Assembly (NCBI GenBank): GCA_965226495.1
Contig: OZ245365.1
Coordinates: 4,320,001-4,384,000, forward strand
DNA: 64,000 nucleotides
Source of the DNA: Candidatus Marinacidobacterales bacterium
GTDB taxonomy: Bacteria > Acidobacteriota > Vicinamibacteria > Marinacidobacterales > DATDRI01
Direction: 5' to 3'
A program made the translations under genes and the position numbers. Shown in pieces: positions 1 to 64,000 of this stretch. The first letter of the stretch is position 1, and the number at the start of each line of letters is the position of its first letter. The notes beneath the pieces were generated by a model. That model worked only from the letters and a program-made list of their open reading frames with translations. It had not been told where the DNA came from and ran no database searches.

Positions 1-367
1 CCGCGCGAAGGGGCTAGATGAGGAAGTAGTTCATGAAGCGTATAGAAAACAGTACGTCCTAGCCGGAGATAGTGAGCGCGTGGAGGCCATGGATCGCGGC
101 TACGCCGAGTCGGGCCCTCGAGGCGCCGTGTGCGAAGCAGCCGAAGTGTTGGCAGCACGATCCAAACTCAGGTACGTTTCCTCTACCGACATCGCCTTGA
201 GCTATGTTCACTGCGAGAGGAGCGACGAAGCCTTTTATTGGCTTGAAAAAGCATACGCGGAGCGTGATCCCTTCTTAACCCTTCTTGCCGTTGACCCCGA
301 TTGGGATCCCATTCGCTCCGATCCCCGTTTCCAAAAGTTGGTGCGGTTGATGAACTTCCCCGAGTAA
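1..367 (+). CDS. C-terminal TPR portion of a Ser/Thr kinase-TPR protein (partial, starts upstream of window); tandem paralog of 430..2904
   Basis: Ends ...AFYWLEKAYAERDPFLTLLAVDPDWDPIRSDPRFQKLVRLMNFPE, nearly the same as the C-terminus of 430..2904; DNA aligns with about 2538-2904. Confidence 0.85.
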   Translation, partial: RAKGLDEEVVHEAYRKQYVLAGDSERVEAMDRGYAESGPRGAVCEAAEVLAARSKLRYVSSTDIALSYVHCERSDEAFYWLEKAYAERDPFLTLLAVDPDWDPIRSDPRFQKLVRLMNFPE

Positions 368-380
368 ACCACTGGCCCTT

Positions 381-410
381 TTGACTTTTCAGTCTGTGCA
401 GAGGTAATTT
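381..410 (+). promoter_or_regulatory. Putative sigma70 promoter for kinase gene
   Basis: TTGACT-N18-TAATTT, 19 nt upstream of the ATG at 430. Confidence 0.35.
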
Positions 411-429
411 AACGTTCTAAGGGCTAGCT

Positions 430-2904
430 ATGTCACTCGACCCCGGCACTAAGCTGGGTCCCTATGAAATCCAGGCACCCATCGGCGCGGGCGGCATGGG
501 CGAAGTCTACAAAGCGAAGGACCTCAAGCTCGGCCGGGACGTAGCCATCAAAATCCTGCGCGGGGATCTTGCCGGGGATCCCGAACGCTTGAGGCGCTTC
601 GAGCAAGAGGCCCGCGCGGCTTCATCTCTCAACCACCCGAACATCGTCACCATTCACGACATCCGCCTTCGCAAGGCTTCCGCCTCCGCGCAGCTTCGGC
701 GGGACAAGTCGGCGGGACAAGTCGGCGAAGAAGGCGATATCGACTACATCGTCATGGAGTACGTCGAGGGCACGACACTCCGAGACATGCTTGGCGGAGA
801 GCCGTTGCCGAACAAGAAGCTTCTCCAACTCTCCACGCAGATTGCGGATGGACTTGCCAAAGCGCACTCCGCGGGAATCGTTCACCGGGACCTGAAGCCA
901 GAGAACCTGATGGTTACCAACGACGGGTTCGTCAAGATTCTAGACTTTGGAATCGCCAAGCTAACGCCTCAGCTCTACGAAGCCAGCTCTGAGGAGAGTT
1001 CTTCGTCAAGGGTTGGGGGCACACTGGCGAAGGAGGGCACGACTCCGGGTGTGGTGATGGGAACGGTTGGTTACATGTCTCCAGAACAGGCGAAGGGGCT
1101 GCCATCGGACTATCGCTCCGACCAGTTCGCTCTAGGTACCGTCCTCTACGAGATGGCGGCAGGAAAGCGGGCCTTTCGCCACGACACACAGGGAGAGACG
1201 CAGGTCGCGATCATCCGGGACGAGCCAGAAGCCCTCACCCAACTCAACCCCAACCTTCCTGCGCCATTTCGCTGGATTGTCGAGCGGTGCCTAGCAAAGG
1301 CTCCAGAAGAGCGGTACACGTCGACCCAAGACCTTGCCCGCGAATTACAGAACGTACGAGACCATCTCGGCGAAGTTTCCTCGTCGACAGCCATCGCTAA
1401 ACCTCAACTTGGCCACCGACGGGCGGGCATACTTTCCTTAGCCGCGTTGCCCATCATTGTGCTCGCCCTGGTTGTCGGATTGAACGTCGGCGGCTTGCGG
1501 GAGCGGCTGTTCGGTGGAGCAACTCCAGGACGCATTGAATCCATCGCTGTTCTGCCACTGGAGAATCTCTCAGGCGACCCCGAGCAGGAGTACTTTGCCG
1601 ATGGGATGACCGAAGCGCTAATTGCGGACTTGGCCAAGGTGGGCTCCATCAAGGTGATCTCACGGACCTCGGTGATGCAGTACAAAGGAGTCAAGAAGCC
1701 GCTCCCAGAAATCGCTCGAGAGTTGGGTGTGGATGCGGTTGTCGAAGGGTCGGTCATGCGTTCCGGGGATCGCGTACGGATCACCGCCCAGCTCATCGAT
1801 GCGGCGACCGACCAACATCTCTGGACCGAGAGCTACGAACGGGACCTGCGCGACATCCTCGCCTTGCAAAGTGAGGTGGCACGGGCCATCGCGAAAGAGA
1901 TCAAAATCACGCTGACGCCTCAGGAGGAGGCACTCCTGGCCAGCGCTCGCCCCGTCGACCCCGAGGCCCATGAGGCCTATCTCAGGGGACGGTATTCCTG
2001 GAACAAAGAAGATGTGAAGACAGCCGTCGACTATTTCGAGCGGGCGATCGACCAAGACCCCGACTACGCTATTGCCTACGCGGGACTGGCCGACGCCTAT
2101 GCCATACTTGGGCTTTGGGGAATTACTCCCCCTGCGGAGGCGATACCGAAAGCGCGCGCCGCGGTGCAGAAAGCGCTGGAGCTGGACGATACGCTCGCCG
2201 AAGCGCACACCCCGTTGGGACTCATCAAATTCTATTTCGACTGGGAATGGTCGGCTGCCCAGGCAGAGTTCCGGCGGGCCCTCGAGCTCAACCCGAGCTA
2301 TGCCCTCGCTCATGACTTTTACGCCGTGTATCTGGCTGCGGTGGGGCGACTCGATGAAGCCCTGGCCGAAATAAAGCGCGCGAAGGAGCTCGACCCGCTA
2401 TCCCTTAGGATGGACGTGGCTCTGGCGTTTCAATTCCGGCTCTCACGCCAGTACGACCGATCCATCGAAGAAGCGCAGAAGGTGCTCGAGATGGATCCGA
2501 GCTATTGGCTGGCGCAATTGAACCTCGCGACCACTTACCGCGCGAAGGGGCTAGACGAGGAAATAGTTCTTGAAGCGTATAGAAAACAGCACGTGCTAGC
2601 CGGAGACAGCGAGCGTGTGGAGGCCGTGGATCGCGGCTACGCCGAGTCGGGCCCTCGAGGAGCCTACCTCGAAGTGGCTGAAATGTTGGTAGCACGATCC
2701 AAGCTCAGGTACGTTTCCTCTATCGACACCGCCTTAGCCTATGTTTACTGCGAGAGGAAGGACGAAGCCTTTTTTTGGCTGGAAAAAGCATACGCGGAGG
2801 GGAATCCCTTCTTAGCCCTTCTTGCCGTAGAGACCGATTGGGATCCCATTCGTTCCGACCCCCGCTTTCAAGATTTGGTGCGGCGCATGAACTTCCCCGA
2901 CTAG
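430..2904 (+). CDS. Hanks-type Ser/Thr protein kinase with hydrophobic segment, TolB-N-like domain and TPR repeats
   Basis: [30 protein letters not shown] motifs; SIAVLPLENLSGDPEQEYFADGMTE TolB-N-like motif; TPR-like helices. Confidence 0.95.
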   Translation: MSLDPGTKLGPYEIQAPIGAGGMGEVYKAKDLKLGRDVAIKILRGDLAGDPERLRRFEQEARAASSLNHPNIVTIHDIRLRKASASAQLRRDKSAGQVGEEGDIDYIVMEYVEGTTLRDMLGGEPLPNKKLLQLSTQIADGLAKAHSAGIVHRDLKPENLMVTNDGFVKILDFGIAKLTPQLYEASSEESSSSRVGGTLAKEGTTPGVVMGTVGYMSPEQAKGLPSDYRSDQFALGTVLYEMAAGKRAFRHDTQGETQVAIIRDEPEALTQLNPNLPAPFRWIVERCLAKAPEERYTSTQDLARELQNVRDHLGEVSSSTAIAKPQLGHRRAGILSLAALPIIVLALVVGLNVGGLRERLFGGATPGRIESIAVLPLENLSGDPEQEYFADGMTEALIADLAKVGSIKVISRTSVMQYKGVKKPLPEIARELGVDAVVEGSVMRSGDRVRITAQLIDAATDQHLWTESYERDLRDILALQSEVARAIAKEIKITLTPQEEALLASARPVDPEAHEAYLRGRYSWNKEDVKTAVDYFERAIDQDPDYAIAYAGLADAYAILGLWGITPPAEAIPKARAAVQKALELDDTLAEAHTPLGLIKFYFDWEWSAAQAEFRRALELNPSYALAHDFYAVYLAAVGRLDEALAEIKRAKELDPLSLRMDVALAFQFRLSRQYDRSIEEAQKVLEMDPSYWLAQLNLATTYRAKGLDEEIVLEAYRKQHVLAGDSERVEAVDRGYAESGPRGAYLEVAEMLVARSKLRYVSSIDTALAYVYCERKDEAFFWLEKAYAEGNPFLALLAVETDWDPIRSDPRFQDLVRRMNFPD
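662..721 (+). repeat. Two nested 30-bp palindromic (REP-like) elements inserted in frame in the kinase gene
   Basis: tccgccttcgcaaggct[tccgcctccgcgcagcttcggcgggacaag]tcggcgggacaag; removing the 60 nt restores canonical VTIHDIGEEGDIDYIVME. Confidence 0.8.
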
Positions 2905-4028
2905 CGACGGGGCGCCTTCAGGCTGAACAGTTCGGAAGCCTCTTCAAAACCCTTGGCGTGGCGTTTTCCCACTCGCTTGAACTTAAAGCGTTTTTCAGCC
3001 TTCTCTCGTGTGTCGGAGCAGGCGAGGATAGGACCGGTCTTGTCCGACACAAATTTCTCTATCCGGAAGGCAAGGACCACAGGCTCCCCCACCATGGACA
3101 GGCCCTTCCGGCGTTCACCCCCGAAACTGTCGATCATCACCGGCCCTGTCGCCAGGGCCCAGTCTATTTTCAGAGGGAAATTCTCGATGGACCAGATGCT
3201 GTCGTCATCGGCGATCTCGAGGGCGATTTCGTGAAGGGCTAGGGCCGCATGGCACGCCCGTTCGGCGTGATTCGTCTCCGCGCGCTCATCCTCTTCCCAA
3301 AAGGCGAATATGGCATCACCTTGATATTCCTTCACGGTTCCGCCAAGATCATTCACCGTCTGCTCCAGCCGTGCAAAAACCCGTTCGACGCACTTCTGCA
3401 GTTCCTCCGGAGGAACCTTTTGCACCAGCATCGTGTAATCGCGGATATCGCCCACTAGCGTGGTCACGTAGCTGACCTTGGAGGTACCAACGGTCGCGTT
3501 TGATTCGAAGGCCTGGTCTATCTGGGGGATTTCCTCGGCCAGAAGGACAAGCTCCAGCTCGTCGCTCACCTGGATCGTTTGTCCCACCTTCAGTTGGAAT
3601 TCCAGGTTGGGTACGAGGCGGCGCCCATCAACTCGCGTCCCATTTCGGCTGACGTCGCGGACCACGAAGCTACCGTCTTGATTGCGGGTCACGGAACAAT
3701 GACGTGAGGAAACCGTCGCGTCGTCCACAAGGAGCACACCCGGCGCGAGCACCTGGCCAGACTTGTAACGGCCCACGTCGATTCGTTCGTAGAAGCGAAA
3801 GCGTTGCTCCTGGTCGGTGCCCAGATTGCGCACCAGGTCCGCAGGCGCCGGCCCGATTGTAGCCGGCGGCTCGTAATACACCGGGGCGAGCGAGACCCTT
3901 CCCTCCTCGGGCTGGTCGGATTGGGTCATGCCGGAGACGGCTCCATGGCCTCGCGGTTCCGGGAACGGATCTCGTTGATACTGGGCATCGTGGGCGGTGG
4001 CGGTATCGGAAGAGGGGTTCGCTGTCAA
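2901..4028 (-). CDS. FHA domain + class III adenylate/guanylate cyclase
   Basis: FHA motifs VGR...VSSRHC...VRDVSRNGTRVDG; cyclase motifs VGDIRDYT, KEYQGDAIFAFW, GEPVVLAFRIE. Confidence 0.9.
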   Translation of the reverse strand: MTANPSSDTATAHDAQYQRDPFPEPRGHGAVSGMTQSDQPEEGRVSLAPVYYEPPATIGPAPADLVRNLGTDQEQRFRFYERIDVGRYKSGQVLAPGVLLVDDATVSSRHCSVTRNQDGSFVVRDVSRNGTRVDGRRLVPNLEFQLKVGQTIQVSDELELVLLAEEIPQIDQAFESNATVGTSKVSYVTTLVGDIRDYTMLVQKVPPEELQKCVERVFARLEQTVNDLGGTVKEYQGDAIFAFWEEDERAETNHAERACHAALALHEIALEIADDDSIWSIENFPLKIDWALATGPVMIDSFGGERRKGLSMVGEPVVLAFRIEKFVSDKTGPILACSDTREKAEKRFKFKRVGKRHAKGFEEASELFSLKAPRR

Positions 4029-4096
4029 TCCAGCACTAGCTAAAGGGAATCGGGTGCCGCCTCACCCTGGGAAGGATAGCACATTCTGGAAAGGCC

Positions 4097-4925
4097 TCAC
4101 GGCAGGAAACGTCCCACTTCCGAGTCGAAAATTTCCTCCGCAGGCACGGTTACATTGTAACGTTCGCGAGCGACCTCCAAGATGGAGCCTGCAAACTGCG
4201 GGTGATCTTTCAGGGCGTTCATCAAATCCGCTTTGTCTAGAACGAACAGATCGCAATCGCTCACCGCGCGGACCGATGCGGTGCGTTCTTGAGAAAAAAG
4301 CAGACCGACCTCCCCAAAGAAATCTCCATCGGTCAACTCGCTAATCGCCCTGCCGCTAGAGTCCAACACCTCCGCCCGTCCCCGACTGATGAAGTACATT
4401 TCGTGACCGACCTCGCCCTTTTCGATGACGTACTCACCCGGGCCGTAGGCGACGGGCTTGAGCATCAGGGACAGGGAATTCAGGAAGACGGTGCTACAAG
4501 ATTGAAACAGCGGCACCCCCTGCAGAACATCCCGGTTGATGACCTCCACCCAGCGCCGCCCGTCGTCTTCGATGAGGTCGAAGGCTTCTCGTGGTCCCCA
4601 CGATCCCGCGGGATAGTTGGGAAAGTCTTTCGCTCTTTCCGAGGCCCAGGAATCGAGAATCGGTTGAGCGATTTCCCAAGCCGTCTCGACCAAATCGGTC
4701 CGTGAAAAAAGCGTCGCGTCGCCGATCATGGTGTTGTACAACAGCGTCTCGTAACCCGTGCCCCTCGACGCTTCGAAGGCCTCCCCGTAGTTGAAACGCA
4801 TGTTGACCTTCTGGAGATGCATCGACGGGCCGGGCGTCTTGGCCTGGAAACGAAGCTCGATTCCCTGATCCGGCTGGATATGAAAAATGAGCTGGTTGGC
4901 GTCGAGGTGAGCCACCGGCGTGTCG
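4097..4925 (-). pseudogene. zwf: 5'-truncated glucose-6-phosphate dehydrogenase C-terminus fused to a cyclic-nucleotide-binding domain
   Basis: NQLIFHIQPDQGI...YETLLYNTMIGDATLFSRTD...YPAGSWGP is the G6PD C-terminus; followed by GEVGHEMYFISRG...FFGEVGLL...RTASVRA (CNBD). The NADP-binding N-terminus is absent. Confidence 0.85.
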
Positions 4926-5249
4926 GATAAAGCGGACCCGCGCCTCAACCGACTCCAAACGAAAGCGATGGTGGGAGAGCCAATCTGGGCCGCGAGCAAG
5001 GGCGATCAGGGTGCGATCCATCGACTCATCGTGCGGGGCTTCGATCAGGATGCCGGCGACTACGATAAACGTACCCCGCTTCACTTGGCCGCCGCGGAGG
5101 GCCACGAGCACATCGTCCAGTACTTCATCGACCAAGGCGTCGAGCTCTCTCCGCGCGACCGCTGGGCTGGCACGCCCCTTTGCGACGCCCGCCGCCATGG
5201 GCACGGCCGCGTGGTCCAGCTGTTAGAGAGCCACGGCGCGGTCGAGTAG
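4914..5249 (+). pseudogene. Ankyrin-repeat fragment, resembling the C-terminus of ankyrin-bearing glutaminases
   Basis: DPR...IWAASKGD...DYDKRTPLHLAAAEGH...DRWAGTPLCDARRHGH; no upstream catalytic domain or RBS. Confidence 0.65.
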
Positions 5250-5299
5250 GTCCACTGCGCGGGTTGCATTCCCGACCACGCGCGAGTAATAACCTGGCC

Positions 5300-6406
5300 G
5301 TGCTCCAGTCCGCCTTCTTCCGGAAGTACCTTCTCCCCGGTTTCGTACTTCAATCCATGGTCATCGCCGGTGGTTACGGGACCGGTCGCGAGTTGGTCGA
5401 GTTCTTCTTGAAATTTGGCGCCATCGGCGGGCTCCTTGGCATGTGGCTGGTCTCGGTCGTCATCTGGTGCGCCGTGTGTGCCGTCACGTTCGAGCTGGCG
5501 CGACTAAGCAAGTCATACGACTATCGAACCTTCGCCCGACAGCTCCTCGGTCGTTTCTGGTGGTCCTACGAAGTTTGTTACTTGATCATGATGTTGATCA
5601 TTCTCTCCGTTATTGCGGCCGCGGCCGGGAGCATTGTCCAACAATTGTTCTCCGCTCCCTACTTCGTGGGCGTGGTTCTCATCATGGGGGCGGTGGGCTT
5701 TCTGGTGCTCAAGGGCACATCGCTGGTCGAGCGCGTACTTTCCTTCTGGTCGTTAGTCCTCTACGCCGTCTACATCGTGTTTCTCATCGCGTGCGTTTCC
5801 AAGTTCGGCGACGACATCGCATCCGGCCTCAAGCAAGGGGAGATCAAACCGGGCTGGTTAGGCGGCGGGCTGAAGTATGCCGCCTACAATCTTGGCATGC
5901 TTCCAGTAGTTCTCTTTGCGGTGAGGCACATCGAGCGGCGAAAAGAGGCCTTCATCGCAGGTGTCTTGGCGGGGCCGATCACAATGCTACCTGGGTTCTT
6001 CTTTTATCTCACCATGGTCGGACGCTATCCCGCCGTCGTGTCGGAGACTGTTCCCTCCGTCTTTCTCTTGGAAGAGCTCGGCTCGCGCCTGTTTCTTTTC
6101 GTCTTCCAGATCATGCTCTTGGGTACTCTTGTGGAAACCGGGACCGGTATGATCCACGCCTTCAACGAGCGACTCGCCACAGCCCTCGAGGAGAAAGGCC
6201 GGAAACTGTCGCCCGTATTCCGGCCCGCGGTCGCCGTTTTCCTTCTCTTGTTGGCCAGCGTCGTAGCCCAGGTAGGGCTCGAGAACTTGGTCGCCAAAGG
6301 ATACGGCACGGCGACCTACGGCTTCTGGATCGTGTTCCTTATTCCAGTCTTGACGATCGGGGTCTACAAGATCGCCACCATCAAGGAACCCGTACCCGCG
6401 AAGTAA
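5300..6406 (+). CDS. YkvI-family integral membrane protein (putative permease)
   Basis: SMVIAGGYGTGRELVEFF motif and many hydrophobic segments; GTG start at 5300 chosen. Confidence 0.8.
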   Translation: MLQSAFFRKYLLPGFVLQSMVIAGGYGTGRELVEFFLKFGAIGGLLGMWLVSVVIWCAVCAVTFELARLSKSYDYRTFARQLLGRFWWSYEVCYLIMMLIILSVIAAAAGSIVQQLFSAPYFVGVVLIMGAVGFLVLKGTSLVERVLSFWSLVLYAVYIVFLIACVSKFGDDIASGLKQGEIKPGWLGGGLKYAAYNLGMLPVVLFAVRHIERRKEAFIAGVLAGPITMLPGFFFYLTMVGRYPAVVSETVPSVFLLEELGSRLFLFVFQIMLLGTLVETGTGMIHAFNERLATALEEKGRKLSPVFRPAVAVFLLLLASVVAQVGLENLVAKGYGTATYGFWIVFLIPVLTIGVYKIATIKEPVPAK

Positions 6407-6482
6407 CTGTCTCCGCATACGTCCCATCGCTTTGCGCTATGATGGATCTACGCAAAGCCAATCGAACCGACTGAAGTCTCCC

Positions 6483-7234
6483 ATGAGCATGCTGCGGCGT
6501 TTTCTACTCTTGGCCCTAGGGGTCTTTCCGATTTGGGCCATGGGTTGTAGTTCTTCCACCTCACCGTCCCCCGCCAACGATCTGGACGCGGCGAGCCACG
6601 TCACCGCGGAGACGGCCGAGCCCCGGGCGGAGTACACCGTCACGTTCGATGCGGCCTGGAGCGCGGCCACGCATCCAGAAGATTTCCCCGGCAACCCCCA
6701 CTTTTCGGGATTGATCGGCGCAACCCATAACAACCAGGTCCGTTTTTGGAATGCCGGGAGAAGAGCGTCGGACGGCATCAAGGCTATGGCGGAGCGGGAC
6801 AGCAACCGCGGAGACCCCTCTCAATGAAGAGATCCGCGCCGCCCAAGCCGATGGTACGGCCGACAAGCTATTGTCGGGCGACGGCATCGCGCGATCGCCG
6901 GCAAGCGTGTCTCTCGATTTCGTGATCCGGCGCGACCACCCGCTGGTCACTCTCGTCTCGATGGTGGCACCCAGTCCCGATTGGTTTCGCGATGGTGGCA
7001 CCCAGTCCCGATTGGTTTGCGGGCGTTTTAAGCCTTCTCGAAGGAGATCAGTGGGTCGACGAGCTCACGGTGGTGCTCTTCGCCTACGATGCCGGCACCG
7101 ATAGCGGAACGACCTACGCGTCGGCCGATCAAGCGACTTCGCCCCGCGAGCCGATCCAGCGACTAGAAGGACGCCCCCTTGCGGTAGGTGGCCAAGTCGC
7201 ACCCGTCGGCACGTTCACCTTCACCCGACACTGA
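6483..7234 (+). pseudogene. Spondin_N-domain lipoprotein, frameshifted
   Basis: Lipobox-like AMGC; YTVTFDAAWSAATHP...PHFSGLIGATH, SMVAPSPDWF, YDAGTDSG split over three frames; 31-bp tandem duplication at 6960-7021. Confidence 0.8.
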
Positions 7235-7236
7235 GC

Positions 7237-7682
7237 CTATACCGGCCAGCCGCGCCAGGTTCGGGCCACGCGACCCTCGGAGTCTAGCTCGCTGCCACAG
7301 ATGTAAGTCTTGATGTTGTAGATCTTGCCCTCGCGGATTTTGTCGACGACGGCGAAGTAAAACTGGACGCGACTCCCCGCCGGGCCGCCGTCCTTTGGGC
7401 TCTCGCTTCGGGTGCCGAGACCCTCTGCTTCGAGCACGACTTGGCTATCCTTCGCGAATACGTTCGTAATCTCCCACTTCAGATCGGGAAAGGTGTCGAA
7501 GTACATCTGCATTTCGTCTCGGATCTGATCCTTCCCGCTGCGGGGCTCCTCGCCAGATCGAGATCGACGATGTCACTGGATAGCGTCGAGACCGCCTTGT
7601 CGATATCGTGCTCGGACATCCCTTCTATGTTGGTCCGCACGAGCTCCATGTTTGCCAATTCCTCTTCGGTGAACGCGCTCAT
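7237..7682 (-). pseudogene. SnoaL/NTF2-like protein with a frameshift near 7510-7550
   Basis: RBS AGGAGAGG + MSAFTEEELANMELVR...; continues in another frame as YFDTFPDLKWEITNVFAKDSQVVLE...IREGKI. Confidence 0.65.
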
Positions 7683-7698
7683 ATCGCCTCTCCTTGCG

Positions 7699-9036
7699 CT
7701 ATGGGGTCGTGGCAGACGGAGACATCGAGCTCTTCCTGCGGTCGCGGAGGATCTTTCCATCCTTGATGACCAAGATGGGTCGAGTCACCACGGTAATGTC
7801 ATCGAGCGGATTGCCGGGCACCACGATCACGTCCGCCAGCTTTCCAACTTCGAGCGTTCCGACCGAGTCGGCCATCCCGGCCGTCATGGCGCCGACATGG
7901 GTCGCGGCCTGAAGCACTTCTATTGCAGAGTAGCCCCACGCCATGAATTGCGTCAGCTCATCGTTGTAGAAGCCTGCGATCTTGTCTTGGTACTGACCCT
8001 CGACGTCGGTTGCGATGGCCATCGGAATTCCAGCCTGGTGCATCTTGCGAAATCGATCTTCGAAGTGCTTACCCGAAAGCTGGAAGCGGTTGTCATCCTC
8101 GGAGGGCTTGTCCCAGCTCTCGCGGGCACCGCGTCGCGATGTGCTGACGGTTGGGACGATCAAAGTTCCCTGCCTCTTCATCATCTCGATGACCTGGGCT
8201 TCGTTCTTCATCGGATAGAGATGCTCAATGATATCGGCGCCTGCCGCGACGGCCCATTCCACCATCATCATGTCCCAGTCCGCGTACCATCCAGAGGCCA
8301 CCGGCTTGCCGCCCTTCCTACCACCCGCGTGAACGGAAATGAGCGCACCCAGGCTATGGGTCGTCTCCACGGCTACTTGCACTTCTTCGGCCGTGAACGG
8401 AGGAGTCACTTTCGTGAAATCGGCCCCGAGCGCAAAATTCTTACGGATGTTCCTCCGCCATTCACCGGGCGAGTCCGACGGGACCATGACTTTCTCGGGG
8501 AGCATCAACTCGAACTCTCCGCCGTGCGCGCCGGTTGACGCCATGACTTGATTCGCCACGACGAGGCGGGGGGCCTCCAGATAACCTTTCTGAATCGCCA
8601 GCTTGAGGCCGATGGCCACGTTGTTACGCCCACCCAGATCGCGAACGAGAGTGATTCCGTTGTCGAGTGCTTGCTGCAAAAGGGCAGCGCCCCGAAGCGC
8701 ACACAACGAATCGTCCTCGAAGTCTCGAGGATGAGGAAGGAAGAACGCGGGATGGGTGTGTGCATCGACCAGACCTGGAAGAACGGTAGTGCCTGGGACT
8801 TCGATAACCTGGGCGCCATCCGGGACCCTTATCTGATTCTTAGGACCGACCTGGGTGATACGGTTGCCTTCGATGACAACCGCATAGCCCGGTTTCGATG
8901 GCGCTCCGGTCGAATCGATCAGCCTCTCTCCGATAACGACGAGCGGCGGACGCGATTCCTCCTGCGCCGGCATAGCCGCGGCACTGACGAGAGCTATGAA
9001 GACCACTAATAAACCTGGCACTCTTGCTGACTGCAT
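7699..9036 (-). CDS. Secreted amidohydrolase family protein
   Basis: Signal peptide; PGLVDAHTH, GITLVRDLGG, ATD, GTLEVGKLADVIVVPGNPL; RBS AAGGAGG before ATG 9036. Confidence 0.9.
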   Translation of the reverse strand: MQSARVPGLLVVFIALVSAAAMPAQEESRPPLVVIGERLIDSTGAPSKPGYAVVIEGNRITQVGPKNQIRVPDGAQVIEVPGTTVLPGLVDAHTHPAFFLPHPRDFEDDSLCALRGAALLQQALDNGITLVRDLGGRNNVAIGLKLAIQKGYLEAPRLVVANQVMASTGAHGGEFELMLPEKVMVPSDSPGEWRRNIRKNFALGADFTKVTPPFTAEEVQVAVETTHSLGALISVHAGGRKGGKPVASGWYADWDMMMVEWAVAAGADIIEHLYPMKNEAQVIEMMKRQGTLIVPTVSTSRRGARESWDKPSEDDNRFQLSGKHFEDRFRKMHQAGIPMAIATDVEGQYQDKIAGFYNDELTQFMAWGYSAIEVLQAATHVGAMTAGMADSVGTLEVGKLADVIVVPGNPLDDITVVTRPILVIKDGKILRDRRKSSMSPSATTP

Positions 9037-9208
9037 TTGGACGTCCTCCTTCGACGTGAGGTTCATATCCCGATGGACCCTCGAGCGGGAGTCTACGTTA
9101 CGAGGGAGATTTCTACAATGAATGGACCCAGCAGTGAGTGCCGATCTCGATGCGGTGAGCAACGGGATCGGCGCTAGTCCTCTAACTCACAACCTCTTGA
9201 CCCAGGGG

Positions 9209-10993
9209 TCAGCCGGACTCTTCCGGCCCCCTTTTCTGCAGCGATAGGCCGAGCTCGCGGAGCTGTTCATCGGTCACCCCGGATGGCGAGCCGGTCATCA
9301 AATCGAAGGCCGAGGTGGTCTTTGGAAAAGCGATGACATCCCGAAGGCTCGTGCCGCCGGTTGCCACCATCGCCAGCCGGTCGAAGCCAACCGCAATGCC
9401 CCCGTGAGGTGGAGCACCGTACTGGAGCGCATCGAGGAAGAAACCGAACTTCATCTGTGCCTCTTCCTCTCCGATTCTCAGCGCTCGAAAAATGCGCGAT
9501 TGGATATCGGCGCGATGGATACGGATGCTGCCGCTTCCCAGCTCATAGCCACAGCCGACGATGTCATAGGCGAGGGAACGAACCGATCCCGGATCCGACT
9601 CTAGCCTGTCTAGATCATCCGGATGTGGCGAAGTAAAGGGGTGATGACTCGAGCCCCATTCCTTTCGCGTCTGGTCCCACTCGAAGAGAGGAAACTCGGT
9701 GACCCAGCACAAACCCCACGTGGACGTCTTTGTGAGATCCTCCCGCTTACCGACTTCGAGCCTCAGGGCTCCCAAAACGACGGAGGCGGCCCTCGGCTCG
9801 CCTGCAATCAGAAGCAGAAGATCGCCCGGTCCACCCTTCGCTTGCGTGAACGCTTCCTTCAAACGCTCCTCGCCGACATGCTTCGCCAAGGGGGAGCTCA
9901 GCTCGGAGTCGGTCCACCGTGCCCAACCCATCCCGGCCGCGCCCTGCGCCTTGGCGATCTTCTCCAAGCCGTCGATATCCTTTCGAGAGTAGCCGGCACA
10001 TCCGGGAGCGGCGAGCGCTCTCACCGCGCCACCGCCGGACAAAACGCCTTCGAACACTTTGTATCCGGAGCCCGAAAAAACCGTAGAGACATCGGAGATC
10101 TCGACGCCGAAACGCAGATCGGGTTTATCGCTCCCGTAGCGGTCCATCGCCTCTGCCCACGTCAACCTCGGAAACGGGGCGCTCGCTGCGATCCCAACCT
10201 CACGAAGTATGGAAACCAACATACCTTCGACAACCTCGAAGACATCGTCCTGTTCGACGAATGACATCTCGATGTCGATCTGTGTGAACTCCGGCTGACG
10301 ATCGGCGCGAAGATCCTCATCCCGAAAGCAGCGCGCGATCTGAAAGTAACGATCGAAGCCGGCCACCATCAGGATCTGCTTGAAGAGCTGCGGAGATTGA
10401 GGTAACGCGTAGAAAGAACCCTTTTGAGTGCGGCTGGGCACTAGATAGTCCCTCGCCCCCTCCGGTGTGGACTTGGTCAGGAACGGGGTCTCTATCTCGA
10501 GGAAGCCCTCTTTTTCCAAGTGGCGTCGCGTCGCCAAGGCCAAGCGGCTGCGCGTCTGGATGTTCCGAAACAGGCTCGGGCGCCGCAAGTCCAGAAAACG
10601 ATACCTCAACCGAAGCTCTTCGCCGACGTTCACCTCATCGTTGGGAACAAAGGGCGGAGTCTTCGACTCGGAGAGAACACGGAGCTCACTGGCTGCCACT
10701 TCAATCTCGCCGGTGGCCAAGCGCGGGTTGACGGACTCTTTGCCTCTCAATACGACGGTGCCGCGTGCCGCGATAACCCATTCCGAGCCCACTCGCTTCG
10801 CCAACTCGGACGCTTCTTGACTCGCTTCCGGTCGCACCAAGATTTGAGTAACTCCCTCGCGATCGCGGAGATCGATGAACGAGATCCCTCCTAGGTCACG
10901 GACACCATTCACCCATCCCATGAGCACGACTTCGCTCCCGGAATCCGAGGCGCTGAGCGCGCCGCAAGAGTGCGTACGCTTCCAACTAGTCAT
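9209..10993 (-). CDS. aspS: Aspartate--tRNA ligase
   Basis: RTHSCG, FIDLRDREG, LPQSPQLFKQILM, FRDEDLRADRQPEFTQ, GAPPHGGIAVGFDR. Confidence 0.97.
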   Translation of the reverse strand: MTSWKRTHSCGALSASDSGSEVVLMGWVNGVRDLGGISFIDLRDREGVTQILVRPEASQEASELAKRVGSEWVIAARGTVVLRGKESVNPRLATGEIEVAASELRVLSESKTPPFVPNDEVNVGEELRLRYRFLDLRRPSLFRNIQTRSRLALATRRHLEKEGFLEIETPFLTKSTPEGARDYLVPSRTQKGSFYALPQSPQLFKQILMVAGFDRYFQIARCFRDEDLRADRQPEFTQIDIEMSFVEQDDVFEVVEGMLVSILREVGIAASAPFPRLTWAEAMDRYGSDKPDLRFGVEISDVSTVFSGSGYKVFEGVLSGGGAVRALAAPGCAGYSRKDIDGLEKIAKAQGAAGMGWARWTDSELSSPLAKHVGEERLKEAFTQAKGGPGDLLLLIAGEPRAASVVLGALRLEVGKREDLTKTSTWGLCWVTEFPLFEWDQTRKEWGSSHHPFTSPHPDDLDRLESDPGSVRSLAYDIVGCGYELGSGSIRIHRADIQSRIFRALRIGEEEAQMKFGFFLDALQYGAPPHGGIAVGFDRLAMVATGGTSLRDVIAFPKTTSAFDLMTGSPSGVTDEQLRELGLSLQKRGPEESG

Positions 10994-11517
10994 TTCGAAG
11001 TCGAGGGAGAAGTCGAGAGGTATTTGTTCTTGAGCTCGACGTAGTGCTTCGCCGAGTACACCAGGTGCTCGAGCTCGGCTTCGGTCAAAGACCTCGTCAC
11101 GCGTGCGGGAACTCCGCGAGCCAGACTGCGGGGAGGGATCTCTGTTCCCGGCCCCACGACGGCTCCCGCAGCCACGAGAGACTCCGGACCTACCTTGGCG
11201 CCGTCCAGAACGATCGCTCCCATGCCGATGAGGGAACCCTTCATGATGTGACAACCGTGCAAGATCGCACGATGCCCAACTGTGACATCGTCTTCTACGA
11301 CGGTGGCGTGAGTTCCCTCGTTGACGTGAATCACGGTCAGATCTTGAATGTTCGTTCGTGCGCCTATGCGAATGTAATGAACGTCACCACGTATCACCGC
11401 TCCGAACCATACACTCACATCCTCACCGAGCTCAACGTCTCCAATCACTTGAGCGTTCGGCGCAACAAAGACACGCTCACCGCGCCGGGGGTGCTTATCC
11501 CCGAAGGGCGTAATCAA
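10990..11517 (-). CDS. Gamma carbonic anhydrase family protein
   Basis: Hexapeptide repeats; IGDVELG...RGDV...NIQD...TVGHRAILHGC. Confidence 0.92.
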   Translation of the reverse strand: MITPFGDKHPRRGERVFVAPNAQVIGDVELGEDVSVWFGAVIRGDVHYIRIGARTNIQDLTVIHVNEGTHATVVEDDVTVGHRAILHGCHIMKGSLIGMGAIVLDGAKVGPESLVAAGAVVGPGTEIPPRSLARGVPARVTRSLTEAELEHLVYSAKHYVELKNKYLSTSPSTSK

Positions 11518-11520
11518 TAT

Positions 11521-12381
11521 TTATCCTCCTTCTACGGAACGAAGCCAGAGGAGACCTCGTGGAAAATCGTAAGTAACGGATAGGTAGCGGAGTACCGGAG
11601 TCCCAAGTACTCCCACCGGCAGCCCGAGGTAGGGCATCTTGTCCATATCGCCGAGCTCGAAGGTCACCTTTTCGGTCGTAAACCCCCCAACCGTCAATTT
11701 TCCGATCTCCACTCCGACCGCCTTCTTCTCGGCCAGGCCCTGCTTGCGGGCCCATTTGGAGTCGAGAAAGTTGATGGGCGCGGTGGCGTCGACGACGAAG
11801 TAGGCCGAGATCGAGCCATTAATAATGACCTCTACATTAATAGTATTGAGCTCTTGTTCGAAGAAAACGCCGCCCGCCGGCACATCCGGGCTTTCTGGAG
11901 AAGGCTCCAGAAGTAAGAGCTCGCGAGGGTAGTGGATCGTGAGTCGGAACGGGTTGAGGAACGCCCTGCCGATCCTACCGTAGGTGGGATATCCGTCGGC
12001 TCGCGTGATGTTGTCCCCTTCCATCAGGAGGGCCCGAATACCCTTGATGCCGACGTTGCCGATTTCGAGAGTGTCCAAATACACCACCGGGAGCTTTTCT
12101 TTCTCGCCTAGATACTCGATCTCTTGGGTCTCGTTTCGGCTCGCGAGCTGCATGCCGCTGCCTTCGATGAGAAAACCATCGAGCAGAACGTCGGGAACCG
12201 ACGGATCGAGGAGAAGTGGGAACCTTTCACTGCCGTTGACCTGCACTGGAACGATCGGCACTGCCAAGTTCGGAATCATCTCGAAACGGATCCAAGTAGG
12301 AGCTTCGGTTTGTGCTCCTGACACCGCCATCGCCGCGAAGACGGCGCAAGCGATGGTGCAGGAAATCTTCTTCTTAATCAC
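11521..12381 (-). CDS. Secreted two-domain retropepsin-like aspartyl protease family protein (degenerate DTG motifs)
   Basis: VPVQVNG...LLLDPS and VIING...FVVDAT; GVLGTPVLRYLSVTYDF; GTG start overlapping the CDF stop. Confidence 0.65.
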   Translation of the reverse strand: MIKKKISCTIACAVFAAMAVSGAQTEAPTWIRFEMIPNLAVPIVPVQVNGSERFPLLLDPSVPDVLLDGFLIEGSGMQLASRNETQEIEYLGEKEKLPVVYLDTLEIGNVGIKGIRALLMEGDNITRADGYPTYGRIGRAFLNPFRLTIHYPRELLLLEPSPESPDVPAGGVFFEQELNTINVEVIINGSISAYFVVDATAPINFLDSKWARKQGLAEKKAVGVEIGKLTVGGFTTEKVTFELGDMDKMPYLGLPVGVLGTPVLRYLSVTYDFPRGLLWLRSVEGG

Positions 12382-13319
12382 CCGGACGAATCCTTCTTGG
12401 GGTTCGAAATGATCTCGACACCCGTCAGTAGCTCGTCGACTGTCCTTCCCCGCTGGCACTCGAACTGAAAGGTCGTGTGGTTGATGGTGAATTGCTCTTT
12501 CAAGAATTCCTCCGCTTGCTGGGCTAGTTTTTCGGTCTCGCTTACCCTCAGGTCGTCGACATCCAGGTGCGCCGAGAGCGCATACATCCCGGAGGTGATG
12601 CACCAAACGTGCAAGTGGTGCACGCCCCGGATACCCGGGATTCCCCGCAAACCGTCGATCACCTCCTGCATCTTAACGTCGCGCGGTGTCGCTTCGAGCA
12701 AGATTTCTACCGCATCCCAGACGAGACGGAGGGCCCAGAAAAGGATCACCGTGCAAATGACGACCGAGAGAAGAGGGTCGATGACCGTCCATCCGGTCAG
12801 CGAAATGACCACCGCGCCCGCGATGACCGCCACCGAAGAAAATGTATCGGTGAGCAGATGGAAGAACGCGCCTTTGATGTTGAGATCCTTGTGCTTGGCG
12901 CCGCCGAGTATGGCCGCTCCTATCAGGTTGACCACCAGGCCGAGAACCGCGATAAGAAGTAACGGACCGGTGGCGATCGGTACGGGGTTGAAGAAACGAT
13001 CGTACGCCTCGTAAAAGATGACGATCGAAATTACGAAAAGGGTGGCCCCGTTGAAGAGAGCAGCTAGTATTTCCAAGCGATTGAGGCCGTAGGTGCGCCG
13101 GTCGGTAGCCGGCCGCTCGGAAAACAACACCGCCAAGTAGGAGACCCCAAGAGCCAGCAAGTGGGTGAACATGTGGCCGGCATCCGAAAGAAGGGCCAGG
13201 GAGTTAGTGAGAAAACCTCCCACTGCTTCGACGACGAAGGCGGCGCCAGTCAAAACCATCGTCCACATCAGCCGGCGCCGGTTTTGGACGCGGTGGTGGG
13301 TGCTGAATCCGGGGCTCAT
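12378..13319 (-). CDS. Cation diffusion facilitator (CzcD/ZitB-like) transporter
   Basis: SLALLSDAGHMFTH, LNIKGAFFHLLTD, HHLHVWCITSG, HTTFQFE. Confidence 0.93.
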   Translation of the reverse strand: MSPGFSTHHRVQNRRRLMWTMVLTGAAFVVEAVGGFLTNSLALLSDAGHMFTHLLALGVSYLAVLFSERPATDRRTYGLNRLEILAALFNGATLFVISIVIFYEAYDRFFNPVPIATGPLLLIAVLGLVVNLIGAAILGGAKHKDLNIKGAFFHLLTDTFSSVAVIAGAVVISLTGWTVIDPLLSVVICTVILFWALRLVWDAVEILLEATPRDVKMQEVIDGLRGIPGIRGVHHLHVWCITSGMYALSAHLDVDDLRVSETEKLAQQAEEFLKEQFTINHTTFQFECQRGRTVDELLTGVEIISNPKKDSSG

Positions 13320-13453
13320 GGGAATACTCTCGAGGAACGATAACAAACTTAGTTGTTGACCGGCCAGTGGTTTCTGGTCGGCGGGCCGCCGGGCGGAAGG
13401 AATTGGCTCAGCGAATTGCGGTGCCAAGGGAACCCGCCCGTGGTTTTCGGCTC

Positions 13454-13683
13454 GAGCACAGCCGTGAGCCGATGCGGAGTCGCGTAGTCGATGGAGCATC
13501 AGGCGTGGGGGTGGGGCCCCGCGCCATTAATCAAAGAGCGAGAGCCGCGTCTGGGGGTGGGGCCCCAGGCGACTGATTGATTTCCGCGAGCGCTAATAAC
13601 AGCCTTGAGCCCGAGCGTAGCGCGAGCGGAGCGAGTCGCGAAGCGAGTAGCGAGTGGGGGTGGGGTCCCCGCGAGCGCTGATA
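13454..13683 (+). repeat. Cluster of REP-like GGGGGTGGGG(C/T)CCC elements
   Basis: Three GGGGGTGGGG(C/T)CCC cores near 13506, 13553 and 13656; ccgcgagcgct(a/g)ata tail occurs twice. Confidence 0.75.
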
Positions 13684-14160
13684 CAGATGAGATTTAGTGG
13701 GAAACAGTCGATGCCGGCTCTTGAAACCAACCGAAGCTCTGAAGTGACTGGATTGCCCTTTGACCCAAGGGCAGTTCGGCATCGGGACGGTCCGCCTGTC
13801 CGGCCTGTCCGGCCTGTCCGCCTGTCCCGTTGATGCCGCCAAGGAAAGGGGTACCTCCCACAGCCATCGCTCCACCAGGAACTCCAAGTAAGCCGAGCGT
13901 GCGAGGACTTCTTCTACTTCTAGCCAGTCGCGCTTCGGTATCGCTTGAGCCATCGCTGCACCTCTTGTCACTTCGTCTTTCACCCATAGGCAAAGCAAGA
14001 CATATGCCAGAAGGTGAAAACGGCAGGAAGACAGACTGCAACTCATTGAAAGCAAACGGATTTTAATCCATCTGCAAACGTTAGGTGAGGACCTACGCGA
14101 CGAGCGGGATGTCCCCTTTTTTTTACAGCCAGGGACAAAAAGTTTGCGTATCTTTCAATA

Positions 14161-14322
14161 GCAGCCCTGAGCCCGAGCGCAGCGCGAACGCAGTGAGTCG
14201 CGGAGCGAGTAGCGAGCGGGGAGAGCCTTCAGCCGTCGCGCAGGTACCGGTTGCCGAAGCGACGAGCATGGGGGTGGGGCCCCGTGCAACTGAGAGATTG
14301 CGGTCCCCGCGAGCGCTAATAA
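14161..14322 (+). repeat. REP-like element, direct-repeat copy of about 13600-13683 with a nested second element
   Basis: gagcccgagcgcagcgcga...gcgagtagcgag shared with 13608-13654; internal GGGGGTGGGGCCCC; ends ccccgcgagcgctaata. Confidence 0.7.
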
Positions 14323-16478
14323 AAGCCTTTGCCGGATTTCGCTCTCCGAACCAAGGAATCCGGAGGCTGAAAGCGACTCCCGAAACTTCCTTCTCGGGCG
14401 CGGAGTCTATCCACTAGGACGGAAAGACCTACCGAGTCCGCGTAACGAAGCAGTCCCCCGCGGAAGGGCGGGAACCCGATGCCCATGACCATGGCTAGAT
14501 CGAGCTCCTCCGGGCTTCTCACCACGTTCTCCTCGAGAGCGCGTGCCGCTTCGGTGATCATCGAGTCGACGGAACGTTCCACCGCCTCCTTCGAGTCGAT
14601 GGAACGACGTGTTTCGATCCCGAGCAGCTCGAGCACGTCGGGGGCCGGTCTGGGTTTCTTGTCCTCATAGATATAGAGTCCACTCCCGGTCTTCTTGCCG
14701 AGCCTTTTCGAGGCCGCGAGCTTGCCGATGACTCCTGCCGGCGCCGCCCGATCTCCGTATGCGGCAGCTAATACTTTGCTCGCCTTATCCGCCACGTCGA
14801 TTCCGACTTCGTCCAGCAGGCGAAGTGGCCCCATCGGCATACCGAACTCGACGAGCGCTCGATCGATCCCCTCGATGTCACCCGTCTCTAATAAAAGATG
14901 ACAGGCCTCGTTCAGGTAAGGTCCGAGCACTCGGTTCACCAAGAACCCGGGGCCGTCGGCGACCACGACCGGCGTCTTGCCTAACCGCTTAGCCAAAGCG
15001 ACGAACGCGGCAACCGTTTTATCGCTCGTCGCCTCGCCACGGATCACTTCGATCAACGGCATGCGATCGACAGGGTTGAAGAAGTGGAAACCGGCCATGC
15101 GCTCTGGCAGGCCCAACCCGCTCTGCAAGTCGGTTATAGGAAGCGTCGAGGTGTTGGACCCGATGAGGCAGGTATCGGAGATCTCGGGCTCGAGCTCTTC
15201 GAGCACCTTTTTCTTGATCTTCATGTCTTCGATGATCGCCTCGAGAACGACATCGGCCCGTGAGAAACCGCTCCAGTCCAACGTCGGGCTGATGAGACTC
15301 ATCTTCTTGTCGAGCCCCCAAGCGTTCATGCGCCCACGCTTCGCTCGCCGATCATAGATTCGACGGGCAGCGGCCAAACCAGCTCCCAGAGCCTCCGGAC
15401 GCACGTCCTTGAAACGGACCGGTATGTCCCGCGAGGAGAGAGCCCAGGCCATCCCTCCGCCCATGGTTCCCGCGCCGAGAAGTCCCGCCGCCCGCACTTC
15501 CCCGACTTTAGCGACAGACTCGACCGATTTCTCGACACCCGGGTCCTTTTTCGCCTTCTCGGTCAAGAAGAAGAGATGAACCAAATTCTTCGAGACCGGG
15601 CCGACCAGGAGCTCGCTCAGAGCCTCCGCCTCCAATTCGAACGCTCCTTCGAGCTTCATCGCTAAACCGCGGCGGATGACTTCCAATGCCTTGAATGGTG
15701 CCGGATAGTGTCCCTGACTTCGCGCGAGAACTTTCTTGCGAGCCTGCTGGAAGACGACGGCGCGTCCCAGTGGGTTTCCCTCCAGCAACCAACCGCCGAG
15801 TCCGCGCGCCCTTCGCGCCACCTTCTTTCGAAAACGTCCCTGTCGACGAAGCTTCCGAACCAGCTCCACGGCGTGCTTGTCGATCTCGGTATGCGGCACG
15901 GCTCGATCGATAAGACCGATTCTTGCGGCTTTTTTGGCATCGATGTTTCGACCGGTGAGAATGAGCTCCAACGCCTGCTGTAGCCCCACCAAGCGGGGAA
16001 GACGCGTCGACCCACCCCAGGCCGGGATGATCCCCAGGTTCACCTCGGGAAGCCCCATGCCGAAACGCGGGTGATCGGTCCCCAACCGCCCGTGACAAGC
16101 CAGCGCGAGCTCTGTGCCGCCACCCACGCAAACGCCGTCGATGGCGGCAACTGCTGGAAACGGAAGATCCTGGATTTTTTGGAAGATCTCGTGTCCTACG
16201 CGTGAGGCTTTGATGGCATCTTCTCGACGGGTGATCGCTTGGATCTCCTTGACATCGGCGCCCGCAATGAAGATGCCCTCCTTGGCAGAGCGAATGACGA
16301 CGCCTTCGAGGTCGCTACGCCGCGCGAGATCGCTCAAGGTCTCGGCCAGCGACGTCATCACGGAGGACGAGAGTTTATTGACCTTCTCTCCAGGCAGGTC
16401 CAGAGTTAGCCAGCCGATCCCGTCTTCGACCGTCAGTTCGAGGGCCCCGTTTGCGACCTTCGATGTAGCGGAGCTCAT
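14316..16478 (-). CDS. fadJ: Fatty-acid oxidation multifunctional enzyme (enoyl-CoA hydratase / 3-hydroxyacyl-CoA dehydrogenase), FadJ/FadB-like
   Basis: FIAGADV, GGGTELALACH, LPEVNLG, GAGTMGGG, SNTSTL, HFFNPV, GFLVNRVL. Confidence 0.9.
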   Translation of the reverse strand: MSSATSKVANGALELTVEDGIGWLTLDLPGEKVNKLSSSVMTSLAETLSDLARRSDLEGVVIRSAKEGIFIAGADVKEIQAITRREDAIKASRVGHEIFQKIQDLPFPAVAAIDGVCVGGGTELALACHGRLGTDHPRFGMGLPEVNLGIIPAWGGSTRLPRLVGLQQALELILTGRNIDAKKAARIGLIDRAVPHTEIDKHAVELVRKLRRQGRFRKKVARRARGLGGWLLEGNPLGRAVVFQQARKKVLARSQGHYPAPFKALEVIRRGLAMKLEGAFELEAEALSELLVGPVSKNLVHLFFLTEKAKKDPGVEKSVESVAKVGEVRAAGLLGAGTMGGGMAWALSSRDIPVRFKDVRPEALGAGLAAARRIYDRRAKRGRMNAWGLDKKMSLISPTLDWSGFSRADVVLEAIIEDMKIKKKVLEELEPEISDTCLIGSNTSTLPITDLQSGLGLPERMAGFHFFNPVDRMPLIEVIRGEATSDKTVAAFVALAKRLGKTPVVVADGPGFLVNRVLGPYLNEACHLLLETGDIEGIDRALVEFGMPMGPLRLLDEVGIDVADKASKVLAAAYGDRAAPAGVIGKLAASKRLGKKTGSGLYIYEDKKPRPAPDVLELLGIETRRSIDSKEAVERSVDSMITEAARALEENVVRSPEELDLAMVMGIGFPPFRGGLLRYADSVGLSVLVDRLRAREGSFGSRFQPPDSLVRRAKSGKGFY

Positions 16479-16606
16479 TCCCCTAGAACAACTTCCCGTT
16501 ATCCAATCGGAGAGTATAGCAGCCTACACACCTCCAGCGAGGTTCCCTTGCCCGAAAGCGCATGCGGGTGGATAATAGAAGACACGGTTTTTTATCTGTT
16601 GTGGCA

Positions 16607-17785
16607 ATGAAAAAATCCCGCGATTCCCAACGAATGATCAGCCCTATTACGGGCGAGCCGGTCCAGGGTCTGTTCTCTGAAGAGGAACGGACCACCGGTC
16701 TGGCGCGGTTCAAGGAGATCCTCAAAGACCTGGGCTCAGAATTCGTCCAGTGGGTCAAGAACCCCCGCTCGTCCGATGTGGCGCTGAGCCCCCTCACCGG
16801 CGACCGGATGGATGAGCGCCGCTCGGACGAGGATCAGACGAAGGGAGTGGCGCGGCTCTCTGAAATCGCCCGCGATCTGTTCTCGGAGTTCCGCCAGTGG
16901 ATCAAGGACCCGCGCGCTTCTGATCCGGCGCGCAGCCCGCTGACCGGCGCCGCCCGGGCGGACCTCTTCGCGGTCGAGAGCGAGAGCAAACGAGCCCTCG
17001 GATCTCTGGGCGGAGCCTTCGGCGTCTACCTAGGGGTTGCGTTCGTCTACATCCTGTTGCTAGTCGTCCTCCGCTGGATGCCGGACGGGCCGAACCGCCC
17101 CATCGAGGTCAATCTCCCTAACCTCGTGTTCCTGGTCGAGCCGGGACCGGGAGGTGGCGGAGGCGGGGGCGGCAGTGAATCTCCCGAACCGATCTCCGCT
17201 CTGAAAATTGAAGGGGAGGACCAGGCTAAACAGGCCATCGATATCCTCGACGAGGACCAGCTCGTCTTCGAGGAAGAAAAAAAGAAAGAGGAAGAGCCGC
17301 CGGTCGAGGAGGAAGAAGAGAAAAGAGAGATCAAGGCCCCGATCGTGGAAATGTCTCCCGACGATATGGACCAAACGGGGGAGATCGATTCCCCTGAGCA
17401 GCTGGTGGCGTCCGCCGGACCCAAATCGGGCAACGGTATGGGAGAAGGCGTAGGCTCCGGAATCGGCGAAGGTGAAGGCGGAGGCTTCGGTGGCGGGGCG
17501 TATCGATTGGGAACCGGCGTCGTTCCTCCCACGCTTCAACGCCAGGTCCGACCCTCCTATACCGATGAGGCGCTCGCCCGCAAAATTCAAGGAAGCGTGG
17601 AGCTCGAAGTGGTTATCCTTTCCAACGGAACGGTGGGGCCGATCCGGATTATAAGAAGCCTCGATCGTGGCCTGGATCTAAAAGCCATCGAAGCGGTAAG
17701 ACAATGGAAATTCAGGCCGGGCCTCTTTCAAAGCAAGCCCGTGGATGTACTCGCCGTAATTACCGTCGACTTTACTTTGTTGTAA
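16607..17785 (+). CDS. TonB family energy transducer with long repetitive N-terminal extension
   Basis: TM helix, Gly-rich and Glu/Lys-rich linker, C-terminal YTDEALARKIQGSVELEVVI...AIEAVRQWKFRPG. Confidence 0.88.
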   Translation: MKKSRDSQRMISPITGEPVQGLFSEEERTTGLARFKEILKDLGSEFVQWVKNPRSSDVALSPLTGDRMDERRSDEDQTKGVARLSEIARDLFSEFRQWIKDPRASDPARSPLTGAARADLFAVESESKRALGSLGGAFGVYLGVAFVYILLLVVLRWMPDGPNRPIEVNLPNLVFLVEPGPGGGGGGGGSESPEPISALKIEGEDQAKQAIDILDEDQLVFEEEKKKEEEPPVEEEEEKREIKAPIVEMSPDDMDQTGEIDSPEQLVASAGPKSGNGMGEGVGSGIGEGEGGGFGGGAYRLGTGVVPPTLQRQVRPSYTDEALARKIQGSVELEVVILSNGTVGPIRIIRSLDRGLDLKAIEAVRQWKFRPGLFQSKPVDVLAVITVDFTLL

Positions 17786-17792
17786 GAAGGAA

Positions 17793-17893
17793 CCCCTCAC
17801 CCCAGCCCTCTCCCCAAAGGGGAGAGGGTGACTTTAGTTGAAGTTGGCTTCCTTCCGTTTTCCCTCTCCCTCTGGGAGAGGGTAGGGTGAGGG
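17793..17893. repeat. Inverted pair of CCCTCACCC-CCCTCTCCC-GGGAGAGGG palindromic repeats between convergent genes
   Basis: cccctcaccccagccctctccccaaaggggagagggtga ... tccctctccctctgggagagggtagggtgaggg; third copy at 46113-46149. Confidence 0.85.
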
Positions 17894-17899
17894 CCGACC

Positions 17900-19468
17900 T
17901 TACTTATATCTGACTCCCCCCTTTACGACCACAAATACGCGCTTCATCGCCCTCATGTCGAGGAGCGGATTTCCCGCCACCACGATCACGTCGGCCAGCT
18001 TTCCCACCTCGAGCGTACCTAGTTGATCGGTTAGTCCGAGAGCCTCTGCCCCGATGCGCGTCGAGGCTTCGATGACCTGCATGGGGCTCATACCCAGCTC
18101 GGCCATGTACTTCATCTCATTGGCGTTCGGATCCTCTTGTTGGAAGTTCAGGTAAGCGGGGGTGTCGGTTCCCATCGAGAACTTCGCTCCCGCGCGGAGG
18201 AAACGACGCATGTTCTCGCGCGAGGTGGCTCGCTTCTTCATCATCTCGTTGTAGGACGGTCCGCGAAGGCCAAACGCATCGTCGCCCGACTCATCGGACG
18301 GCCGAGCCCGACGCTCATAGGTGGGTAGGCCGGACTCATCCGGATGCCGCTTGTTGTACACGAGCTTGTCCCGGTAGCGCATCAGGATGCGGTACTCCTT
18401 GGGCTCCATCGACATGATGTAGGACGTCTCATCCCAGCGATGTGGGTCTTCGGCTCGATTCGCTCCCGCCACCATGACTTCGAGCAGCGTGTCGATGATG
18501 ACTCCGTTCTTGACGTAGGCATCGATGATGTCCTCTTCGATGAGCGCGCTTCCGTAAAAAGGATGCTCGAGGGTATCGATATCGAACGCGGTCATGCGTC
18601 TCAAGCCCTCGTTGTGCCCGCCGCAGTGGACGTCGATGATCTTCCCGTTCTTGTGTGCCTTGTCGATGATGAAGCGAAGCTGCTCGTCGGTGAAATCGTT
18701 TTTGCCGTCGTAGACCTCGCCGGACATATACAGCTTCCAGTAGTTGAACTCGGGGCCGAGAAGCTTGTCGGTGTCTTCCTCGAGATCGTCGATGACGGCG
18801 TAGGCAAACTCGCTGCGCATCCAATCGATGGCATCGGCCGGCGTCTTGGCGGCCTTGGTGTAATGTGCGAAGTGCTCTGGGCTCGTCAACAAAGCACCGC
18901 CGAGGAAGACTCGAGGCCCCGCCATCTCACCACGATCGATGGCTTGTTTGATGGGCAACAACCTCTTCCACGGTCCACTGGTTTGTCTTTGACTTGTGAT
19001 CCCTTGCATGAGGTAGACCCAGGCCCGAAACGGCATCCGTGCGAACGTTTCTTCCCATCTGGCCCTTATCTCGTCCATGGGCAGATCCGCGGTGGGGGCC
19101 GGATAAATGGGGTTGAGTTGGATGTGTTGATTCGAATTAATGAGTCCCGGCATGATGGTCATACCGGAGGCATCGATGATCTCGGCGCCTTCCGGGATCT
19201 GGACCTCTGTCATGGGACCCACCCACTTGATGTGCTCCCCTTCGATCACGACCGCATAGTCTTGTTTGGGAGGAGCCCCAGTAGCATCGATGAAGGTCCC
19301 GCCCTGAATGACAATGGGCCGTTCCGGACGAAACGGTGGCTCCTGCGGCCCGAAGAAGACGGGCGCCTGCTGGGCACTCAAAAAAATCGGCAGCAATAGA
19401 AAACTGGCCGCCAGCCAGACCAGGGGCAATAAAGCGACGATCGAAACAGAAGCTTTCTCCATCATCAT
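17900..19468 (-). CDS. Secreted amidohydrolase family protein (paralog of 55953..57464)
   Basis: PGLINSNQH, DVHCGGH, EHPF, MGTD, GTLEVGKLADVIVVAGNPL; exact start uncertain (19462-19477). Confidence 0.85.
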   Translation of the reverse strand: MMMEKASVSIVALLPLVWLAASFLLLPIFLSAQQAPVFFGPQEPPFRPERPIVIQGGTFIDATGAPPKQDYAVVIEGEHIKWVGPMTEVQIPEGAEIIDASGMTIMPGLINSNQHIQLNPIYPAPTADLPMDEIRARWEETFARMPFRAWVYLMQGITSQRQTSGPWKRLLPIKQAIDRGEMAGPRVFLGGALLTSPEHFAHYTKAAKTPADAIDWMRSEFAYAVIDDLEEDTDKLLGPEFNYWKLYMSGEVYDGKNDFTDEQLRFIIDKAHKNGKIIDVHCGGHNEGLRRMTAFDIDTLEHPFYGSALIEEDIIDAYVKNGVIIDTLLEVMVAGANRAEDPHRWDETSYIMSMEPKEYRILMRYRDKLVYNKRHPDESGLPTYERRARPSDESGDDAFGLRGPSYNEMMKKRATSRENMRRFLRAGAKFSMGTDTPAYLNFQQEDPNANEMKYMAELGMSPMQVIEASTRIGAEALGLTDQLGTLEVGKLADVIVVAGNPLLDMRAMKRVFVVVKGGVRYK

Positions 19469-19965
19469 CCTCCTCACGACATAGACAAACCGCCATGGAC
19501 TATCTCAAAATTGGGCGGCTTGAGCAAGATCCCTTTCCCATGGGTGTGAAGGACAACTGCGCGCAAGAGGCCTAAGAATCCGTGCGGTTGGATCCCCATC
19601 CAAACGCTTGGAGGTACTGTATACCATGGGTTGATCTTCAAAAGTTTGAAATATCTTAACTTACAACAACTTATGGCAGATCGCTCTTTCCAAACGCCGT
19701 GGCATCGATATTGCTCTGTCTTGTGCGAGTGGGTTGTAGCTGTCATCTATATCGGGACAGTCCAGCCTGCGTCGGCGCACTAGGGGCGTTGAGCTAGAGT
19801 CTGACAAGCCCTAAACTTTCTTGACTCCTAGGCCCGTTTTGGGTTACAAGGGCCCTTGGAGCCAGTGTACACCGTGTACCATTGGCCATATCTGAGCAAA
19901 CGCAACGTGTTTGGAAGGGTATGAGCTTTAAATTAGCATTGCTCCCTACTTCAAGGAGGAAGAGC

Positions 19966-22911
19966 ATGAAATCTTGGTGGCCCTCTTCTATAGTATTAGC
20001 TTTATTCTTGGCATTCTTGGCGGCTCCCGCGGGGGCTCAGGTCGGTATGACCGAGATGACCGGAACCGTCTCCGATGGCACCGGCGCTGTCTTGCCCGGC
20101 GTGACAATTACCGCATCGGACTCAACTCGCGGTATTCAACGCACTGCGGTCAGCGGTGGCGACGGCAGGTATGCCTTCACGCAGATGCCGGTCGGGACCT
20201 ACGCGTTCACGTTCGAGCTGGGTGGTTTCGACAGCGCCCAACTGGAAGGCGTAGAACTCAACGTCGGTCAGAGACCGACCATCGACGTCACGATGCTGGT
20301 GGCCGGCGTCGCAGAGTCCATCACTGTGCGAGCCGAAACGCCGGTGATCGAGACGACTCGGTCCGAGCTGTCTCACACGGTTCAGGACGTCCAGGTCGAG
20401 GAGCTTCCCGTCCTCGGGCGAGACTGGTTGGGGTTCGCACTACTCGCACCGGGTGTCAAGTCGGATGGCGCCGAGGGGAGCCAGGACTCGGCACCGGTGG
20501 CTGGCATTGGAATCGGTCGCCAGGATAAGGTCCTCATCGACGGGGCGGACGTCAACAACCGCTCGACGTCGACGGGTATCGACATCAAGATCTCCAAGGA
20601 GACCATCGCCGAGTTCGAGGTCAAGACCAACCAATTCGACGCGCAGCTCGGTCAGAGCGGCACCTCGGTGACCCAGGCGGTGACCAAATCGGGAACCGAC
20701 GCCTTTCACGGAAGCGGCTTCTACTACCGTCGTGATGGCTCCTGGAACTCTCCCGACTTCTTTTCCGGCGAGAAGGACGAGGCGTTCAAGCAGGATCAAA
20801 TCGGCGGCGTCATTGGTGGCCCCGTGGTTCCAAGCAAAGCGTTCTTCTTCGTCAGCTACGAGTGGCAGAATTCGCCGCGCACATGCTCATCGAACAGTGG
20901 GATCGTCGCCATCGACAACCAGCAGGTAGGCTGCGGTGATGAACGGAATCTATGGTTCCTCCGGGGTGATGTTCAGATCACCTCGAACCACCGCGCTGCG
21001 ATTCGCTACAACAAGGCCACGCGACTACGGCCGCATGGCACGGTCGGCGGCGGCACGGTGCCGGGCCACTCGATCGACTTCGATTTCGACTTCGACCGCT
21101 ACAACTTCTCCTTGGACTCGGTTATCGGCGGAAACAAGGTCAACCGGTTGATGTACAACAACCTGAACACCGACCGCTTTTTCTCCAAGCGCGGCGATAC
21201 CCTCCCAGAGTCTCGGGTTCAGGGAGGGATCACGACGGCAGGTCCGACTCAAATTTTCCCGGGCGCTCGGCTCGGAGGCGCTATCGGCTCTGGCTTCGAG
21301 AACCCCGACTACTGGTCCATCCGGGACGACTTCTCCACGTTTTTCTCGAAGGGTGGAGACCACAACCTGAAGTTCGGCGGCTACCTCGAAAGGGCCACGC
21401 TCACGGGCTTCTTCCTCCAGTTTCAAAACGGCGCCTTCACCTACGATCAGGATCCTGCGAACCTTCAGACCTGCTGCACCTCGGAGATCCAGGCCGACTG
21501 GGACACTTCCCAGTTTCCGGAAGCCACCCGCTTCCAGCAGAAATTAGGTGACCCGGACATCGATACCAGCCAGAATTTCTACTCCCTGTATGTCCAGGAC
21601 GACTGGTCGATCAATGAAAAGCTCACCCTCAATCTCGGACTGCGCTACGACCTGGAGAAAGGCTCGCTGTTCAACGACCAACCAGACGCGATTCTCCAAC
21701 CCGAGTTCAGCGACGACACGGATAACTTCCAGCCCCGAATCGGCTTTGCTTATGACCTCAAAGGCGACGCAAAGACCATCATCCGTGGCGGGCTTGGGAG
21801 ATTCAGCTCCCAGGCGTTTCTGAACATCGCGCTCCTGGTGCAACAATCGAATCGCCGGGAGGAGCTCGAGGTGTCGGTCACCAACGACGGGTCGAATCCC
21901 AACTTCAACACCGATCCGCTGCAGGGTCGCACGTTCGAGGACTTCCAGGCCGCCATCGGAGAGATCCCCATCGATATCGCGATTTTCGAACCTGGCACAG
22001 AGATTCCGGATCTGTGGTCTTACACTATCGGAGTCGCGCATGAGCTAGCAGCTTCTATGGCTGTCGAGATCGACTACACCCATCAGAGGACCAACAATCA
22101 GTTCCTGACTCGGGAAACCAATGTCTTCTTCGACGAGGCTAACAACCGGCCGTTTCCGGTGGTGAGCGGAAACTTTCCCGAGCTCGGTGGAGAAGTTGTG
22201 GGCATGGGTCGACCGGATCCGGCCTTCAACTCCATCCGCGAGTTCCGGAACGAGGCCATCGCCCGCTACAACGGTCTCTCCGTCGCCTTCACCAAGCGGT
22301 TCACCAACAACTGGTCCGCGGGTGCGACTTACCTGCTCTCCGGGAACGAAGACAACGCATCCCAGTTCGACCGGCATCCGAGCAATCCGTTCGACATCGC
22401 GGACGAGTACGGCACTTCCCTGCACGACCAGCGCCATCGCTTCACCGCAAACTGGGTCTGGCAGTTGCCCTATGAATTCGTCTTCAGCGGGATCGTCTAT
22501 AGCGCCTCCGGACTAGCCCAGCGTGCTATCTTGAGCGGTGCGGATCTCTACGGTGTGGCTCCGCAATCGCGCGGGCTCATCCCCAGGCCGACCTGCGGTC
22601 TCGAGCCGAGGATCGCCTCCGCTTGCTCCCAACTCGGAATTGCCGACGGCACGCGCATACCGCGGAACTCCATCCGGTCGGACAGCGTCTTCCGAGTGGA
22701 CCTGCGCGTCGCCTGGCGACTTCGCGTCAGTGACGGCGCCGTCTCCATCGAGCCGAGTCTCGAGGTCTTCAACTTGTTCAATCGTGAAAACTACGATCCG
22801 CGGGCCTATGGCACGAACCTGGGAAGCGGCGCCTTCGGTCAGCCGGGCCGATCGTCGAACCTGCCTTACCTGCCTCGCAACATTCAGCTGGGCGCTATCG
22901 TGCGGTTCTAG
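19966..22911 (+). CDS. TonB-dependent receptor, Oar-like, with carboxypeptidase regulatory-like N-domain
   Basis: RBS AGGAGGA; signal peptide; GTVSDGTGAVLPGVTIT; YVQDDW...LNLGLRYD; FQPRIGFAYD; terminal Phe. Confidence 0.93.
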   Translation: MKSWWPSSIVLALFLAFLAAPAGAQVGMTEMTGTVSDGTGAVLPGVTITASDSTRGIQRTAVSGGDGRYAFTQMPVGTYAFTFELGGFDSAQLEGVELNVGQRPTIDVTMLVAGVAESITVRAETPVIETTRSELSHTVQDVQVEELPVLGRDWLGFALLAPGVKSDGAEGSQDSAPVAGIGIGRQDKVLIDGADVNNRSTSTGIDIKISKETIAEFEVKTNQFDAQLGQSGTSVTQAVTKSGTDAFHGSGFYYRRDGSWNSPDFFSGEKDEAFKQDQIGGVIGGPVVPSKAFFFVSYEWQNSPRTCSSNSGIVAIDNQQVGCGDERNLWFLRGDVQITSNHRAAIRYNKATRLRPHGTVGGGTVPGHSIDFDFDFDRYNFSLDSVIGGNKVNRLMYNNLNTDRFFSKRGDTLPESRVQGGITTAGPTQIFPGARLGGAIGSGFENPDYWSIRDDFSTFFSKGGDHNLKFGGYLERATLTGFFLQFQNGAFTYDQDPANLQTCCTSEIQADWDTSQFPEATRFQQKLGDPDIDTSQNFYSLYVQDDWSINEKLTLNLGLRYDLEKGSLFNDQPDAILQPEFSDDTDNFQPRIGFAYDLKGDAKTIIRGGLGRFSSQAFLNIALLVQQSNRREELEVSVTNDGSNPNFNTDPLQGRTFEDFQAAIGEIPIDIAIFEPGTEIPDLWSYTIGVAHELAASMAVEIDYTHQRTNNQFLTRETNVFFDEANNRPFPVVSGNFPELGGEVVGMGRPDPAFNSIREFRNEAIARYNGLSVAFTKRFTNNWSAGATYLLSGNEDNASQFDRHPSNPFDIADEYGTSLHDQRHRFTANWVWQLPYEFVFSGIVYSASGLAQRAILSGADLYGVAPQSRGLIPRPTCGLEPRIASACSQLGIADGTRIPRNSIRSDSVFRVDLRVAWRLRVSDGAVSIEPSLEVFNLFNRENYDPRAYGTNLGSGAFGQPGRSSNLPYLPRNIQLGAIVRF

Positions 22912-22937
22912 TTAGTTACGAATAGCCCGAGTATTGT

Positions 22938-22973
22938 GAGCCCCGGCCATCGCGGCCGGGGCTCTTTTTTTTT
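22938..22973 (+). terminator. Rho-independent terminator
   Basis: gagccccggcc-atcgc-ggccggggctc followed by T9. Confidence 0.9.
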
Positions 22974-22982
22974 GGAGTGGAG

Positions 22983-23729
22983 CTACTGTTTGCGAACGAT
23001 AGCTTTGCTGAGCAGCGCATCGGGGTACGCGATTCTGCTGTGTGTGAGTCCGGCATCTATAAGTGCCGCCAGCATATTAATAGTAACGGCAACCGGATCA
23101 ATAACTGGCACGGACAGCTTCATGGCTGCCAGCTTCTCTTGTAGATCTTCGGCAAGAAAAGCAAAACCCGTGCAGCAAATTACTAAGGTGTCGGCATGTG
23201 CTTCAACAATCGCTTTTCTGGCTGCCTCAGCCAGCAATGCCGCCGTTCGCGCGAGATCTGTACTTATTTCCATGACCGGGATGCCAACCACCTGACATGA
23301 CGCCAGACGGGAACTCAGCCCCGCCCTATGTGCTTGTTCCCGGAAATACCGCGCAGAAAACTCACTAGTGACCAGGAGGCTGAATCGACGTCCTAGCAAG
23401 GCCGCAACGTGCATCGATGTTTGGCCGGGTCCGAGTACCGGGATGGACACACTTTCGCGCATCTCTTGTACGCCAGGATCCGCCATGCAATCAACCATTA
23501 TCCCGTCAACATCTTCCTTTTCAGCTTTAACCGCATTCTTGATCAGATTCGGCACCGACAGGCTGAGTGCAGTGAGTGATTCCGTTGTTCCCAACTCTGG
23601 TCCGCTGTCGGGGAAACCTACACTGATGGTCAGATCTTCCCGCGCATAGCGCTGGTTTTTCTGCTGTAACACATTCTCTGACCGATCTTTTGTCGGAACA
23701 AACGCTTTAACTAGTCTGATGTGTTTCAT
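22983..23729 (-). CDS. Asp/Glu/hydantoin racemase family protein
   Basis: DGIMVDCMADPG and LVICCTGF two-cysteine motifs; VPVIDPV. Confidence 0.88.
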   Translation of the reverse strand: MKHIRLVKAFVPTKDRSENVLQQKNQRYAREDLTISVGFPDSGPELGTTESLTALSLSVPNLIKNAVKAEKEDVDGIMVDCMADPGVQEMRESVSIPVLGPGQTSMHVAALLGRRFSLLVTSEFSARYFREQAHRAGLSSRLASCQVVGIPVMEISTDLARTAALLAEAARKAIVEAHADTLVICCTGFAFLAEDLQEKLAAMKLSVPVIDPVAVTINMLAALIDAGLTHSRIAYPDALLSKAIVRKQ

Positions 23730-23749
23730 TCGACTTCTCCTAAGTGCAA

Positions 23750-25483
23750 CTATCCGACAATCGTCTGTCGGCGTTTTGCTGTGGCTTCCATGTCAACCTG
23801 GAGATCATCTCCCTTGAGGATAACCGCATAGACTTCCTCCGCAGCTTCTCGGCTGACGTATCCGTCACATACATCCTTACGTACGAGATCCGGGTCCCGC
23901 TCGAGGGGATTACCATATCCGCCTCCGCCCCCGGTTCGTGCAACAATCCGCGATCCCTTTTTCAGTAAGATGCCACTGGTTTTCAGCACCTCATAGGGTG
24001 GCTCGTCCCCTGGCGGATGAATGGTGACTTGCGGTATCGATCCAGTATGTCCACCAAACAATCCCCACTGCGGCGTCTTCGTCCGCTCGAAATGGGCCTG
24101 AAAGGTAACGTCTATTAACGCTTCATACTCCTTGATAGTGTTCAAGCCGCCTCGCCACTTGCCAGCACCACCTGTATCTACTCCCATCTGGAGGCGTCTA
24201 ACCAGTATCGGACTACGACTTTCCTGGGTTTCAACAGGGCTGTTGCGAAAATCTCCCGCGACAGAATGTGTAATTGCGCTCACCCCGTCCACACCCGAAC
24301 TGGCACCCCAACCACCGTTCATCGACTCACCACCCATCCAGAATTCTCCCGTATCCGGGTCTCTGCCATAGACCTCAAGATTCCAGGAATCCCCCGGCAA
24401 CCCCGCCACTACTCGATCCGGAATCGCCGGAGCGAGGGCCTTAAAAATCAAATCAAGCAGCATCATAACTGGTATGGGTCGCATGCCTCCGACGGGCTCC
24501 TGTGCCCAGAAAATGGATGCCCGTTCAGCGATCAGATGAACAGGAATGAAACTCCCATGATTTACTTCAGGAACGGGACTTGGATAAAGAAAGGCAAGCG
24601 CCAGTTTTGCCATTGCCTTCGTCGATGGAAGACCGGTGTTGATGTTGCCGGCGTGTTGTTTGTCCGAGCCCCTGGTGTCAACCGTTATTTCATCACCGGC
24701 TATTGTTACCTTTACCCTTACAAGCACGGGAACATCGGTAACCCCATCGTTGTCTATATAGCCTTCTTCTTCATATACACCATCCGGAATACTTGATATG
24801 AATTCCCGGTAGTTGGCCTCGGTTACATCAAATATATCCTGCGTGGCCTGCCTGATGACATCCAGCCCAAAGCGATCAATCAGGTGCAGATACCTTCTCT
24901 CGCCCATTCTCGCAGCGGCAACCATCGCGTTCATATCGCCCATGAGGGTCTTGGGTAATCTGGAGTTCAGAACTAGTAAATCAACGACATCCGAAATGAA
25001 TTCGCCTCCTTGCATGATCCTGATGGGTGGTATGCGGATACCTTCCTGGTAGATTTCGGTCGTCCCCGCCGGATGTCCGGGAGTCGCCGCACCAACGTCG
25101 CTCCAATGGGCTCTTATGGCACCGAAACCGACAGGCCCCCCTTCATAGGCGTACACGCTGACGATATCCACGTCATTTAGGTGAGCCCCGACGGTATACG
25201 TATCATTGACAACAAAAACATCTCCTTCTTTCATGTTGTCCAGGCCATATTTGCCAACGACGGCCTCTACCGCCGCCTCCAGCCCCCCGGTGAAGTAGGG
25301 AGTACCTGGTGCTTGTGCCAGCAATTGCACCTTTTCGTTGTAGATGGAGATACCGTAATCGTGGCTTTCGTAAATGACTGGAGAATATGAACTACGATTC
25401 AACACCGCACTCACGTCATCCGCGATCGCATAAAACGCGTTCCGGATAACTTCTGTCGTAATGGGATCTATTGTCGAGTTCAT
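23750..25483 (-). CDS. Hydantoinase B/oxoprolinase family protein
   Basis: DPITTEVIRN, HLND, AHWSDVG, EIYQEG, GAGKWRGG, TGGGGGYGNPLERDP. Confidence 0.95.
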   Translation of the reverse strand: MNSTIDPITTEVIRNAFYAIADDVSAVLNRSSYSPVIYESHDYGISIYNEKVQLLAQAPGTPYFTGGLEAAVEAVVGKYGLDNMKEGDVFVVNDTYTVGAHLNDVDIVSVYAYEGGPVGFGAIRAHWSDVGAATPGHPAGTTEIYQEGIRIPPIRIMQGGEFISDVVDLLVLNSRLPKTLMGDMNAMVAAARMGERRYLHLIDRFGLDVIRQATQDIFDVTEANYREFISSIPDGVYEEEGYIDNDGVTDVPVLVRVKVTIAGDEITVDTRGSDKQHAGNINTGLPSTKAMAKLALAFLYPSPVPEVNHGSFIPVHLIAERASIFWAQEPVGGMRPIPVMMLLDLIFKALAPAIPDRVVAGLPGDSWNLEVYGRDPDTGEFWMGGESMNGGWGASSGVDGVSAITHSVAGDFRNSPVETQESRSPILVRRLQMGVDTGGAGKWRGGLNTIKEYEALIDVTFQAHFERTKTPQWGLFGGHTGSIPQVTIHPPGDEPPYEVLKTSGILLKKGSRIVARTGGGGGYGNPLERDPDLVRKDVCDGYVSREAAEEVYAVILKGDDLQVDMEATAKRRQTIVG

Positions 25484-27537
25484 CGTTTTGTCCCGCGTTT
25501 TTGTATTACGAGATTTCCCACCGAATCTAATTCCACCCTGTACTCAGGCGGCACAACCGTGGTACAGGACAACTCATTGATAACCAGGGGCCCTTCCAGG
25601 GCTTCTCCCTCTTTCAGAGTCGATCGATCAAGAAAGCGCGTACTCAGCCGTTTCCCGGAAAAAACCACGAGCCTGGTTTTTTCTGCCGCGGCATCAGCCT
25701 CAGATATCAACGTCCTCGGCTGGCCGCCATCACTCGATGAATTCAGGCCACGCGCTTCAACTCTGATATTTGCCAACTCACCCTGTTCCTCCGGATTGGA
25801 ATGACCGTATTTTTGCATGTACAGGTCATCAAACAGTTTTTTGAATCCTGTCGCCTGTGATGCATGTAAAGGCGCGTCTGCAGGTATCGGTAGGCTTACA
25901 AAGTACTCCTGACTGATATAGCGTATATCCAAATACCTTAGAAAACGCATTCTCTCAGTGGGAACTCCTTCGCCTTGCATCAACTCCGTCAGTTCTGCCT
26001 CGATGCGGGAGAAGCCATCTTGCACTTCGTTCCAGTCCAGACTGTTCAAACGTGTACTGAATGATTTTGACAGGTCGTGACGTATATCTGCATTCAGCAT
26101 ACCCCACGCCGAAAACTCGCCTGCCACATTGGGAACAATCAACTTGTGAATTTCAAGTTCTTCGGCAATCAGCGCTGCATGCATTGGACCAGCACCGCCA
26201 AACGCTATCAACGAGAGTTCTCTCGGATCGATGCCCTTGCTGATGGTCATCGTGCGAATGGCATTCGCCATTTTCGAATTAATGACGTCAAGGATGCCCT
26301 CCGCCATCTTGTCGACCGTCAAGCTAAACTCTCTTCCCAATTCACTCACCACCGAATGGGAGGCCTCCGCATCCAGTTGCATGCGGCCACCCAGAAAGGC
26401 ATCCGGATCAATGCGACCGAGGACAACATTTGCGTCAGTTACGGTAGGTTCGGTCCCACCTCTTGAATAGCAGGCAGGTCCTGGTTGGGCGCCTGCACTC
26501 CGGGGGCCAACACGAAGTGCTCCACCCTCGCTCCATGCAATACTACCACCTCCTGCACCGATGGAATGGATGTCTACCATGGGCGCCAGAATTGGAAAAC
26601 CCTCAAAACTTGTCTCTGAGACAATTGATTCCTTGCCCTCTATGACCAGGCTCACGTCAAAACTCGTCCCTCCCATATCGATGCATATCAAATTGGGTTC
26701 TCCAAGCTGCTTGCTTAGTACACTCGATCCTACGCTTGCGCCTACCGGACCAGACATCAAGGTCAGCAGACCTCTCGATTCGCTCTCGTTCGAGTCCATC
26801 AGCCCGCCGTTTGACTGCATGATGAAGACTTTCTTGTCGAATCCCTTTTCTTCCAGCGCGCCAACCAGTTGCACCAGGTATTTTCTTAATATCGGTGATA
26901 CATAGGCATTGATGACAGTGGTACTTGTTCGTTCATATTCCCGCCACTCCCGGCAAACCTCGTAGGACGGCGTGACAAAAATATCCGGTGCGACACGGCG
27001 AAAAAAGTCTGCCGCTGCCTTTTCGTGAGCGGGATTAACATAGCTGTGGAGGAAGCAGATTGCGACGGATTCAATCCCGGCGTCACGTAATCGAGGCACG
27101 ATGGCCGTCAGATCATCTTCATTCAGTGGAGTAACGACATCGCCCTTTGCATTCAGTCGTTCCTCCACCTCGAACGTAAGCGCACGGGGCACAAGAGGTT
27201 CTGGATGGCAATAGTGCAGATCGTACATCCGGACGCGGTTACTTCTACGGATAACATAGACGTCACCAAAACCCTTGGTTGTGACAAGCGCGGTTCGTGC
27301 ACCTTTTCTTTCAAGAAATGCGTTGAGTGGGGCGGTAGTACCGTTGATAAGGAGTTCAATCCGGCTGTAATCGTCGATAATTTCGTCAAGCGCAATCATA
27401 ACACCGGCAGAATAGTCGTCAGACACAGACGGTGTCTTGGCGAGCAACATACTGTGTTGTTCATCATCGAATACCACCAGATCTGTGAACGTACCGCCTA
27501 TATCTATCCCGACTTTGAGGGAGCTTTGTTTTCTCAT
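25480..27537 (-). CDS. Hydantoinase A/oxoprolinase family protein
   Basis: GIDIGGTFTD, REYERTSTT, SGP, DMGGTSFD, IGAGGGS, FGGAGPMH. Confidence 0.95.
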   Translation of the reverse strand: MRKQSSLKVGIDIGGTFTDLVVFDDEQHSMLLAKTPSVSDDYSAGVMIALDEIIDDYSRIELLINGTTAPLNAFLERKGARTALVTTKGFGDVYVIRRSNRVRMYDLHYCHPEPLVPRALTFEVEERLNAKGDVVTPLNEDDLTAIVPRLRDAGIESVAICFLHSYVNPAHEKAAADFFRRVAPDIFVTPSYEVCREWREYERTSTTVINAYVSPILRKYLVQLVGALEEKGFDKKVFIMQSNGGLMDSNESESRGLLTLMSGPVGASVGSSVLSKQLGEPNLICIDMGGTSFDVSLVIEGKESIVSETSFEGFPILAPMVDIHSIGAGGGSIAWSEGGALRVGPRSAGAQPGPACYSRGGTEPTVTDANVVLGRIDPDAFLGGRMQLDAEASHSVVSELGREFSLTVDKMAEGILDVINSKMANAIRTMTISKGIDPRELSLIAFGGAGPMHAALIAEELEIHKLIVPNVAGEFSAWGMLNADIRHDLSKSFSTRLNSLDWNEVQDGFSRIEAELTELMQGEGVPTERMRFLRYLDIRYISQEYFVSLPIPADAPLHASQATGFKKLFDDLYMQKYGHSNPEEQGELANIRVEARGLNSSSDGGQPRTLISEADAAAEKTRLVVFSGKRLSTRFLDRSTLKEGEALEGPLVINELSCTTVVPPEYRVELDSVGNLVIQKRGTKR

Positions 27538-27646
27538 GGCTACAATATTCTCCTAGTTGTTCAGAATTACGTTGCCTGGTCCTTGGGTACAACCTACCGG
27601 CTCTCCAAGACCGAAGACACGCAAGCCATTTCGGCCGGCACTCGAG

Positions 27647-29248
27647 CTACCGTTTACGAAGGTACTGAAAACGCAGGATCTGATCATTGAAGTGGACGTA
27701 GCCGTCTACGTTCCGCCTGGTCGCCAGGAGGAAGTCGGGCTGTGTGATCCACACCCGCGGAGCTTCTTGGATAATCCTCTGTTGTATTTCGGCGAGAAGG
27801 TCTCGACGGCTCACCGGCTCCAGCTCCGTCCCCGCTCGCTCAATCATCTCATCCAGCACGGGGTTTGAGTAATCTCCGCTGTTCAAAAAAGCCTCACTGA
27901 TATAACCGAGGGTTAGTGGATAAGCAGGATCGGCGACAAACCACAGATTCTGATCCAAGAACAGCCGCAGAGAGCGGGAGGCGCGCTGCTCGGCGTAGAC
28001 GGCGGGAGTGAGTTTGACGATGGTCACCTCGATTCCAATCTCTTTGACCGCCGATTGGACTAAGACGGCAATGGCCTCGTGATCGGGCACACCGCTATCG
28101 AGCGCAAGATCCACCGCGAACCCCTCGGGATAGTCGGACGATGCCAACAAGGCCTTGGCTCTTTGGGGATCGCGTTTCCCAAACGGGTAGTCGCCGGGCT
28201 GGTGTCCGGGAAAACCAACCGGGACCGGTCCGGCGGTCGCTCGCGCCCAACCAAAATAGACATCCTTCATGATCGCCTCGTACGGCACCGCGTACGACAA
28301 CGCGTGCCGAACCTGAACGTCATCGAAGGGCGGCATCTGGCAGTTCATGACCAAACTGACAGTTTGTGTGCTCGGCAGTGAAAGCACTTTGACTCCGGGC
28401 ACACGCGCCATCGAGTCGTTCTCTTCCGCGGAGAGACGTTCCACTACATCCAAATAGCCCGACACCAGCAACATCATGCGATCAGCCGCGGAGGGAATGA
28501 TCTTCAAAACCACCTTGTCGATCGACGGTGCGCCTCTCCAATAGTTCTTGTTGGCCCGCAGAACGATTTCGACGCCTCGGGTCCAGCTCTCCACGAAGTA
28601 AGCACCCGCACCCGCGGTGTTCTGGCGGAGCCAAGTCTCGGCCCATTTCTCTTCGGGCTCGCTTTGGGACCGAACGAGCTCCGGATCTAAGGGTCCGGCG
28701 TTCGGCAAAGTGAGAAGGCGGGGCAACAACGGGCTCGGGCGATCCGTCGTGACCCGCACGGTGTCTTCAGTGATGACCTCCACCGCTTCCGGACCGGGGA
28801 CACGTCCCAAGCTTCGATAGAGGAAGGCGCCGGCCGACCCTTTGACCCCGAAATTTCGATCGAAAACCCGCTTGACCGCCTCGGCGTCAACGTCTTGACC
28901 GCTCGGAAACCGAACCTCCGGTCTCACTTTGAGATTCCAGGTAACGCCATCGGCGGCGACGGTCATCGACTCCAAGGCGGTACCTTCCAGGCGGTCAGGA
29001 ATCCAATGTCGCAGACCTTGTTCATTCATCTCCCATGAATGCATCATGAGCGTCTCGTACGTGTTGATGATGACACCCACCGATCGCGGCGTCGAAGCAA
29101 AGAGACTATCGAAGGTCGCCGCATCGTCCGGCACGCCGACGATGAGCGCGGCCGGGTCGTCGGCGGACATCTCGGGTCTTCCGCAGGCGGCACAGGCCGC
29201 GAGACTGAGGAGAAGGAAGAACCAAGTTGCTCGCCCTAAGCCATTCAT
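27647..29248 (-). CDS. ABC transporter substrate-binding lipoprotein, family 5 (DppA-like)
   Basis: Lipobox-like AAC; GAGAYFVESWTRG, PPFDDVQVRHALSYA. Confidence 0.92.
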   Translation of the reverse strand: MNGLGRATWFFLLLSLAACAACGRPEMSADDPAALIVGVPDDAATFDSLFASTPRSVGVIINTYETLMMHSWEMNEQGLRHWIPDRLEGTALESMTVAADGVTWNLKVRPEVRFPSGQDVDAEAVKRVFDRNFGVKGSAGAFLYRSLGRVPGPEAVEVITEDTVRVTTDRPSPLLPRLLTLPNAGPLDPELVRSQSEPEEKWAETWLRQNTAGAGAYFVESWTRGVEIVLRANKNYWRGAPSIDKVVLKIIPSAADRMMLLVSGYLDVVERLSAEENDSMARVPGVKVLSLPSTQTVSLVMNCQMPPFDDVQVRHALSYAVPYEAIMKDVYFGWARATAGPVPVGFPGHQPGDYPFGKRDPQRAKALLASSDYPEGFAVDLALDSGVPDHEAIAVLVQSAVKEIGIEVTIVKLTPAVYAEQRASRSLRLFLDQNLWFVADPAYPLTLGYISEAFLNSGDYSNPVLDEMIERAGTELEPVSRRDLLAEIQQRIIQEAPRVWITQPDFLLATRRNVDGYVHFNDQILRFQYLRKR

Positions 29249-29326
29249 AAACCTAAGCTTACCCCAAGAAGGGTGGCGGTCGCGAACGTTGACTGCAGGG
29301 AGACGTTCGGTTACTTTTCACACATG
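29249..29326. promoter_or_regulatory. Duplicated divergent promoter region (copy 1)
   Basis: TTGACT-N17-TACTTT on +, TAAGCT 7 nt before the SBP ATG on -; homologous to 31066-31143. Confidence 0.6.
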
Positions 29327-29469
29327 AAGAAGGCTACGTCGCTATCTGCAGGCGGGTCTCGTGGGGAAGCGCCGCCGGGCACGGCTCACCAACCGCCGTG
29401 TACGGAGCCGTTCGCACGGTGGTGTGGGAGCTGGGGGCGGGTAACCGCCTCCGGCTAACCGGTTTCTGG

Positions 29470-31065
29470 CTACTGCTTACGAAGGTACTGGAAACGCACG
29501 ACCTGATCGTTGAAATGCACGTAACCATCGACATTCTTCTTAGTCGCGAGGAGGAAGTCGGGCTGGGTGATCCACACCTGCGCTGCGTCCTCGATGATCA
29601 TCCTCTGCGCTTCGCGGAGCAGTGTCCGTCGCCTCTCCGGTTCTAGCTCAACCACCGCACGATTGACCATCTCGTCCACCGCCGAGTTAGAGTAGCTTCC
29701 GTGATTGAGAAAGGCTCCGCTCACATATCCAAACCACAGCGGATAGATTGGGTCGTCCACCCACCATAGATTTTGATCCAAGAAAAAGCGTAGGGTGTGG
29801 GAGGCACGCTGTTCCGCATAGACCGCCGGGGTGAGCTTGACGATGGCGGCCTCGACGCCGACTTCTTTGAGCGCCGATTGGAGGAGTATCGCAATCGACT
29901 CGTGCTCCGGTACACCGCTATCGATCTCTAGGTCAACCACGAAGCCATCAGGATAACCGGCCGCAACCAGCAACGCCTTGGCTTTGTCTGGATCTCGCTG
30001 CCCGTATGGGTAGTCGCCGGGCTCGTGTACTGGAAAGCCGACCGGAACGGGTCCGGCCGTGGCCTGGGCCCGACCGAAATAGACATCCCTCATTACCGCC
30101 CGGTAGGGCATTGTATACGACATCGCCCTCCGAACCCGAACGTCATCGAACGGCGGCATCTGGCAGTGCATGACCAGACTGACGGCTTGCGTGCTCGGTA
30201 GTGAGAGCACGCTGACTCCAGGCACGCGCGCCAACGCATCATTCTCTTCTGCGGAGAGACGCTCCACCACATCCAAGTAGCCGGACACGAGTAACATCAT
30301 GCGATCCGCGGCGGACGGAATGATCTTCATAACCACCTTGTCGATCGCGGGCTCACCTCTCCAATAGTGCTTGTTAGCTCGGAGCACGATCTCGACACCG
30401 CGCGTCCAGCTCTCGACGAAGTAAGCTCCCGCACCCGCCGTGTTCTGGCGCAGCCACGTCTCCGCCCATCTCTCCCCCGGCTCGCTTTTCTCCTCCACCA
30501 GTCGCGGATCTAGAATCCCCCCATTCGATAGGATGAGAAGGCGGGGCAGCAACGGGTTGGGGCGGTCGGTGGTGATTCGAACGGTATCTTCGTCAATCAC
30601 TGCGACCGCGTCCGGTCCCGGGATGCGCCCTAGACTTCGATAGAGAAATGCGCCGCCCGAACCCTTGACTCCGAAATTTCGATCGAAGAGAGCTTTGACC
30701 GCTTCCGCGGTCAAAGCATCACCGCTTGGAAACCGAACGCCTTCTCGCACCTCGAGAGTCCAGGTGACCCCGTCGGCGGCGACGCTCATCGAGGCCAAAG
30801 CCGCCCCTTCGACTTTGTCAGGGACCCAATGTTGCAAACCTTGGTCGTTTTCCTTCCACGAATTCGTCATGAGGGTTTCGTACGTATTCATGATCACGCC
30901 GACCGATCGTGGCGTGTTAGCGAAGACGACGTCGAAGGTCGCCGCATCGTCCGGTACACCGACGATGAGCGTCGTCGGATCGTCGGCATCGGACACCTCC
31001 TGAGATCCGCAGGCGAGCAGAGTGAAAAGAAGAACGCCGAAAACCATCACCCGTAAGCCACTCAT
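29470..31065 (-). CDS. ABC transporter substrate-binding lipoprotein, family 5; tandem paralog of 27647..29248
   Basis: Lipobox LLAC; long stretches identical to the neighbouring SBP. Confidence 0.92.
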   Translation of the reverse strand: MSGLRVMVFGVLLFTLLACGSQEVSDADDPTTLIVGVPDDAATFDVVFANTPRSVGVIMNTYETLMTNSWKENDQGLQHWVPDKVEGAALASMSVAADGVTWTLEVREGVRFPSGDALTAEAVKALFDRNFGVKGSGGAFLYRSLGRIPGPDAVAVIDEDTVRITTDRPNPLLPRLLILSNGGILDPRLVEEKSEPGERWAETWLRQNTAGAGAYFVESWTRGVEIVLRANKHYWRGEPAIDKVVMKIIPSAADRMMLLVSGYLDVVERLSAEENDALARVPGVSVLSLPSTQAVSLVMHCQMPPFDDVRVRRAMSYTMPYRAVMRDVYFGRAQATAGPVPVGFPVHEPGDYPYGQRDPDKAKALLVAAGYPDGFVVDLEIDSGVPEHESIAILLQSALKEVGVEAAIVKLTPAVYAEQRASHTLRFFLDQNLWWVDDPIYPLWFGYVSGAFLNHGSYSNSAVDEMVNRAVVELEPERRRTLLREAQRMIIEDAAQVWITQPDFLLATKKNVDGYVHFNDQVVRFQYLRKQ

Positions 31066-31140
31066 AAACCGAAGCTTACCTCAAGACAGGTCGCACTGGC
31101 GAACGTTGACTGTAAGGAGAGGTTCGGTTACTCTCCAAAC
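31066..31140. promoter_or_regulatory. Back-to-back promoters, probably leaderless
   Basis: TTGACT(31106)-N17-TACTCT(31129)-N6-ATG(31141); on -, TAAGCT-N7-ATG(31065). Confidence 0.6.
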
Positions 31141-33207
31141 ATGAGCGAGCGCTACCGGGTCGGGGTCGACATCGGCGGGACCTTCACCGACTTCGTCCTG
31201 TTCGACAAAACGACCGGCTCCCTCCAACTCGAGAAGACCTACACCACGCCGCAGGATCTACGCCAAGGTGTCGAAAGTGGTCTTCGGAGTGCCGGCGTTC
31301 CCTTCTCTGACATCGCTGACCTGGCACACGGAACAACGGTGGGACTCAACACCCTCATTGAGCGCAAGGGAACGGCAACCGGACTCATCACGACTTCTGG
31401 ATTTCGAGACACCTATGAGATAGGACGCGGCGCCCGCGCCCAGCCTTACAATCTATTCTTCCGCAAGCCCGTTCCGCTCGTGCCTCGCGAGCACCGGCTG
31501 GAGGTCAAGGAGCGGATCGGTGCCGATGGAAAGGTCGTCACGGCATTGGATGAAGACGACGTGCGTAGGGTGGCAGAAATCTTTCGACAGGCCGGGATCA
31601 CTTCCATCGCCATCTGCTTCGTGAACTCCTACGCGAACTCCGCCCACGAAGAGCGGGCTGCCGAGATCCTCGCCGAGGTTTACCCCGAGGCACGTGTCTC
31701 GACGTCGCACAGCCTGGCGCGAGAATGGAGGGAGTACGAGAGAACGAGCACGACGTGTATCAACGCGTACATCATGGCGCGCACGGCTCGCTACATGGAA
31801 GACCTCTCGAAGACGTTGGCCGCCGGCGGCTACCGAAGCCCTCTTTTCATAAACCAGTCTTCGGGTGGCCTCGTCTCCGCAGGCACCGCGGTAGAAAAAC
31901 CAGTGATGACGTTGATGTCCGGCCCCGCAGGTGGCGTCGCCGCGTCGGCCTACGTCGGGGGGTTAGACGGGTTCGAAGACATCATCTCTTTCGACATGGG
32001 GGGCACCAGCAACGACGTTTGCCTCATTAAAGATGGGCGCCCCCGCGTGACCGCCGACTCGAAGATCGAGTCTCACCCGGTGATGGTTCCCATGGTTGCC
32101 ATCCATTCCATCGGCGCCGGCGGCGGCTCGCTCGCCTGGGTCGATGCCGTCGGAGCGCTGAACGTGGGCCCGGAGAGCGCCGGTGCCGAGCCGGGACCGG
32201 TGTGTTACGGCCGTGGAGGGACCGAGCCCACCGTGACAGACGCCAACGTCGTCCTCGGCCGCGTGGCGCCCGAGCAATTTCTCCCTGAGAACATGAAGCT
32301 CGATGCAGAATCCGCACGCCGCGCGATCCGCAAGAAAATCGCCGAGCCTCTGAAGCTGGACCTCTGGCTGGCTGCGACCGGGGTATTGGACATCGTGAAC
32401 GTTAAAATGGCCATGGCGGTGCGTACCGTGACGGTTCAACGGGGACTGGATCCGAAGGACTTCGTCATGTTCGCCTTCGGTGGAGCGGGGCCGATGCACG
32501 CTTGCTTCGTGGCTCGCGAGATCGGGATCGGCAAGGTGGTCATTCCCATCGCGCCGGGCCAGTTCTCGGCGCTCGGGATTCTGGGCAGCGATATCCGGCA
32601 CGACCTCGTTCGTACTGCGCCCGCGGGATCCGATGCCCTCGATCGCTCCTTCCTCCAAGAACAGTTCGACGCGCTCGAATCCGACGCGCGGTCGGTTCTC
32701 GGAAAGGAAGGCGTGGCTGAAGACGATTTCGCGCTCCTCCGGTCGGTCGATATTCGCTATGTAGGTCAGGAGTACACGGTCAACGTCCCTATTCCCGATG
32801 GACCGATCGATGAGGGAGTCGTTAATAAGACACGCTCCGACTTCCACAAACTTCATGAAGTGACTTACAGCCATTCCAAACCGGACGACGTCATCGAGCT
32901 CGTCAATTTGCGGATCGCTGCCATCGGTCGCCGGCCTAAGGTCGAGCTGCCGAAAGTGGCGGCCGGAAAAAAAGACCCCCGTCCATCGGCTCGAGTGGGC
33001 TCGACCGAGATCTGTTTCGATGCCGCCCAAGGGTTCGCCGAGGCGGCGGTATGGGATCGACGGGAGCTCTTGGCCGGAAACGGAATCGAAGGACCGGCTA
33101 TCGTGGCCGATCCGGGTGCAACTACCGTGGTCCCTCCCGGCTTTCGATGCTCGGTGAGCTCGCACGGTAATCTCGTTATCGAAGTACCGGCTACCGGAGG
33201 GTCTTAA
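31141..33207 (+). CDS. Hydantoinase A/oxoprolinase family protein
   Basis: GVDIGGTFTD, HGTT, REYERTSTT, DMGGTSND, GAGGGS. Confidence 0.95.
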   Translation: MSERYRVGVDIGGTFTDFVLFDKTTGSLQLEKTYTTPQDLRQGVESGLRSAGVPFSDIADLAHGTTVGLNTLIERKGTATGLITTSGFRDTYEIGRGARAQPYNLFFRKPVPLVPREHRLEVKERIGADGKVVTALDEDDVRRVAEIFRQAGITSIAICFVNSYANSAHEERAAEILAEVYPEARVSTSHSLAREWREYERTSTTCINAYIMARTARYMEDLSKTLAAGGYRSPLFINQSSGGLVSAGTAVEKPVMTLMSGPAGGVAASAYVGGLDGFEDIISFDMGGTSNDVCLIKDGRPRVTADSKIESHPVMVPMVAIHSIGAGGGSLAWVDAVGALNVGPESAGAEPGPVCYGRGGTEPTVTDANVVLGRVAPEQFLPENMKLDAESARRAIRKKIAEPLKLDLWLAATGVLDIVNVKMAMAVRTVTVQRGLDPKDFVMFAFGGAGPMHACFVAREIGIGKVVIPIAPGQFSALGILGSDIRHDLVRTAPAGSDALDRSFLQEQFDALESDARSVLGKEGVAEDDFALLRSVDIRYVGQEYTVNVPIPDGPIDEGVVNKTRSDFHKLHEVTYSHSKPDDVIELVNLRIAAIGRRPKVELPKVAAGKKDPRPSARVGSTEICFDAAQGFAEAAVWDRRELLAGNGIEGPAIVADPGATTVVPPGFRCSVSSHGNLVIEVPATGGS

Positions 33208-34964
33208 TGTCTGTAGATGTGCCGAACGGGAGAATCGACCCCATCACCCTCGAGGTGATCCGCCACGCATCCATCGCGGCGGCGGAAGAGATGAAAACCA
33301 ACCTCATGCGCACCGCCCACAATCCGATCATCTACGAAGTGCTCGACTTCAGCTGCGGCGTCTTCGACCACCGAGGCAATATGATCGCCCAAGCGGACGG
33401 ACTTCCCATCTTCCTCGGCAACTTGGCGGCTGCCATCCGCGTGGTGATCGACGACATCGGACTCGAGAACTTTCGACCCGGCGATCTCTACTTGATCAAC
33501 GACCCCTACGCTACCGGGACCCACGTCAACGACTTGACCACCGTCAATCCCGTATTCGATGACGACGGCGAGATCATCGCGTTCACTTCCGCCCGTGCGC
33601 ACTGGCTCGACATTGGAGCAAAGGACCCCGGCGGCAGCATCGACTCCACTGACATCGTCCAAGAGGGCCTGTGGTTGCGTTCGGTGCAACTCTACGACGA
33701 GGGCGAGCTCAACGAGAGTATGTGGCGAGTCATTCAATACAACGTACGCTATACGCGGAGCATGTTGGGCGACCTCCAAGCCCAGGTAGCCGCTTCCCGC
33801 ACCGGAGAGAAACGCATTCAGGAAATCTTCCGTCGGCACGGCCGGGCGACCGTGCGGGCGGCTATCGATGAGCTCTTCAAGCAGGGGGAGCAAAGAGCGA
33901 GGGCTTCGATCACCGCTATGAAGGATGGGGTATACGAAGCGGAATCCAGACTCGATGACGACTGCCTGGGCAACGGTCCTCTCCCCGTCAAGGTAAGAGT
34001 CATTGTCCACGGCGACACGCTGACCGTCGACTTAACGGGAAGCCATGGCCAAAACATCGGACCGGTCAACTGCGGTTTGCCCGCGACGCTCTCCGCCTGC
34101 CGCATGGCCTTCAAGTCCCTAACCGCTCCCGATGCGCCGGTGACAGAGGGAGACTTCGTGCCGCTCGAGCTCGAAGTTCCCGAGAACAACATGTTTAACG
34201 CAAGCTATCCGGCGCCCACCTTCATGTACGGAACGCACCTGATTCTGTTGAGTGACGTCATCATGAAAGCCTTGAGCAAGGCCCTGCCGGACAAGGTCAT
34301 CGCGGGACACTACGGGAACCTCTGCGGGTTCATGGTCGTGGGTATCGATCCCCGGACGAAGCAAATGTACATTCACCAAGAGCCCGAAAACGGCGGGTGG
34401 GGCGCCGGACCTCACGGTGACGGGGAAAGCGCGCTCATCTTTAGCCTCGACGGCGATACACGAAACATTCCCGCCGAAGTGATCGAGAACCGTTTCCCCA
34501 TCCGCATGGAACGCCACGAGCTGCGACAAGACTCCGGTGGACCAGGAAAAAATCGTGGCGGACTCGGACTCCTGCGCGAGTACCGCATCCTCGACCATGA
34601 GGCTCACATGACCTGCATCATGGACCGCAAGGTTGATCCGCCCTGGGGCTTGCGTGACGGGAAAGCGGCGGCCCATTGCCGCACGGTTGTGAATCCCGAA
34701 ACCGACCGCGAAGTCGTTCACCAAAAAGCAATGCGCCAATTGGTGCGAGACGGCGACCTCATCAGCGTACAAACCGGCGGCGGCGGCGGTTGGGGCGATC
34801 CACTGGAACGTGATCCGGAAAAAGTTCAGTACGATGTTCGCGCCGGCTACATAAGCTTTGCGGCTGCGAAGAAAGAGTACGGAGTCGTTCTGGATCCAGA
34901 AACGCTCGAGCTCGATCGAGCAGCGACCGAGAAACTACGCCCTCTACGACAGACCGTGACCTAG
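33207..34964 (+). CDS. Hydantoinase B/oxoprolinase family protein
   Basis: DPITLEVIR, HVND, AHWLDIG, QEG, GGPGKNRGG, TGGGGGWGDPLERDP. Confidence 0.95.
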   Translation: MSVDVPNGRIDPITLEVIRHASIAAAEEMKTNLMRTAHNPIIYEVLDFSCGVFDHRGNMIAQADGLPIFLGNLAAAIRVVIDDIGLENFRPGDLYLINDPYATGTHVNDLTTVNPVFDDDGEIIAFTSARAHWLDIGAKDPGGSIDSTDIVQEGLWLRSVQLYDEGELNESMWRVIQYNVRYTRSMLGDLQAQVAASRTGEKRIQEIFRRHGRATVRAAIDELFKQGEQRARASITAMKDGVYEAESRLDDDCLGNGPLPVKVRVIVHGDTLTVDLTGSHGQNIGPVNCGLPATLSACRMAFKSLTAPDAPVTEGDFVPLELEVPENNMFNASYPAPTFMYGTHLILLSDVIMKALSKALPDKVIAGHYGNLCGFMVVGIDPRTKQMYIHQEPENGGWGAGPHGDGESALIFSLDGDTRNIPAEVIENRFPIRMERHELRQDSGGPGKNRGGLGLLREYRILDHEAHMTCIMDRKVDPPWGLRDGKAAAHCRTVVNPETDREVVHQKAMRQLVRDGDLISVQTGGGGGWGDPLERDPEKVQYDVRAGYISFAAAKKEYGVVLDPETLELDRAATEKLRPLRQTVT

Positions 34965-35073
34965 TGACAAAGCGGTTTCCTGCAGACAGCGTTTTGTAAC
35001 CAAAAAAGCCAACGAGGAATAGGCTGTAACGCATTGCGAAACAAGCGTTTAGCCGTAAGTGAGAAAATCAACT

Positions 35074-37332
35074 TTGCAAGTTCGGCATACAGTACACAGC
35101 TTAGCTCTCTCATTATTGATAGGGACGTTCTCTGTATTAATCGCAGGCGCGGAAGAGATCGATGGTCCTCCCCCACCCGTTGCACCCGAAGTAGTCGCGC
35201 GGGATGAAGAAGGGCGCGTCACGATGCGCGCGGTGCGTCTCGATCAACCTCTGACGTTGGACGGTAACTTGGATGAACCTGTTTACCAGAACGTCTTCCC
35301 CGTAAACGGTTTCATCCAACAAGAACCCAACGAAGGCGCGCCGGCCACCGAGGATACCGATCTATGGGTGCTTTTCGATGAGCGAAACGTCTATATCGCG
35401 GCCCGCTGCTGGGATAGCCAGGCGGATCAAATCATGGCGAACGAGATGCGACGGGACAACCTCGGTCTCTATCAAAATGACAATTTCGCGGTGGTTCTAG
35501 ACACATTCTACGATCGGCGCAACGCGTTCGTCTTCCACACCAATCCCCTCGGCGGCTTGATGGATGCGCAGCTCATCGATGAGAACCTCTTCAACCTCGA
35601 CTGGGACGGGGTCTGGGACGTGCGCACGAAGCGTTTCGAAAAGGGCTGGACGCTCGAGATGGCGATCCCGTTCAAGTCCCTTCGATACCAAGGCGGCGGA
35701 CCGCAAGTTTGGGGAATCAACGCGCGCCGCATCGTTCGGTCGAAGAATGAATTCACCCATATCACCCGCATCCCGCAGTCATGGGCGGGCCGGGGAGTAC
35801 TCAAGATGTCTTCTGCGGCGACACTGGTCGGATTGGAAGCGCCTCATGGATCGCAGAGCATTCAGCTCACACCCTACGCGAGAGGAGACGTTGCCACGGA
35901 CCTCGAAGCCATCCCCAGCGTGGACAATGAGATCGATGGCGAGGTCGGATTCGACTTCAAGTGGGGCGTGACTCGAAGCCTCGTCTTCGATTTCACCTAC
36001 AACACCGACTTCGCGGAAGTGGAGGTCGACGAGGAACAAGTCAACCTCACGCGTTTCAGTCTTTTCTTCCCTGAGAAGCGCGATTTCTTCCTCGAGGGGC
36101 AAGGTATCTTCAGCTTCGGTATAGAGGGCGGACGACGCACTCTCCCCCCACCCAACGTTCCGGTGATCTTCTTCAGCCGACAAATCGGCTTACAAGACGG
36201 TCTCTCCGTCCCCATCGTCGCCGGGGCACGCTTGACCGGAAGAGTGGGCGCCTATTCCCTTGGGTTTCTTCAAATGCGGACTGAAGAATTCCCACTCGCT
36301 AACGCTGTGGAGACCGATTTCTCTGTCGTTCGGTTGAAACGCGATCTCTTCCAACGAAGCAACGTTGGCGTGATCTTCACTCGGCGCTCGCCGCGCCTGG
36401 ACGGAACCGGAGAGAACCTGGTTTATGGCATTGATACCGATCTGGCCCTGAGCTCGGATACGCGTGTCTTTGCGTACTACGCCAAGAGCGAAACCCCCGG
36501 GCTCGATGGCATCGACGAGAGCTACCGCGGCCGGTTGAACTACGCCGGCGACCGTTTCGGGCTCGAGCTCGAGTACATGCGGGTTGGACCCGATTTCAAT
36601 CCTGAAGTCGGTTTCGTCGCTCGGGAAGACTTCGACCGGGCCTACGCAACGTTCCGTTTCAGCCCGCGGCCACAGTGGTGGGGGGCGGTTAGGAGATTGA
36701 ACTTCCAAGGAACCTTCGACTACATCACCGATACCGAGGGGACCCTCGAGACCCGCATCGGCCAAGCGGGGTTTCTCGTCGAGTTCGAGAACAGCGATCA
36801 ATCTGAGATCACGTTTCAAAGAGAACTGGAGTTTCTATCGGAGCCCTTCGAGATCTCGGACGGCATTGTGATTCCCATTGGCACCTATCGTTTCCAGGAA
36901 ATCTTCTACCGCTACCTGATGGGGCCCCATCGAAAGATCGCGGGGAATTTCTTCTTCGTCGCCGGGACGTTCTGGGACGGTGACCGCATCGGAGCCGGCT
37001 ATAACGGCCGCGTGGAGCTCGCCGAGCGTCTCTCTTTGGAGCCGGGCATCCAGTACAACCGGGTCGAATTGGTGGAAGGTGACTTCACGACGAAACTCTT
37101 GACCGCGCGGGTCAACTACACATTTAATCCTAGGATCTTCCTCAGCGCCTTACTTCAATACAACTCCACCAACGAAACGGTCGGCGCCAACATTCGCTTC
37201 CGATGGGAGTATCAACCGGGTAGCGACCTGTACGTGGTCTATACCGACGGGAGAGACATACTACAGCCCGGTTTCCCATCACTGCTCAACCGCACCTTCG
37301 TGGTCAAGCTCACGAAGCTCGTCCGGTTCTGA
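35074..37332 (+). CDS. CBM9-like/DUF5916 domain protein (putative outer-membrane protein)
   Basis: LDGNLDEP, GWTLEMAIPFKSLRY, NTDFAEVEVD, NLTRFSLFFPEKRDFFLEG; terminal Phe; start uncertain (TTG conserved in both paralogs; 35059 alternative). Confidence 0.82.
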   Translation: MQVRHTVHSLALSLLIGTFSVLIAGAEEIDGPPPPVAPEVVARDEEGRVTMRAVRLDQPLTLDGNLDEPVYQNVFPVNGFIQQEPNEGAPATEDTDLWVLFDERNVYIAARCWDSQADQIMANEMRRDNLGLYQNDNFAVVLDTFYDRRNAFVFHTNPLGGLMDAQLIDENLFNLDWDGVWDVRTKRFEKGWTLEMAIPFKSLRYQGGGPQVWGINARRIVRSKNEFTHITRIPQSWAGRGVLKMSSAATLVGLEAPHGSQSIQLTPYARGDVATDLEAIPSVDNEIDGEVGFDFKWGVTRSLVFDFTYNTDFAEVEVDEEQVNLTRFSLFFPEKRDFFLEGQGIFSFGIEGGRRTLPPPNVPVIFFSRQIGLQDGLSVPIVAGARLTGRVGAYSLGFLQMRTEEFPLANAVETDFSVVRLKRDLFQRSNVGVIFTRRSPRLDGTGENLVYGIDTDLALSSDTRVFAYYAKSETPGLDGIDESYRGRLNYAGDRFGLELEYMRVGPDFNPEVGFVAREDFDRAYATFRFSPRPQWWGAVRRLNFQGTFDYITDTEGTLETRIGQAGFLVEFENSDQSEITFQRELEFLSEPFEISDGIVIPIGTYRFQEIFYRYLMGPHRKIAGNFFFVAGTFWDGDRIGAGYNGRVELAERLSLEPGIQYNRVELVEGDFTTKLLTARVNYTFNPRIFLSALLQYNSTNETVGANIRFRWEYQPGSDLYVVYTDGRDILQPGFPSLLNRTFVVKLTKLVRF

Positions 37333-37335
37333 ACC

Positions 37336-37510
37336 ATGTGGCGCGCGCACGCGGCGATCCTGGTTGTTCTCTGCGGCTACGGGAACCTCTGTGGGTTCAT
37401 GGTCGTCGACATCGATCCTCGGACGAAGCAAATGTACATTCATCAGGAGCCCGAGAACGGCGGCTGGGGTGCCGACCCCCACAGCGACTGGGAAAACGCG
37501 CTCATCTTTT
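37336..37510 (+). pseudogene. Duplication scar: 5' stub of the 39794 gene joined to an internal fragment of hydantoinase B
   Basis: 37336-37372 matches 39794-39830; 37377-37510 matches 34310-34443. Confidence 0.85.
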
Positions 37511-37534
37511 TATAGCTTACACGGAAAGCCTATA

Positions 37535-39790
37535 TTGCAAACTCAGCATACAGTACACAGCTTGGCTTTCTCATTATTAATAGCAACGCTTTCTGTGTCG
37601 GCCGAAGAGATCGAAATCGATGGTCCTCCCCCGCCGATCGCACCCGAAGTGATCGCGCGAGATGAAGAAGGGCGCGTCACCATGCGCGCGATCCGACTCG
37701 GCCAGCCCTTGACGTTGGACGGTCTCTTAGATGAGCCCGTCTACGAAAACGTGCCACCGGTCAACGGTTTCATCCAACAGGAGCCCAACGAGGGTGCGCC
37801 CGCCACCGAGGATACGGATCTCTGGGTGCTCTTCGACGATAAGCACATCTACATCGCGGCCCGTTGCTGGGATAGTCAGGCGGATCTCATCATGGCCAAC
37901 GAGATGCGACGGGACAACATCGCGCTGTTCCAGAACGACAACTTCGCCGTCGTTCTTGATACGTCCTACGACCGCCGCAACGCCTTCGTCTTTCACATCA
38001 ATCCTCTGGCGGGGCTCATGGATGCCCAAGTCTTCGACGAAAACTTGTTCAACCGTGACTGGAATACCGTCTGGGACGCTCGCACCGCTCGATTCGACAA
38101 AGGCTGGACTCTCGAGATCGCAGTCCCGTTCAAATCGCTTCGCTACAAAGGCTCCGGACCCCAGGTGTGGGGGATCAACGTCCGGCGCATTGTCCGCTCG
38201 AAAAACGAGATGACCCACATCACTCCAATCCCGCGCTCATGGGGGAACCGGGGTGTCATCAAAATGTCATCGGCCGCGACGCTGGTTGGATTGGAGACGC
38301 CGCAGAGCTCGCAGAACATCGAGCTCAAGCCGTACCTTCGAGGTGACGCGATGACTGATCTCGAGGCCTTGCCAGCGGTGACAAACGAAATCGACGGCGA
38401 TTGGGGTGTCGACTTCAAATACGGCCTCACCCGGAGCTTAACCTTCGACTTCACCTACAACACCGACTTTGCGGAAGTGGAAGTCGACGAGCAACAAGTC
38501 AACCTCACTCGCTTTGGCTTGTTTTTTCCCGAAAAGCGCGACTTCTTCCTGGAGGGACAGGGTATTTTCAGTTTCGGAATCGAAGGCGGGAGAGGCACTC
38601 TTCCCCCGGCCAATACGCCGGTGGTGTTCTTTAGCCGACGCATCGGTTTGCAGGATGAGCTCGCCATTCCCATCATTGGCGGCGGAAGGCTTACCGGCAC
38701 CGCCGGGCCCTACCAGATCGGCCTGCTCCAAATCCGGACCGAGGCGTTCCCCATCGTCGGGGCTCGAGAGACCGACTTCTCCGTGGTCCGGCTGAAACGC
38801 GACTTTTTTGGGCGCAGCAACGTGGGTGTCATTTTCACTCGCCGCGCGCCTCGACTCGACGGAAACAGAGAGAATCTCGTCTATGGCATCGATGCCGACC
38901 TGGGTCTGAGCTCCGATACGCGGGTCCACGCGTACTATACAAAGAGCGACACCCCCGAGCTCGACGGCATCGATGAAAGCTACCGTGTTCGTTTGAACTA
39001 TGCCGGCGATCGATACGGCGTTCAGCTCGAACGCATGCGGGTCGGTCCGGATTTCAATCCCGAAGTCGGTTTCGTCAGCCGGAGCGATTTCGACCGCCAC
39101 TTCGCGTCCGTCCGCTTCAGCCCCCGCCCACAGTGGTGGGGAGCGGTGCGCAAATTGAACTTCCAAGGATCTTTCGACTACATCACCGACACCGAGGGCA
39201 CCCTCGAGACCCGTATCGGTATCGCTGGATTCCTCGTCGACTTCGAAAATAGCGATCAATCCGAGATCTCCTACCAACGGAACCTGGAGTTCTTAGCTGA
39301 GCCCTTCGAGATCTCGGATGGCATCGTGCTTCCCGTGGGCACCTATCGTTTCCAAGAAATCTTCTATCGCTACGGGCTCGGTTTTCAACGCAAGTTGTCG
39401 GGGAATTTCTTTTTCGTGGCCGGGACGTTCTATGACGGCGAGCGCATTGGGGCCGGTTACAATGGCCGGGTGGAGCTCGCCGAACGGCTCTCCCTTGAGC
39501 CGGGTATCCAGTTCAACCGGGTCGATCTGGTGGAGGGAAACTTTACTACCGAGCTACTGACGGCGCGCGTCAACTACTCGTTTTCTCCGCGCGTCTTCCT
39601 CAGCGCCTTGCTGCAATACAATTCCACCAACGAAACCGTCGGCGCCAACCTTCGCTTTCGATGGGAGTACCAACCAGGGAGCGATCTCTTCGTTGTCTAT
39701 ACCGACGGACGAGACATTCTGACTCCCGGATTCCCACGCCTTCTCAATCGTAGCTTGGTGATCAAGCTGACGAAGCTCTTCCGGTTCTGA
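37535..39790 (+). CDS. CBM9-like/DUF5916 domain protein; tandem paralog of 35074..37332
   Basis: Same motifs, colinear; TTG start homologous to 35074. Confidence 0.82.
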   Translation: MQTQHTVHSLAFSLLIATLSVSAEEIEIDGPPPPIAPEVIARDEEGRVTMRAIRLGQPLTLDGLLDEPVYENVPPVNGFIQQEPNEGAPATEDTDLWVLFDDKHIYIAARCWDSQADLIMANEMRRDNIALFQNDNFAVVLDTSYDRRNAFVFHINPLAGLMDAQVFDENLFNRDWNTVWDARTARFDKGWTLEIAVPFKSLRYKGSGPQVWGINVRRIVRSKNEMTHITPIPRSWGNRGVIKMSSAATLVGLETPQSSQNIELKPYLRGDAMTDLEALPAVTNEIDGDWGVDFKYGLTRSLTFDFTYNTDFAEVEVDEQQVNLTRFGLFFPEKRDFFLEGQGIFSFGIEGGRGTLPPANTPVVFFSRRIGLQDELAIPIIGGGRLTGTAGPYQIGLLQIRTEAFPIVGARETDFSVVRLKRDFFGRSNVGVIFTRRAPRLDGNRENLVYGIDADLGLSSDTRVHAYYTKSDTPELDGIDESYRVRLNYAGDRYGVQLERMRVGPDFNPEVGFVSRSDFDRHFASVRFSPRPQWWGAVRKLNFQGSFDYITDTEGTLETRIGIAGFLVDFENSDQSEISYQRNLEFLAEPFEISDGIVLPVGTYRFQEIFYRYGLGFQRKLSGNFFFVAGTFYDGERIGAGYNGRVELAERLSLEPGIQFNRVDLVEGNFTTELLTARVNYSFSPRVFLSALLQYNSTNETVGANLRFRWEYQPGSDLFVVYTDGRDILTPGFPRLLNRSLVIKLTKLFRF

Positions 39791-39793
39791 ATC

Positions 39794-40366
39794 ATGTGGC
39801 GTGCGAATGCGGCGATCCTGGTTGTACTCTCCGGCTTGATCACCGCCATCGGACTCGACACCAAGCCCTGGCCCTTCAACAACTACCCGATGTTTGCTCA
39901 CATGGTCAGGTCATGGCCGGTCTATTGGACACGAGGGGACGTCGCCGCTCACCTTGCACTGATCCCCGTCGGGGTCGACGGCGACAAACCGCAGCGCGAG
40001 CACTCCTTGGAAGCCAGGCACTTGGCACCCCAAGCCACAACCGCCATGATGATGGCTTTCAACAAGATGCTCGGTAATTGGCAACCGGGGTCTATTTTTC
40101 CGGGCTCGCCGACCAAGGCTGGCGTGGCCGACGTCAGGGCGAGAGCGAAACAGAAGAAGGCGATCCTTCGCAGAGCGCTGCTCGACTTGAAGGACCGATA
40201 CAACCGGCAACGCCGGCCTGATGAGCCTCCGCTAGTCGGGGTGAGGCTCTACCTCATGAAACGCGACTACTCGAACCCCGATACCCTCTCCATGAGTGAC
40301 GCGACCGAACGGGCGCCATCCCTTCCGCACCGCGTGCTCATTTTCGAGACCATGGGTGTGCCGTGA
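39794..40366 (+). CDS. Hypothetical membrane-anchored protein, partner of HTTM-like protein
   Basis: N-terminal TM then WPFNNYPMFA; overlaps the start of the next gene. Confidence 0.65.
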   Translation: MWRANAAILVVLSGLITAIGLDTKPWPFNNYPMFAHMVRSWPVYWTRGDVAAHLALIPVGVDGDKPQREHSLEARHLAPQATTAMMMAFNKMLGNWQPGSIFPGSPTKAGVADVRARAKQKKAILRRALLDLKDRYNRQRRPDEPPLVGVRLYLMKRDYSNPDTLSMSDATERAPSLPHRVLIFETMGVP

Positions 40367-41337
40367 GTCGAGCGATGAAAGCCTGGCACGAGCTCTGGTT
40401 CCAGCCCTGGGGGCCCGAGAATCTCGGCCTCTGCCGATTGCTCGTTTCCGGGCTTTTTCTGTGGTCTCACTTGTCGTGGGATTTCACCGTCTGGACCCAC
40501 GTTTCCGATGCGTTCTGGATGCCGGTCCCCCTCTTTCACGTGCTCGGTCTAGGTCTGCCGCCGGCCTCGGTGGTAGAGCCCATTCAGCGCATCTTCTTCG
40601 TGTCGCTGTCTCTCGGCTTTATCGGCCTCTTTACGCGAACCGCTTTCGCCGTCACGTTCTTCACGTCGCTCTATCTGTTCGGATTCCGCCAATCGTTCGG
40701 CTTCGTCACGCCTGCGGTAGGACACTTCATCATCATGTTCGGGATCTTCGCGATGTCGCGGTCTGGGGATGCGTTCGCAATCGACAGCCTTGTCCGGCGG
40801 TGGCGAGGGCGCACTGACCGCCTTGCCGCGGAAGTGAAGCGAGGGGGATACTCTTGGCCGGTGCGCTTGATGCAGTTGCTCTTCGTCTCGGCGTTCTTCG
40901 CGGGTGGCGTCGCAAAGCTGCGTCTCGGCGGGCTCGAGTGGATCTTCTCGGACAACCTCGCCCTCACCGTGCAGGTCATCGACTTGGGGCCGCTCTCTCA
41001 CTGGGTCGCTGGAAAAGTGCTCCTTGGCCAAGTGCTAGCCATGTCGACCTTGACCCTGGAGCTCGTCTCCCCTTTGGCGTTCTTCAGTCGGCGCGCCAGC
41101 CTGGTCATCCTCCCGTCTCTGTTTTTCATGTTGGTGGGGTTCGCGGTGACCATGCGCGCCCTATTCCAGATCTTCTTTCTGACCTACGCGTTTTGGATCC
41201 CCTGGGATCGCTTCCTTTCGATCGCACGCGGCGAGCGCCCGGGACGCCGGAACCTCGCGCGGCTCGGGCTGCTGATGCTCCTTGGCGTGTTCGTGGGTTG
41301 GACACTCTTTTGGGGAACGTGGTTGGATGAAAGGTGA
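40363..41337 (+). CDS. HTTM-like (vitamin K-dependent carboxylase-related) membrane protein
   Basis: IGLFTR, GDAFAIDS, YSWPVRLMQL, AGGVAKLR...GLEW, TLTLEL. Confidence 0.7.
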   Translation: MSRAMKAWHELWFQPWGPENLGLCRLLVSGLFLWSHLSWDFTVWTHVSDAFWMPVPLFHVLGLGLPPASVVEPIQRIFFVSLSLGFIGLFTRTAFAVTFFTSLYLFGFRQSFGFVTPAVGHFIIMFGIFAMSRSGDAFAIDSLVRRWRGRTDRLAAEVKRGGYSWPVRLMQLLFVSAFFAGGVAKLRLGGLEWIFSDNLALTVQVIDLGPLSHWVAGKVLLGQVLAMSTLTLELVSPLAFFSRRASLVILPSLFFMLVGFAVTMRALFQIFFLTYAFWIPWDRFLSIARGERPGRRNLARLGLLMLLGVFVGWTLFWGTWLDER

Positions 41338-41392
41338 TGGTTGCCTCACTAACTTCGAGAGCGGTACGATGATGAGAGTCGTGTAGCTAGAG

Positions 41393-43978
41393 ATGCGAAA
41401 ATTCCTATTACCAGCCGTTTTGCTGCCCCTCCCTTGGCTCGCCTTCGCTCCTTTGGAAGCGGCAGGAGGTCAAACTTCCATCCAAGAATCGGCCCGCGTC
41501 GTCCTCGAGCGTAGCTGCCTTCATTGCCACGGGGGCGAGAACAATTCCGGCCTCGACATGAGACAAAGGGAGAATCTCCTGAAGGGCGGCCCTCGTGGAC
41601 CCGCCGTCGTCCCGGGCCGACCGGAGGTGAGCCTCCTTTACCTCGCCGCCGCTCACGATGACGGGACCGATCTCGAGATGCCCTTCGGCGGCGATCGATT
41701 GGCGGAAGAAGATCTCGACGTCCTTGAAGCCTGGATTCGTGCCGGCGCTCCATGGAACGACCTCGAGGCGGCCGACTACCAAGCTCCAGCTTGGTGGTCC
41801 TTCAAGCCGCCTACGCGTCCGAAAGTCCCCGACGTCGGGGAGACGGCGTGGGTAGCGAACCCGATCGATGCCTTCGTTCTCGGCGAGCTCGAGGCGGCCG
41901 AGCTTTCGCACGCTCCCGCCGCCGACCGCCGGAGCCTCATTCGGCGCGCCTATTTCGATCTGATCGGGCTTCCTCCGACACCGGAGGAGGTAGAGACCTT
42001 CGTCGACGATCCGAACGAAGACTCGTACCCTACGCTCATCAGCAAGCTCTTGGCTTCGCCTCACTACGGCGAGAGGTGGGGAAGGCACTGGCTGGACGTC
42101 GTGCGCTATGCCGACAGCACCGGATTCGAGAGCGACGAGTACTTCCCTTACGCCTGGCGGTACCGGGATTACGTGGTCAAGTCCTTCAACGAAGACAAAC
42201 CGTACGATCGGTTTCTGCAGGAACAAATCGCGGCAGACGAGATCTGGCCTGACGATCTCGACACCCAGGGCGGGTACTCGATCCCCCCTCGCAAGCTCAG
42301 GCATTTGGAGGCGCGGGTCGGTACCGGTCTCTACGCCTTCGGCCCTGTCGTGGGTGAGTCGAAGATGAACGACAAGACGTTGACTTCCGAAAACCTCACC
42401 GACTGGGTGAACGTCACCGGGGCGGCTTTCATGGGTGCGACCCTGGCGTGCGCACGCTGCCATGACCACAAGTTCGATCCTATCTCTCAGAAAGACTACT
42501 ACCGGATGCAAGCGATCTTTGCAGGTAGCCACACGGTCGACATCCCATTGTCTTCGAGGATGGCTAGTTTCTGGCGGAACTATTGGCACCCGAAGCTCAT
42601 CGACCTCGACGCAAAGCGCAAGGGCTATAAGTCGTTCGTCTCCGAGATCAAGGATCGCGCCACGGCAGTAAAGAAGAAAGAGTTTCCGCGCGAGGTTGTT
42701 GATGCTTATGAGGTCATCAAGCCCACCGCCGAGCAAGCAAAGCGGGCCGCACCTCTAAAAAAGGCCATCGACACCGTAGACCTCGAGCAATACATGTCCC
42801 CCGAGGAGCTCGAAGAAAGAGACGCTCTGAAGAATCTTCTCCTGAACGCGCTTGTCAATTTGCCGGAGAAGGAACCGGCGAATACGGTGTTCTATGAAGC
42901 TCTCTTCGACAACCCGACGGCGCGCGTTCTCGAGCGTCGCTGGCCCGAGCTGGTACCCGACATCCACGTCTTGGAGCGAGGCCAGCTGACGAACCCCATG
43001 GAGCGAGTCGATCCCGGCGTTCCCCTCGCGCTGGACGATGGCGCCATTTTCTTCGAACCGCAATCGGATTCTGTGCCTCACGTACCCCGCAGCAGGCAGA
43101 AGCTAGCCTTTTGGCTGACTCGCCCCGATCACCCGCTGACCGCTCGGGTGATGGTCAACCGCATCTGGCAATTCCACTTCGGGCAGGGTCTACTCACGAC
43201 ACCCAACGATCTGGGCCGAACCGGAGAACCGCCCAGTCACCCAGAGCTCTTGGACTGGTTGGCTACCGAATTCGTCCGGCGTGGATGGAGCATGAAAGCG
43301 ATGCACTGGCTCATCATGAACTCCAGCACGTATCGCATGACCAGCCGTTTCACCAGCGCCGAGGCGATGGAAACCGATCCCGAGAACCGCTTCCTGTGGC
43401 GCATGAATCGCCGACGGATCGAAGGAGAAGTTCTTTGGGACGCCGTCCATTCTGTGGCCGGGACGCTCGACTTGAAGATGGGAGGACGGCCGGTAATGCC
43501 GTCCTTGAGCGAAGAGGAGCTCTCTAGCCTGACCGATAACGGATTCTGGTTGCCCGTCGATGCTTCCGGACCGCCGCGGCGAGGTATCTACATTCTCAAT
43601 CGGAGGGGCTTCCAATTCCCCTTGTTCGCCAAGTTCGATCACCCGGAAAACGCCCTGAGCTGCCCCCGGAGAGACGTCACGACGGTCGCACCCCAGGCCT
43701 TGTGGTTGATGAACAACCGAACCGCGTACCATCAGGCCGAGCAATTCGCGACCCGTCTTGTGGAAGAAAAAGGCGACGATCCGGGCGACCGAGTGACACG
43801 GGCTTGGAAGCTCGCGCTGGGACGCGGTCCGACCGCCGAGGAGACCGACGAAGCACTCGCCCTTCTCGACGAGCTGGCAGGCGCCGCCGGAACCAACGGA
43901 GACGAACTGAGGGCTCAAGCGTTGACCGAGCTTTGCCTGGCTGTTTTCAACCTGAACGAGTTCGTTTACATTGACTGA
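41393..43978 (+). CDS. Planctomycete cytochrome c + DUF1549 + DUF1553 (PSD1) protein
   Basis: CLHCH, NPIDAFV, YGERWGRHWLDVVRYADS, CARCHDHKFDPI, PLTARVMVNRIWQFHFG, PSHPELLDWLA. Confidence 0.93.
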   Translation: MRKFLLPAVLLPLPWLAFAPLEAAGGQTSIQESARVVLERSCLHCHGGENNSGLDMRQRENLLKGGPRGPAVVPGRPEVSLLYLAAAHDDGTDLEMPFGGDRLAEEDLDVLEAWIRAGAPWNDLEAADYQAPAWWSFKPPTRPKVPDVGETAWVANPIDAFVLGELEAAELSHAPAADRRSLIRRAYFDLIGLPPTPEEVETFVDDPNEDSYPTLISKLLASPHYGERWGRHWLDVVRYADSTGFESDEYFPYAWRYRDYVVKSFNEDKPYDRFLQEQIAADEIWPDDLDTQGGYSIPPRKLRHLEARVGTGLYAFGPVVGESKMNDKTLTSENLTDWVNVTGAAFMGATLACARCHDHKFDPISQKDYYRMQAIFAGSHTVDIPLSSRMASFWRNYWHPKLIDLDAKRKGYKSFVSEIKDRATAVKKKEFPREVVDAYEVIKPTAEQAKRAAPLKKAIDTVDLEQYMSPEELEERDALKNLLLNALVNLPEKEPANTVFYEALFDNPTARVLERRWPELVPDIHVLERGQLTNPMERVDPGVPLALDDGAIFFEPQSDSVPHVPRSRQKLAFWLTRPDHPLTARVMVNRIWQFHFGQGLLTTPNDLGRTGEPPSHPELLDWLATEFVRRGWSMKAMHWLIMNSSTYRMTSRFTSAEAMETDPENRFLWRMNRRRIEGEVLWDAVHSVAGTLDLKMGGRPVMPSLSEEELSSLTDNGFWLPVDASGPPRRGIYILNRRGFQFPLFAKFDHPENALSCPRRDVTTVAPQALWLMNNRTAYHQAEQFATRLVEEKGDDPGDRVTRAWKLALGRGPTAEETDEALALLDELAGAAGTNGDELRAQALTELCLAVFNLNEFVYID

Positions 43979-45455
43979 GAGGCTTTCGATGAACCCCTTC
44001 GCCTGTGGCCGTGAGGTCAGAGTTAAAAACCGCCGCGAATTCTTGACCCAATCGGCCTTTGGATTCGGGGCACTGGCGCTCGGCCATTTGCTAGATCGCG
44101 ACGGGCTCGACTCCGCTTGGGCCGGGCAGGACGCGGTTTCGAGCATCAACCCGCTCGGTCCTCGACCACCACACTTCCCCGCCAAGGCGAAGTCGGTGAT
44201 TTTCATCTTCTTGCGTGGCGGCTTGAGCCAAGTGGACAGCTTCGACCCCAAGCCCGCTTTGGAACGCTTCGATGGCCACCCGCTTCCGGACAGCTTCCGC
44301 TCCGACAACCTGAACGCCCAATTCATCAAGATATCCGAAGCGAAATTGATGGCGCCCTCTTTCTCCTTCCGCCAGCACGGCGAGTCGGGTCTCCCCATCT
44401 CGGATCTATTCCCCGCCCTCACCGCACACGCCGACGATCTCGCGGTCATCCGATCCTGCTATCACGACGCGTTCCTTCATGGACCCGCCACCACTTGGCT
44501 CAACACCGGATCGATTCAGCTCGGCCACCCGAGTGCCGGGGCCTGGGTGCTCTACGGGCTGGGTGCGGAGACGGACAACCTCCCCGCCTACGTGGTGATG
44601 ACGGATTCCGGCCTAAGAGTTCCACTTCCCGCCGATATGTATGGCTCAGGATTCCTCCCCGCCGTTTACCAGGGCACGCGCGTCGAGACGGAAGGCGCGC
44701 CGTTCGAGAACCTCACTCCGCCTCCCGCGATCGGGGCGACCCGGCAACGGACGATCCTGGATCAAGTGCAGGCGTGGAACCGAAGGCACCTCGAAGGCCG
44801 CGAAGATGACACCCGCCTCGAGGCGCGCATTGCCAGCTACGAGTTGGCCTTCCGCATGCAAACCGGGGCGCCGGAGCTGGTAGACGTGTCCAAAGAGTCG
44901 CTCGCGGTCCGTGAGAGGTACGGGCTCGACCACGAAGTTACCTCCCAGTTCGGAAACATGTGCTTGCTTGCTCGTCGCATGGTGGAACGTGGGGTCCGGT
45001 TCGTGCAGCTCTTCAGCAACGACTGGGACGGCCACGAGCAGTGCCCGAAAAACCACCAAGAGAGCTCCGACAAAATTGACCGCCCGGTGGCCGGACTGCT
45101 CGCCGACTTGAAGGAACGAGGGTTGCTAGAAAGCACGCTCGTTGTTTGTGCCGGAGAGTTCGGGCGCACACCGGTGATGCAAGGAACTCGAGGAAGGGAC
45201 CATAACCCCTACGGCTTTACGATTTGGATGGCCGGCGGAGGGGTCCAAGGTGGCAAGGTGATCGGAGCGACCGACGAGCTCGGATTTCTCGCCGTCGAGG
45301 ACAAGGTCCATGTGCGCGACATCCACGCCACCATGCTTTCCCTGCTGGGTCTCGATCACGAGCGGCTCACGTTCCGGGTCCACGGCCTCGAGGAGAAGCT
45401 CACCGGAGTCGAGAAGGTGGAGAACAACCTCTACCCGAAGCTGACAAAGGCATGA
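43971..45455 (+). CDS. DUF1501 domain protein (Tat-exported)
   Basis: NRREFL Tat motif; AKAKSVIFIFLRGGLSQVDSFDPKP; GEFGRTP; GRDHNP; start may be 43989. Confidence 0.92.
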   Translation: MTERLSMNPFACGREVRVKNRREFLTQSAFGFGALALGHLLDRDGLDSAWAGQDAVSSINPLGPRPPHFPAKAKSVIFIFLRGGLSQVDSFDPKPALERFDGHPLPDSFRSDNLNAQFIKISEAKLMAPSFSFRQHGESGLPISDLFPALTAHADDLAVIRSCYHDAFLHGPATTWLNTGSIQLGHPSAGAWVLYGLGAETDNLPAYVVMTDSGLRVPLPADMYGSGFLPAVYQGTRVETEGAPFENLTPPPAIGATRQRTILDQVQAWNRRHLEGREDDTRLEARIASYELAFRMQTGAPELVDVSKESLAVRERYGLDHEVTSQFGNMCLLARRMVERGVRFVQLFSNDWDGHEQCPKNHQESSDKIDRPVAGLLADLKERGLLESTLVVCAGEFGRTPVMQGTRGRDHNPYGFTIWMAGGGVQGGKVIGATDELGFLAVEDKVHVRDIHATMLSLLGLDHERLTFRVHGLEEKLTGVEKVENNLYPKLTKA

Positions 45456-45940
45456 TGAAAAGCGTTTTTCTCTTGATGGCGTTGGTCGCGGCAGCGCCGG
45501 GTTATGAAGGCTATGTAGGAAGGCTCGACCTGCGAACCGAGCTTCGGACCCCCGACGGCATCGAGATCCCCACCGGTCCCATCGATGTGGAGGTGCGGCA
45601 AGAAGCGGAGCACTATCTGCTTTTCTTGAAGCGGGGCGACAAACTCTTGGCGGTCCTAAACGGGCGAGTGGCGGGCGAAAACGACTCCGAGGTCGTGGTC
45701 CCTTTCATGGGCACGACCTTCCTCCGGCCGAAGGACCAAGTCATCGGCACCGAAGAAGAGCGACGGTTCAGCAAATCCGGACGCCCACTGTACGAGGAGG
45801 ATACGCGCGAGTGGAAGGCGACTCTCCGCGGCTATCGCTCGAAGGCGACGGATGGCAAGACCGTTTGGTTAGTCTTCCAAGAGCGCGGCGCGACGCACGG
45901 CGACTGGACCGTCGTCCGCTTTCCCTTAACGCTAGATTGA
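45452..45940 (+). CDS. Hypothetical secreted protein
   Basis: ATGA overlap with the DUF1501 stop; short signal-like N-terminus. Confidence 0.6.
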   Translation: MMKSVFLLMALVAAAPGYEGYVGRLDLRTELRTPDGIEIPTGPIDVEVRQEAEHYLLFLKRGDKLLAVLNGRVAGENDSEVVVPFMGTTFLRPKDQVIGTEEERRFSKSGRPLYEEDTREWKATLRGYRSKATDGKTVWLVFQERGATHGDWTVVRFPLTLD

Positions 45941-46025
45941 ATCGAGGCCCTGGGGGTGTCGAAAAGTAACAGAAAATCTCGTCCGGACGAGATTTTCAAA
46001 GTGGTCAGACGCCGAGTGAGGGGAC

Positions 46026-46986
46026 ATGGCTCTTAACGCCGGTGACCGTCTCGGACCAACTATTCTTGGTATGACGAGGCTCACGAGCAAATCTGCCTCG
46101 TCACTCGAACTACCCCTCTCCCTTCTGGGGAGAGGGATTGGGTGAGGGGTCATGGCCCTTAGCGCTGGTACCAAGCTGGGCCCCTACGAAATTCTTGCAC
46201 CGATCGGTGCGGGTGGAATGGGCGAAGTCTATCGCGCCCAAGCGCCGCGCGAATCGGCAAGGGCGCGCTTCCTCTGGACCAAGCGCTCCAGTACGGAATC
46301 GAAATCGCTGACGCGTTAGACAAGGCCCATCGTCAAGGCGTCGTGCACCGGGATCTGAAGCCCGGAAACATCATGCTCACGAAGTCCGGTGCCAAGCTTC
46401 TGGATTTCGGCCTCGCGAAACTGGAAGTGGCGGGATCGGGACCCGATCTCTCGACGCTCCCCACCCAGCAAAAATCGCTGACGCAAGCTGGGGCCATTCT
46501 GGGAACGTTCCAGTACATGGCGCCCGAGCAGTTGGAAGGCAACGAAGCCGATGCACGCACCGATATCTTCGCTTTCGGATCGGTGCTCTATGAGATGGTG
46601 ACCGGGCGGCGAGCGTTCGAGGGAAAAAGCCAAGCGAGCCTCATCGCGGCGATTCTAGAGCGCGAGCCCCCGGCGATGTCGACTCTCCAAACGATGACGC
46701 CACCGTTTGGATCCTTGGCGGTAGCCATCTCGCGTTTGCGTCCCAAAGGACGGCTCTGTCTTCCATCGCTGCCGACGGGAGCGCCGGGGAATCAGAGCCT
46801 CTTTTGACCGATGCCAGTCCCAAGTGGCCCCGCGCTTGGTCGCCCCAGTCCCAGGAGCTCTTGTATGATCGGCCCAATCCCGAGTTTGATGCCGACATAC
46901 TAGCCGTCCAAATCAGTGGGAACCGTGAACCTCACGTCGTCGTACAAGCAAAAGGTGACGATGGTCTAAGTTCTCTTTCGTCCTAA
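46026..46986 (+). pseudogene. Degraded Ser/Thr kinase (kinase + PD40/TolB-like remnants)
   Basis: Stub MALNAGDRLGP at 46026; [29 protein letters not shown] at 46152; deletion; HRDLKPGN-DFG-YMAPEQ at 46343-46700; WSPQSQELLY fragment. Confidence 0.85.
46113..46149. repeat. CCCTCTCCC-GGGAGAGGG palindromic repeat (same family as 17793-17893)
   Basis: cccctctcccttctggggagagggattgggtgagggg. Confidence 0.8.
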
Positions 46987-47195
46987 TCAAAAAATCACTT
47001 GACAAGTTCTGTGATACAAAAACAAGAAGTACGCAGCCGTTAGCACAAATACCATCAGGAACTGCACACACGCTATCTCCCATCCTTTCTCCACAACTTT
47101 AGAATTTTCTTCAACCGTGCACGTTTGCAAGTCATTCCATACCAGTGAGGCCTACAAAAAAGTCGTTGCTATATTACAAAGAGGGAGCAACGGCC

Positions 47196-48239
47196 ATGAT
47201 CGAACAAGTTAAGAAGTATTTCGGAACGCTTGAAGGTTTATCCACCGAAGAGCTCGACCGGTCCACCGAGAAGCTGGTCCGTGCGGAGAAAAGAAATGTC
47301 GCGCTCGTCATCGCTCACGTCACCGAGATGTCGAGGCGCAAGGGTTACCTGGACTGTGGGTACAAGAATTTGTTCGACTACTGCACGAGGCGGCTGATCC
47401 TAAGCGAGGGTTCGGTCGCCCGCCGGATTCAGGTAGCCAATGTAGCGCGACGTTTCCCTCAGATACTCGTGGCCCTAGCCGAGAACCGCATGAGCCTCAC
47501 GGTGGCGGGACTCCTCGCGCCCGTTCTCACTGAGAGCAACGTCGAGAAGCTTCTCGAGGATTGCGCTGGAATGACCAGGCGCGAGGTCGAGGAGTACCTG
47601 GTCGCGATCCGGCCAAAGCCCGTCTTCGCGCCCTTGATTCGAAAGATGCCAACCAGGGCGCCCGTCGAGCCGCCGCCAGTTCTGACGGCGCGCCCGACTT
47701 CCAGGGTGTCACCGACGATCCTCGAGCCAGCACGACCTGAGGTGTTCAATTTTCGCTTCTCCGCCGACCGGAAGTTCAGAGAGAAGTTCGAGCGCTTGGC
47801 TGAGGTTCTCGGAGTTCAAAACTCCCAGCAACAGATGGCCGAGATCATGGAGCAGGCCCTGGACATCGCTCTCGACAAGAAAGATTTGAAGAGAAAGCGT
47901 GCACGGCGCCTTCAGAAGGTGTCGAAAAGTAACAAAAAACCTTGCCCGGGCAAGATTTCTGGCAAGTCCCGCTACATTCCCTCAGAGGTCCGCGAGCGCA
48001 TCCAAGATCGCGCCGGCTACCAATGCGAATTCCGGGGTCGGGACGGGACTCGGTGTCGCCAACGAACAGGGCTCGAAATCGAGCACTTGCGAGCCTATGC
48101 CTTGGATGGCAGCCACAATGAGCGGAATCTACGCCTTCACTGTGGCCCCCACAATCGCCTGACGGCGGAGCGGACCTTCGGCGCCGGGTTCATCCAAGGA
48201 AAGATCGATGCTTCCCGGCGGAGAGGCGATCCCTCGTAG
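47196..48239 (+). CDS. HNH endonuclease with DUF222-like N-terminus
   Basis: GYKNLFDYCTRRLILSEGSVARRI; SRYIPSEVR...CEF...C...LEIEH...GSHNERNLRLHCGPHN; RBS GAGGGAG. Confidence 0.85.
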   Translation: MIEQVKKYFGTLEGLSTEELDRSTEKLVRAEKRNVALVIAHVTEMSRRKGYLDCGYKNLFDYCTRRLILSEGSVARRIQVANVARRFPQILVALAENRMSLTVAGLLAPVLTESNVEKLLEDCAGMTRREVEEYLVAIRPKPVFAPLIRKMPTRAPVEPPPVLTARPTSRVSPTILEPARPEVFNFRFSADRKFREKFERLAEVLGVQNSQQQMAEIMEQALDIALDKKDLKRKRARRLQKVSKSNKKPCPGKISGKSRYIPSEVRERIQDRAGYQCEFRGRDGTRCRQRTGLEIEHLRAYALDGSHNERNLRLHCGPHNRLTAERTFGAGFIQGKIDASRRRGDPS

Positions 48240-48244
48240 CCAGC

Positions 48245-49582
48245 CTAAGTCTCGATCCCGTACACCCTCTTTGCGTTGTCCGCGAATACGTTCCGCGCCA
48301 TTTTCTCGCAATCTCTCTCCGTCCAGCCGTAGTGGGAGCGATAGTCGTTTAGCACCTTGGCCATGACGCGGCGCATATTCTCGGCGCAGTAGCCCATGAT
48401 TTCCGGCACGGTGTCCGAGTCGCTTCCGTGCATCAGTTTCTCGGAGGGTGCCAAGCCGAGGAACGTACGGAGGAGCTCCTCGAGGACGCCCGGGAAATTG
48501 CAGTAGAAGGAGACATCGGTATACACGTTCGGGAATTCACTCAACAGTGCCGCGACGTGGTGATGGTAAGGGTAACCCGAGTGGATGATCACGAACCTCG
48601 TTTCCACTCGCTTGATGTCGTCGTCTTGGAACACGTGGTAAAGCCCCAGAGGACTGTTCCAGTCGAACCGCAGCGCTGGGTGGAGAGCCACCGCAGAGTG
48701 GATGATGATCACCAGACCCAGCTCCCCAGCCCTCACGTAGATGTGCTTGAGTAGAAAGTCCTGGTAGGACCGCAAGGCCCGGGCCAGCTCCGGATCCTTG
48801 TAGAGAGGGACGGTTCTTCCAGGCACGTAAGCCGTCGGTTCGTTCGTGAGGAGGGCCTTGAGATCCTGATCCGCCTGGGCCTTCTCCACTTTCTCGATAG
48901 AGAGAGGACGGAAGTAAGCGATGGGTATCTTGAGCCCGGCGCAACCGTTGGACTTACACGTTTCCAAAACACTATCGATCGCCTCGGTGACCTCTCCGAT
49001 CTGCTGGGCACCCTTCGCCTTCGCCCAGTCCGGCTGGATCAGATCGCCGATCGAGTAGCTCCACCGGAACCGGTCGTCGGGGACGAGAGCCTTGGGGCGC
49101 ACCGGTTCTTTTCCGCGACTCTGCAACAAAATCCCGGTGATCTTCTCTCGGTCCATGATGGCGCGGATGTAAGCGGTGTAGTCCCCTCCCTTGTGCCTCG
49201 TCTGAATCGAGTTCACGCCCTCGATCGAAGGCTCCACTCCGTAAACTCGGGAGACGTAGTTCTGAATCCCCGTCTGGCGCGGCATGAGCTCGATCTGCTT
49301 CTTGAACGTCACCGCCAACCTCGCCCGTAGAGCGTCTTTTCCCGGATAGTCGTACACCGGCGTCAGCGCATCGACGAAGGAGCCGTTCCAGCGGTCCTGG
49401 TACTCGGTGAGGGTCATACGATCGTGTTGGTGCACGTGGACGTCGATGATCTCCATGTCGGAGAGGTTGACGGAACCTACCTTGAAATTTCCGGAGCTTG
49501 ACTGTGCTTGGGCTTTGCTACCGGTTAGGAAACCCGCTATTCCGCCGAGGCTGAGTGTTTTCAGAAAATTACGTCGAAACAT
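48245..49582 (-). CDS. Tat-exported amidohydrolase_2 family protein
   Basis: FRRNFL; IIDVHVH; IIIHS; IIHSGYP; NVYTDVS; MHGSD. Confidence 0.88.
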   Translation of the reverse strand: MFRRNFLKTLSLGGIAGFLTGSKAQAQSSSGNFKVGSVNLSDMEIIDVHVHQHDRMTLTEYQDRWNGSFVDALTPVYDYPGKDALRARLAVTFKKQIELMPRQTGIQNYVSRVYGVEPSIEGVNSIQTRHKGGDYTAYIRAIMDREKITGILLQSRGKEPVRPKALVPDDRFRWSYSIGDLIQPDWAKAKGAQQIGEVTEAIDSVLETCKSNGCAGLKIPIAYFRPLSIEKVEKAQADQDLKALLTNEPTAYVPGRTVPLYKDPELARALRSYQDFLLKHIYVRAGELGLVIIIHSAVALHPALRFDWNSPLGLYHVFQDDDIKRVETRFVIIHSGYPYHHHVAALLSEFPNVYTDVSFYCNFPGVLEELLRTFLGLAPSEKLMHGSDSDTVPEIMGYCAENMRRVMAKVLNDYRSHYGWTERDCEKMARNVFADNAKRVYGIET

Positions 49583-49592
49583 GACCACTCTC

Positions 49593-50939
49593 CTATGTTT
49601 GGATCCCGTAAACTCGCTTTGCATTGTCACTGAGAACGTTCCGTGCCATTTTCTCGCAGTCCTTCTCCGACCACCCGTAGTGTGTGCGGTAGTCGTTGAG
49701 GACCTTCGCCAGCACGCGACGCATATTGTCTGCGCAGTACCCCATGGTCTCCGGAACAATCCCGGAGTCGGCTCCGTGCATGATCTTCTCCGAAGGTGCT
49801 AGTCCGAGGAACGCTCGGAGGATCTCCTCCAGTGTTCCCGGAAAGTTGGAATAAAAGGAGACGTCGGCGTAGACGTTCGGAAACTCGCTCAATAGTGAGG
49901 CGAGATGATGATGGTAGGGGTAGGCGGAATGAATGATGACGAATTGCGTCTCCACCCGCTTGATTTCGTCGTCCTGGAAAACGTGCCAAAGCCCCAGCGG
50001 GCTGTTGTTCTCGAACTGCAGAGCTGGATGTAAGGCGACGGCAGAATGGATGATGATCCGAAGTCCCAGCTCCCCCGCCTTCACATACATGTGCCTTAGC
50101 AGAAAATCCTGGTAGGAGCGCAGCGCCCTTTGGAGCGCGGGATCGTCGTATAGAGGGATACGGTGATGGCCGCCGTAAGGAGCGTCGCTGGCAAGCAGGG
50201 CTTTCAAGTCTCGATCCGCCTGCGCCTCGGTAACCTTTTCGATGCTTAGCGGGCGGTAGTAGGCGGCGGAGATCTTGAGCCCCGCACATCCGTTGGATTT
50301 AGCGGACTCCAAAACACGGTCGATCGCCTCGGTGACATCGCCAATTTGCTGCGCGCCTTTTTCTTCCGCCCAATCGGGCTGGATCATGTAATTGGTGTAG
50401 TAGCTCCAAGCGAACCGGTCGTCGGGGACGAGACTCTTGGGGCGTACCGGTTCCCGGTCTGCCGACTGCAAGAGAATCGCGGAGATCTTCTCCCGATCCA
50501 AGATCGACCGGATGTAGGCTGTGTAATCGCCGCCGATGTGCTTGGCCTGTATGGAATCGACGCCCTCTGGCGAAGCCTCGACACCGTAGGTTCTCGCCAT
50601 GTAGGCCTCCATGCCGACTTGGCGCGGAATCCGGTAGAGATGCTCCTTGAACGTGACCGACAGACGATCACGGAGCGCCTCCTTCCCGGGATAGTCGTAG
50701 GCCGGTGTCAGGGCATCGACGAAAGAACCGTTCCACTTTGCATGAGATTCCGAAAGAGTCATCTCCGCGGGTTGGTGGACGTGGACGTCGATGATCTCCA
50801 TTTCCGATAGATCGAGAGAACCCACCGAATAGTCCTGCTGGGTGGGTTCGACTCGTGCCTCCGCGCCGACCGTTCGTCCGGCGAGCAAGCCGAACGCTCC
50901 ACCGAGTCCAAAATGTTTGAGAAAATTACGTCGAAACAT
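49593..50939 (-). CDS. Tat-exported amidohydrolase_2 family protein; tandem paralog
   Basis: FRRNFL; IIDVHVH; NVYADVS; MHGAD. Confidence 0.88.
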   Translation of the reverse strand: MFRRNFLKHFGLGGAFGLLAGRTVGAEARVEPTQQDYSVGSLDLSEMEIIDVHVHQPAEMTLSESHAKWNGSFVDALTPAYDYPGKEALRDRLSVTFKEHLYRIPRQVGMEAYMARTYGVEASPEGVDSIQAKHIGGDYTAYIRSILDREKISAILLQSADREPVRPKSLVPDDRFAWSYYTNYMIQPDWAEEKGAQQIGDVTEAIDRVLESAKSNGCAGLKISAAYYRPLSIEKVTEAQADRDLKALLASDAPYGGHHRIPLYDDPALQRALRSYQDFLLRHMYVKAGELGLRIIIHSAVALHPALQFENNSPLGLWHVFQDDEIKRVETQFVIIHSAYPYHHHLASLLSEFPNVYADVSFYSNFPGTLEEILRAFLGLAPSEKIMHGADSGIVPETMGYCADNMRRVLAKVLNDYRTHYGWSEKDCEKMARNVLSDNAKRVYGIQT

Positions 50940-50960
50940 GAGTACCCTCCTGCAGAGCTC

Positions 50961-52127
50961 CTAGCTCCGCCAGATTTCTCCGAAAACCCGATGGAAATTT
51001 CCACCGATAACTCCTTCGATCGTCGACGCCGAGTGCCCACGTTTCGCCAAGGTCACCGCAATGCCCTCGAGTCTACGAGGATGGTTCAGCGTAGGGATGT
51101 AAACCGGGCGTTCCTCCCCCTGGGACGAGATGCCCAGGCCGCGGCGGCGCGCCAGAACGACCTCCCGCGCCTTCATGTACTCCGGCGTTTCTTCAACGGG
51201 CGTGATCCCCAAATCGCTCCCGATTCCAACGTGTTCGGCGCCGCACACGTTCAGTGCGTGCTCGATGTGTTGCATCATGATGTCTTCAGACGGCGCTCCG
51301 GGTCCGGCGTCCAGGAAGGGAACCATGTAGATTCCCACCACTCCACCCTTCTCCGCCATGGCCCGGAGCTCCCGATCTTCCTTGCTGCGCGGGTGCGGAG
51401 TCACCTCCCGGCAACCGCTATGGGTAATGAGGGGTGGCTTGGATGACGCCTCGATCCCGTCGGCCGTGGTGCGGGTCCCGCAATGGCTGAGGTCGACCGC
51501 GATTCCCATCTCGTTCATCATCGCGATCGCTTCCCGACCGAGGACGCTCAACCCGGCGTCGGCAGGTTCGAGACAACCGTTCCCCATCAGATTCCAACCG
51601 TTGTAGGTCACCTGCACGAGCCGCACTCCGAGTTGGTAAAAAACCTCGAGCTTAGTCAGGTCCTCGCCCAGCGAGGTGGTGTCTTGGAAACCGAAGATCA
51701 ACCCGAGACGGCCCTCCCGTTTCGCTCGATCGAAGTCTCTATGATGTCTGATAAGCGTCAGGTGCGATGCGTGCTCGTCCAGCTGGTCGGTCCAAAAAGC
51801 GACCTTGCGAACGGTTTCTTCGAAGGTTCGCTTGCTGCCGCCAACGGTCAAGTTAACCGCGGTGAGGCCGGACGCCTTCACGTTGTCGAGCTGGATCTGC
51901 GTCAGCGGCCCGGGTGGCGGCCAGAGAATGTTGACCGTGTTCGGGCTCGCCAGGCAGTCGATGGAAATGCCCTTCCGATAGATCTCTTTGGCCTGTTCCT
52001 CGGTTACGTGACCCTCCCGGGCCGCAGCCCAGCGTCGCGGCACCAAAGTGCCCGACACCGCAAGGAGACCGGAAAGACCCCCAAGAAACTGGCGGCGGCT
52101 CAGCGAAGACTGATCACTGCTCGTCAT
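50961..52127 (-). CDS. Membrane dipeptidase (peptidase M19), Tat-exported
   Basis: SRRQFL; VDLSHCG, ITHSG, HPRSK, HVGIGSD, GGNFHRV. Confidence 0.9.
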   Translation of the reverse strand: MTSSDQSSLSRRQFLGGLSGLLAVSGTLVPRRWAAAREGHVTEEQAKEIYRKGISIDCLASPNTVNILWPPPGPLTQIQLDNVKASGLTAVNLTVGGSKRTFEETVRKVAFWTDQLDEHASHLTLIRHHRDFDRAKREGRLGLIFGFQDTTSLGEDLTKLEVFYQLGVRLVQVTYNGWNLMGNGCLEPADAGLSVLGREAIAMMNEMGIAVDLSHCGTRTTADGIEASSKPPLITHSGCREVTPHPRSKEDRELRAMAEKGGVVGIYMVPFLDAGPGAPSEDIMMQHIEHALNVCGAEHVGIGSDLGITPVEETPEYMKAREVVLARRRGLGISSQGEERPVYIPTLNHPRRLEGIAVTLAKRGHSASTIEGVIGGNFHRVFGEIWRS

Positions 52128-52150
52128 TGCGAACCTCCCTAATCGTTAAC

Positions 52151-53179
52151 CTACCGCTTCAAGAGTGGCATCACCTCGTCGGCGAATCGTTTCATCTCGT
52201 CGACAGGATGGTGGAACTGCAACAAAAGCGTATCGAGCCCCGCATCTTCGAACGCCTGAATCCGCTCCGCAATGTGCTGGGGTGTGCCGGCTAGCCCACA
52301 AAGTGAACCGTTGTTCGAGCCCAGTCGACGGCCGAGCTCGGCCTTATCGAGGCGGTGTTCCTCCCATTTCATCGTCGAGTCCGCACCTTTGATAGCGCCG
52401 ATGGACCGCATCGCCGCCAACCGTTCGACTTCTCGTTCGACCTGCTCCTCCGTGTCGCGACACACCACGAAGGCGATGGTCCCGAACCGAGGAGGCTTCG
52501 GTCGACCGCTCTCTGCAGCGAAGGCCTTGACGGACTCGATGATCTCTCCCACTTGCTCGGCGGGACGACCGTTCATCAAGAAGATGTCCGCGAAACGCGC
52601 CCCTAAACGCTCCCCGGGCTCGGAGGTACCCCCTATGTACACCGGAGGGTGCGGTTTCTGGATCGGTTTCGGGGCGATGGTCGCTTCCTTCACCGAGTAG
52701 AATTTTCCTGAGAACGTGAAGTCGTCCTCGGTCCAGACTCCTTTGATGATTTGTATATAGTCTTCCGAGCGCGCATAGCGTTCATCGTGCCCGAGGATTT
52801 CCGCTCCCAATTTTTCGTATTCGGGGAGCCACCACGCCGAAACCAAGTTGATCGCGAAACGGCCGTTGCTGATGTGATCGATGTTGCTAGCCATCTTGGC
52901 GATCACGCCGGGCGCACGGAAACCCGCCTTCACCGCGGCGATGATCTCGATTTTTTCCGTGACCGCGGCAAGCGCGGCCGCGGTCGTCCAGCAGTCGACC
53001 TGATTCCAATCGGCACTTTGAGGATTGATGAAATGCTCCGCCAGGAGCAAGGTCTCGAACCCAATGCCCTCCGCCAGAAGCGTCTGCTCTTTCACGTGTT
53101 CGAAGCTCGCGTAGTTCTCTTGTGGGACCGAGGAGGCAATCCAATTCCCGTACACCGTGGGCCAGAATCCTAGTCTCAT
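52151..53179 (-). CDS. LLM-class flavin-dependent oxidoreductase (SsuD/SfnG-like)
   Basis: AKMASNIDHISNGRFAINLVSAW; PKPIQKPHPPVYIGG. Confidence 0.9.
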   Translation of the reverse strand: MRLGFWPTVYGNWIASSVPQENYASFEHVKEQTLLAEGIGFETLLLAEHFINPQSADWNQVDCWTTAAALAAVTEKIEIIAAVKAGFRAPGVIAKMASNIDHISNGRFAINLVSAWWLPEYEKLGAEILGHDERYARSEDYIQIIKGVWTEDDFTFSGKFYSVKEATIAPKPIQKPHPPVYIGGTSEPGERLGARFADIFLMNGRPAEQVGEIIESVKAFAAESGRPKPPRFGTIAFVVCRDTEEQVEREVERLAAMRSIGAIKGADSTMKWEEHRLDKAELGRRLGSNNGSLCGLAGTPQHIAERIQAFEDAGLDTLLLQFHHPVDEMKRFADEVMPLLKR

Positions 53180-53524
53180 GTTTGGGGCCCGTCCTCGTAA
53201 GGTCTAATCGGTTCGATGACGCCCATAATGTAATGCCAGAGGGCGAATCCCAGTAGCGGAATCGCTCCCGCCAGGTAGAACACGGGTGCGTAGGAGAAGT
53301 GATCGACGAGCCATCCGGTCAGCATCGTGAATAGGATCCCACCCAGCGCGGACCCCGTCCCGGAGAGGCCTATCATCCGTCCCACCGCACCGGGGGGCAA
53401 ATCGAGTGAGGTCCTCGCCAAGGGACGTGGTGTCCTGGAAACCGAAGATCAGCCCGAGACGCCCCTCGTGTTTCGCTCGAAGAAACTGGCGGCGACTCCA
53501 CGAAGACTGATCGCTGCTGGTCAT
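53176..53524 (-). pseudogene. Duplication scar: deleted dipeptidase 5' remnant fused to MFS 3' remnant
   Basis: 53481-53524 matches 52084-52127; 53405-53480 matches about 51654-51729; 53200-53402 matches the MFS 3' end. Confidence 0.85.
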
Positions 53525-53547
53525 TGCGAACCTCCCATTATCGTTAG

Positions 53548-54576
53548 TTACCGCTTCAAGAGTGGCATCACCTCTTCGGCGAACCGTTTCATTTCGTCGA
53601 CAGGATGGTGAAACTGGAGTAGAAGCGTGTCGAGCCCGGCTTCCTCGAACGCCTGAATCCGTTCCGCAATGTGTTGGGGTGTGCCCAGGAGCTCGGAAAA
53701 GACGCCGTTGTTGGTGCCCAATCGGCGTGCCAGCTCAGCCTTGTCGAGCGTCGCCGCTTCTCGCTGCATCTCGGAGTCCCCGCCTTTGATCACATCGATG
53801 GTCCGCATCGCCCCGAGCCGTTGGACTTCTCGCTCGACCTCTTCCTCGGTATCGCGACAAACCACGAATGCCATCGTCCCGAACCGAGGAGGTTTCGGTC
53901 GACCGCTCTCCGCGGCAAAGGCCTTCACTGGCTCGATCATCTCTCCCACTTCCTCGGCGCGACGTCCGTTCATCAAGAAGACGTCCGCGAAGCGAGCCCC
54001 CAAACGCTGCCCGGGCTCGGAACCTCCCCCGATGTACACCGGTGGATGCGGTTTCTGGACCGGCTTGGGGGAGATAGTGGCTTCCTTGACGGAGTAAAAC
54101 GGACCCGAGTACGTGAAGTCGTCTTCCGTCCAAACACCCTTGATGATTTGGATGTAGTCTTCCGAGCGTGCATAGCGTTCATCGTGCTCGAGGACTTCCG
54201 CGCCCAATTTTTCGTACTCGGGGAGGAACCAAGCCGAGACCAAATTGATTGCGAAACGGCCGTTGCTGATGTGGTCGATGTTGCTCGCCATCTTGGCGAT
54301 AACGCCGGGCGCACGGAATCCCGGCTTCACCGCGGCGATGATCTCGATCTTCTCCGTGACCGACGCGAGTCCGGCGGCCGTCGTCCAGCAGTCGACCTGA
54401 TCCCAATCGGCGCCGTACGGGTTGATGAAGTGTTCCGCCAAGAGCAAGGTCTCGAACCCAATGCTCTCTGCGAGAAGCGTCTGTTCTTTTACGGAATCGA
54501 AGTTGGCGAAGCTTTCCTTGGGGTGGGAAGAGGAAACCCAATTCCCGTATACGGTCGGCCAGAATCCTAGTCTCAT
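53548..54576 (-). CDS. LLM-class flavin-dependent oxidoreductase; paralog of 52151..53179
   Basis: Same length (342 aa) and motifs. Confidence 0.9.
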   Translation of the reverse strand: MRLGFWPTVYGNWVSSSHPKESFANFDSVKEQTLLAESIGFETLLLAEHFINPYGADWDQVDCWTTAAGLASVTEKIEIIAAVKPGFRAPGVIAKMASNIDHISNGRFAINLVSAWFLPEYEKLGAEVLEHDERYARSEDYIQIIKGVWTEDDFTYSGPFYSVKEATISPKPVQKPHPPVYIGGGSEPGQRLGARFADVFLMNGRRAEEVGEMIEPVKAFAAESGRPKPPRFGTMAFVVCRDTEEEVEREVQRLGAMRTIDVIKGGDSEMQREAATLDKAELARRLGTNNGVFSELLGTPQHIAERIQAFEEAGLDTLLLQFHHPVDEMKRFAEEVMPLLKR

Positions 54577-55853
54577 AGTTGGGCCTCCGCGTCACCAAGC
54601 TTCACAATCTTGATGGGCTCGATGACGCCCATAATGGTATGCAAGAGGGCGAATCCCAGGAGCGGGATCACCCCCGCCAAGTAGAACACGGGTGAGTAGG
54701 AGTAGTGATCCACCAGCCATCCCGTCAGCATCGTGAATAGGATCCCACCTAGGGCGGATCCTGTGCCGGAGAGTCCGGTCATGCGTCCCACCGCACCGGG
54801 GGGCAAAATATCCGCGCAAAGCGTGACTTCGGTGGTCGTCCACACCCCGAACGAAAACGTAACAACACTGATAAGGGCCATGCACACCCAGACCTCTTCC
54901 ACCGACGCCGCGGGCATGCCGAAGAGCATGCCGATCGCTGCAAAAAAGAGCACGATCTTGCGCGAGTAGGAGAGGTTTCCGGTCCGGCGCAACAGCCGAC
55001 TCGATAGCCAACCGCCGAGAAAGCAGCCGAAGTCCGCGGCCAGAAAAGGAATCCACGCAAACAACCCAATGGCTTTGAGACTGAATCCCCGCTCGTCGCT
55101 CAGATAGCTCGGGAGCCAAAAGAGGTAAAACCACCAGACCGGGTTGACGGTAAACCGAGCCACGATGATGCCCCAGGGCTTGCGGTGTTTCAGCAGATCG
55201 AAGATCGAAGTCTTCTCCTCGCCGGCCGTTTCCAACCGTCCGGCATAGATGAGCTCTCTTTCCTCGGTCTCGAGCCGAGGATGGTCTTCCGGACGGGCGT
55301 ACAGGAGCCGCCAAGCGATGAGCCAGACGAACCCAAGAGCACCGGTCACGAGGAAGCACACACGCCAACCGAAGCTGAGGGTGAGGAATGCCACGAGAGG
55401 CGGGGAGATTAGAGCGCCGATGGCCGTCCCGCCGGCGAATAGGCCAACCGCGAACGATCGCTCCTGGGCCGGAAACCATTCCGAAATCGAGCGCATCGCG
55501 GAGGGGACCGTCCCGGACTCGCCGAGCCCGAGGAGAAAGCGAAAGAGCGCGAGGCTACCGAGCCCCCGGGTTGCCGCGTGCATCATGCCGGCGATCGACC
55601 ACCACCCGATGAACAAGCTCAGCCCTAGCCTGGCCCCCATTCGGTCGACCAAGCGCCCCGTGAGAATCGGGCCAATTGTGTAGGCGACGAGAAAGGCGTT
55701 GACCAAATAGCCGTACTCGGTGTTGGAAAGCCCGAGATCCGCGCGAATATAGGGGGCATTCACGGAAAGCGTTTGCCGGTCCAGGTAGGAAATGACGCTG
55801 GCAAAGAAGAGGAGACCGACCATGTAATAGCGGAGATGCTTTGTTGGGGTCAT
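54573..55853 (-). CDS. MFS transporter (ExuT/ACS-like)
   Basis: SYLDRQTLS, GRLVDRMGAR, RFLLGLGES, EWFPAQER, FYLFWLPSYL. Confidence 0.92.
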   Translation of the reverse strand: MTPTKHLRYYMVGLLFFASVISYLDRQTLSVNAPYIRADLGLSNTEYGYLVNAFLVAYTIGPILTGRLVDRMGARLGLSLFIGWWSIAGMMHAATRGLGSLALFRFLLGLGESGTVPSAMRSISEWFPAQERSFAVGLFAGGTAIGALISPPLVAFLTLSFGWRVCFLVTGALGFVWLIAWRLLYARPEDHPRLETEERELIYAGRLETAGEEKTSIFDLLKHRKPWGIIVARFTVNPVWWFYLFWLPSYLSDERGFSLKAIGLFAWIPFLAADFGCFLGGWLSSRLLRRTGNLSYSRKIVLFFAAIGMLFGMPAASVEEVWVCMALISVVTFSFGVWTTTEVTLCADILPPGAVGRMTGLSGTGSALGGILFTMLTGWLVDHYSYSPVFYLAGVIPLLGFALLHTIMGVIEPIKIVKLGDAEAQL

Positions 55854-55952
55854 CGCAAGGCTCGCGTGCACGGTATACACCGTTCGGTGGCAGATTGCAT
55901 CTTTGGAAGGGCAATGCTATGTAGTCGGCGAACTCTCGATTGGAGGACGCCG

Positions 55953-57464
55953 ATGAGACTCTCGCTCTTCGCTTTACTTGTTCTATTGATTGCTGGGACG
56001 GGTGAGCCCCAGGACCCCGTTCAAGATCTGGGGCCGCAGGGCCCTCCGTACCGACCCGATCGACCCATTGCCATCGTCGGTGGGCTTCTCATCGATGCTA
56101 CCGGTGCACCACCTCGCCTCGACCACGCCGTCATCATCGAAGGCGAGAGGATTGCGCGGGTCGGGCCCATGGATGAAATTGCGATTCCAGAAGGAGCGCA
56201 GATCATCGACGCCGCAGGCATGACCATCATGCCCGGGCTCATCAACTCTAATCAGCACATTCAGCTCAACCCGATGTATCCGAACCACCGCTTCTTCGCC
56301 TACCCCGCGGAGACGGTGAGCTTGACGCTTGCGGCTCTCAAAGCACGTTGGGAACTGACCTTCGCGCGGATGCCCCAGCGATCCTTCGTCTACCTCATGC
56401 AGGGCGTGACGAGCCAAAGACACACCAGTGGACCGTTGGCGCGCCTACTACCTGTCAAAGAGGCCATCGACACGGGAGAAATCCCTGGACCTCGCTTATT
56501 CCTTGGTGGAGCGCTTTTCAGAAGTGAGGTCGGGTTCGACAAATTCATCGAGGAGGAAGCCATCCCCGAAGAGGCGGTCGACTGGATGCGAAACGACTTC
56601 GCCTTCAACGTCATTGCCGACGCGGATCGAGACACCGACGCGTTCGTGGGTCCGGATTTTCACTACTGGAAGTTAGTGATGGGTGACGAACGATTCGACG
56701 GGAAGAACGATTTCACCGATGAACAGATACGTTTCATCATCGATAAGGCGCACAAGCTCGGGAAGCGCGTGGACGTGCACACCGGCGGCCACAACGACGG
56801 CCTGAGGCGAATGCTCGCGTTCGACATCGACACCGTGCAGCATCCCTTTTACGGCAACGAGCTCATCGACTTGGACATCATCGAAAGTTTCAAGAAAAAG
56901 GGCGTCGTCGCAGCGACACTTCTGACGGTCATGGTCGCGCCAGGAGAAAGGGCGGCGGACCCTCATCGCTTCAGCGAAACCACCTACGCCATGTCGATGG
57001 AGCCCACGGAGTATCGACTCCTCATGGAGTACCGGGACAAGATGCTTGCCAACTTGCGGAAGCCCGACGAGCCGGGGCTCGCTATCTACGGCGGAGGCCG
57101 TGGCCAATCGTTCAATGAGATTCAAGAGGGGATGCGCATCTCTCGGGAGAACATGCGGCGCTTCATCAAAGGCGGCGTGAAATTTTGGATGGGCACGGAC
57201 ACTCCAACGTTCTTGAATTACCAGCAGGAAGATCCCAACGCCAACGAGATGAGATACATGGTGGAGATGGGCATGACCCCGATGCAAGCCATCGAAGCCT
57301 CGACACGGAACGGCGCCGAAGCGCTAGGAGTGCTCGATAGACTCGGAACGATCGAGGCGGGCAAACTCGCCGATGTCATCGTCGTGGCTGGAAACCCGCT
57401 CGACGACATGAGAGCGATGAAGCGCGTCTATGCGGTCATCAAGGGCGGTGTTCGCTATAAATAG
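55953..57464 (+). CDS. Secreted amidohydrolase family protein (paralog of 17900..19468)
   Basis: RBS GGAGG; signal peptide; PGLINSNQH; MGTD; GKLADVIVVAGNPL. Confidence 0.87.
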   Translation: MRLSLFALLVLLIAGTGEPQDPVQDLGPQGPPYRPDRPIAIVGGLLIDATGAPPRLDHAVIIEGERIARVGPMDEIAIPEGAQIIDAAGMTIMPGLINSNQHIQLNPMYPNHRFFAYPAETVSLTLAALKARWELTFARMPQRSFVYLMQGVTSQRHTSGPLARLLPVKEAIDTGEIPGPRLFLGGALFRSEVGFDKFIEEEAIPEEAVDWMRNDFAFNVIADADRDTDAFVGPDFHYWKLVMGDERFDGKNDFTDEQIRFIIDKAHKLGKRVDVHTGGHNDGLRRMLAFDIDTVQHPFYGNELIDLDIIESFKKKGVVAATLLTVMVAPGERAADPHRFSETTYAMSMEPTEYRLLMEYRDKMLANLRKPDEPGLAIYGGGRGQSFNEIQEGMRISRENMRRFIKGGVKFWMGTDTPTFLNYQQEDPNANEMRYMVEMGMTPMQAIEASTRNGAEALGVLDRLGTIEAGKLADVIVVAGNPLDDMRAMKRVYAVIKGGVRYK

Positions 57465-57556
57465 CTATGGACACCGCGTTGGAGCGGACGGTGCCTGCGA
57501 GGCAGATCTGAACGCCGCAGCTCTCCGACCTGAACCAAATCGTCAAGAATCCACCT

Positions 57557-57799
57557 TCACGGGATGCGAACGGGCCATAGACCCTTCACGTAAACGGTTT
57601 CCCGTATGACGCGGTAGTAAACGATCCAGTCTCCAGCTAAGAACCATCGATGGTTTCGAAATCGGCCCTTGGCGCGTACCGGGTACAAGCGCGGAAACCC
57701 CTGAAGGCGGTCGGCTTTTTCCAGGATAACGCGACGGTCCCGCTCAGGCATCTCGGATAGCACGTCTAGAATCGTTGTCGGCCAGACAACGTCTGCCAT
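57557..57799 (-). CDS. Type II toxin, RelE/ParE family
   Basis: 80 aa; VVW...LQGFPR...WIVYYRV; coupled to the upstream small gene (TAATG). Confidence 0.7.
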   Translation of the reverse strand: MADVVWPTTILDVLSEMPERDRRVILEKADRLQGFPRLYPVRAKGRFRNHRWFLAGDWIVYYRVIRETVYVKGLWPVRIP

Positions 57800-58059
57800 T
57801 AGCTCCGGCGCTTCTTGACGCCGAATCGCTTCTTCACCTTCTCGTGAGAAGTGACTCGGCCATTCCGGATGTCCTCATCGGCGGCTTCCATTCTACGCTG
57901 GAATTCAGGGCCGGACTCGATCTGGTCCAGTCGCGCCTCCATCTCGGCGTAGAGTTGTATCGCCTCGCGAACGACATGGCTCCGATTTCCGGCACGGTCG
58001 GCGGCGAGTTCCTCGAGTAGCTCCTCGGTTCTGCGGTCGAGAACGAATTGGCGACGCAC
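57799..58059 (-). CDS. Antitoxin, ribbon-helix-helix (CopG-like)
   Basis: NRSHVVREAI; ADEDIRNGRVTSHEKVKKRF; RBS GGAGG before GTG 58059. Confidence 0.72.
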   Translation of the reverse strand: MRRQFVLDRRTEELLEELAADRAGNRSHVVREAIQLYAEMEARLDQIESGPEFQRRMEAADEDIRNGRVTSHEKVKKRFGVKKRRS

Positions 58060-58078
58060 GGGATACCTCCTCACCCGT

Positions 58079-58108
58079 ATTGTAATCCCCGGGGACACAC
58101 CATGTCAA
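58079..58108 (-). promoter_or_regulatory. sigma70 promoter of TA operon with palindromic operator candidate
   Basis: TTGACA-N18-TACAAT on -, spacer contains TCCCCGGGGA palindrome. Confidence 0.6.
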
Positions 58109-58174
58109 CACTTATGATGAACTATCATGAAGGGTGTTGAAGTCCACTTGACGCTGACTCCTCACCCCCGGCGC

Positions 58175-59806
58175 CTATCTCCCTCGTCCCGGTTCGACGG
58201 TCCACAGGGTTTGGATCTCGTCGTCGAACCCCGTCATCTCCCAACGCGTTAGCGCCACGGGAATCGCGCCCGAGGCGAGAAACCCATCGTGAAACTCGCC
58301 TAGATCGAAGGCCGATCCCTGCTGACGGGAGCGGTCGGCAACCAGCCGGTCGATCTGCACCTTCCCCACGTACCAATTGATGGCGTAGGTGGGCCGGCGC
58401 AGCATGTCGTAGAGCTCGGCGTCGATGCGATAGCCCTCCTCGGAGTTGAAGGGGACGTTCTCGGCGAGGAAGCGGACCGCGTCCTCCACCGTAAACTCGT
58501 TGAGCTGGAGCTTGATGTTGACGATGCAACGCGCCGAACGGGCTATCAAAAAGTTGAGTATGAGCTCCCGGGTACGCGGTAGATCGTCGAGGAAACCGGC
58601 GCGCATCAACATTTCTTCGACGTAGAGACTCCAGCCTTCCCTTCCGCCTCGATCGCGAAAGTCTTCACGGATGGCGGTTGGACCGGTGCGAAAGCGATCG
58701 TCGAAAACGTGACCGGGTATGACGGTATGGAGCAGATCGGGTCGCGGGTCGCGGTACTGGATCTCCTCCCAGAGATTTCTTCTCCCATTCGGACGCTCGA
58801 CCCACGGATGGCTGCGCTCGAGTGCTTTCTTGATGTCGGGGATGTCCTCGGGAACGGTGAGAATTCCCTGCTCGACGAGAAACATCACGATGTGGCGCGC
58901 CGCCTCTTCTTTTCGACGAGCGTACTCCTCCGGCGACCCCGCCGGCTCGAGCTCTGGTAAGTCCCGATTGCGATGGCGTTCCCAGGCGAGCATCGCCTGC
59001 ATACGATGAAACTCCTGAGTTGCGAATGCGAGTATCTGATCGGCGGTGAAAGGCATGAGGCGGGCGTTTTTCAAATACCAGTCGAACTCCTCCCGCCCAA
59101 CTCCGGGAAAGTCGTTCGCCCGGCCCGGTGCGCGCTGCAACCAATCGCGGTAGCCTTCCAAAGCGGCTCGCGCGGCCCCCGCGTCCGCGGATAACTTGGG
59201 ATGGTGTTGAGCGAGGCGCTGCTCCAAATCCCGAAACCAGCCGATGATCCCGGCGGGCGGAACGTCTCGTTGTGGCTCGCCGTGGGAAACCCCGACGTCG
59301 AGCTCGAGATTGCGAACCGTGATGTAAGACAACGCCGGCGACCGCTCATGGAGATTTTTCTTCCCCAGCTCCAAGACACCAGGAAGCGCCCGCAACTGGA
59401 TGCGGAGGTCGCTGAGCTTCGCTTCACTTGCGGGAAGCTCAACATACGGAATTCCCTGGATCCCATTGAGGTAATGGCCGGGATTGCGGGACGGATTGCG
59501 AACGACACGATCATCGAAATCCCATCCATCGAGAATGGACCGCACCAGGAGGTAATCGATCTTATGGCTGACCGACCAAGCGGCCGGATCGACGGCGTCG
59601 AATCGTTGCCGGAGCTCGCGGTAGGTGCGACGACTACTCGAGAGCGCGGACGGGCGGGGATCCGGCAATCCGTCGACCAGTGTGGGCTCTCGAGCCGCGA
59701 GGGCGTCTTGATAGATCGCGACGAGCTCCAAGTAATCGGATCCCGCGGCCGCTTCCCCTGCATTCAGGAGAATCGACGTCGCGAGAAGGACCCACGTTTT
59801 TCGCAC
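58175..59806 (-). CDS. DUF885 family protein
   Basis: IPGH, EGWSLYVEEM, PTYAINWYVGK, FDLGEFHD...GAIP. Confidence 0.82.
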   Translation of the reverse strand: MRKTWVLLATSILLNAGEAAAGSDYLELVAIYQDALAAREPTLVDGLPDPRPSALSSSRRTYRELRQRFDAVDPAAWSVSHKIDYLLVRSILDGWDFDDRVVRNPSRNPGHYLNGIQGIPYVELPASEAKLSDLRIQLRALPGVLELGKKNLHERSPALSYITVRNLELDVGVSHGEPQRDVPPAGIIGWFRDLEQRLAQHHPKLSADAGAARAALEGYRDWLQRAPGRANDFPGVGREEFDWYLKNARLMPFTADQILAFATQEFHRMQAMLAWERHRNRDLPELEPAGSPEEYARRKEEAARHIVMFLVEQGILTVPEDIPDIKKALERSHPWVERPNGRRNLWEEIQYRDPRPDLLHTVIPGHVFDDRFRTGPTAIREDFRDRGGREGWSLYVEEMLMRAGFLDDLPRTRELILNFLIARSARCIVNIKLQLNEFTVEDAVRFLAENVPFNSEEGYRIDAELYDMLRRPTYAINWYVGKVQIDRLVADRSRQQGSAFDLGEFHDGFLASGAIPVALTRWEMTGFDDEIQTLWTVEPGRGR

Positions 59807-59808
59807 GT

Positions 59809-61395
59809 TTAACTCAAAGTCGCGGCGATCTTCGGCGCCGACCGCAGGGTCAGTGCAACGAAGGTGAGTGTACCGTTGGTGCAACCGCCGGTAGGCATGG
59901 TGGGTGACCCCACCACGAACAGGTTCTCGTGATCGTGAGTGCGCCCGTAGCTATCGCACACGCTCTTGGCGGGATCGTTTCCCATCCGACAGCCGCCGCC
60001 GGGATGATCCAGCAACATCCCTCCCCAATTCTCGGTGAGGACTTTGCCGTTATTGGCGCGCGCCATCTGTTCGAAGACACCGAGGAGATGCTTGCGAACT
60101 CTTCCCTCCCGCTCGACGGTGGCGGTGTCGAACCGCTGTTCGACCTTCGGCATCGGATCGCCGTAGCGGTTACGATTCGATGGATCCAGCGTGAGCCTGC
60201 TTTCGGCGTCGGGATGGACGTCGTAGTAACCGCGAACTCGGGCCGAAGCACGGTTCGTCCGAGCTCGCCAATCTTCCAGCAAATCGTCTCCCAGCAGCAT
60301 CCCACCTTTTCCGTCGCTGAGGCGTGGAGTCCGAGTGTAGTCGGTATCCCAAATCCTGAGGTCGTGCCTCACGTAGGGCTGGTCGGTGGGGCACCGCATG
60401 AACTGCCGCGACACGAGGCTGTTGGTCTCGTTCATCCCCGGGTAGAGCTTAGCGTCCAGCTCGATGTCCGCCCACCCGAAGGCGTGGCCGTTGATGTAGC
60501 GGCCCACCAGGCCGGAGCCATTGGCCACTCCCTCCGGATAACGCGAGTCGGCCGACAGCAGCAGCAGATGAGAGCTCCACGTGTACCCGCTGGCGATGAC
60601 GAAAGCTCCCGCTTCGTACTCGATCGGCTCGTCCGGACGATCCTGATGACGCGCTTCGGCTTTAACGATTCGAGAACCGGTATCGTGCAGGACGAGCTTT
60701 CGCACCAGCGTTCGATCGTGGAGCTCGATCTTCTTGGCGTCCAGAAGTTTCATATAGGTGAAGTCCGGAGAGTACTTGGCACCGGTCGGGCAGATGTTGC
60801 AAGTGGCGCAACGTTTGCAAATGGCGCGACCGTCGTAGGGAACGGTGTTCTTGGCGACCGGCGTGCCCCAGAAGTCGATGTCGCTCTTCTTCGCCCATGC
60901 TTGGAGCTGCTTCAAGTTGTAGGTGAGCTCCATGGGGGGCATCGGATAGGGCTCGGAGCGCTTGTCCTCGGGGAAGGGCCCCGCCTCACCGGCGACGCCC
61001 ATGCGACGCTCGGCCTCACAATAGAATCTCTCGAGCTCTTCGTAGGATAGGGGCCAGTCATCGGCCAGATTGTAGAGAGAGCTCAGCCTCAGATCTTCTT
61101 CAGAAAAACGATTCGTGGTGCCGCCCCAATGAAGCGCCAGGCCTCCTACCGCCATGGTTCGAAAGAGTACGCCTTCTCCCTTTTGGTCTTCGACATGGTC
61201 CCCGGGCCAGGGGTTTTCCCCGTACTCGAGGAATCGCTGCCGGTAACGCATCCGATTCTCGAAATCGAAGAGACGATTTCCTGCCTCGACGACTGTAATG
61301 CTCGCGCCGGGAGCGAGCTCAGTGAGCTTCTCAGCGAGGAGCGCGGCGGAAATTCCTCCACCGATGATGCAGATGTCACTGTCGAAGCGGGTCAT
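59809..61395 (-). CDS. GMC family oxidoreductase
   Basis: IIGGGIS, VGG...HW, CKRCATCNICP, HPGGGCRMG, HENLFVVG, NGTLT. Confidence 0.92.
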   Translation of the reverse strand: MTRFDSDICIIGGGISAALLAEKLTELAPGASITVVEAGNRLFDFENRMRYRQRFLEYGENPWPGDHVEDQKGEGVLFRTMAVGGLALHWGGTTNRFSEEDLRLSSLYNLADDWPLSYEELERFYCEAERRMGVAGEAGPFPEDKRSEPYPMPPMELTYNLKQLQAWAKKSDIDFWGTPVAKNTVPYDGRAICKRCATCNICPTGAKYSPDFTYMKLLDAKKIELHDRTLVRKLVLHDTGSRIVKAEARHQDRPDEPIEYEAGAFVIASGYTWSSHLLLLSADSRYPEGVANGSGLVGRYINGHAFGWADIELDAKLYPGMNETNSLVSRQFMRCPTDQPYVRHDLRIWDTDYTRTPRLSDGKGGMLLGDDLLEDWRARTNRASARVRGYYDVHPDAESRLTLDPSNRNRYGDPMPKVEQRFDTATVEREGRVRKHLLGVFEQMARANNGKVLTENWGGMLLDHPGGGCRMGNDPAKSVCDSYGRTHDHENLFVVGSPTMPTGGCTNGTLTFVALTLRSAPKIAATLS

Positions 61396-61435
61396 TCTAG
61401 TGCCTCAGTGCGCGCTCAGTCGTAGGTCGCGGCCG

Positions 61436-61536
61436 CAGGGCCCCACCCCCACGGCTCGTCCCTTCGCCGCCAAGCGGCTGCGGGACAGCTGATGGCTCTG
61501 TTCGCGCAGGGTGCAGTGAATTCGTCAGCACCCTGC
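61436..61536 (-). repeat. REP-like GGGGGTGGGGCCC element with adjacent hairpins
   Basis: gggccccaccccc; gtccc-ttcgccgccaagcggctg-cgggac; gcagggtgc...gcaccctgc. Confidence 0.6.
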
Positions 61537-62117
61537 TAGTCTTTCCCCGGAAGCGGTGGCGGTTCGTTTCCCGCGCCGGGAAGCCCTCGACAGGTTTGGC
61601 GTCCGATGTCCGCTCGGTAGCATAGGTCGTTCGCCTCGCTGCCGTTGAAGTAGAAGCTCATGAAATCCGAGACGATGTGACGCCCGTCGGGGCGCGAAGG
61701 TAGATCTTCGATGCCGGCGTCGGCGAGCGTTTCCTGTAGAACCAGCGGAAAAGACTCCGCATCGCGCCCTGCTGCTACTAACTCCCGCAGCTGCACTTCG
61801 TAGATTTCGACCTTGATCTCAGGAGTGAGCGGAGCGTCAGGACGACCGGGTTGGTGGGGCATCTCTGCGCCCGAGGAGTACTCACGCAGCCATCCCAGGA
61901 ACCCGGCGACGACTTGTTTTACTTCGGACTCGCCCAGAGAGCTCGGCAGCGCGCTCGCACCGATGCGCTGGAGTGTGGCCACTTCTCCTTCGTCGAGCTG
62001 AATCGGCCTGACGAGAGGCCGCGCCCAACCGAACCGCCCCAGAAGAGAGGAGACCGGCAAGAGCCAGCCGAGCCAATTTAAGACGGTTCGTCGCGTCATT
62101 CGCGGTGGGTTCAGCAT
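61536..62117 (-). CDS. Tat-signal small partner of the GMC dehydrogenase (gluconate 2-dehydrogenase subunit 3-like)
   Basis: TRRTVL Tat-like motif; FYFNGSEANDLCY; directly upstream of the GMC gene. Confidence 0.6.
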   Translation of the reverse strand: MLNPPRMTRRTVLNWLGWLLPVSSLLGRFGWARPLVRPIQLDEGEVATLQRIGASALPSSLGESEVKQVVAGFLGWLREYSSGAEMPHQPGRPDAPLTPEIKVEIYEVQLRELVAAGRDAESFPLVLQETLADAGIEDLPSRPDGRHIVSDFMSFYFNGSEANDLCYRADIGRQTCRGLPGAGNEPPPLPGKD

Positions 62118-62206
62118 CGCCGGGAGCCTCGCAGCCCAGGATTAAGACCCTCTTCTTATCACACTTACCGTCGTTGTATACTGTCCACCCGCGCCAACGG
62201 GGTTGC

Positions 62207-62235
62207 TTGACATCCTCCCCGCAGCTGGGTAGGTT
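62207..62235 (+). promoter_or_regulatory. Putative sigma70 promoter
   Basis: TTGACA-N17-TAGGTT upstream of RBS AGGAGG. Confidence 0.5.
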
Positions 62236-62295
62236 CGCGGGAACGATCGGTCTCGGCCGATCTGGCTGATAGCCCCGAGAGCTAGGAGGTTCGCC

Positions 62296-63174
62296 ATGGC
62301 TCAAACGCTAACCCGGATCAAGGTGGCTCCCACCGGTATGCGCCTCAACGAGTGGGTCGCTATGGAGGAAGGTTTTTACGCGGACGCCGGCTTCGAAGTC
62401 GAAATGCAGTGGGAACAACTCAAGGCCGAGCAGGGCTCGTGGGACACATATAAAGAGCGGCCGCAGGACCTGCCGTTCCTGAAAGGGACCGCGGAGATCA
62501 CGTCTGCCTGCGCCTGGGGTAGCGTCTGCAACGCCGGCGCCGGCATGGGGAAGTTCATTCCGGACGTGTACGGCATCTCGCCCTGGGCAATCTACGTGCG
62601 CCCCGATTCCAAAATCCAAAAGCCTGAAGACTTGAGGGATGTTCCGATCGCCGTCGGCTCACGAGCCGGCAGCCACTTTAGTGTGCCGCTCAACCTCGAG
62701 CCGATCATGCCACTAGAGAACATCAAGACGGTCGGCTTGGGCGGTTTCGGGGTCCGCCTGAAGGCGCTCGAGAATGGAGACTTCGAGGCGGTGAGCCTGC
62801 TCCCGCCGCAGGTCGACATGGCGCAGCAGCTCGGCTTTCGAAAGATCATCGACGGAGAGTTGAAGACCCTGTGGTGGGTGGACTCTCACACGGATCCTCA
62901 AATGCTCCGTCGTTACTTCGAAGTCCTCGAGCGAGCCGAAAAGGCGATCCAAGCCGACACAGCTCGTTACTTGCCTCTCTGGAAGTACAGCAACTCGGAA
63001 CAGTACAAAGACCATGCGTGGAATTACAGTTCTTTCGGACGCGGTGAGCGCTTCGTCCACTCTGCTCTGCCACGAAAGGACTTCGACGACATCATGGCGC
63101 AAGTCACTCGCTGGGGCCTCGACGATCATATAGAGGAGAGGGCCTTCGACAAGATCACTTTGGCCGTCAAGTGA
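62296..63174 (+). CDS. NMT1/SsuA-like substrate-binding-fold protein (no signal peptide)
   Basis: VAMEEGFYADAGFEVE, VRPDSKIQKPEDLR, RLKALENG. Confidence 0.75.
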   Translation: MAQTLTRIKVAPTGMRLNEWVAMEEGFYADAGFEVEMQWEQLKAEQGSWDTYKERPQDLPFLKGTAEITSACAWGSVCNAGAGMGKFIPDVYGISPWAIYVRPDSKIQKPEDLRDVPIAVGSRAGSHFSVPLNLEPIMPLENIKTVGLGGFGVRLKALENGDFEAVSLLPPQVDMAQQLGFRKIIDGELKTLWWVDSHTDPQMLRRYFEVLERAEKAIQADTARYLPLWKYSNSEQYKDHAWNYSSFGRGERFVHSALPRKDFDDIMAQVTRWGLDDHIEERAFDKITLAVK

Positions 63175-63192
63175 AGGGGCGGTCTTTCGACA

Positions 63193-63222
63193 GGCGTGCC
63201 TCCCTTTGGGAGGGCACGCTCT
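63193..63222 (+). terminator. Intergenic hairpin (possible terminator or attenuator)
   Basis: gcgtgcctccc-ttt-gggagggcacgc, weak U-tail. Confidence 0.4.
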
Positions 63223-63235
63223 CTATTGACGACTG

Positions 63236-64000
63236 ATGACCGACCCCATCGTTTCGCTCATAGCACCTCGCCGAGTCGCGGTCTTCGGTGGGTCGAACGA
63301 TCCTCGCAAGCTCGGTAATTTCCTCCTAGAGAATCTGAAGCGTTACGGATACGAGGGGGACATCCTACCGGTCCACCCTCGCGAGAAGCAGGTTGCGGGG
63401 CTCAAGGCCTACCCGTCCCTGGACAAGCTGCCCCAAGATCCCGACGTCGCACTCATTTGCCTTCCCGCGAGCGCGGTACGCGAGGTGGTGACGAGTTGTG
63501 CCGAAGTCGGCATTCGATCCGCTATCGTCTACGCCTGCGGCTTCGGGGAGGGAGATCAACACGACGAGACCGAGAAAGAAGAACTGCGCAAGCTCGCCCA
63601 GGAAAAGGGCATACGGATCTTGGGTCCTAATTGTATGGGGGCCTACAACGTCGCCGGGCGCTTCAACGCCACCTTCTTCAAGGACCTTCCCACCGAGCCG
63701 GGTGAGGTAGGTTTTATTTCTCAAGCCGGATCCGTGGGCGGGATCCTGTTTCATGGCTTGAAGGATCTGGGCGTAGGGCTGTCCAAATACTTCGCCACTG
63801 GCAACATGGTCGATATCGACCAGACCGATCTGCTGCTACATCTGGCGCACGATCCACAAACGCGAGTGATCGCGCTCTACCTCGAGACGATGCAGAACCC
63901 GGCTCGATTTCTCAAAGAGGCGGCCAAGGTGGCGCTCGACAAGCCGACGGTGGTCTTCAAATCGGGGACCACGGCCGCAGGGGCGCGCGCCGCCCTATCT
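63236..64000 (+). CDS. Acetate--CoA ligase (ADP-forming) family acyl-CoA synthetase, partial (runs off window)
   Basis: Read manually: MTDPIVSLIAPRRVAVFGGSNDPRKLG...ILGPNCMG...FISQAG...GNMVDID. Confidence 0.88.
   Translation, partial: MTDPIVSLIAPRRVAVFGGSNDPRKLGNFLLENLKRYGYEGDILPVHPREKQVAGLKAYPSLDKLPQDPDVALICLPASAVREVVTSCAEVGIRSAIVYACGFGEGDQHDETEKEELRKLAQEKGIRILGPNCMGAYNVAGRFNATFFKDLPTEPGEVGFISQAGSVGGILFHGLKDLGVGLSKYFATGNMVDIDQTDLLLHLAHDPQTRVIALYLETMQNPARFLKEAAKVALDKPTVVFKSGTTAAGARAALS

Follow-up and report, generated by a model that had tools for sequence, protein, structure and literature searches.

A fused cyclic-nucleotide-binding domain (CNBD) is the allosteric switch of Pat, the cAMP-regulated protein acetyltransferase of mycobacteria. 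In the OdhI/GarA system, an FHA protein binds the enzyme directly.

For the guanylyl cyclase Cya2 of Synechocystis, PMC5995499 describes a single exchange, E488K (structure 6FHT), that switches the substrate preference. For Ma1120, a class III cyclase of Mycobacterium avium, PMC4215837 describes activity with a natural Ala164 at the site of the transition-state Asn and lowered activity of the A164N form; as described there, Ma1120 is a precedent for a working cyclase without the Asn.

The locus considered here lies in the window, that is, the whole analysed stretch of 64,000 nucleotides. It holds the remnant of a gene coding for G6PD fused to a CNBD, next to an intact gene of an FHA domain and a class III cyclase-homology domain (FHA-CHD). 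In intact relatives the two genes probably make up one signalling cassette, running from kinase to cyclase to G6PD. Close relatives have the complete enzyme; the pair therefore looks like a genuine, if lineage-limited, signalling cassette that was broken in this strain.

The remnant of the fusion gene

The features of the locus are collected in Table 1. The first-pass annotation had described a G6PD C-terminus fused in frame to a CNBD in a truncated zwf copy, and the Pfam matches agree with this description. The 300-aa ORF listed for the window at 4097..4999 (-) matched G6PD_C with residues 31-150 (E 2e-35), only over the last 117 of the 296 profile positions, and matched cNMP_binding with residues 183-266 (E 3.3e-20; profile positions 2-89 of 89; 72.3 bits against a cut-off of 27.5). 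Homology with full-length fusions starts at position 4924, and what remains of the fusion gene is its final 275 codons (4097-4924, -). The residues of the relative P0001 that directly precede the break are absent from the remnant, and we found no evidence for translation of the 25 unrelated codons that extend the frame.

Table 1. Features of the locus, with window coordinates
Feature	Position	Strand	Basis
3' end of first tandem Ser/Thr kinase gene (836 aa, begins left of window)	2..367	+	open-ended ORF, paralogous C-terminus
Second Ser/Thr kinase, 824 aa, Pkinase + TolB_N + TPR	430..2904	+	Pfam
FHA-CHD gene, 342 aa from ATG at 3929	2901..3929	-	Pfam; database copy P0121
Spacer, fusion remnant / FHA-CHD	3930..4096	-	sequence; promoter/terminator scan
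Cyclic-nucleotide-binding domain, complete	4202..4453	-	Pfam + alignment with six full-length fusions
G6PD C-terminal domain tail (profile positions 179-295 of 296)	4550..4924	-	Pfam; homology to intact fusions
Deletion/rearrangement breakpoint	4924..4925	.	bridging contigs from runs
25 unrelated codons, frame open to TTG	4925..4999	-	ORF listing, comparison with fusions
Small ankyrin-repeat ORF, 93 aa from ATG at 4968	4968..5249	+	Ank_2 6.4e-13 (Pfam)
Multi-pass membrane protein, 408 aa, first gene of block syntenic with G002	5180..6406	+	G002 comparison

At the breakpoint the fusion gene has lost about 390 codons, those of G6PD_N and of two thirds of G6PD_C. The junction is bridged by contigs of runs from three studies (X2 rec10, 2631-5021; X7 rec18, 2600-5231; X10 rec4, 4895-5021) and therefore is not an assembly error. 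One of these runs, X10, contains the intact allele too: its contig rec3 is identical at 4662-4924 and continues with 255 other letters that read as intact G6PD. Given the 263 identical nt of the intact allele in this run, the deletion is recent, and the remnant is a recent natural deletion allele of the G6PD-CNBD fusion gene.

The remnant is unable to oxidise glucose-6-phosphate. A separate canonical zwf does so in this genome; it codes for 480 aa at C1:891504-892910, 3.4 Mb from the remnant, carries the only G6PD_N of the genome and is 41% identical to the remnant. The proposal that the circuit gates NADPH production is ruled out for this genome, since the catalytic part of the fusion is gone.

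The locus is a rearrangement hot spot. It differs among G000, G001 and G002, an insertion sequence (IS) and an HNH-like gene are present, and synteny with genus relatives is confined to the part right of about 5089/5264. The ankyrin-repeat ORF, for which the ATG was taken as the start rather than the GTG at 4920 of the ORF listing, adjoins the breakpoint and is divergent from the remnant; in G001 only the final 61 codons are left, and they follow an IS. The membrane protein has no Pfam and no NCBIfam match; its counterpart in G002 is 81% identical and is preceded there by a cyclase-FHA gene.

A database search showed that full-length G6PD-CNBD fusions are abundant. P0001, P0253 and P0256 (664-667 aa) are full length and at least 90% identical, and P0001 scored 613 bits with the zwf equivalog model TIGR00871 (cut-off 400.6). 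In relatives at this level of identity, the 664-aa fusion is apparently on the same contigs as FHA-CHD, judged by equal contig sizes: P0250 and P0001 come from contigs of equal size and source (5157 bp, JGI), as do P0247 and P0255 (474,663 bp, ENA). In G002, codons 1-37 of the same fusion-type zwf are kept as a 5' remnant, 314 bp from a second, different cyclase+FHA gene and divergent to it. Most likely, the fusion and FHA-CHD form one co-oriented cassette in the intact relatives.

Gene order around FHA-CHD and around the fusions

The remnant lies upstream of the FHA-CHD gene on the same strand. The gap of 68 bp given in the first-pass annotation runs from the stop at 4097 to a TTG at 4028; up to the ATG start the gap is 167 bp. 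We found no convincing promoter or terminator in the spacer (0 promoter-like sites), while a single weak 5-pair hairpin at 4067-4052 is within chance expectation. On the other side, the stop of the 824-aa kinase gene (2904) overlaps that of the cyclase gene (2901), so the two genes converge, as had been claimed. The kinases are indeed in tandem, because the 836-aa gene (L188:11858-14368; Pkinase E 5.7e-50, TolB_N, TPR) and the 824-aa gene (Pkinase E 7.4e-46, TolB_N 9.5e-7, TPR families) have the same domains. Still, the genome has 96 Pkinase matches, that of the 824-aa kinase among them, which makes the kinase neighbourhood weak evidence.

Ten of the 12 other FHA-CHD loci, all from two families of one phylum and thus kin rather than independent cases, have a small CNBD gene directly upstream on the same strand (4/4 for L184-L187; 6/8 new loci, L189-L194). 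In these ten the order, on one strand, is a geranylgeranyl-reductase-like flavoprotein gene, a gene for a CNBD protein of ~125 aa, and FHA-CHD, with 20-40 bp between the last two where measured (L184-L187). The other two loci are a 506-aa variant (L195) and a partial locus at a contig end (L196). Ser/Thr kinase-TPR genes stand beside the cassette in L186, L187, L193 and L194, an FHA-GAF-PP2C gene in L185, and an MBL-fold hydrolase gene in L184 and L186; for the hydrolase of L186, cNMP phosphodiesterase families gave two weak matches that fell far short of the cut-offs. The conserved unit is therefore a CNBD gene followed by FHA-CHD, and in the clade of this locus the CNBD comes fused to G6PD. 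With the small CNBD partners, this fused domain shares only 27% identity; thus the parallel is one of architecture, not orthology.

The fusion family gave a different picture. The expectation that FHA-cyclase genes recur next to the fusions fails outside the clade: no FHA-cyclase was present at 27 other fusion loci, and FHA-CHD was absent from 15 other fusion-bearing genomes. A cyclase of any kind within about 10 kb was seen at two of the 27 loci (L071 and L080), one without another domain found and one HAMP-linked, neither with FHA. No neighbour family is common to 24 fusion loci, and in a 400-genome sample of the phylum none of the four FHA-CHD genomes was among the six fusion genomes. Most G6PD-CNBD fusions occur without FHA-CHD and must respond to other cyclases. 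The cassette is a trait of the FHA-CHD family rather than of the G6PD-CNBD family. The idea that cyclase and effector are one module is supported for the clade, with its intact fusion and FHA-CHD, and for the order of CNBD and FHA-CHD, but not across the fusion family.

These absences, together with the unrelated neighbourhoods of the fusions and the rearrangements of the locus, could also mean that the two genes are mere neighbours, the fusion sensing a cell-wide cAMP/cGMP pool and FHA-CHD having landed or been co-transferred beside it in one Vicinamibacteria-like clade. We regard this alternative as unlikely, though it is the one to be taken most seriously. With a CNBD gene upstream as the rule in FHA-CHD loci, a CNBD-bearing gene in this slot is hardly expected by chance; moreover, the genome has only three class III cyclase domains, FHA-CHD being one, and a second cyclase+FHA gene flanks the same fusion gene in G002.

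It is rather improbable that the remnant itself is alive, retained as the gene of a separate, expressed CNBD protein that serves FHA-CHD as the small partners do in other Acidobacteriota. It does occupy the slot of the small CNBD genes, the truncated allele is present in runs of several studies, and the 275 codons have no stop or frameshift; yet the deletion is recent, so an open frame is expected anyway. The G6PD tail differs from those of four intact relatives at 0-2 positions over 125 aa. Also in favour of a living remnant, the ten remnant-specific substitutions, mostly conservative, are all in the linker and CNBD part, none in the tail. Against expression stand the lack of a promoter-like site and of an obvious ribosome-binding site, and the G6PD tail, at 125 aa, would hardly fold by itself.

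Residues of the cyclase domain

The FHA-CHD ORF is open up to the TTG (2901..4028, -, 375 aa) and matched FHA (E 9.8e-11) and Guanylate_cyc (E 6.3e-7; 29.6 bits against a cut-off of 21.9) in Pfam. The database copy P0121 is 100% identical over 342 aa and starts at the ATG. Among 8000 candidates scored, 839 were relatives at E<=1e-10; the precomputed Pfam list misses the cyclase domain in most of the relatives. Longer fused forms (600-2000 aa) were not found.

The best solved match was Cya2 (2w01, E 2.9e-13). In this alignment, the specificity residue of FHA-CHD is Glu, as the first-pass annotation had stated, and it aligns with the position at which the engineered adenylate-cyclase variant (6fht) carries Lys. 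The second specificity residue is Ser. The transition-state Asn is replaced by Val, a change overlooked at first reading. Across 32 family members, the Arg, Ser, His and Asn positions of the FHA domain and both metal-binding Asp are invariant, as are the Lys-Glu and Arg of the cyclase domain; Val occupies the Asn site in at least 90% of the members, and catalysis by FHA-CHD is therefore putative.

The suggested preference for cGMP over cAMP fared less clearly. The Glu matches that of Cya2, but the second residue is Ser and the Asn is Val; the RTA motif, which is present in the phosphate cassette of the CNBD (FFGE...ERTASVRA, aligned with six full-length fusions), is not diagnostic. Judged by the Glu, cGMP would be a better guess than cAMP for the product, though only as a lean.

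The same Val, the modest Pfam score with most relatives missed, and a spacing between the small CNBD genes and FHA-CHD that is typical of proteins working together would also suit a catalytically dead scaffold, which reads phospho-threonine and controls the CNBD protein, or the CNBD of G6PD, by direct contact. We consider this doubtful, slightly more so than a living remnant. The invariant metal Asp pair, Arg and specificity Glu are hard to explain without a nucleotide substrate, PMC4215837 describes a natural cyclase that works with Ala in place of the Asn, and MBL-fold hydrolases, one of them weakly phosphodiesterase-like, are near two of the first four loci.

If, as we prefer, fusion and FHA-CHD work as a signalling cassette in the intact relatives, a neighbouring Hanks-type kinase would phosphorylate a target, and the FHA domain would read the phospho-threonine and so switch the cyclase. 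A cyclic nucleotide, perhaps cGMP, would then bind the CNBD at the C-terminus of G6PD and may change its activity and hence the NADPH supply.

Comparison with known systems

Canonical Zwf (TIGR00871) has G6PD_N and G6PD_C, both also present in the intact P0001, which passes the equivalog cut-off; the intact fusions differ by about 150 added residues, a C-terminal CNBD behind a very short linker. With Cya2 (2W01), FHA-CHD has in common the Glu at the base-specifying site. The sensor, however, is FHA instead of CHASE2, Ser stands at the second specificity position, for which PMC4215837 gives Gly in Cya2 as part of an E-G pair, and Val takes the place of Asn in the Asn-Arg pair. Unlike FHA-CHD, Ma1120 has the Lys-Asp pair for ATP, lacks an FHA domain and is not known to have a CNBD partner.

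Pycsar follows the same two-gene logic of a class III-like cyclase adjoining a CNBD-bearing effector, but has killing domains, TIR or transmembrane, that are absent here; the present genes have metabolic partners in a conserved chromosomal setting. An anti-phage pair of this kind, with an infection-triggered cyclase and a CNBD effector, is highly improbable. Matches do exist, of FHA-CHD to PADLOC PycC models (49.7 bits and E 7.2e-14 for the best) and of the CNBDs to the CNBD part of Pycsar effector models, but they stem from the general resemblance among class III cyclases and among CNBDs. A TIR or membrane-disrupting effector is lacking; the cyclase is partnered by a metabolic enzyme, or by a small CNBD encoded behind a flavoprotein gene, in contexts that are conserved and not island-like.

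The CNBDs of this study match the CNBD part of the Pat model (NF058543) with E 2.3e-11 to 2.3e-12, which falls well short of its cut-off. Compared to Pat, the fused enzyme is G6PD, the CNBD is C-terminal, and the regulation is putative. Finally, FHA-CHD has weak, FHA-level matches to OdhI (E 3.9e-4), and in OdhI/GarA, too, a small FHA protein stands next to Hanks kinases and the proposed output is an enzyme of central carbon metabolism; in the circuit proposed here, a cyclase domain and a CNBD would be interposed between FHA domain and enzyme.

A truncated fusion gene at an unstable locus

The first-pass annotation had described a G6PD C-terminus joined to a cyclic-nucleotide-binding domain (CNBD), a gene with an FHA domain and a class III cyclase-homology domain (FHA-CHD) behind it and convergent Ser/Thr kinases, and had called the zwf copy truncated. 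All of these elements were recovered in the ORF and Pfam analyses (see the table), and so was the truncation. The fusion ORF has no G6PD_N match in Pfam, a domain present in the relatives P0001-P0120, and its G6PD_C match covers profile positions 179-295 of 296 only, so that the complete G6PD_C domain is not there. The tail is followed by a complete cNMP_binding domain (PF00027; 72.3 bits against a cut-off of 27.5, profile positions 2-89 of 89), whose phosphate cassette FFGE...RTASVRA aligned with those of six intact fusions. Judged from its sequence, the remnant is predicted to keep both the full beta-barrel and the phosphate-binding cassette (Gly-Glu ... Arg-Thr/Ser-Ala).

The single G6PD_N of the genome (C1:891504-892037) lies within an intact, canonical 480-aa zwf at C1:891504-892910, and the only other G6PD_C match in the genome is the remnant. 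We observed 41% identity between the remnant and this canonical zwf, compared to 94% identity to P0001, a 664-aa fusion of a close relative with G6PD_N, G6PD_C and CNBD. Homology to P0001 begins at window position 4924, with 25 unrelated codons upstream; a small ankyrin ORF stands upstream of the break on the opposite strand. The zwf copy in the window is a recent deletion allele, and the metabolic output of the circuit proposed in the first-pass annotation is deleted in this genome.

The remnant is separated by 68 bases from the FHA-CHD ORF (to 4028), while the database copy of the FHA-CHD protein (P0121, 342 aa) starts with the ATG at 3929. The FHA-CHD stop overlaps the stop of the convergent kinase, which is preceded by a second, paralogous kinase of 836 aa just left of the window. 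A promoter and terminator scan of 2700-5400 gave nothing above chance.

Coordinates of the genes in the window, of the three-gene rows with FHA-CHD and of other cyclase/CNBD neighbourhoods
Feature	Coordinates	Strand or orientation	Details
G6PD_C tail + CNBD ORF	4097..4999	(-)	300 aa; G6PD_C E 2e-35, cNMP_binding E 3.3e-20
FHA-CHD ORF	2901..4028	(-)	FHA E 9.8e-11; weak cyclase-domain match, 29.6 bits, cut-off 21.9
Ser/Thr kinase	430..2904	convergent with FHA-CHD	Pkinase + TolB_N + TPR
Three-gene row	L184:1132-3832		
Three-gene row	L185:7592-10300		
Three-gene row	L186:9424-12305	(-)	
Three-gene row	L187:6216-8787		
Three-gene rows	L189-L194		
Cyclase/CNBD neighbourhood	G028:C10:1299386-1311415		
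Cyclase/CNBD neighbourhood	G020:C192:26943-36283		
Cyclase/CNBD neighbourhood	G032:C29:5975-15218		
Cyclase/CNBD neighbourhood	G022:C2:3799911-3808923		

An assembly artefact at 4924/4925 was ruled out by Logan contigs that bridge the junction in sequencing runs of three studies (X2, 2631-5021; X7, 2600-5231; X10, 4895-5021), one of which may be the source sample. A second contig of X10 was identical over 4662-4924 and then continued for 255 further letters, the first 30 of which encode on the minus strand the residues preceding the break in P0001. Since X10 contains both the junction contig and the contig with the intact continuation, the two alleles, intact and truncated, occur side by side in nature. 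Neither a stop nor a frameshift interrupts the remnant; its 10 lineage-specific substitutions all fall in the linker and CNBD part, eight of them within 34 residues. A metatranscriptome run (X20) contained a 213-nt contig inside FHA-CHD (3102-3314) and none over the remnant, where contigs from RNA libraries show neither transcription nor silence.

With two genus relatives, G001 and G002, synteny was confined to the part right of about 5089/5264. G002 retains codons 1-37 of the fusion-type zwf (alignable to P0001 over 22 residues at 86%, and to the canonical zwf over 9), the rest being directly replaced by a 410-aa HNH-like gene (L168:12943-14172). At the same spot, an IS is present in G001, and the ankyrin ORF is reduced to its last 61 codons. 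Because the fusion-type zwf is broken differently in the genome of the window and in G002, it was damaged independently at least twice. P0255, a 504-aa member of the fusion cluster from a 474,663-bp ENA contig, ends a few residues past the G6PD domain, without the CNBD; it represents a third kind of damage, or else its assembly contains a frameshift.

The three genus members show three different arrangements at the fusion/ankyrin spot. A 366-aa transposase-like ORF precedes the ankyrin-gene remnant on G001:C22 (L167:157-1254), with no Pfam match at E 1e-5. A paralogue of the HNH-motif gene of G002 lies in the window (47211-48233; 30% identity), and the gene may represent a mobile gene family. 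A 408-aa multi-pass membrane protein without a Pfam or NCBIfam family (window 5180-6406) has a counterpart of 81% identity in G002, while in G001 it is absent from that place. A dispersed intergenic repeat at 13380-13700, with GGGGGTGGGGCCCC-like cores, had 71 blastn matches in its own genome and many in relatives; tRNA and Rfam scans found neither a tRNA nor an Rfam match in it.

The fusion family and its neighbourhoods

Full-length proteins with G6PD and cNMP_binding domains, which the first-pass annotation proposed to search for, were found as a large family in several phyla. All three Pfam domains were present in each of the best 120 longer relatives listed (525-684 aa), and P0001, a complete member, exceeds the cut-off of the zwf equivalog TIGR00871. 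The fusion was present in 6 of 400 sampled Acidobacteriota genomes. The records of 21 fusion loci in species-representative genomes name Acidobacteriota, Thermoanaerobaculia, Gemmatales/Gemmataceae, Tautonia sociabilis, Planctomycetaceae, Pseudomonadales, Methylophilaceae, Thiogranum and Rokubacteria. A metagenome scan with P0001 gave 80 loci, of which only three were fusions (L082, L083, L101); the contig of P0001 itself was not among them. No publication on G6PD-CNBD fusions turned up in a full-text literature search judged from listings and abstracts.

The expected recurrence of FHA-cyclase genes beside the fusions was not borne out: an FHA-cyclase was found in 0 of 27 fusion loci, and FHA-CHD in 0 of 15 fusion-bearing genomes outside the clade of the window. 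The 27 loci (L057, L058, L060, L061-L083, L101; 404,770 bp) extended up to 10 kb per side where the contig allowed, and were searched with an HMM of 13 cyclase sequences, which recovered the controls in the window, G002 and G004. Only two loci had a cyclase near the fusion (L071 and L080), in both cases without FHA in Pfam; the L080 cyclase has HAMP and the L071 cyclase no other domain. Whole-genome searches of five fusion genomes gave 2-7 cyclase matches each, some of them fragments, and none near the fusion. Hanks kinases were near the fusion in two of the 27 loci, and an all-against-all comparison of neighbours for 24 of them found no common family except in three closely related Methylophilaceae. 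We also observed a 671-aa cyclase gene about 3.6 kb from a second, plain zwf in G055 (G055:C35:235621-240106), a genome whose fusion lies elsewhere.

G002 has a different cyclase+FHA gene (G002:C1:2044601-2045629, L168:14602-15630; Guanylate_cyc E 2.7e-13, FHA E 3.2e-12), with the cyclase first and the FHA domain last. The gene diverges from the 5' remnant (37 codons) of the fusion zwf, 314 bp away. No zwf remnant, membrane-protein gene or CNBD was found within 10 kb of its orthologue in G004 (47%); the link of this gene to the fusion is therefore seen once only, and the G002 arrangement is one further hint of a linkage between fusions and FHA-cyclases. In the G002 gene, inspection by eye puts Asp at the specificity position, with Tyr in the place of the Asn.

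FHA-CHD and its CNBD partner

The FHA-CHD family is tight: it had 839 matches at E<=1e-10 among 8000 candidates scored, and the top 120 relatives showed 48-62% identity at about 330-345 aa. Its members also include proteins from outside Acidobacteriota, for example from Eisenbacteria and Planctomycetota. A search for longer fused forms of 600-2000 aa found none at E<=1e-30, which is weak evidence. FHA-CHD occurred in four genomes of the phylum sample and in eight more among the relatives of one of those four, compared to 0 of 351 in the Planctomycetota sample with six candidates per genome scored. The full-text literature search found no paper on bacterial FHA-cyclases.

For 10 of the 12 FHA-CHD loci, we found the same row of genes on one strand: a geranylgeranyl-reductase-like flavoprotein (about 450 aa; TIGR02032 E 1.9e-11, below cut-off), then a CNBD-only protein of 122-130 aa, then FHA-CHD, with a gap of 20-40 bp between the last two as measured in L184-L187. 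The two loci that depart from this row are L195, with a variant of 506 aa, and L196, where the gene is partial and abuts the end of a contig. All of these loci belong to a single phylum (two families, five genera), and being related they do not count as independent trials. Kinase-TPR genes lie beside the cassette in L186, L187, L193 and L194, an FHA-GAF-PP2C phosphatase in L185, and an MBL-fold hydrolase in L184 and L186, the latter matching PDEase_II (E 1.3e-12) and NF041851 (E 4.4e-13) far below both cut-offs. The genome of the window holds 96 kinase matches in 6.3 Mb, many of them in tandem and many with TolB_N/TPR tails, and only three cyclase domains. Therefore, adjacency to a kinase is weak evidence, while adjacency of cyclase and CNBD is not.

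In the window, too, a CNBD-bearing gene (CNBD end at 4100) stands directly upstream of FHA-CHD (start at 4028 or 3929) on the same strand. In this clade, it is the CNBD end of the G6PD fusion that occupies the slot before FHA-CHD, and this CNBD is only 27% identical to the small CNBD partners. In each of two fusion/FHA-CHD pairs, both members come from contigs of equal size and source (P0001 and P0250, 5157 bp, JGI; P0255 and P0247, 474,663 bp, ENA), and from this agreement we take the paired proteins of these close relatives to be encoded on one contig.

Another cyclase-CNBD neighbourhood may recur in the order. Four order-level relatives carry a class III cyclase at a distance of 8-11 kb from a CNBD match that falls in an open frame of about 1100 aa; the G028 copy and the G038 homologue have Glu at the specificity position. 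Counts over the 40 order-level relatives include an unpublished genome, G007, on which no result depends.

The FHA domain of the window gene (PF00498) has G53, R54, S74, H77, N96 and G97, all invariant among 32 aligned members; these make up the Gly-Arg, Ser-x-x-His and Asn-Gly motifs, commonly associated in FHA domains with the binding of phospho-Thr. T146 of P0121, in the linker between FHA and cyclase, is likewise invariant, and a role as a phospho-site would be speculation.

On the cyclase side, the metal Asp residues of 'GDIRDY' and 'QGDA' (PF00211) are invariant in 32 of 32 members and align with those of Cya2, the nearest solved relative (2w01, E 2.9e-13); Lys-Glu and Arg are also invariant in the 32. 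Base specificity in class III cyclases follows a residue pair, Lys-Asp/Thr for ATP and Glu-Cys/Gly/Ser for GTP. The Glu at the specificity position, which the first-pass annotation had pointed out, is invariant and aligns with the Cya2 Glu, in whose place 6fht has Lys; Ser stands at the second position, and the pair leans to GTP. Cya2 has an E-G pair (PMC4215837) and is turned into an adenylate cyclase by the single exchange E488K (PMC5995499). The usual transition-state pair is Asn-Arg, as given in PMC4215837; in FHA-CHD this pair is not intact, with Arg kept and Val at the Asn site ('GEPVVLAFR') in at least 90% of the 32 members. Since Ma1120 is described there as active with Ala at this site, Val need not abolish activity. 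Going by these residues, the putative cyclase would more likely make cGMP than cAMP, which is a lean only.

A possible route from phosphorylation to redox metabolism

We consider it possible, though short of probable, that FHA-CHD and the CNBD gene in front of it form an undescribed conserved Acidobacteriota cassette leading from Ser/Thr phosphorylation through a cyclic nucleotide to a redox enzyme. Phosphorylation would act on the synthesis of the nucleotide, probably cGMP, by the Asn-less class III cyclase of FHA-CHD. The nucleotide would then act on the redox enzyme, in most lineages the geranylgeranyl-reductase-like flavoprotein through the small CNBD protein, and in the Vicinamibacteria-like clade of the window on G6PD itself through the fused CNBD. 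If true, the entry reaction of the oxidative pentose-phosphate pathway would itself carry a second-messenger switch. The circuit of the first-pass annotation, in which phosphorylation controls a cyclic nucleotide that gates NADPH production, can reasonably be taken as a model for those members of this clade that are intact, and in a broader sense for FHA-CHD with a CNBD partner; it does not extend to G6PD-CNBD fusions in general.

G6PD sets the NADPH supply. Known control of the bacterial enzyme runs via transcription, redox partners or metabolites; it is not known to respond to a cyclic nucleotide that binds the enzyme itself. Given the size of the fusion family and its presence in several phyla, a new way of controlling the pentose-phosphate pathway could come to light in a simple enzyme assay. 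Taken for this genome by itself, the result is a modest one: what is left of the effector is a deletion remnant, and the genome has a canonical zwf. What the window adds is the cyclase side: the pair of a CNBD followed by FHA-CHD is a concrete, testable candidate for signal maker and switch, and the coexisting natural intact and truncated alleles offer a ready-made comparison.

A reading of the locus as a Pycsar system was ruled out, since no TIR or membrane-disrupting effector stands beside the cyclase and the PADLOC Pycsar matches were confined to the cyclase and CNBD parts. The Pycsar effector joins a CNBD to a TIR or membrane-disrupting domain, whereas the partners here are G6PD or a 125-aa CNBD-only protein.
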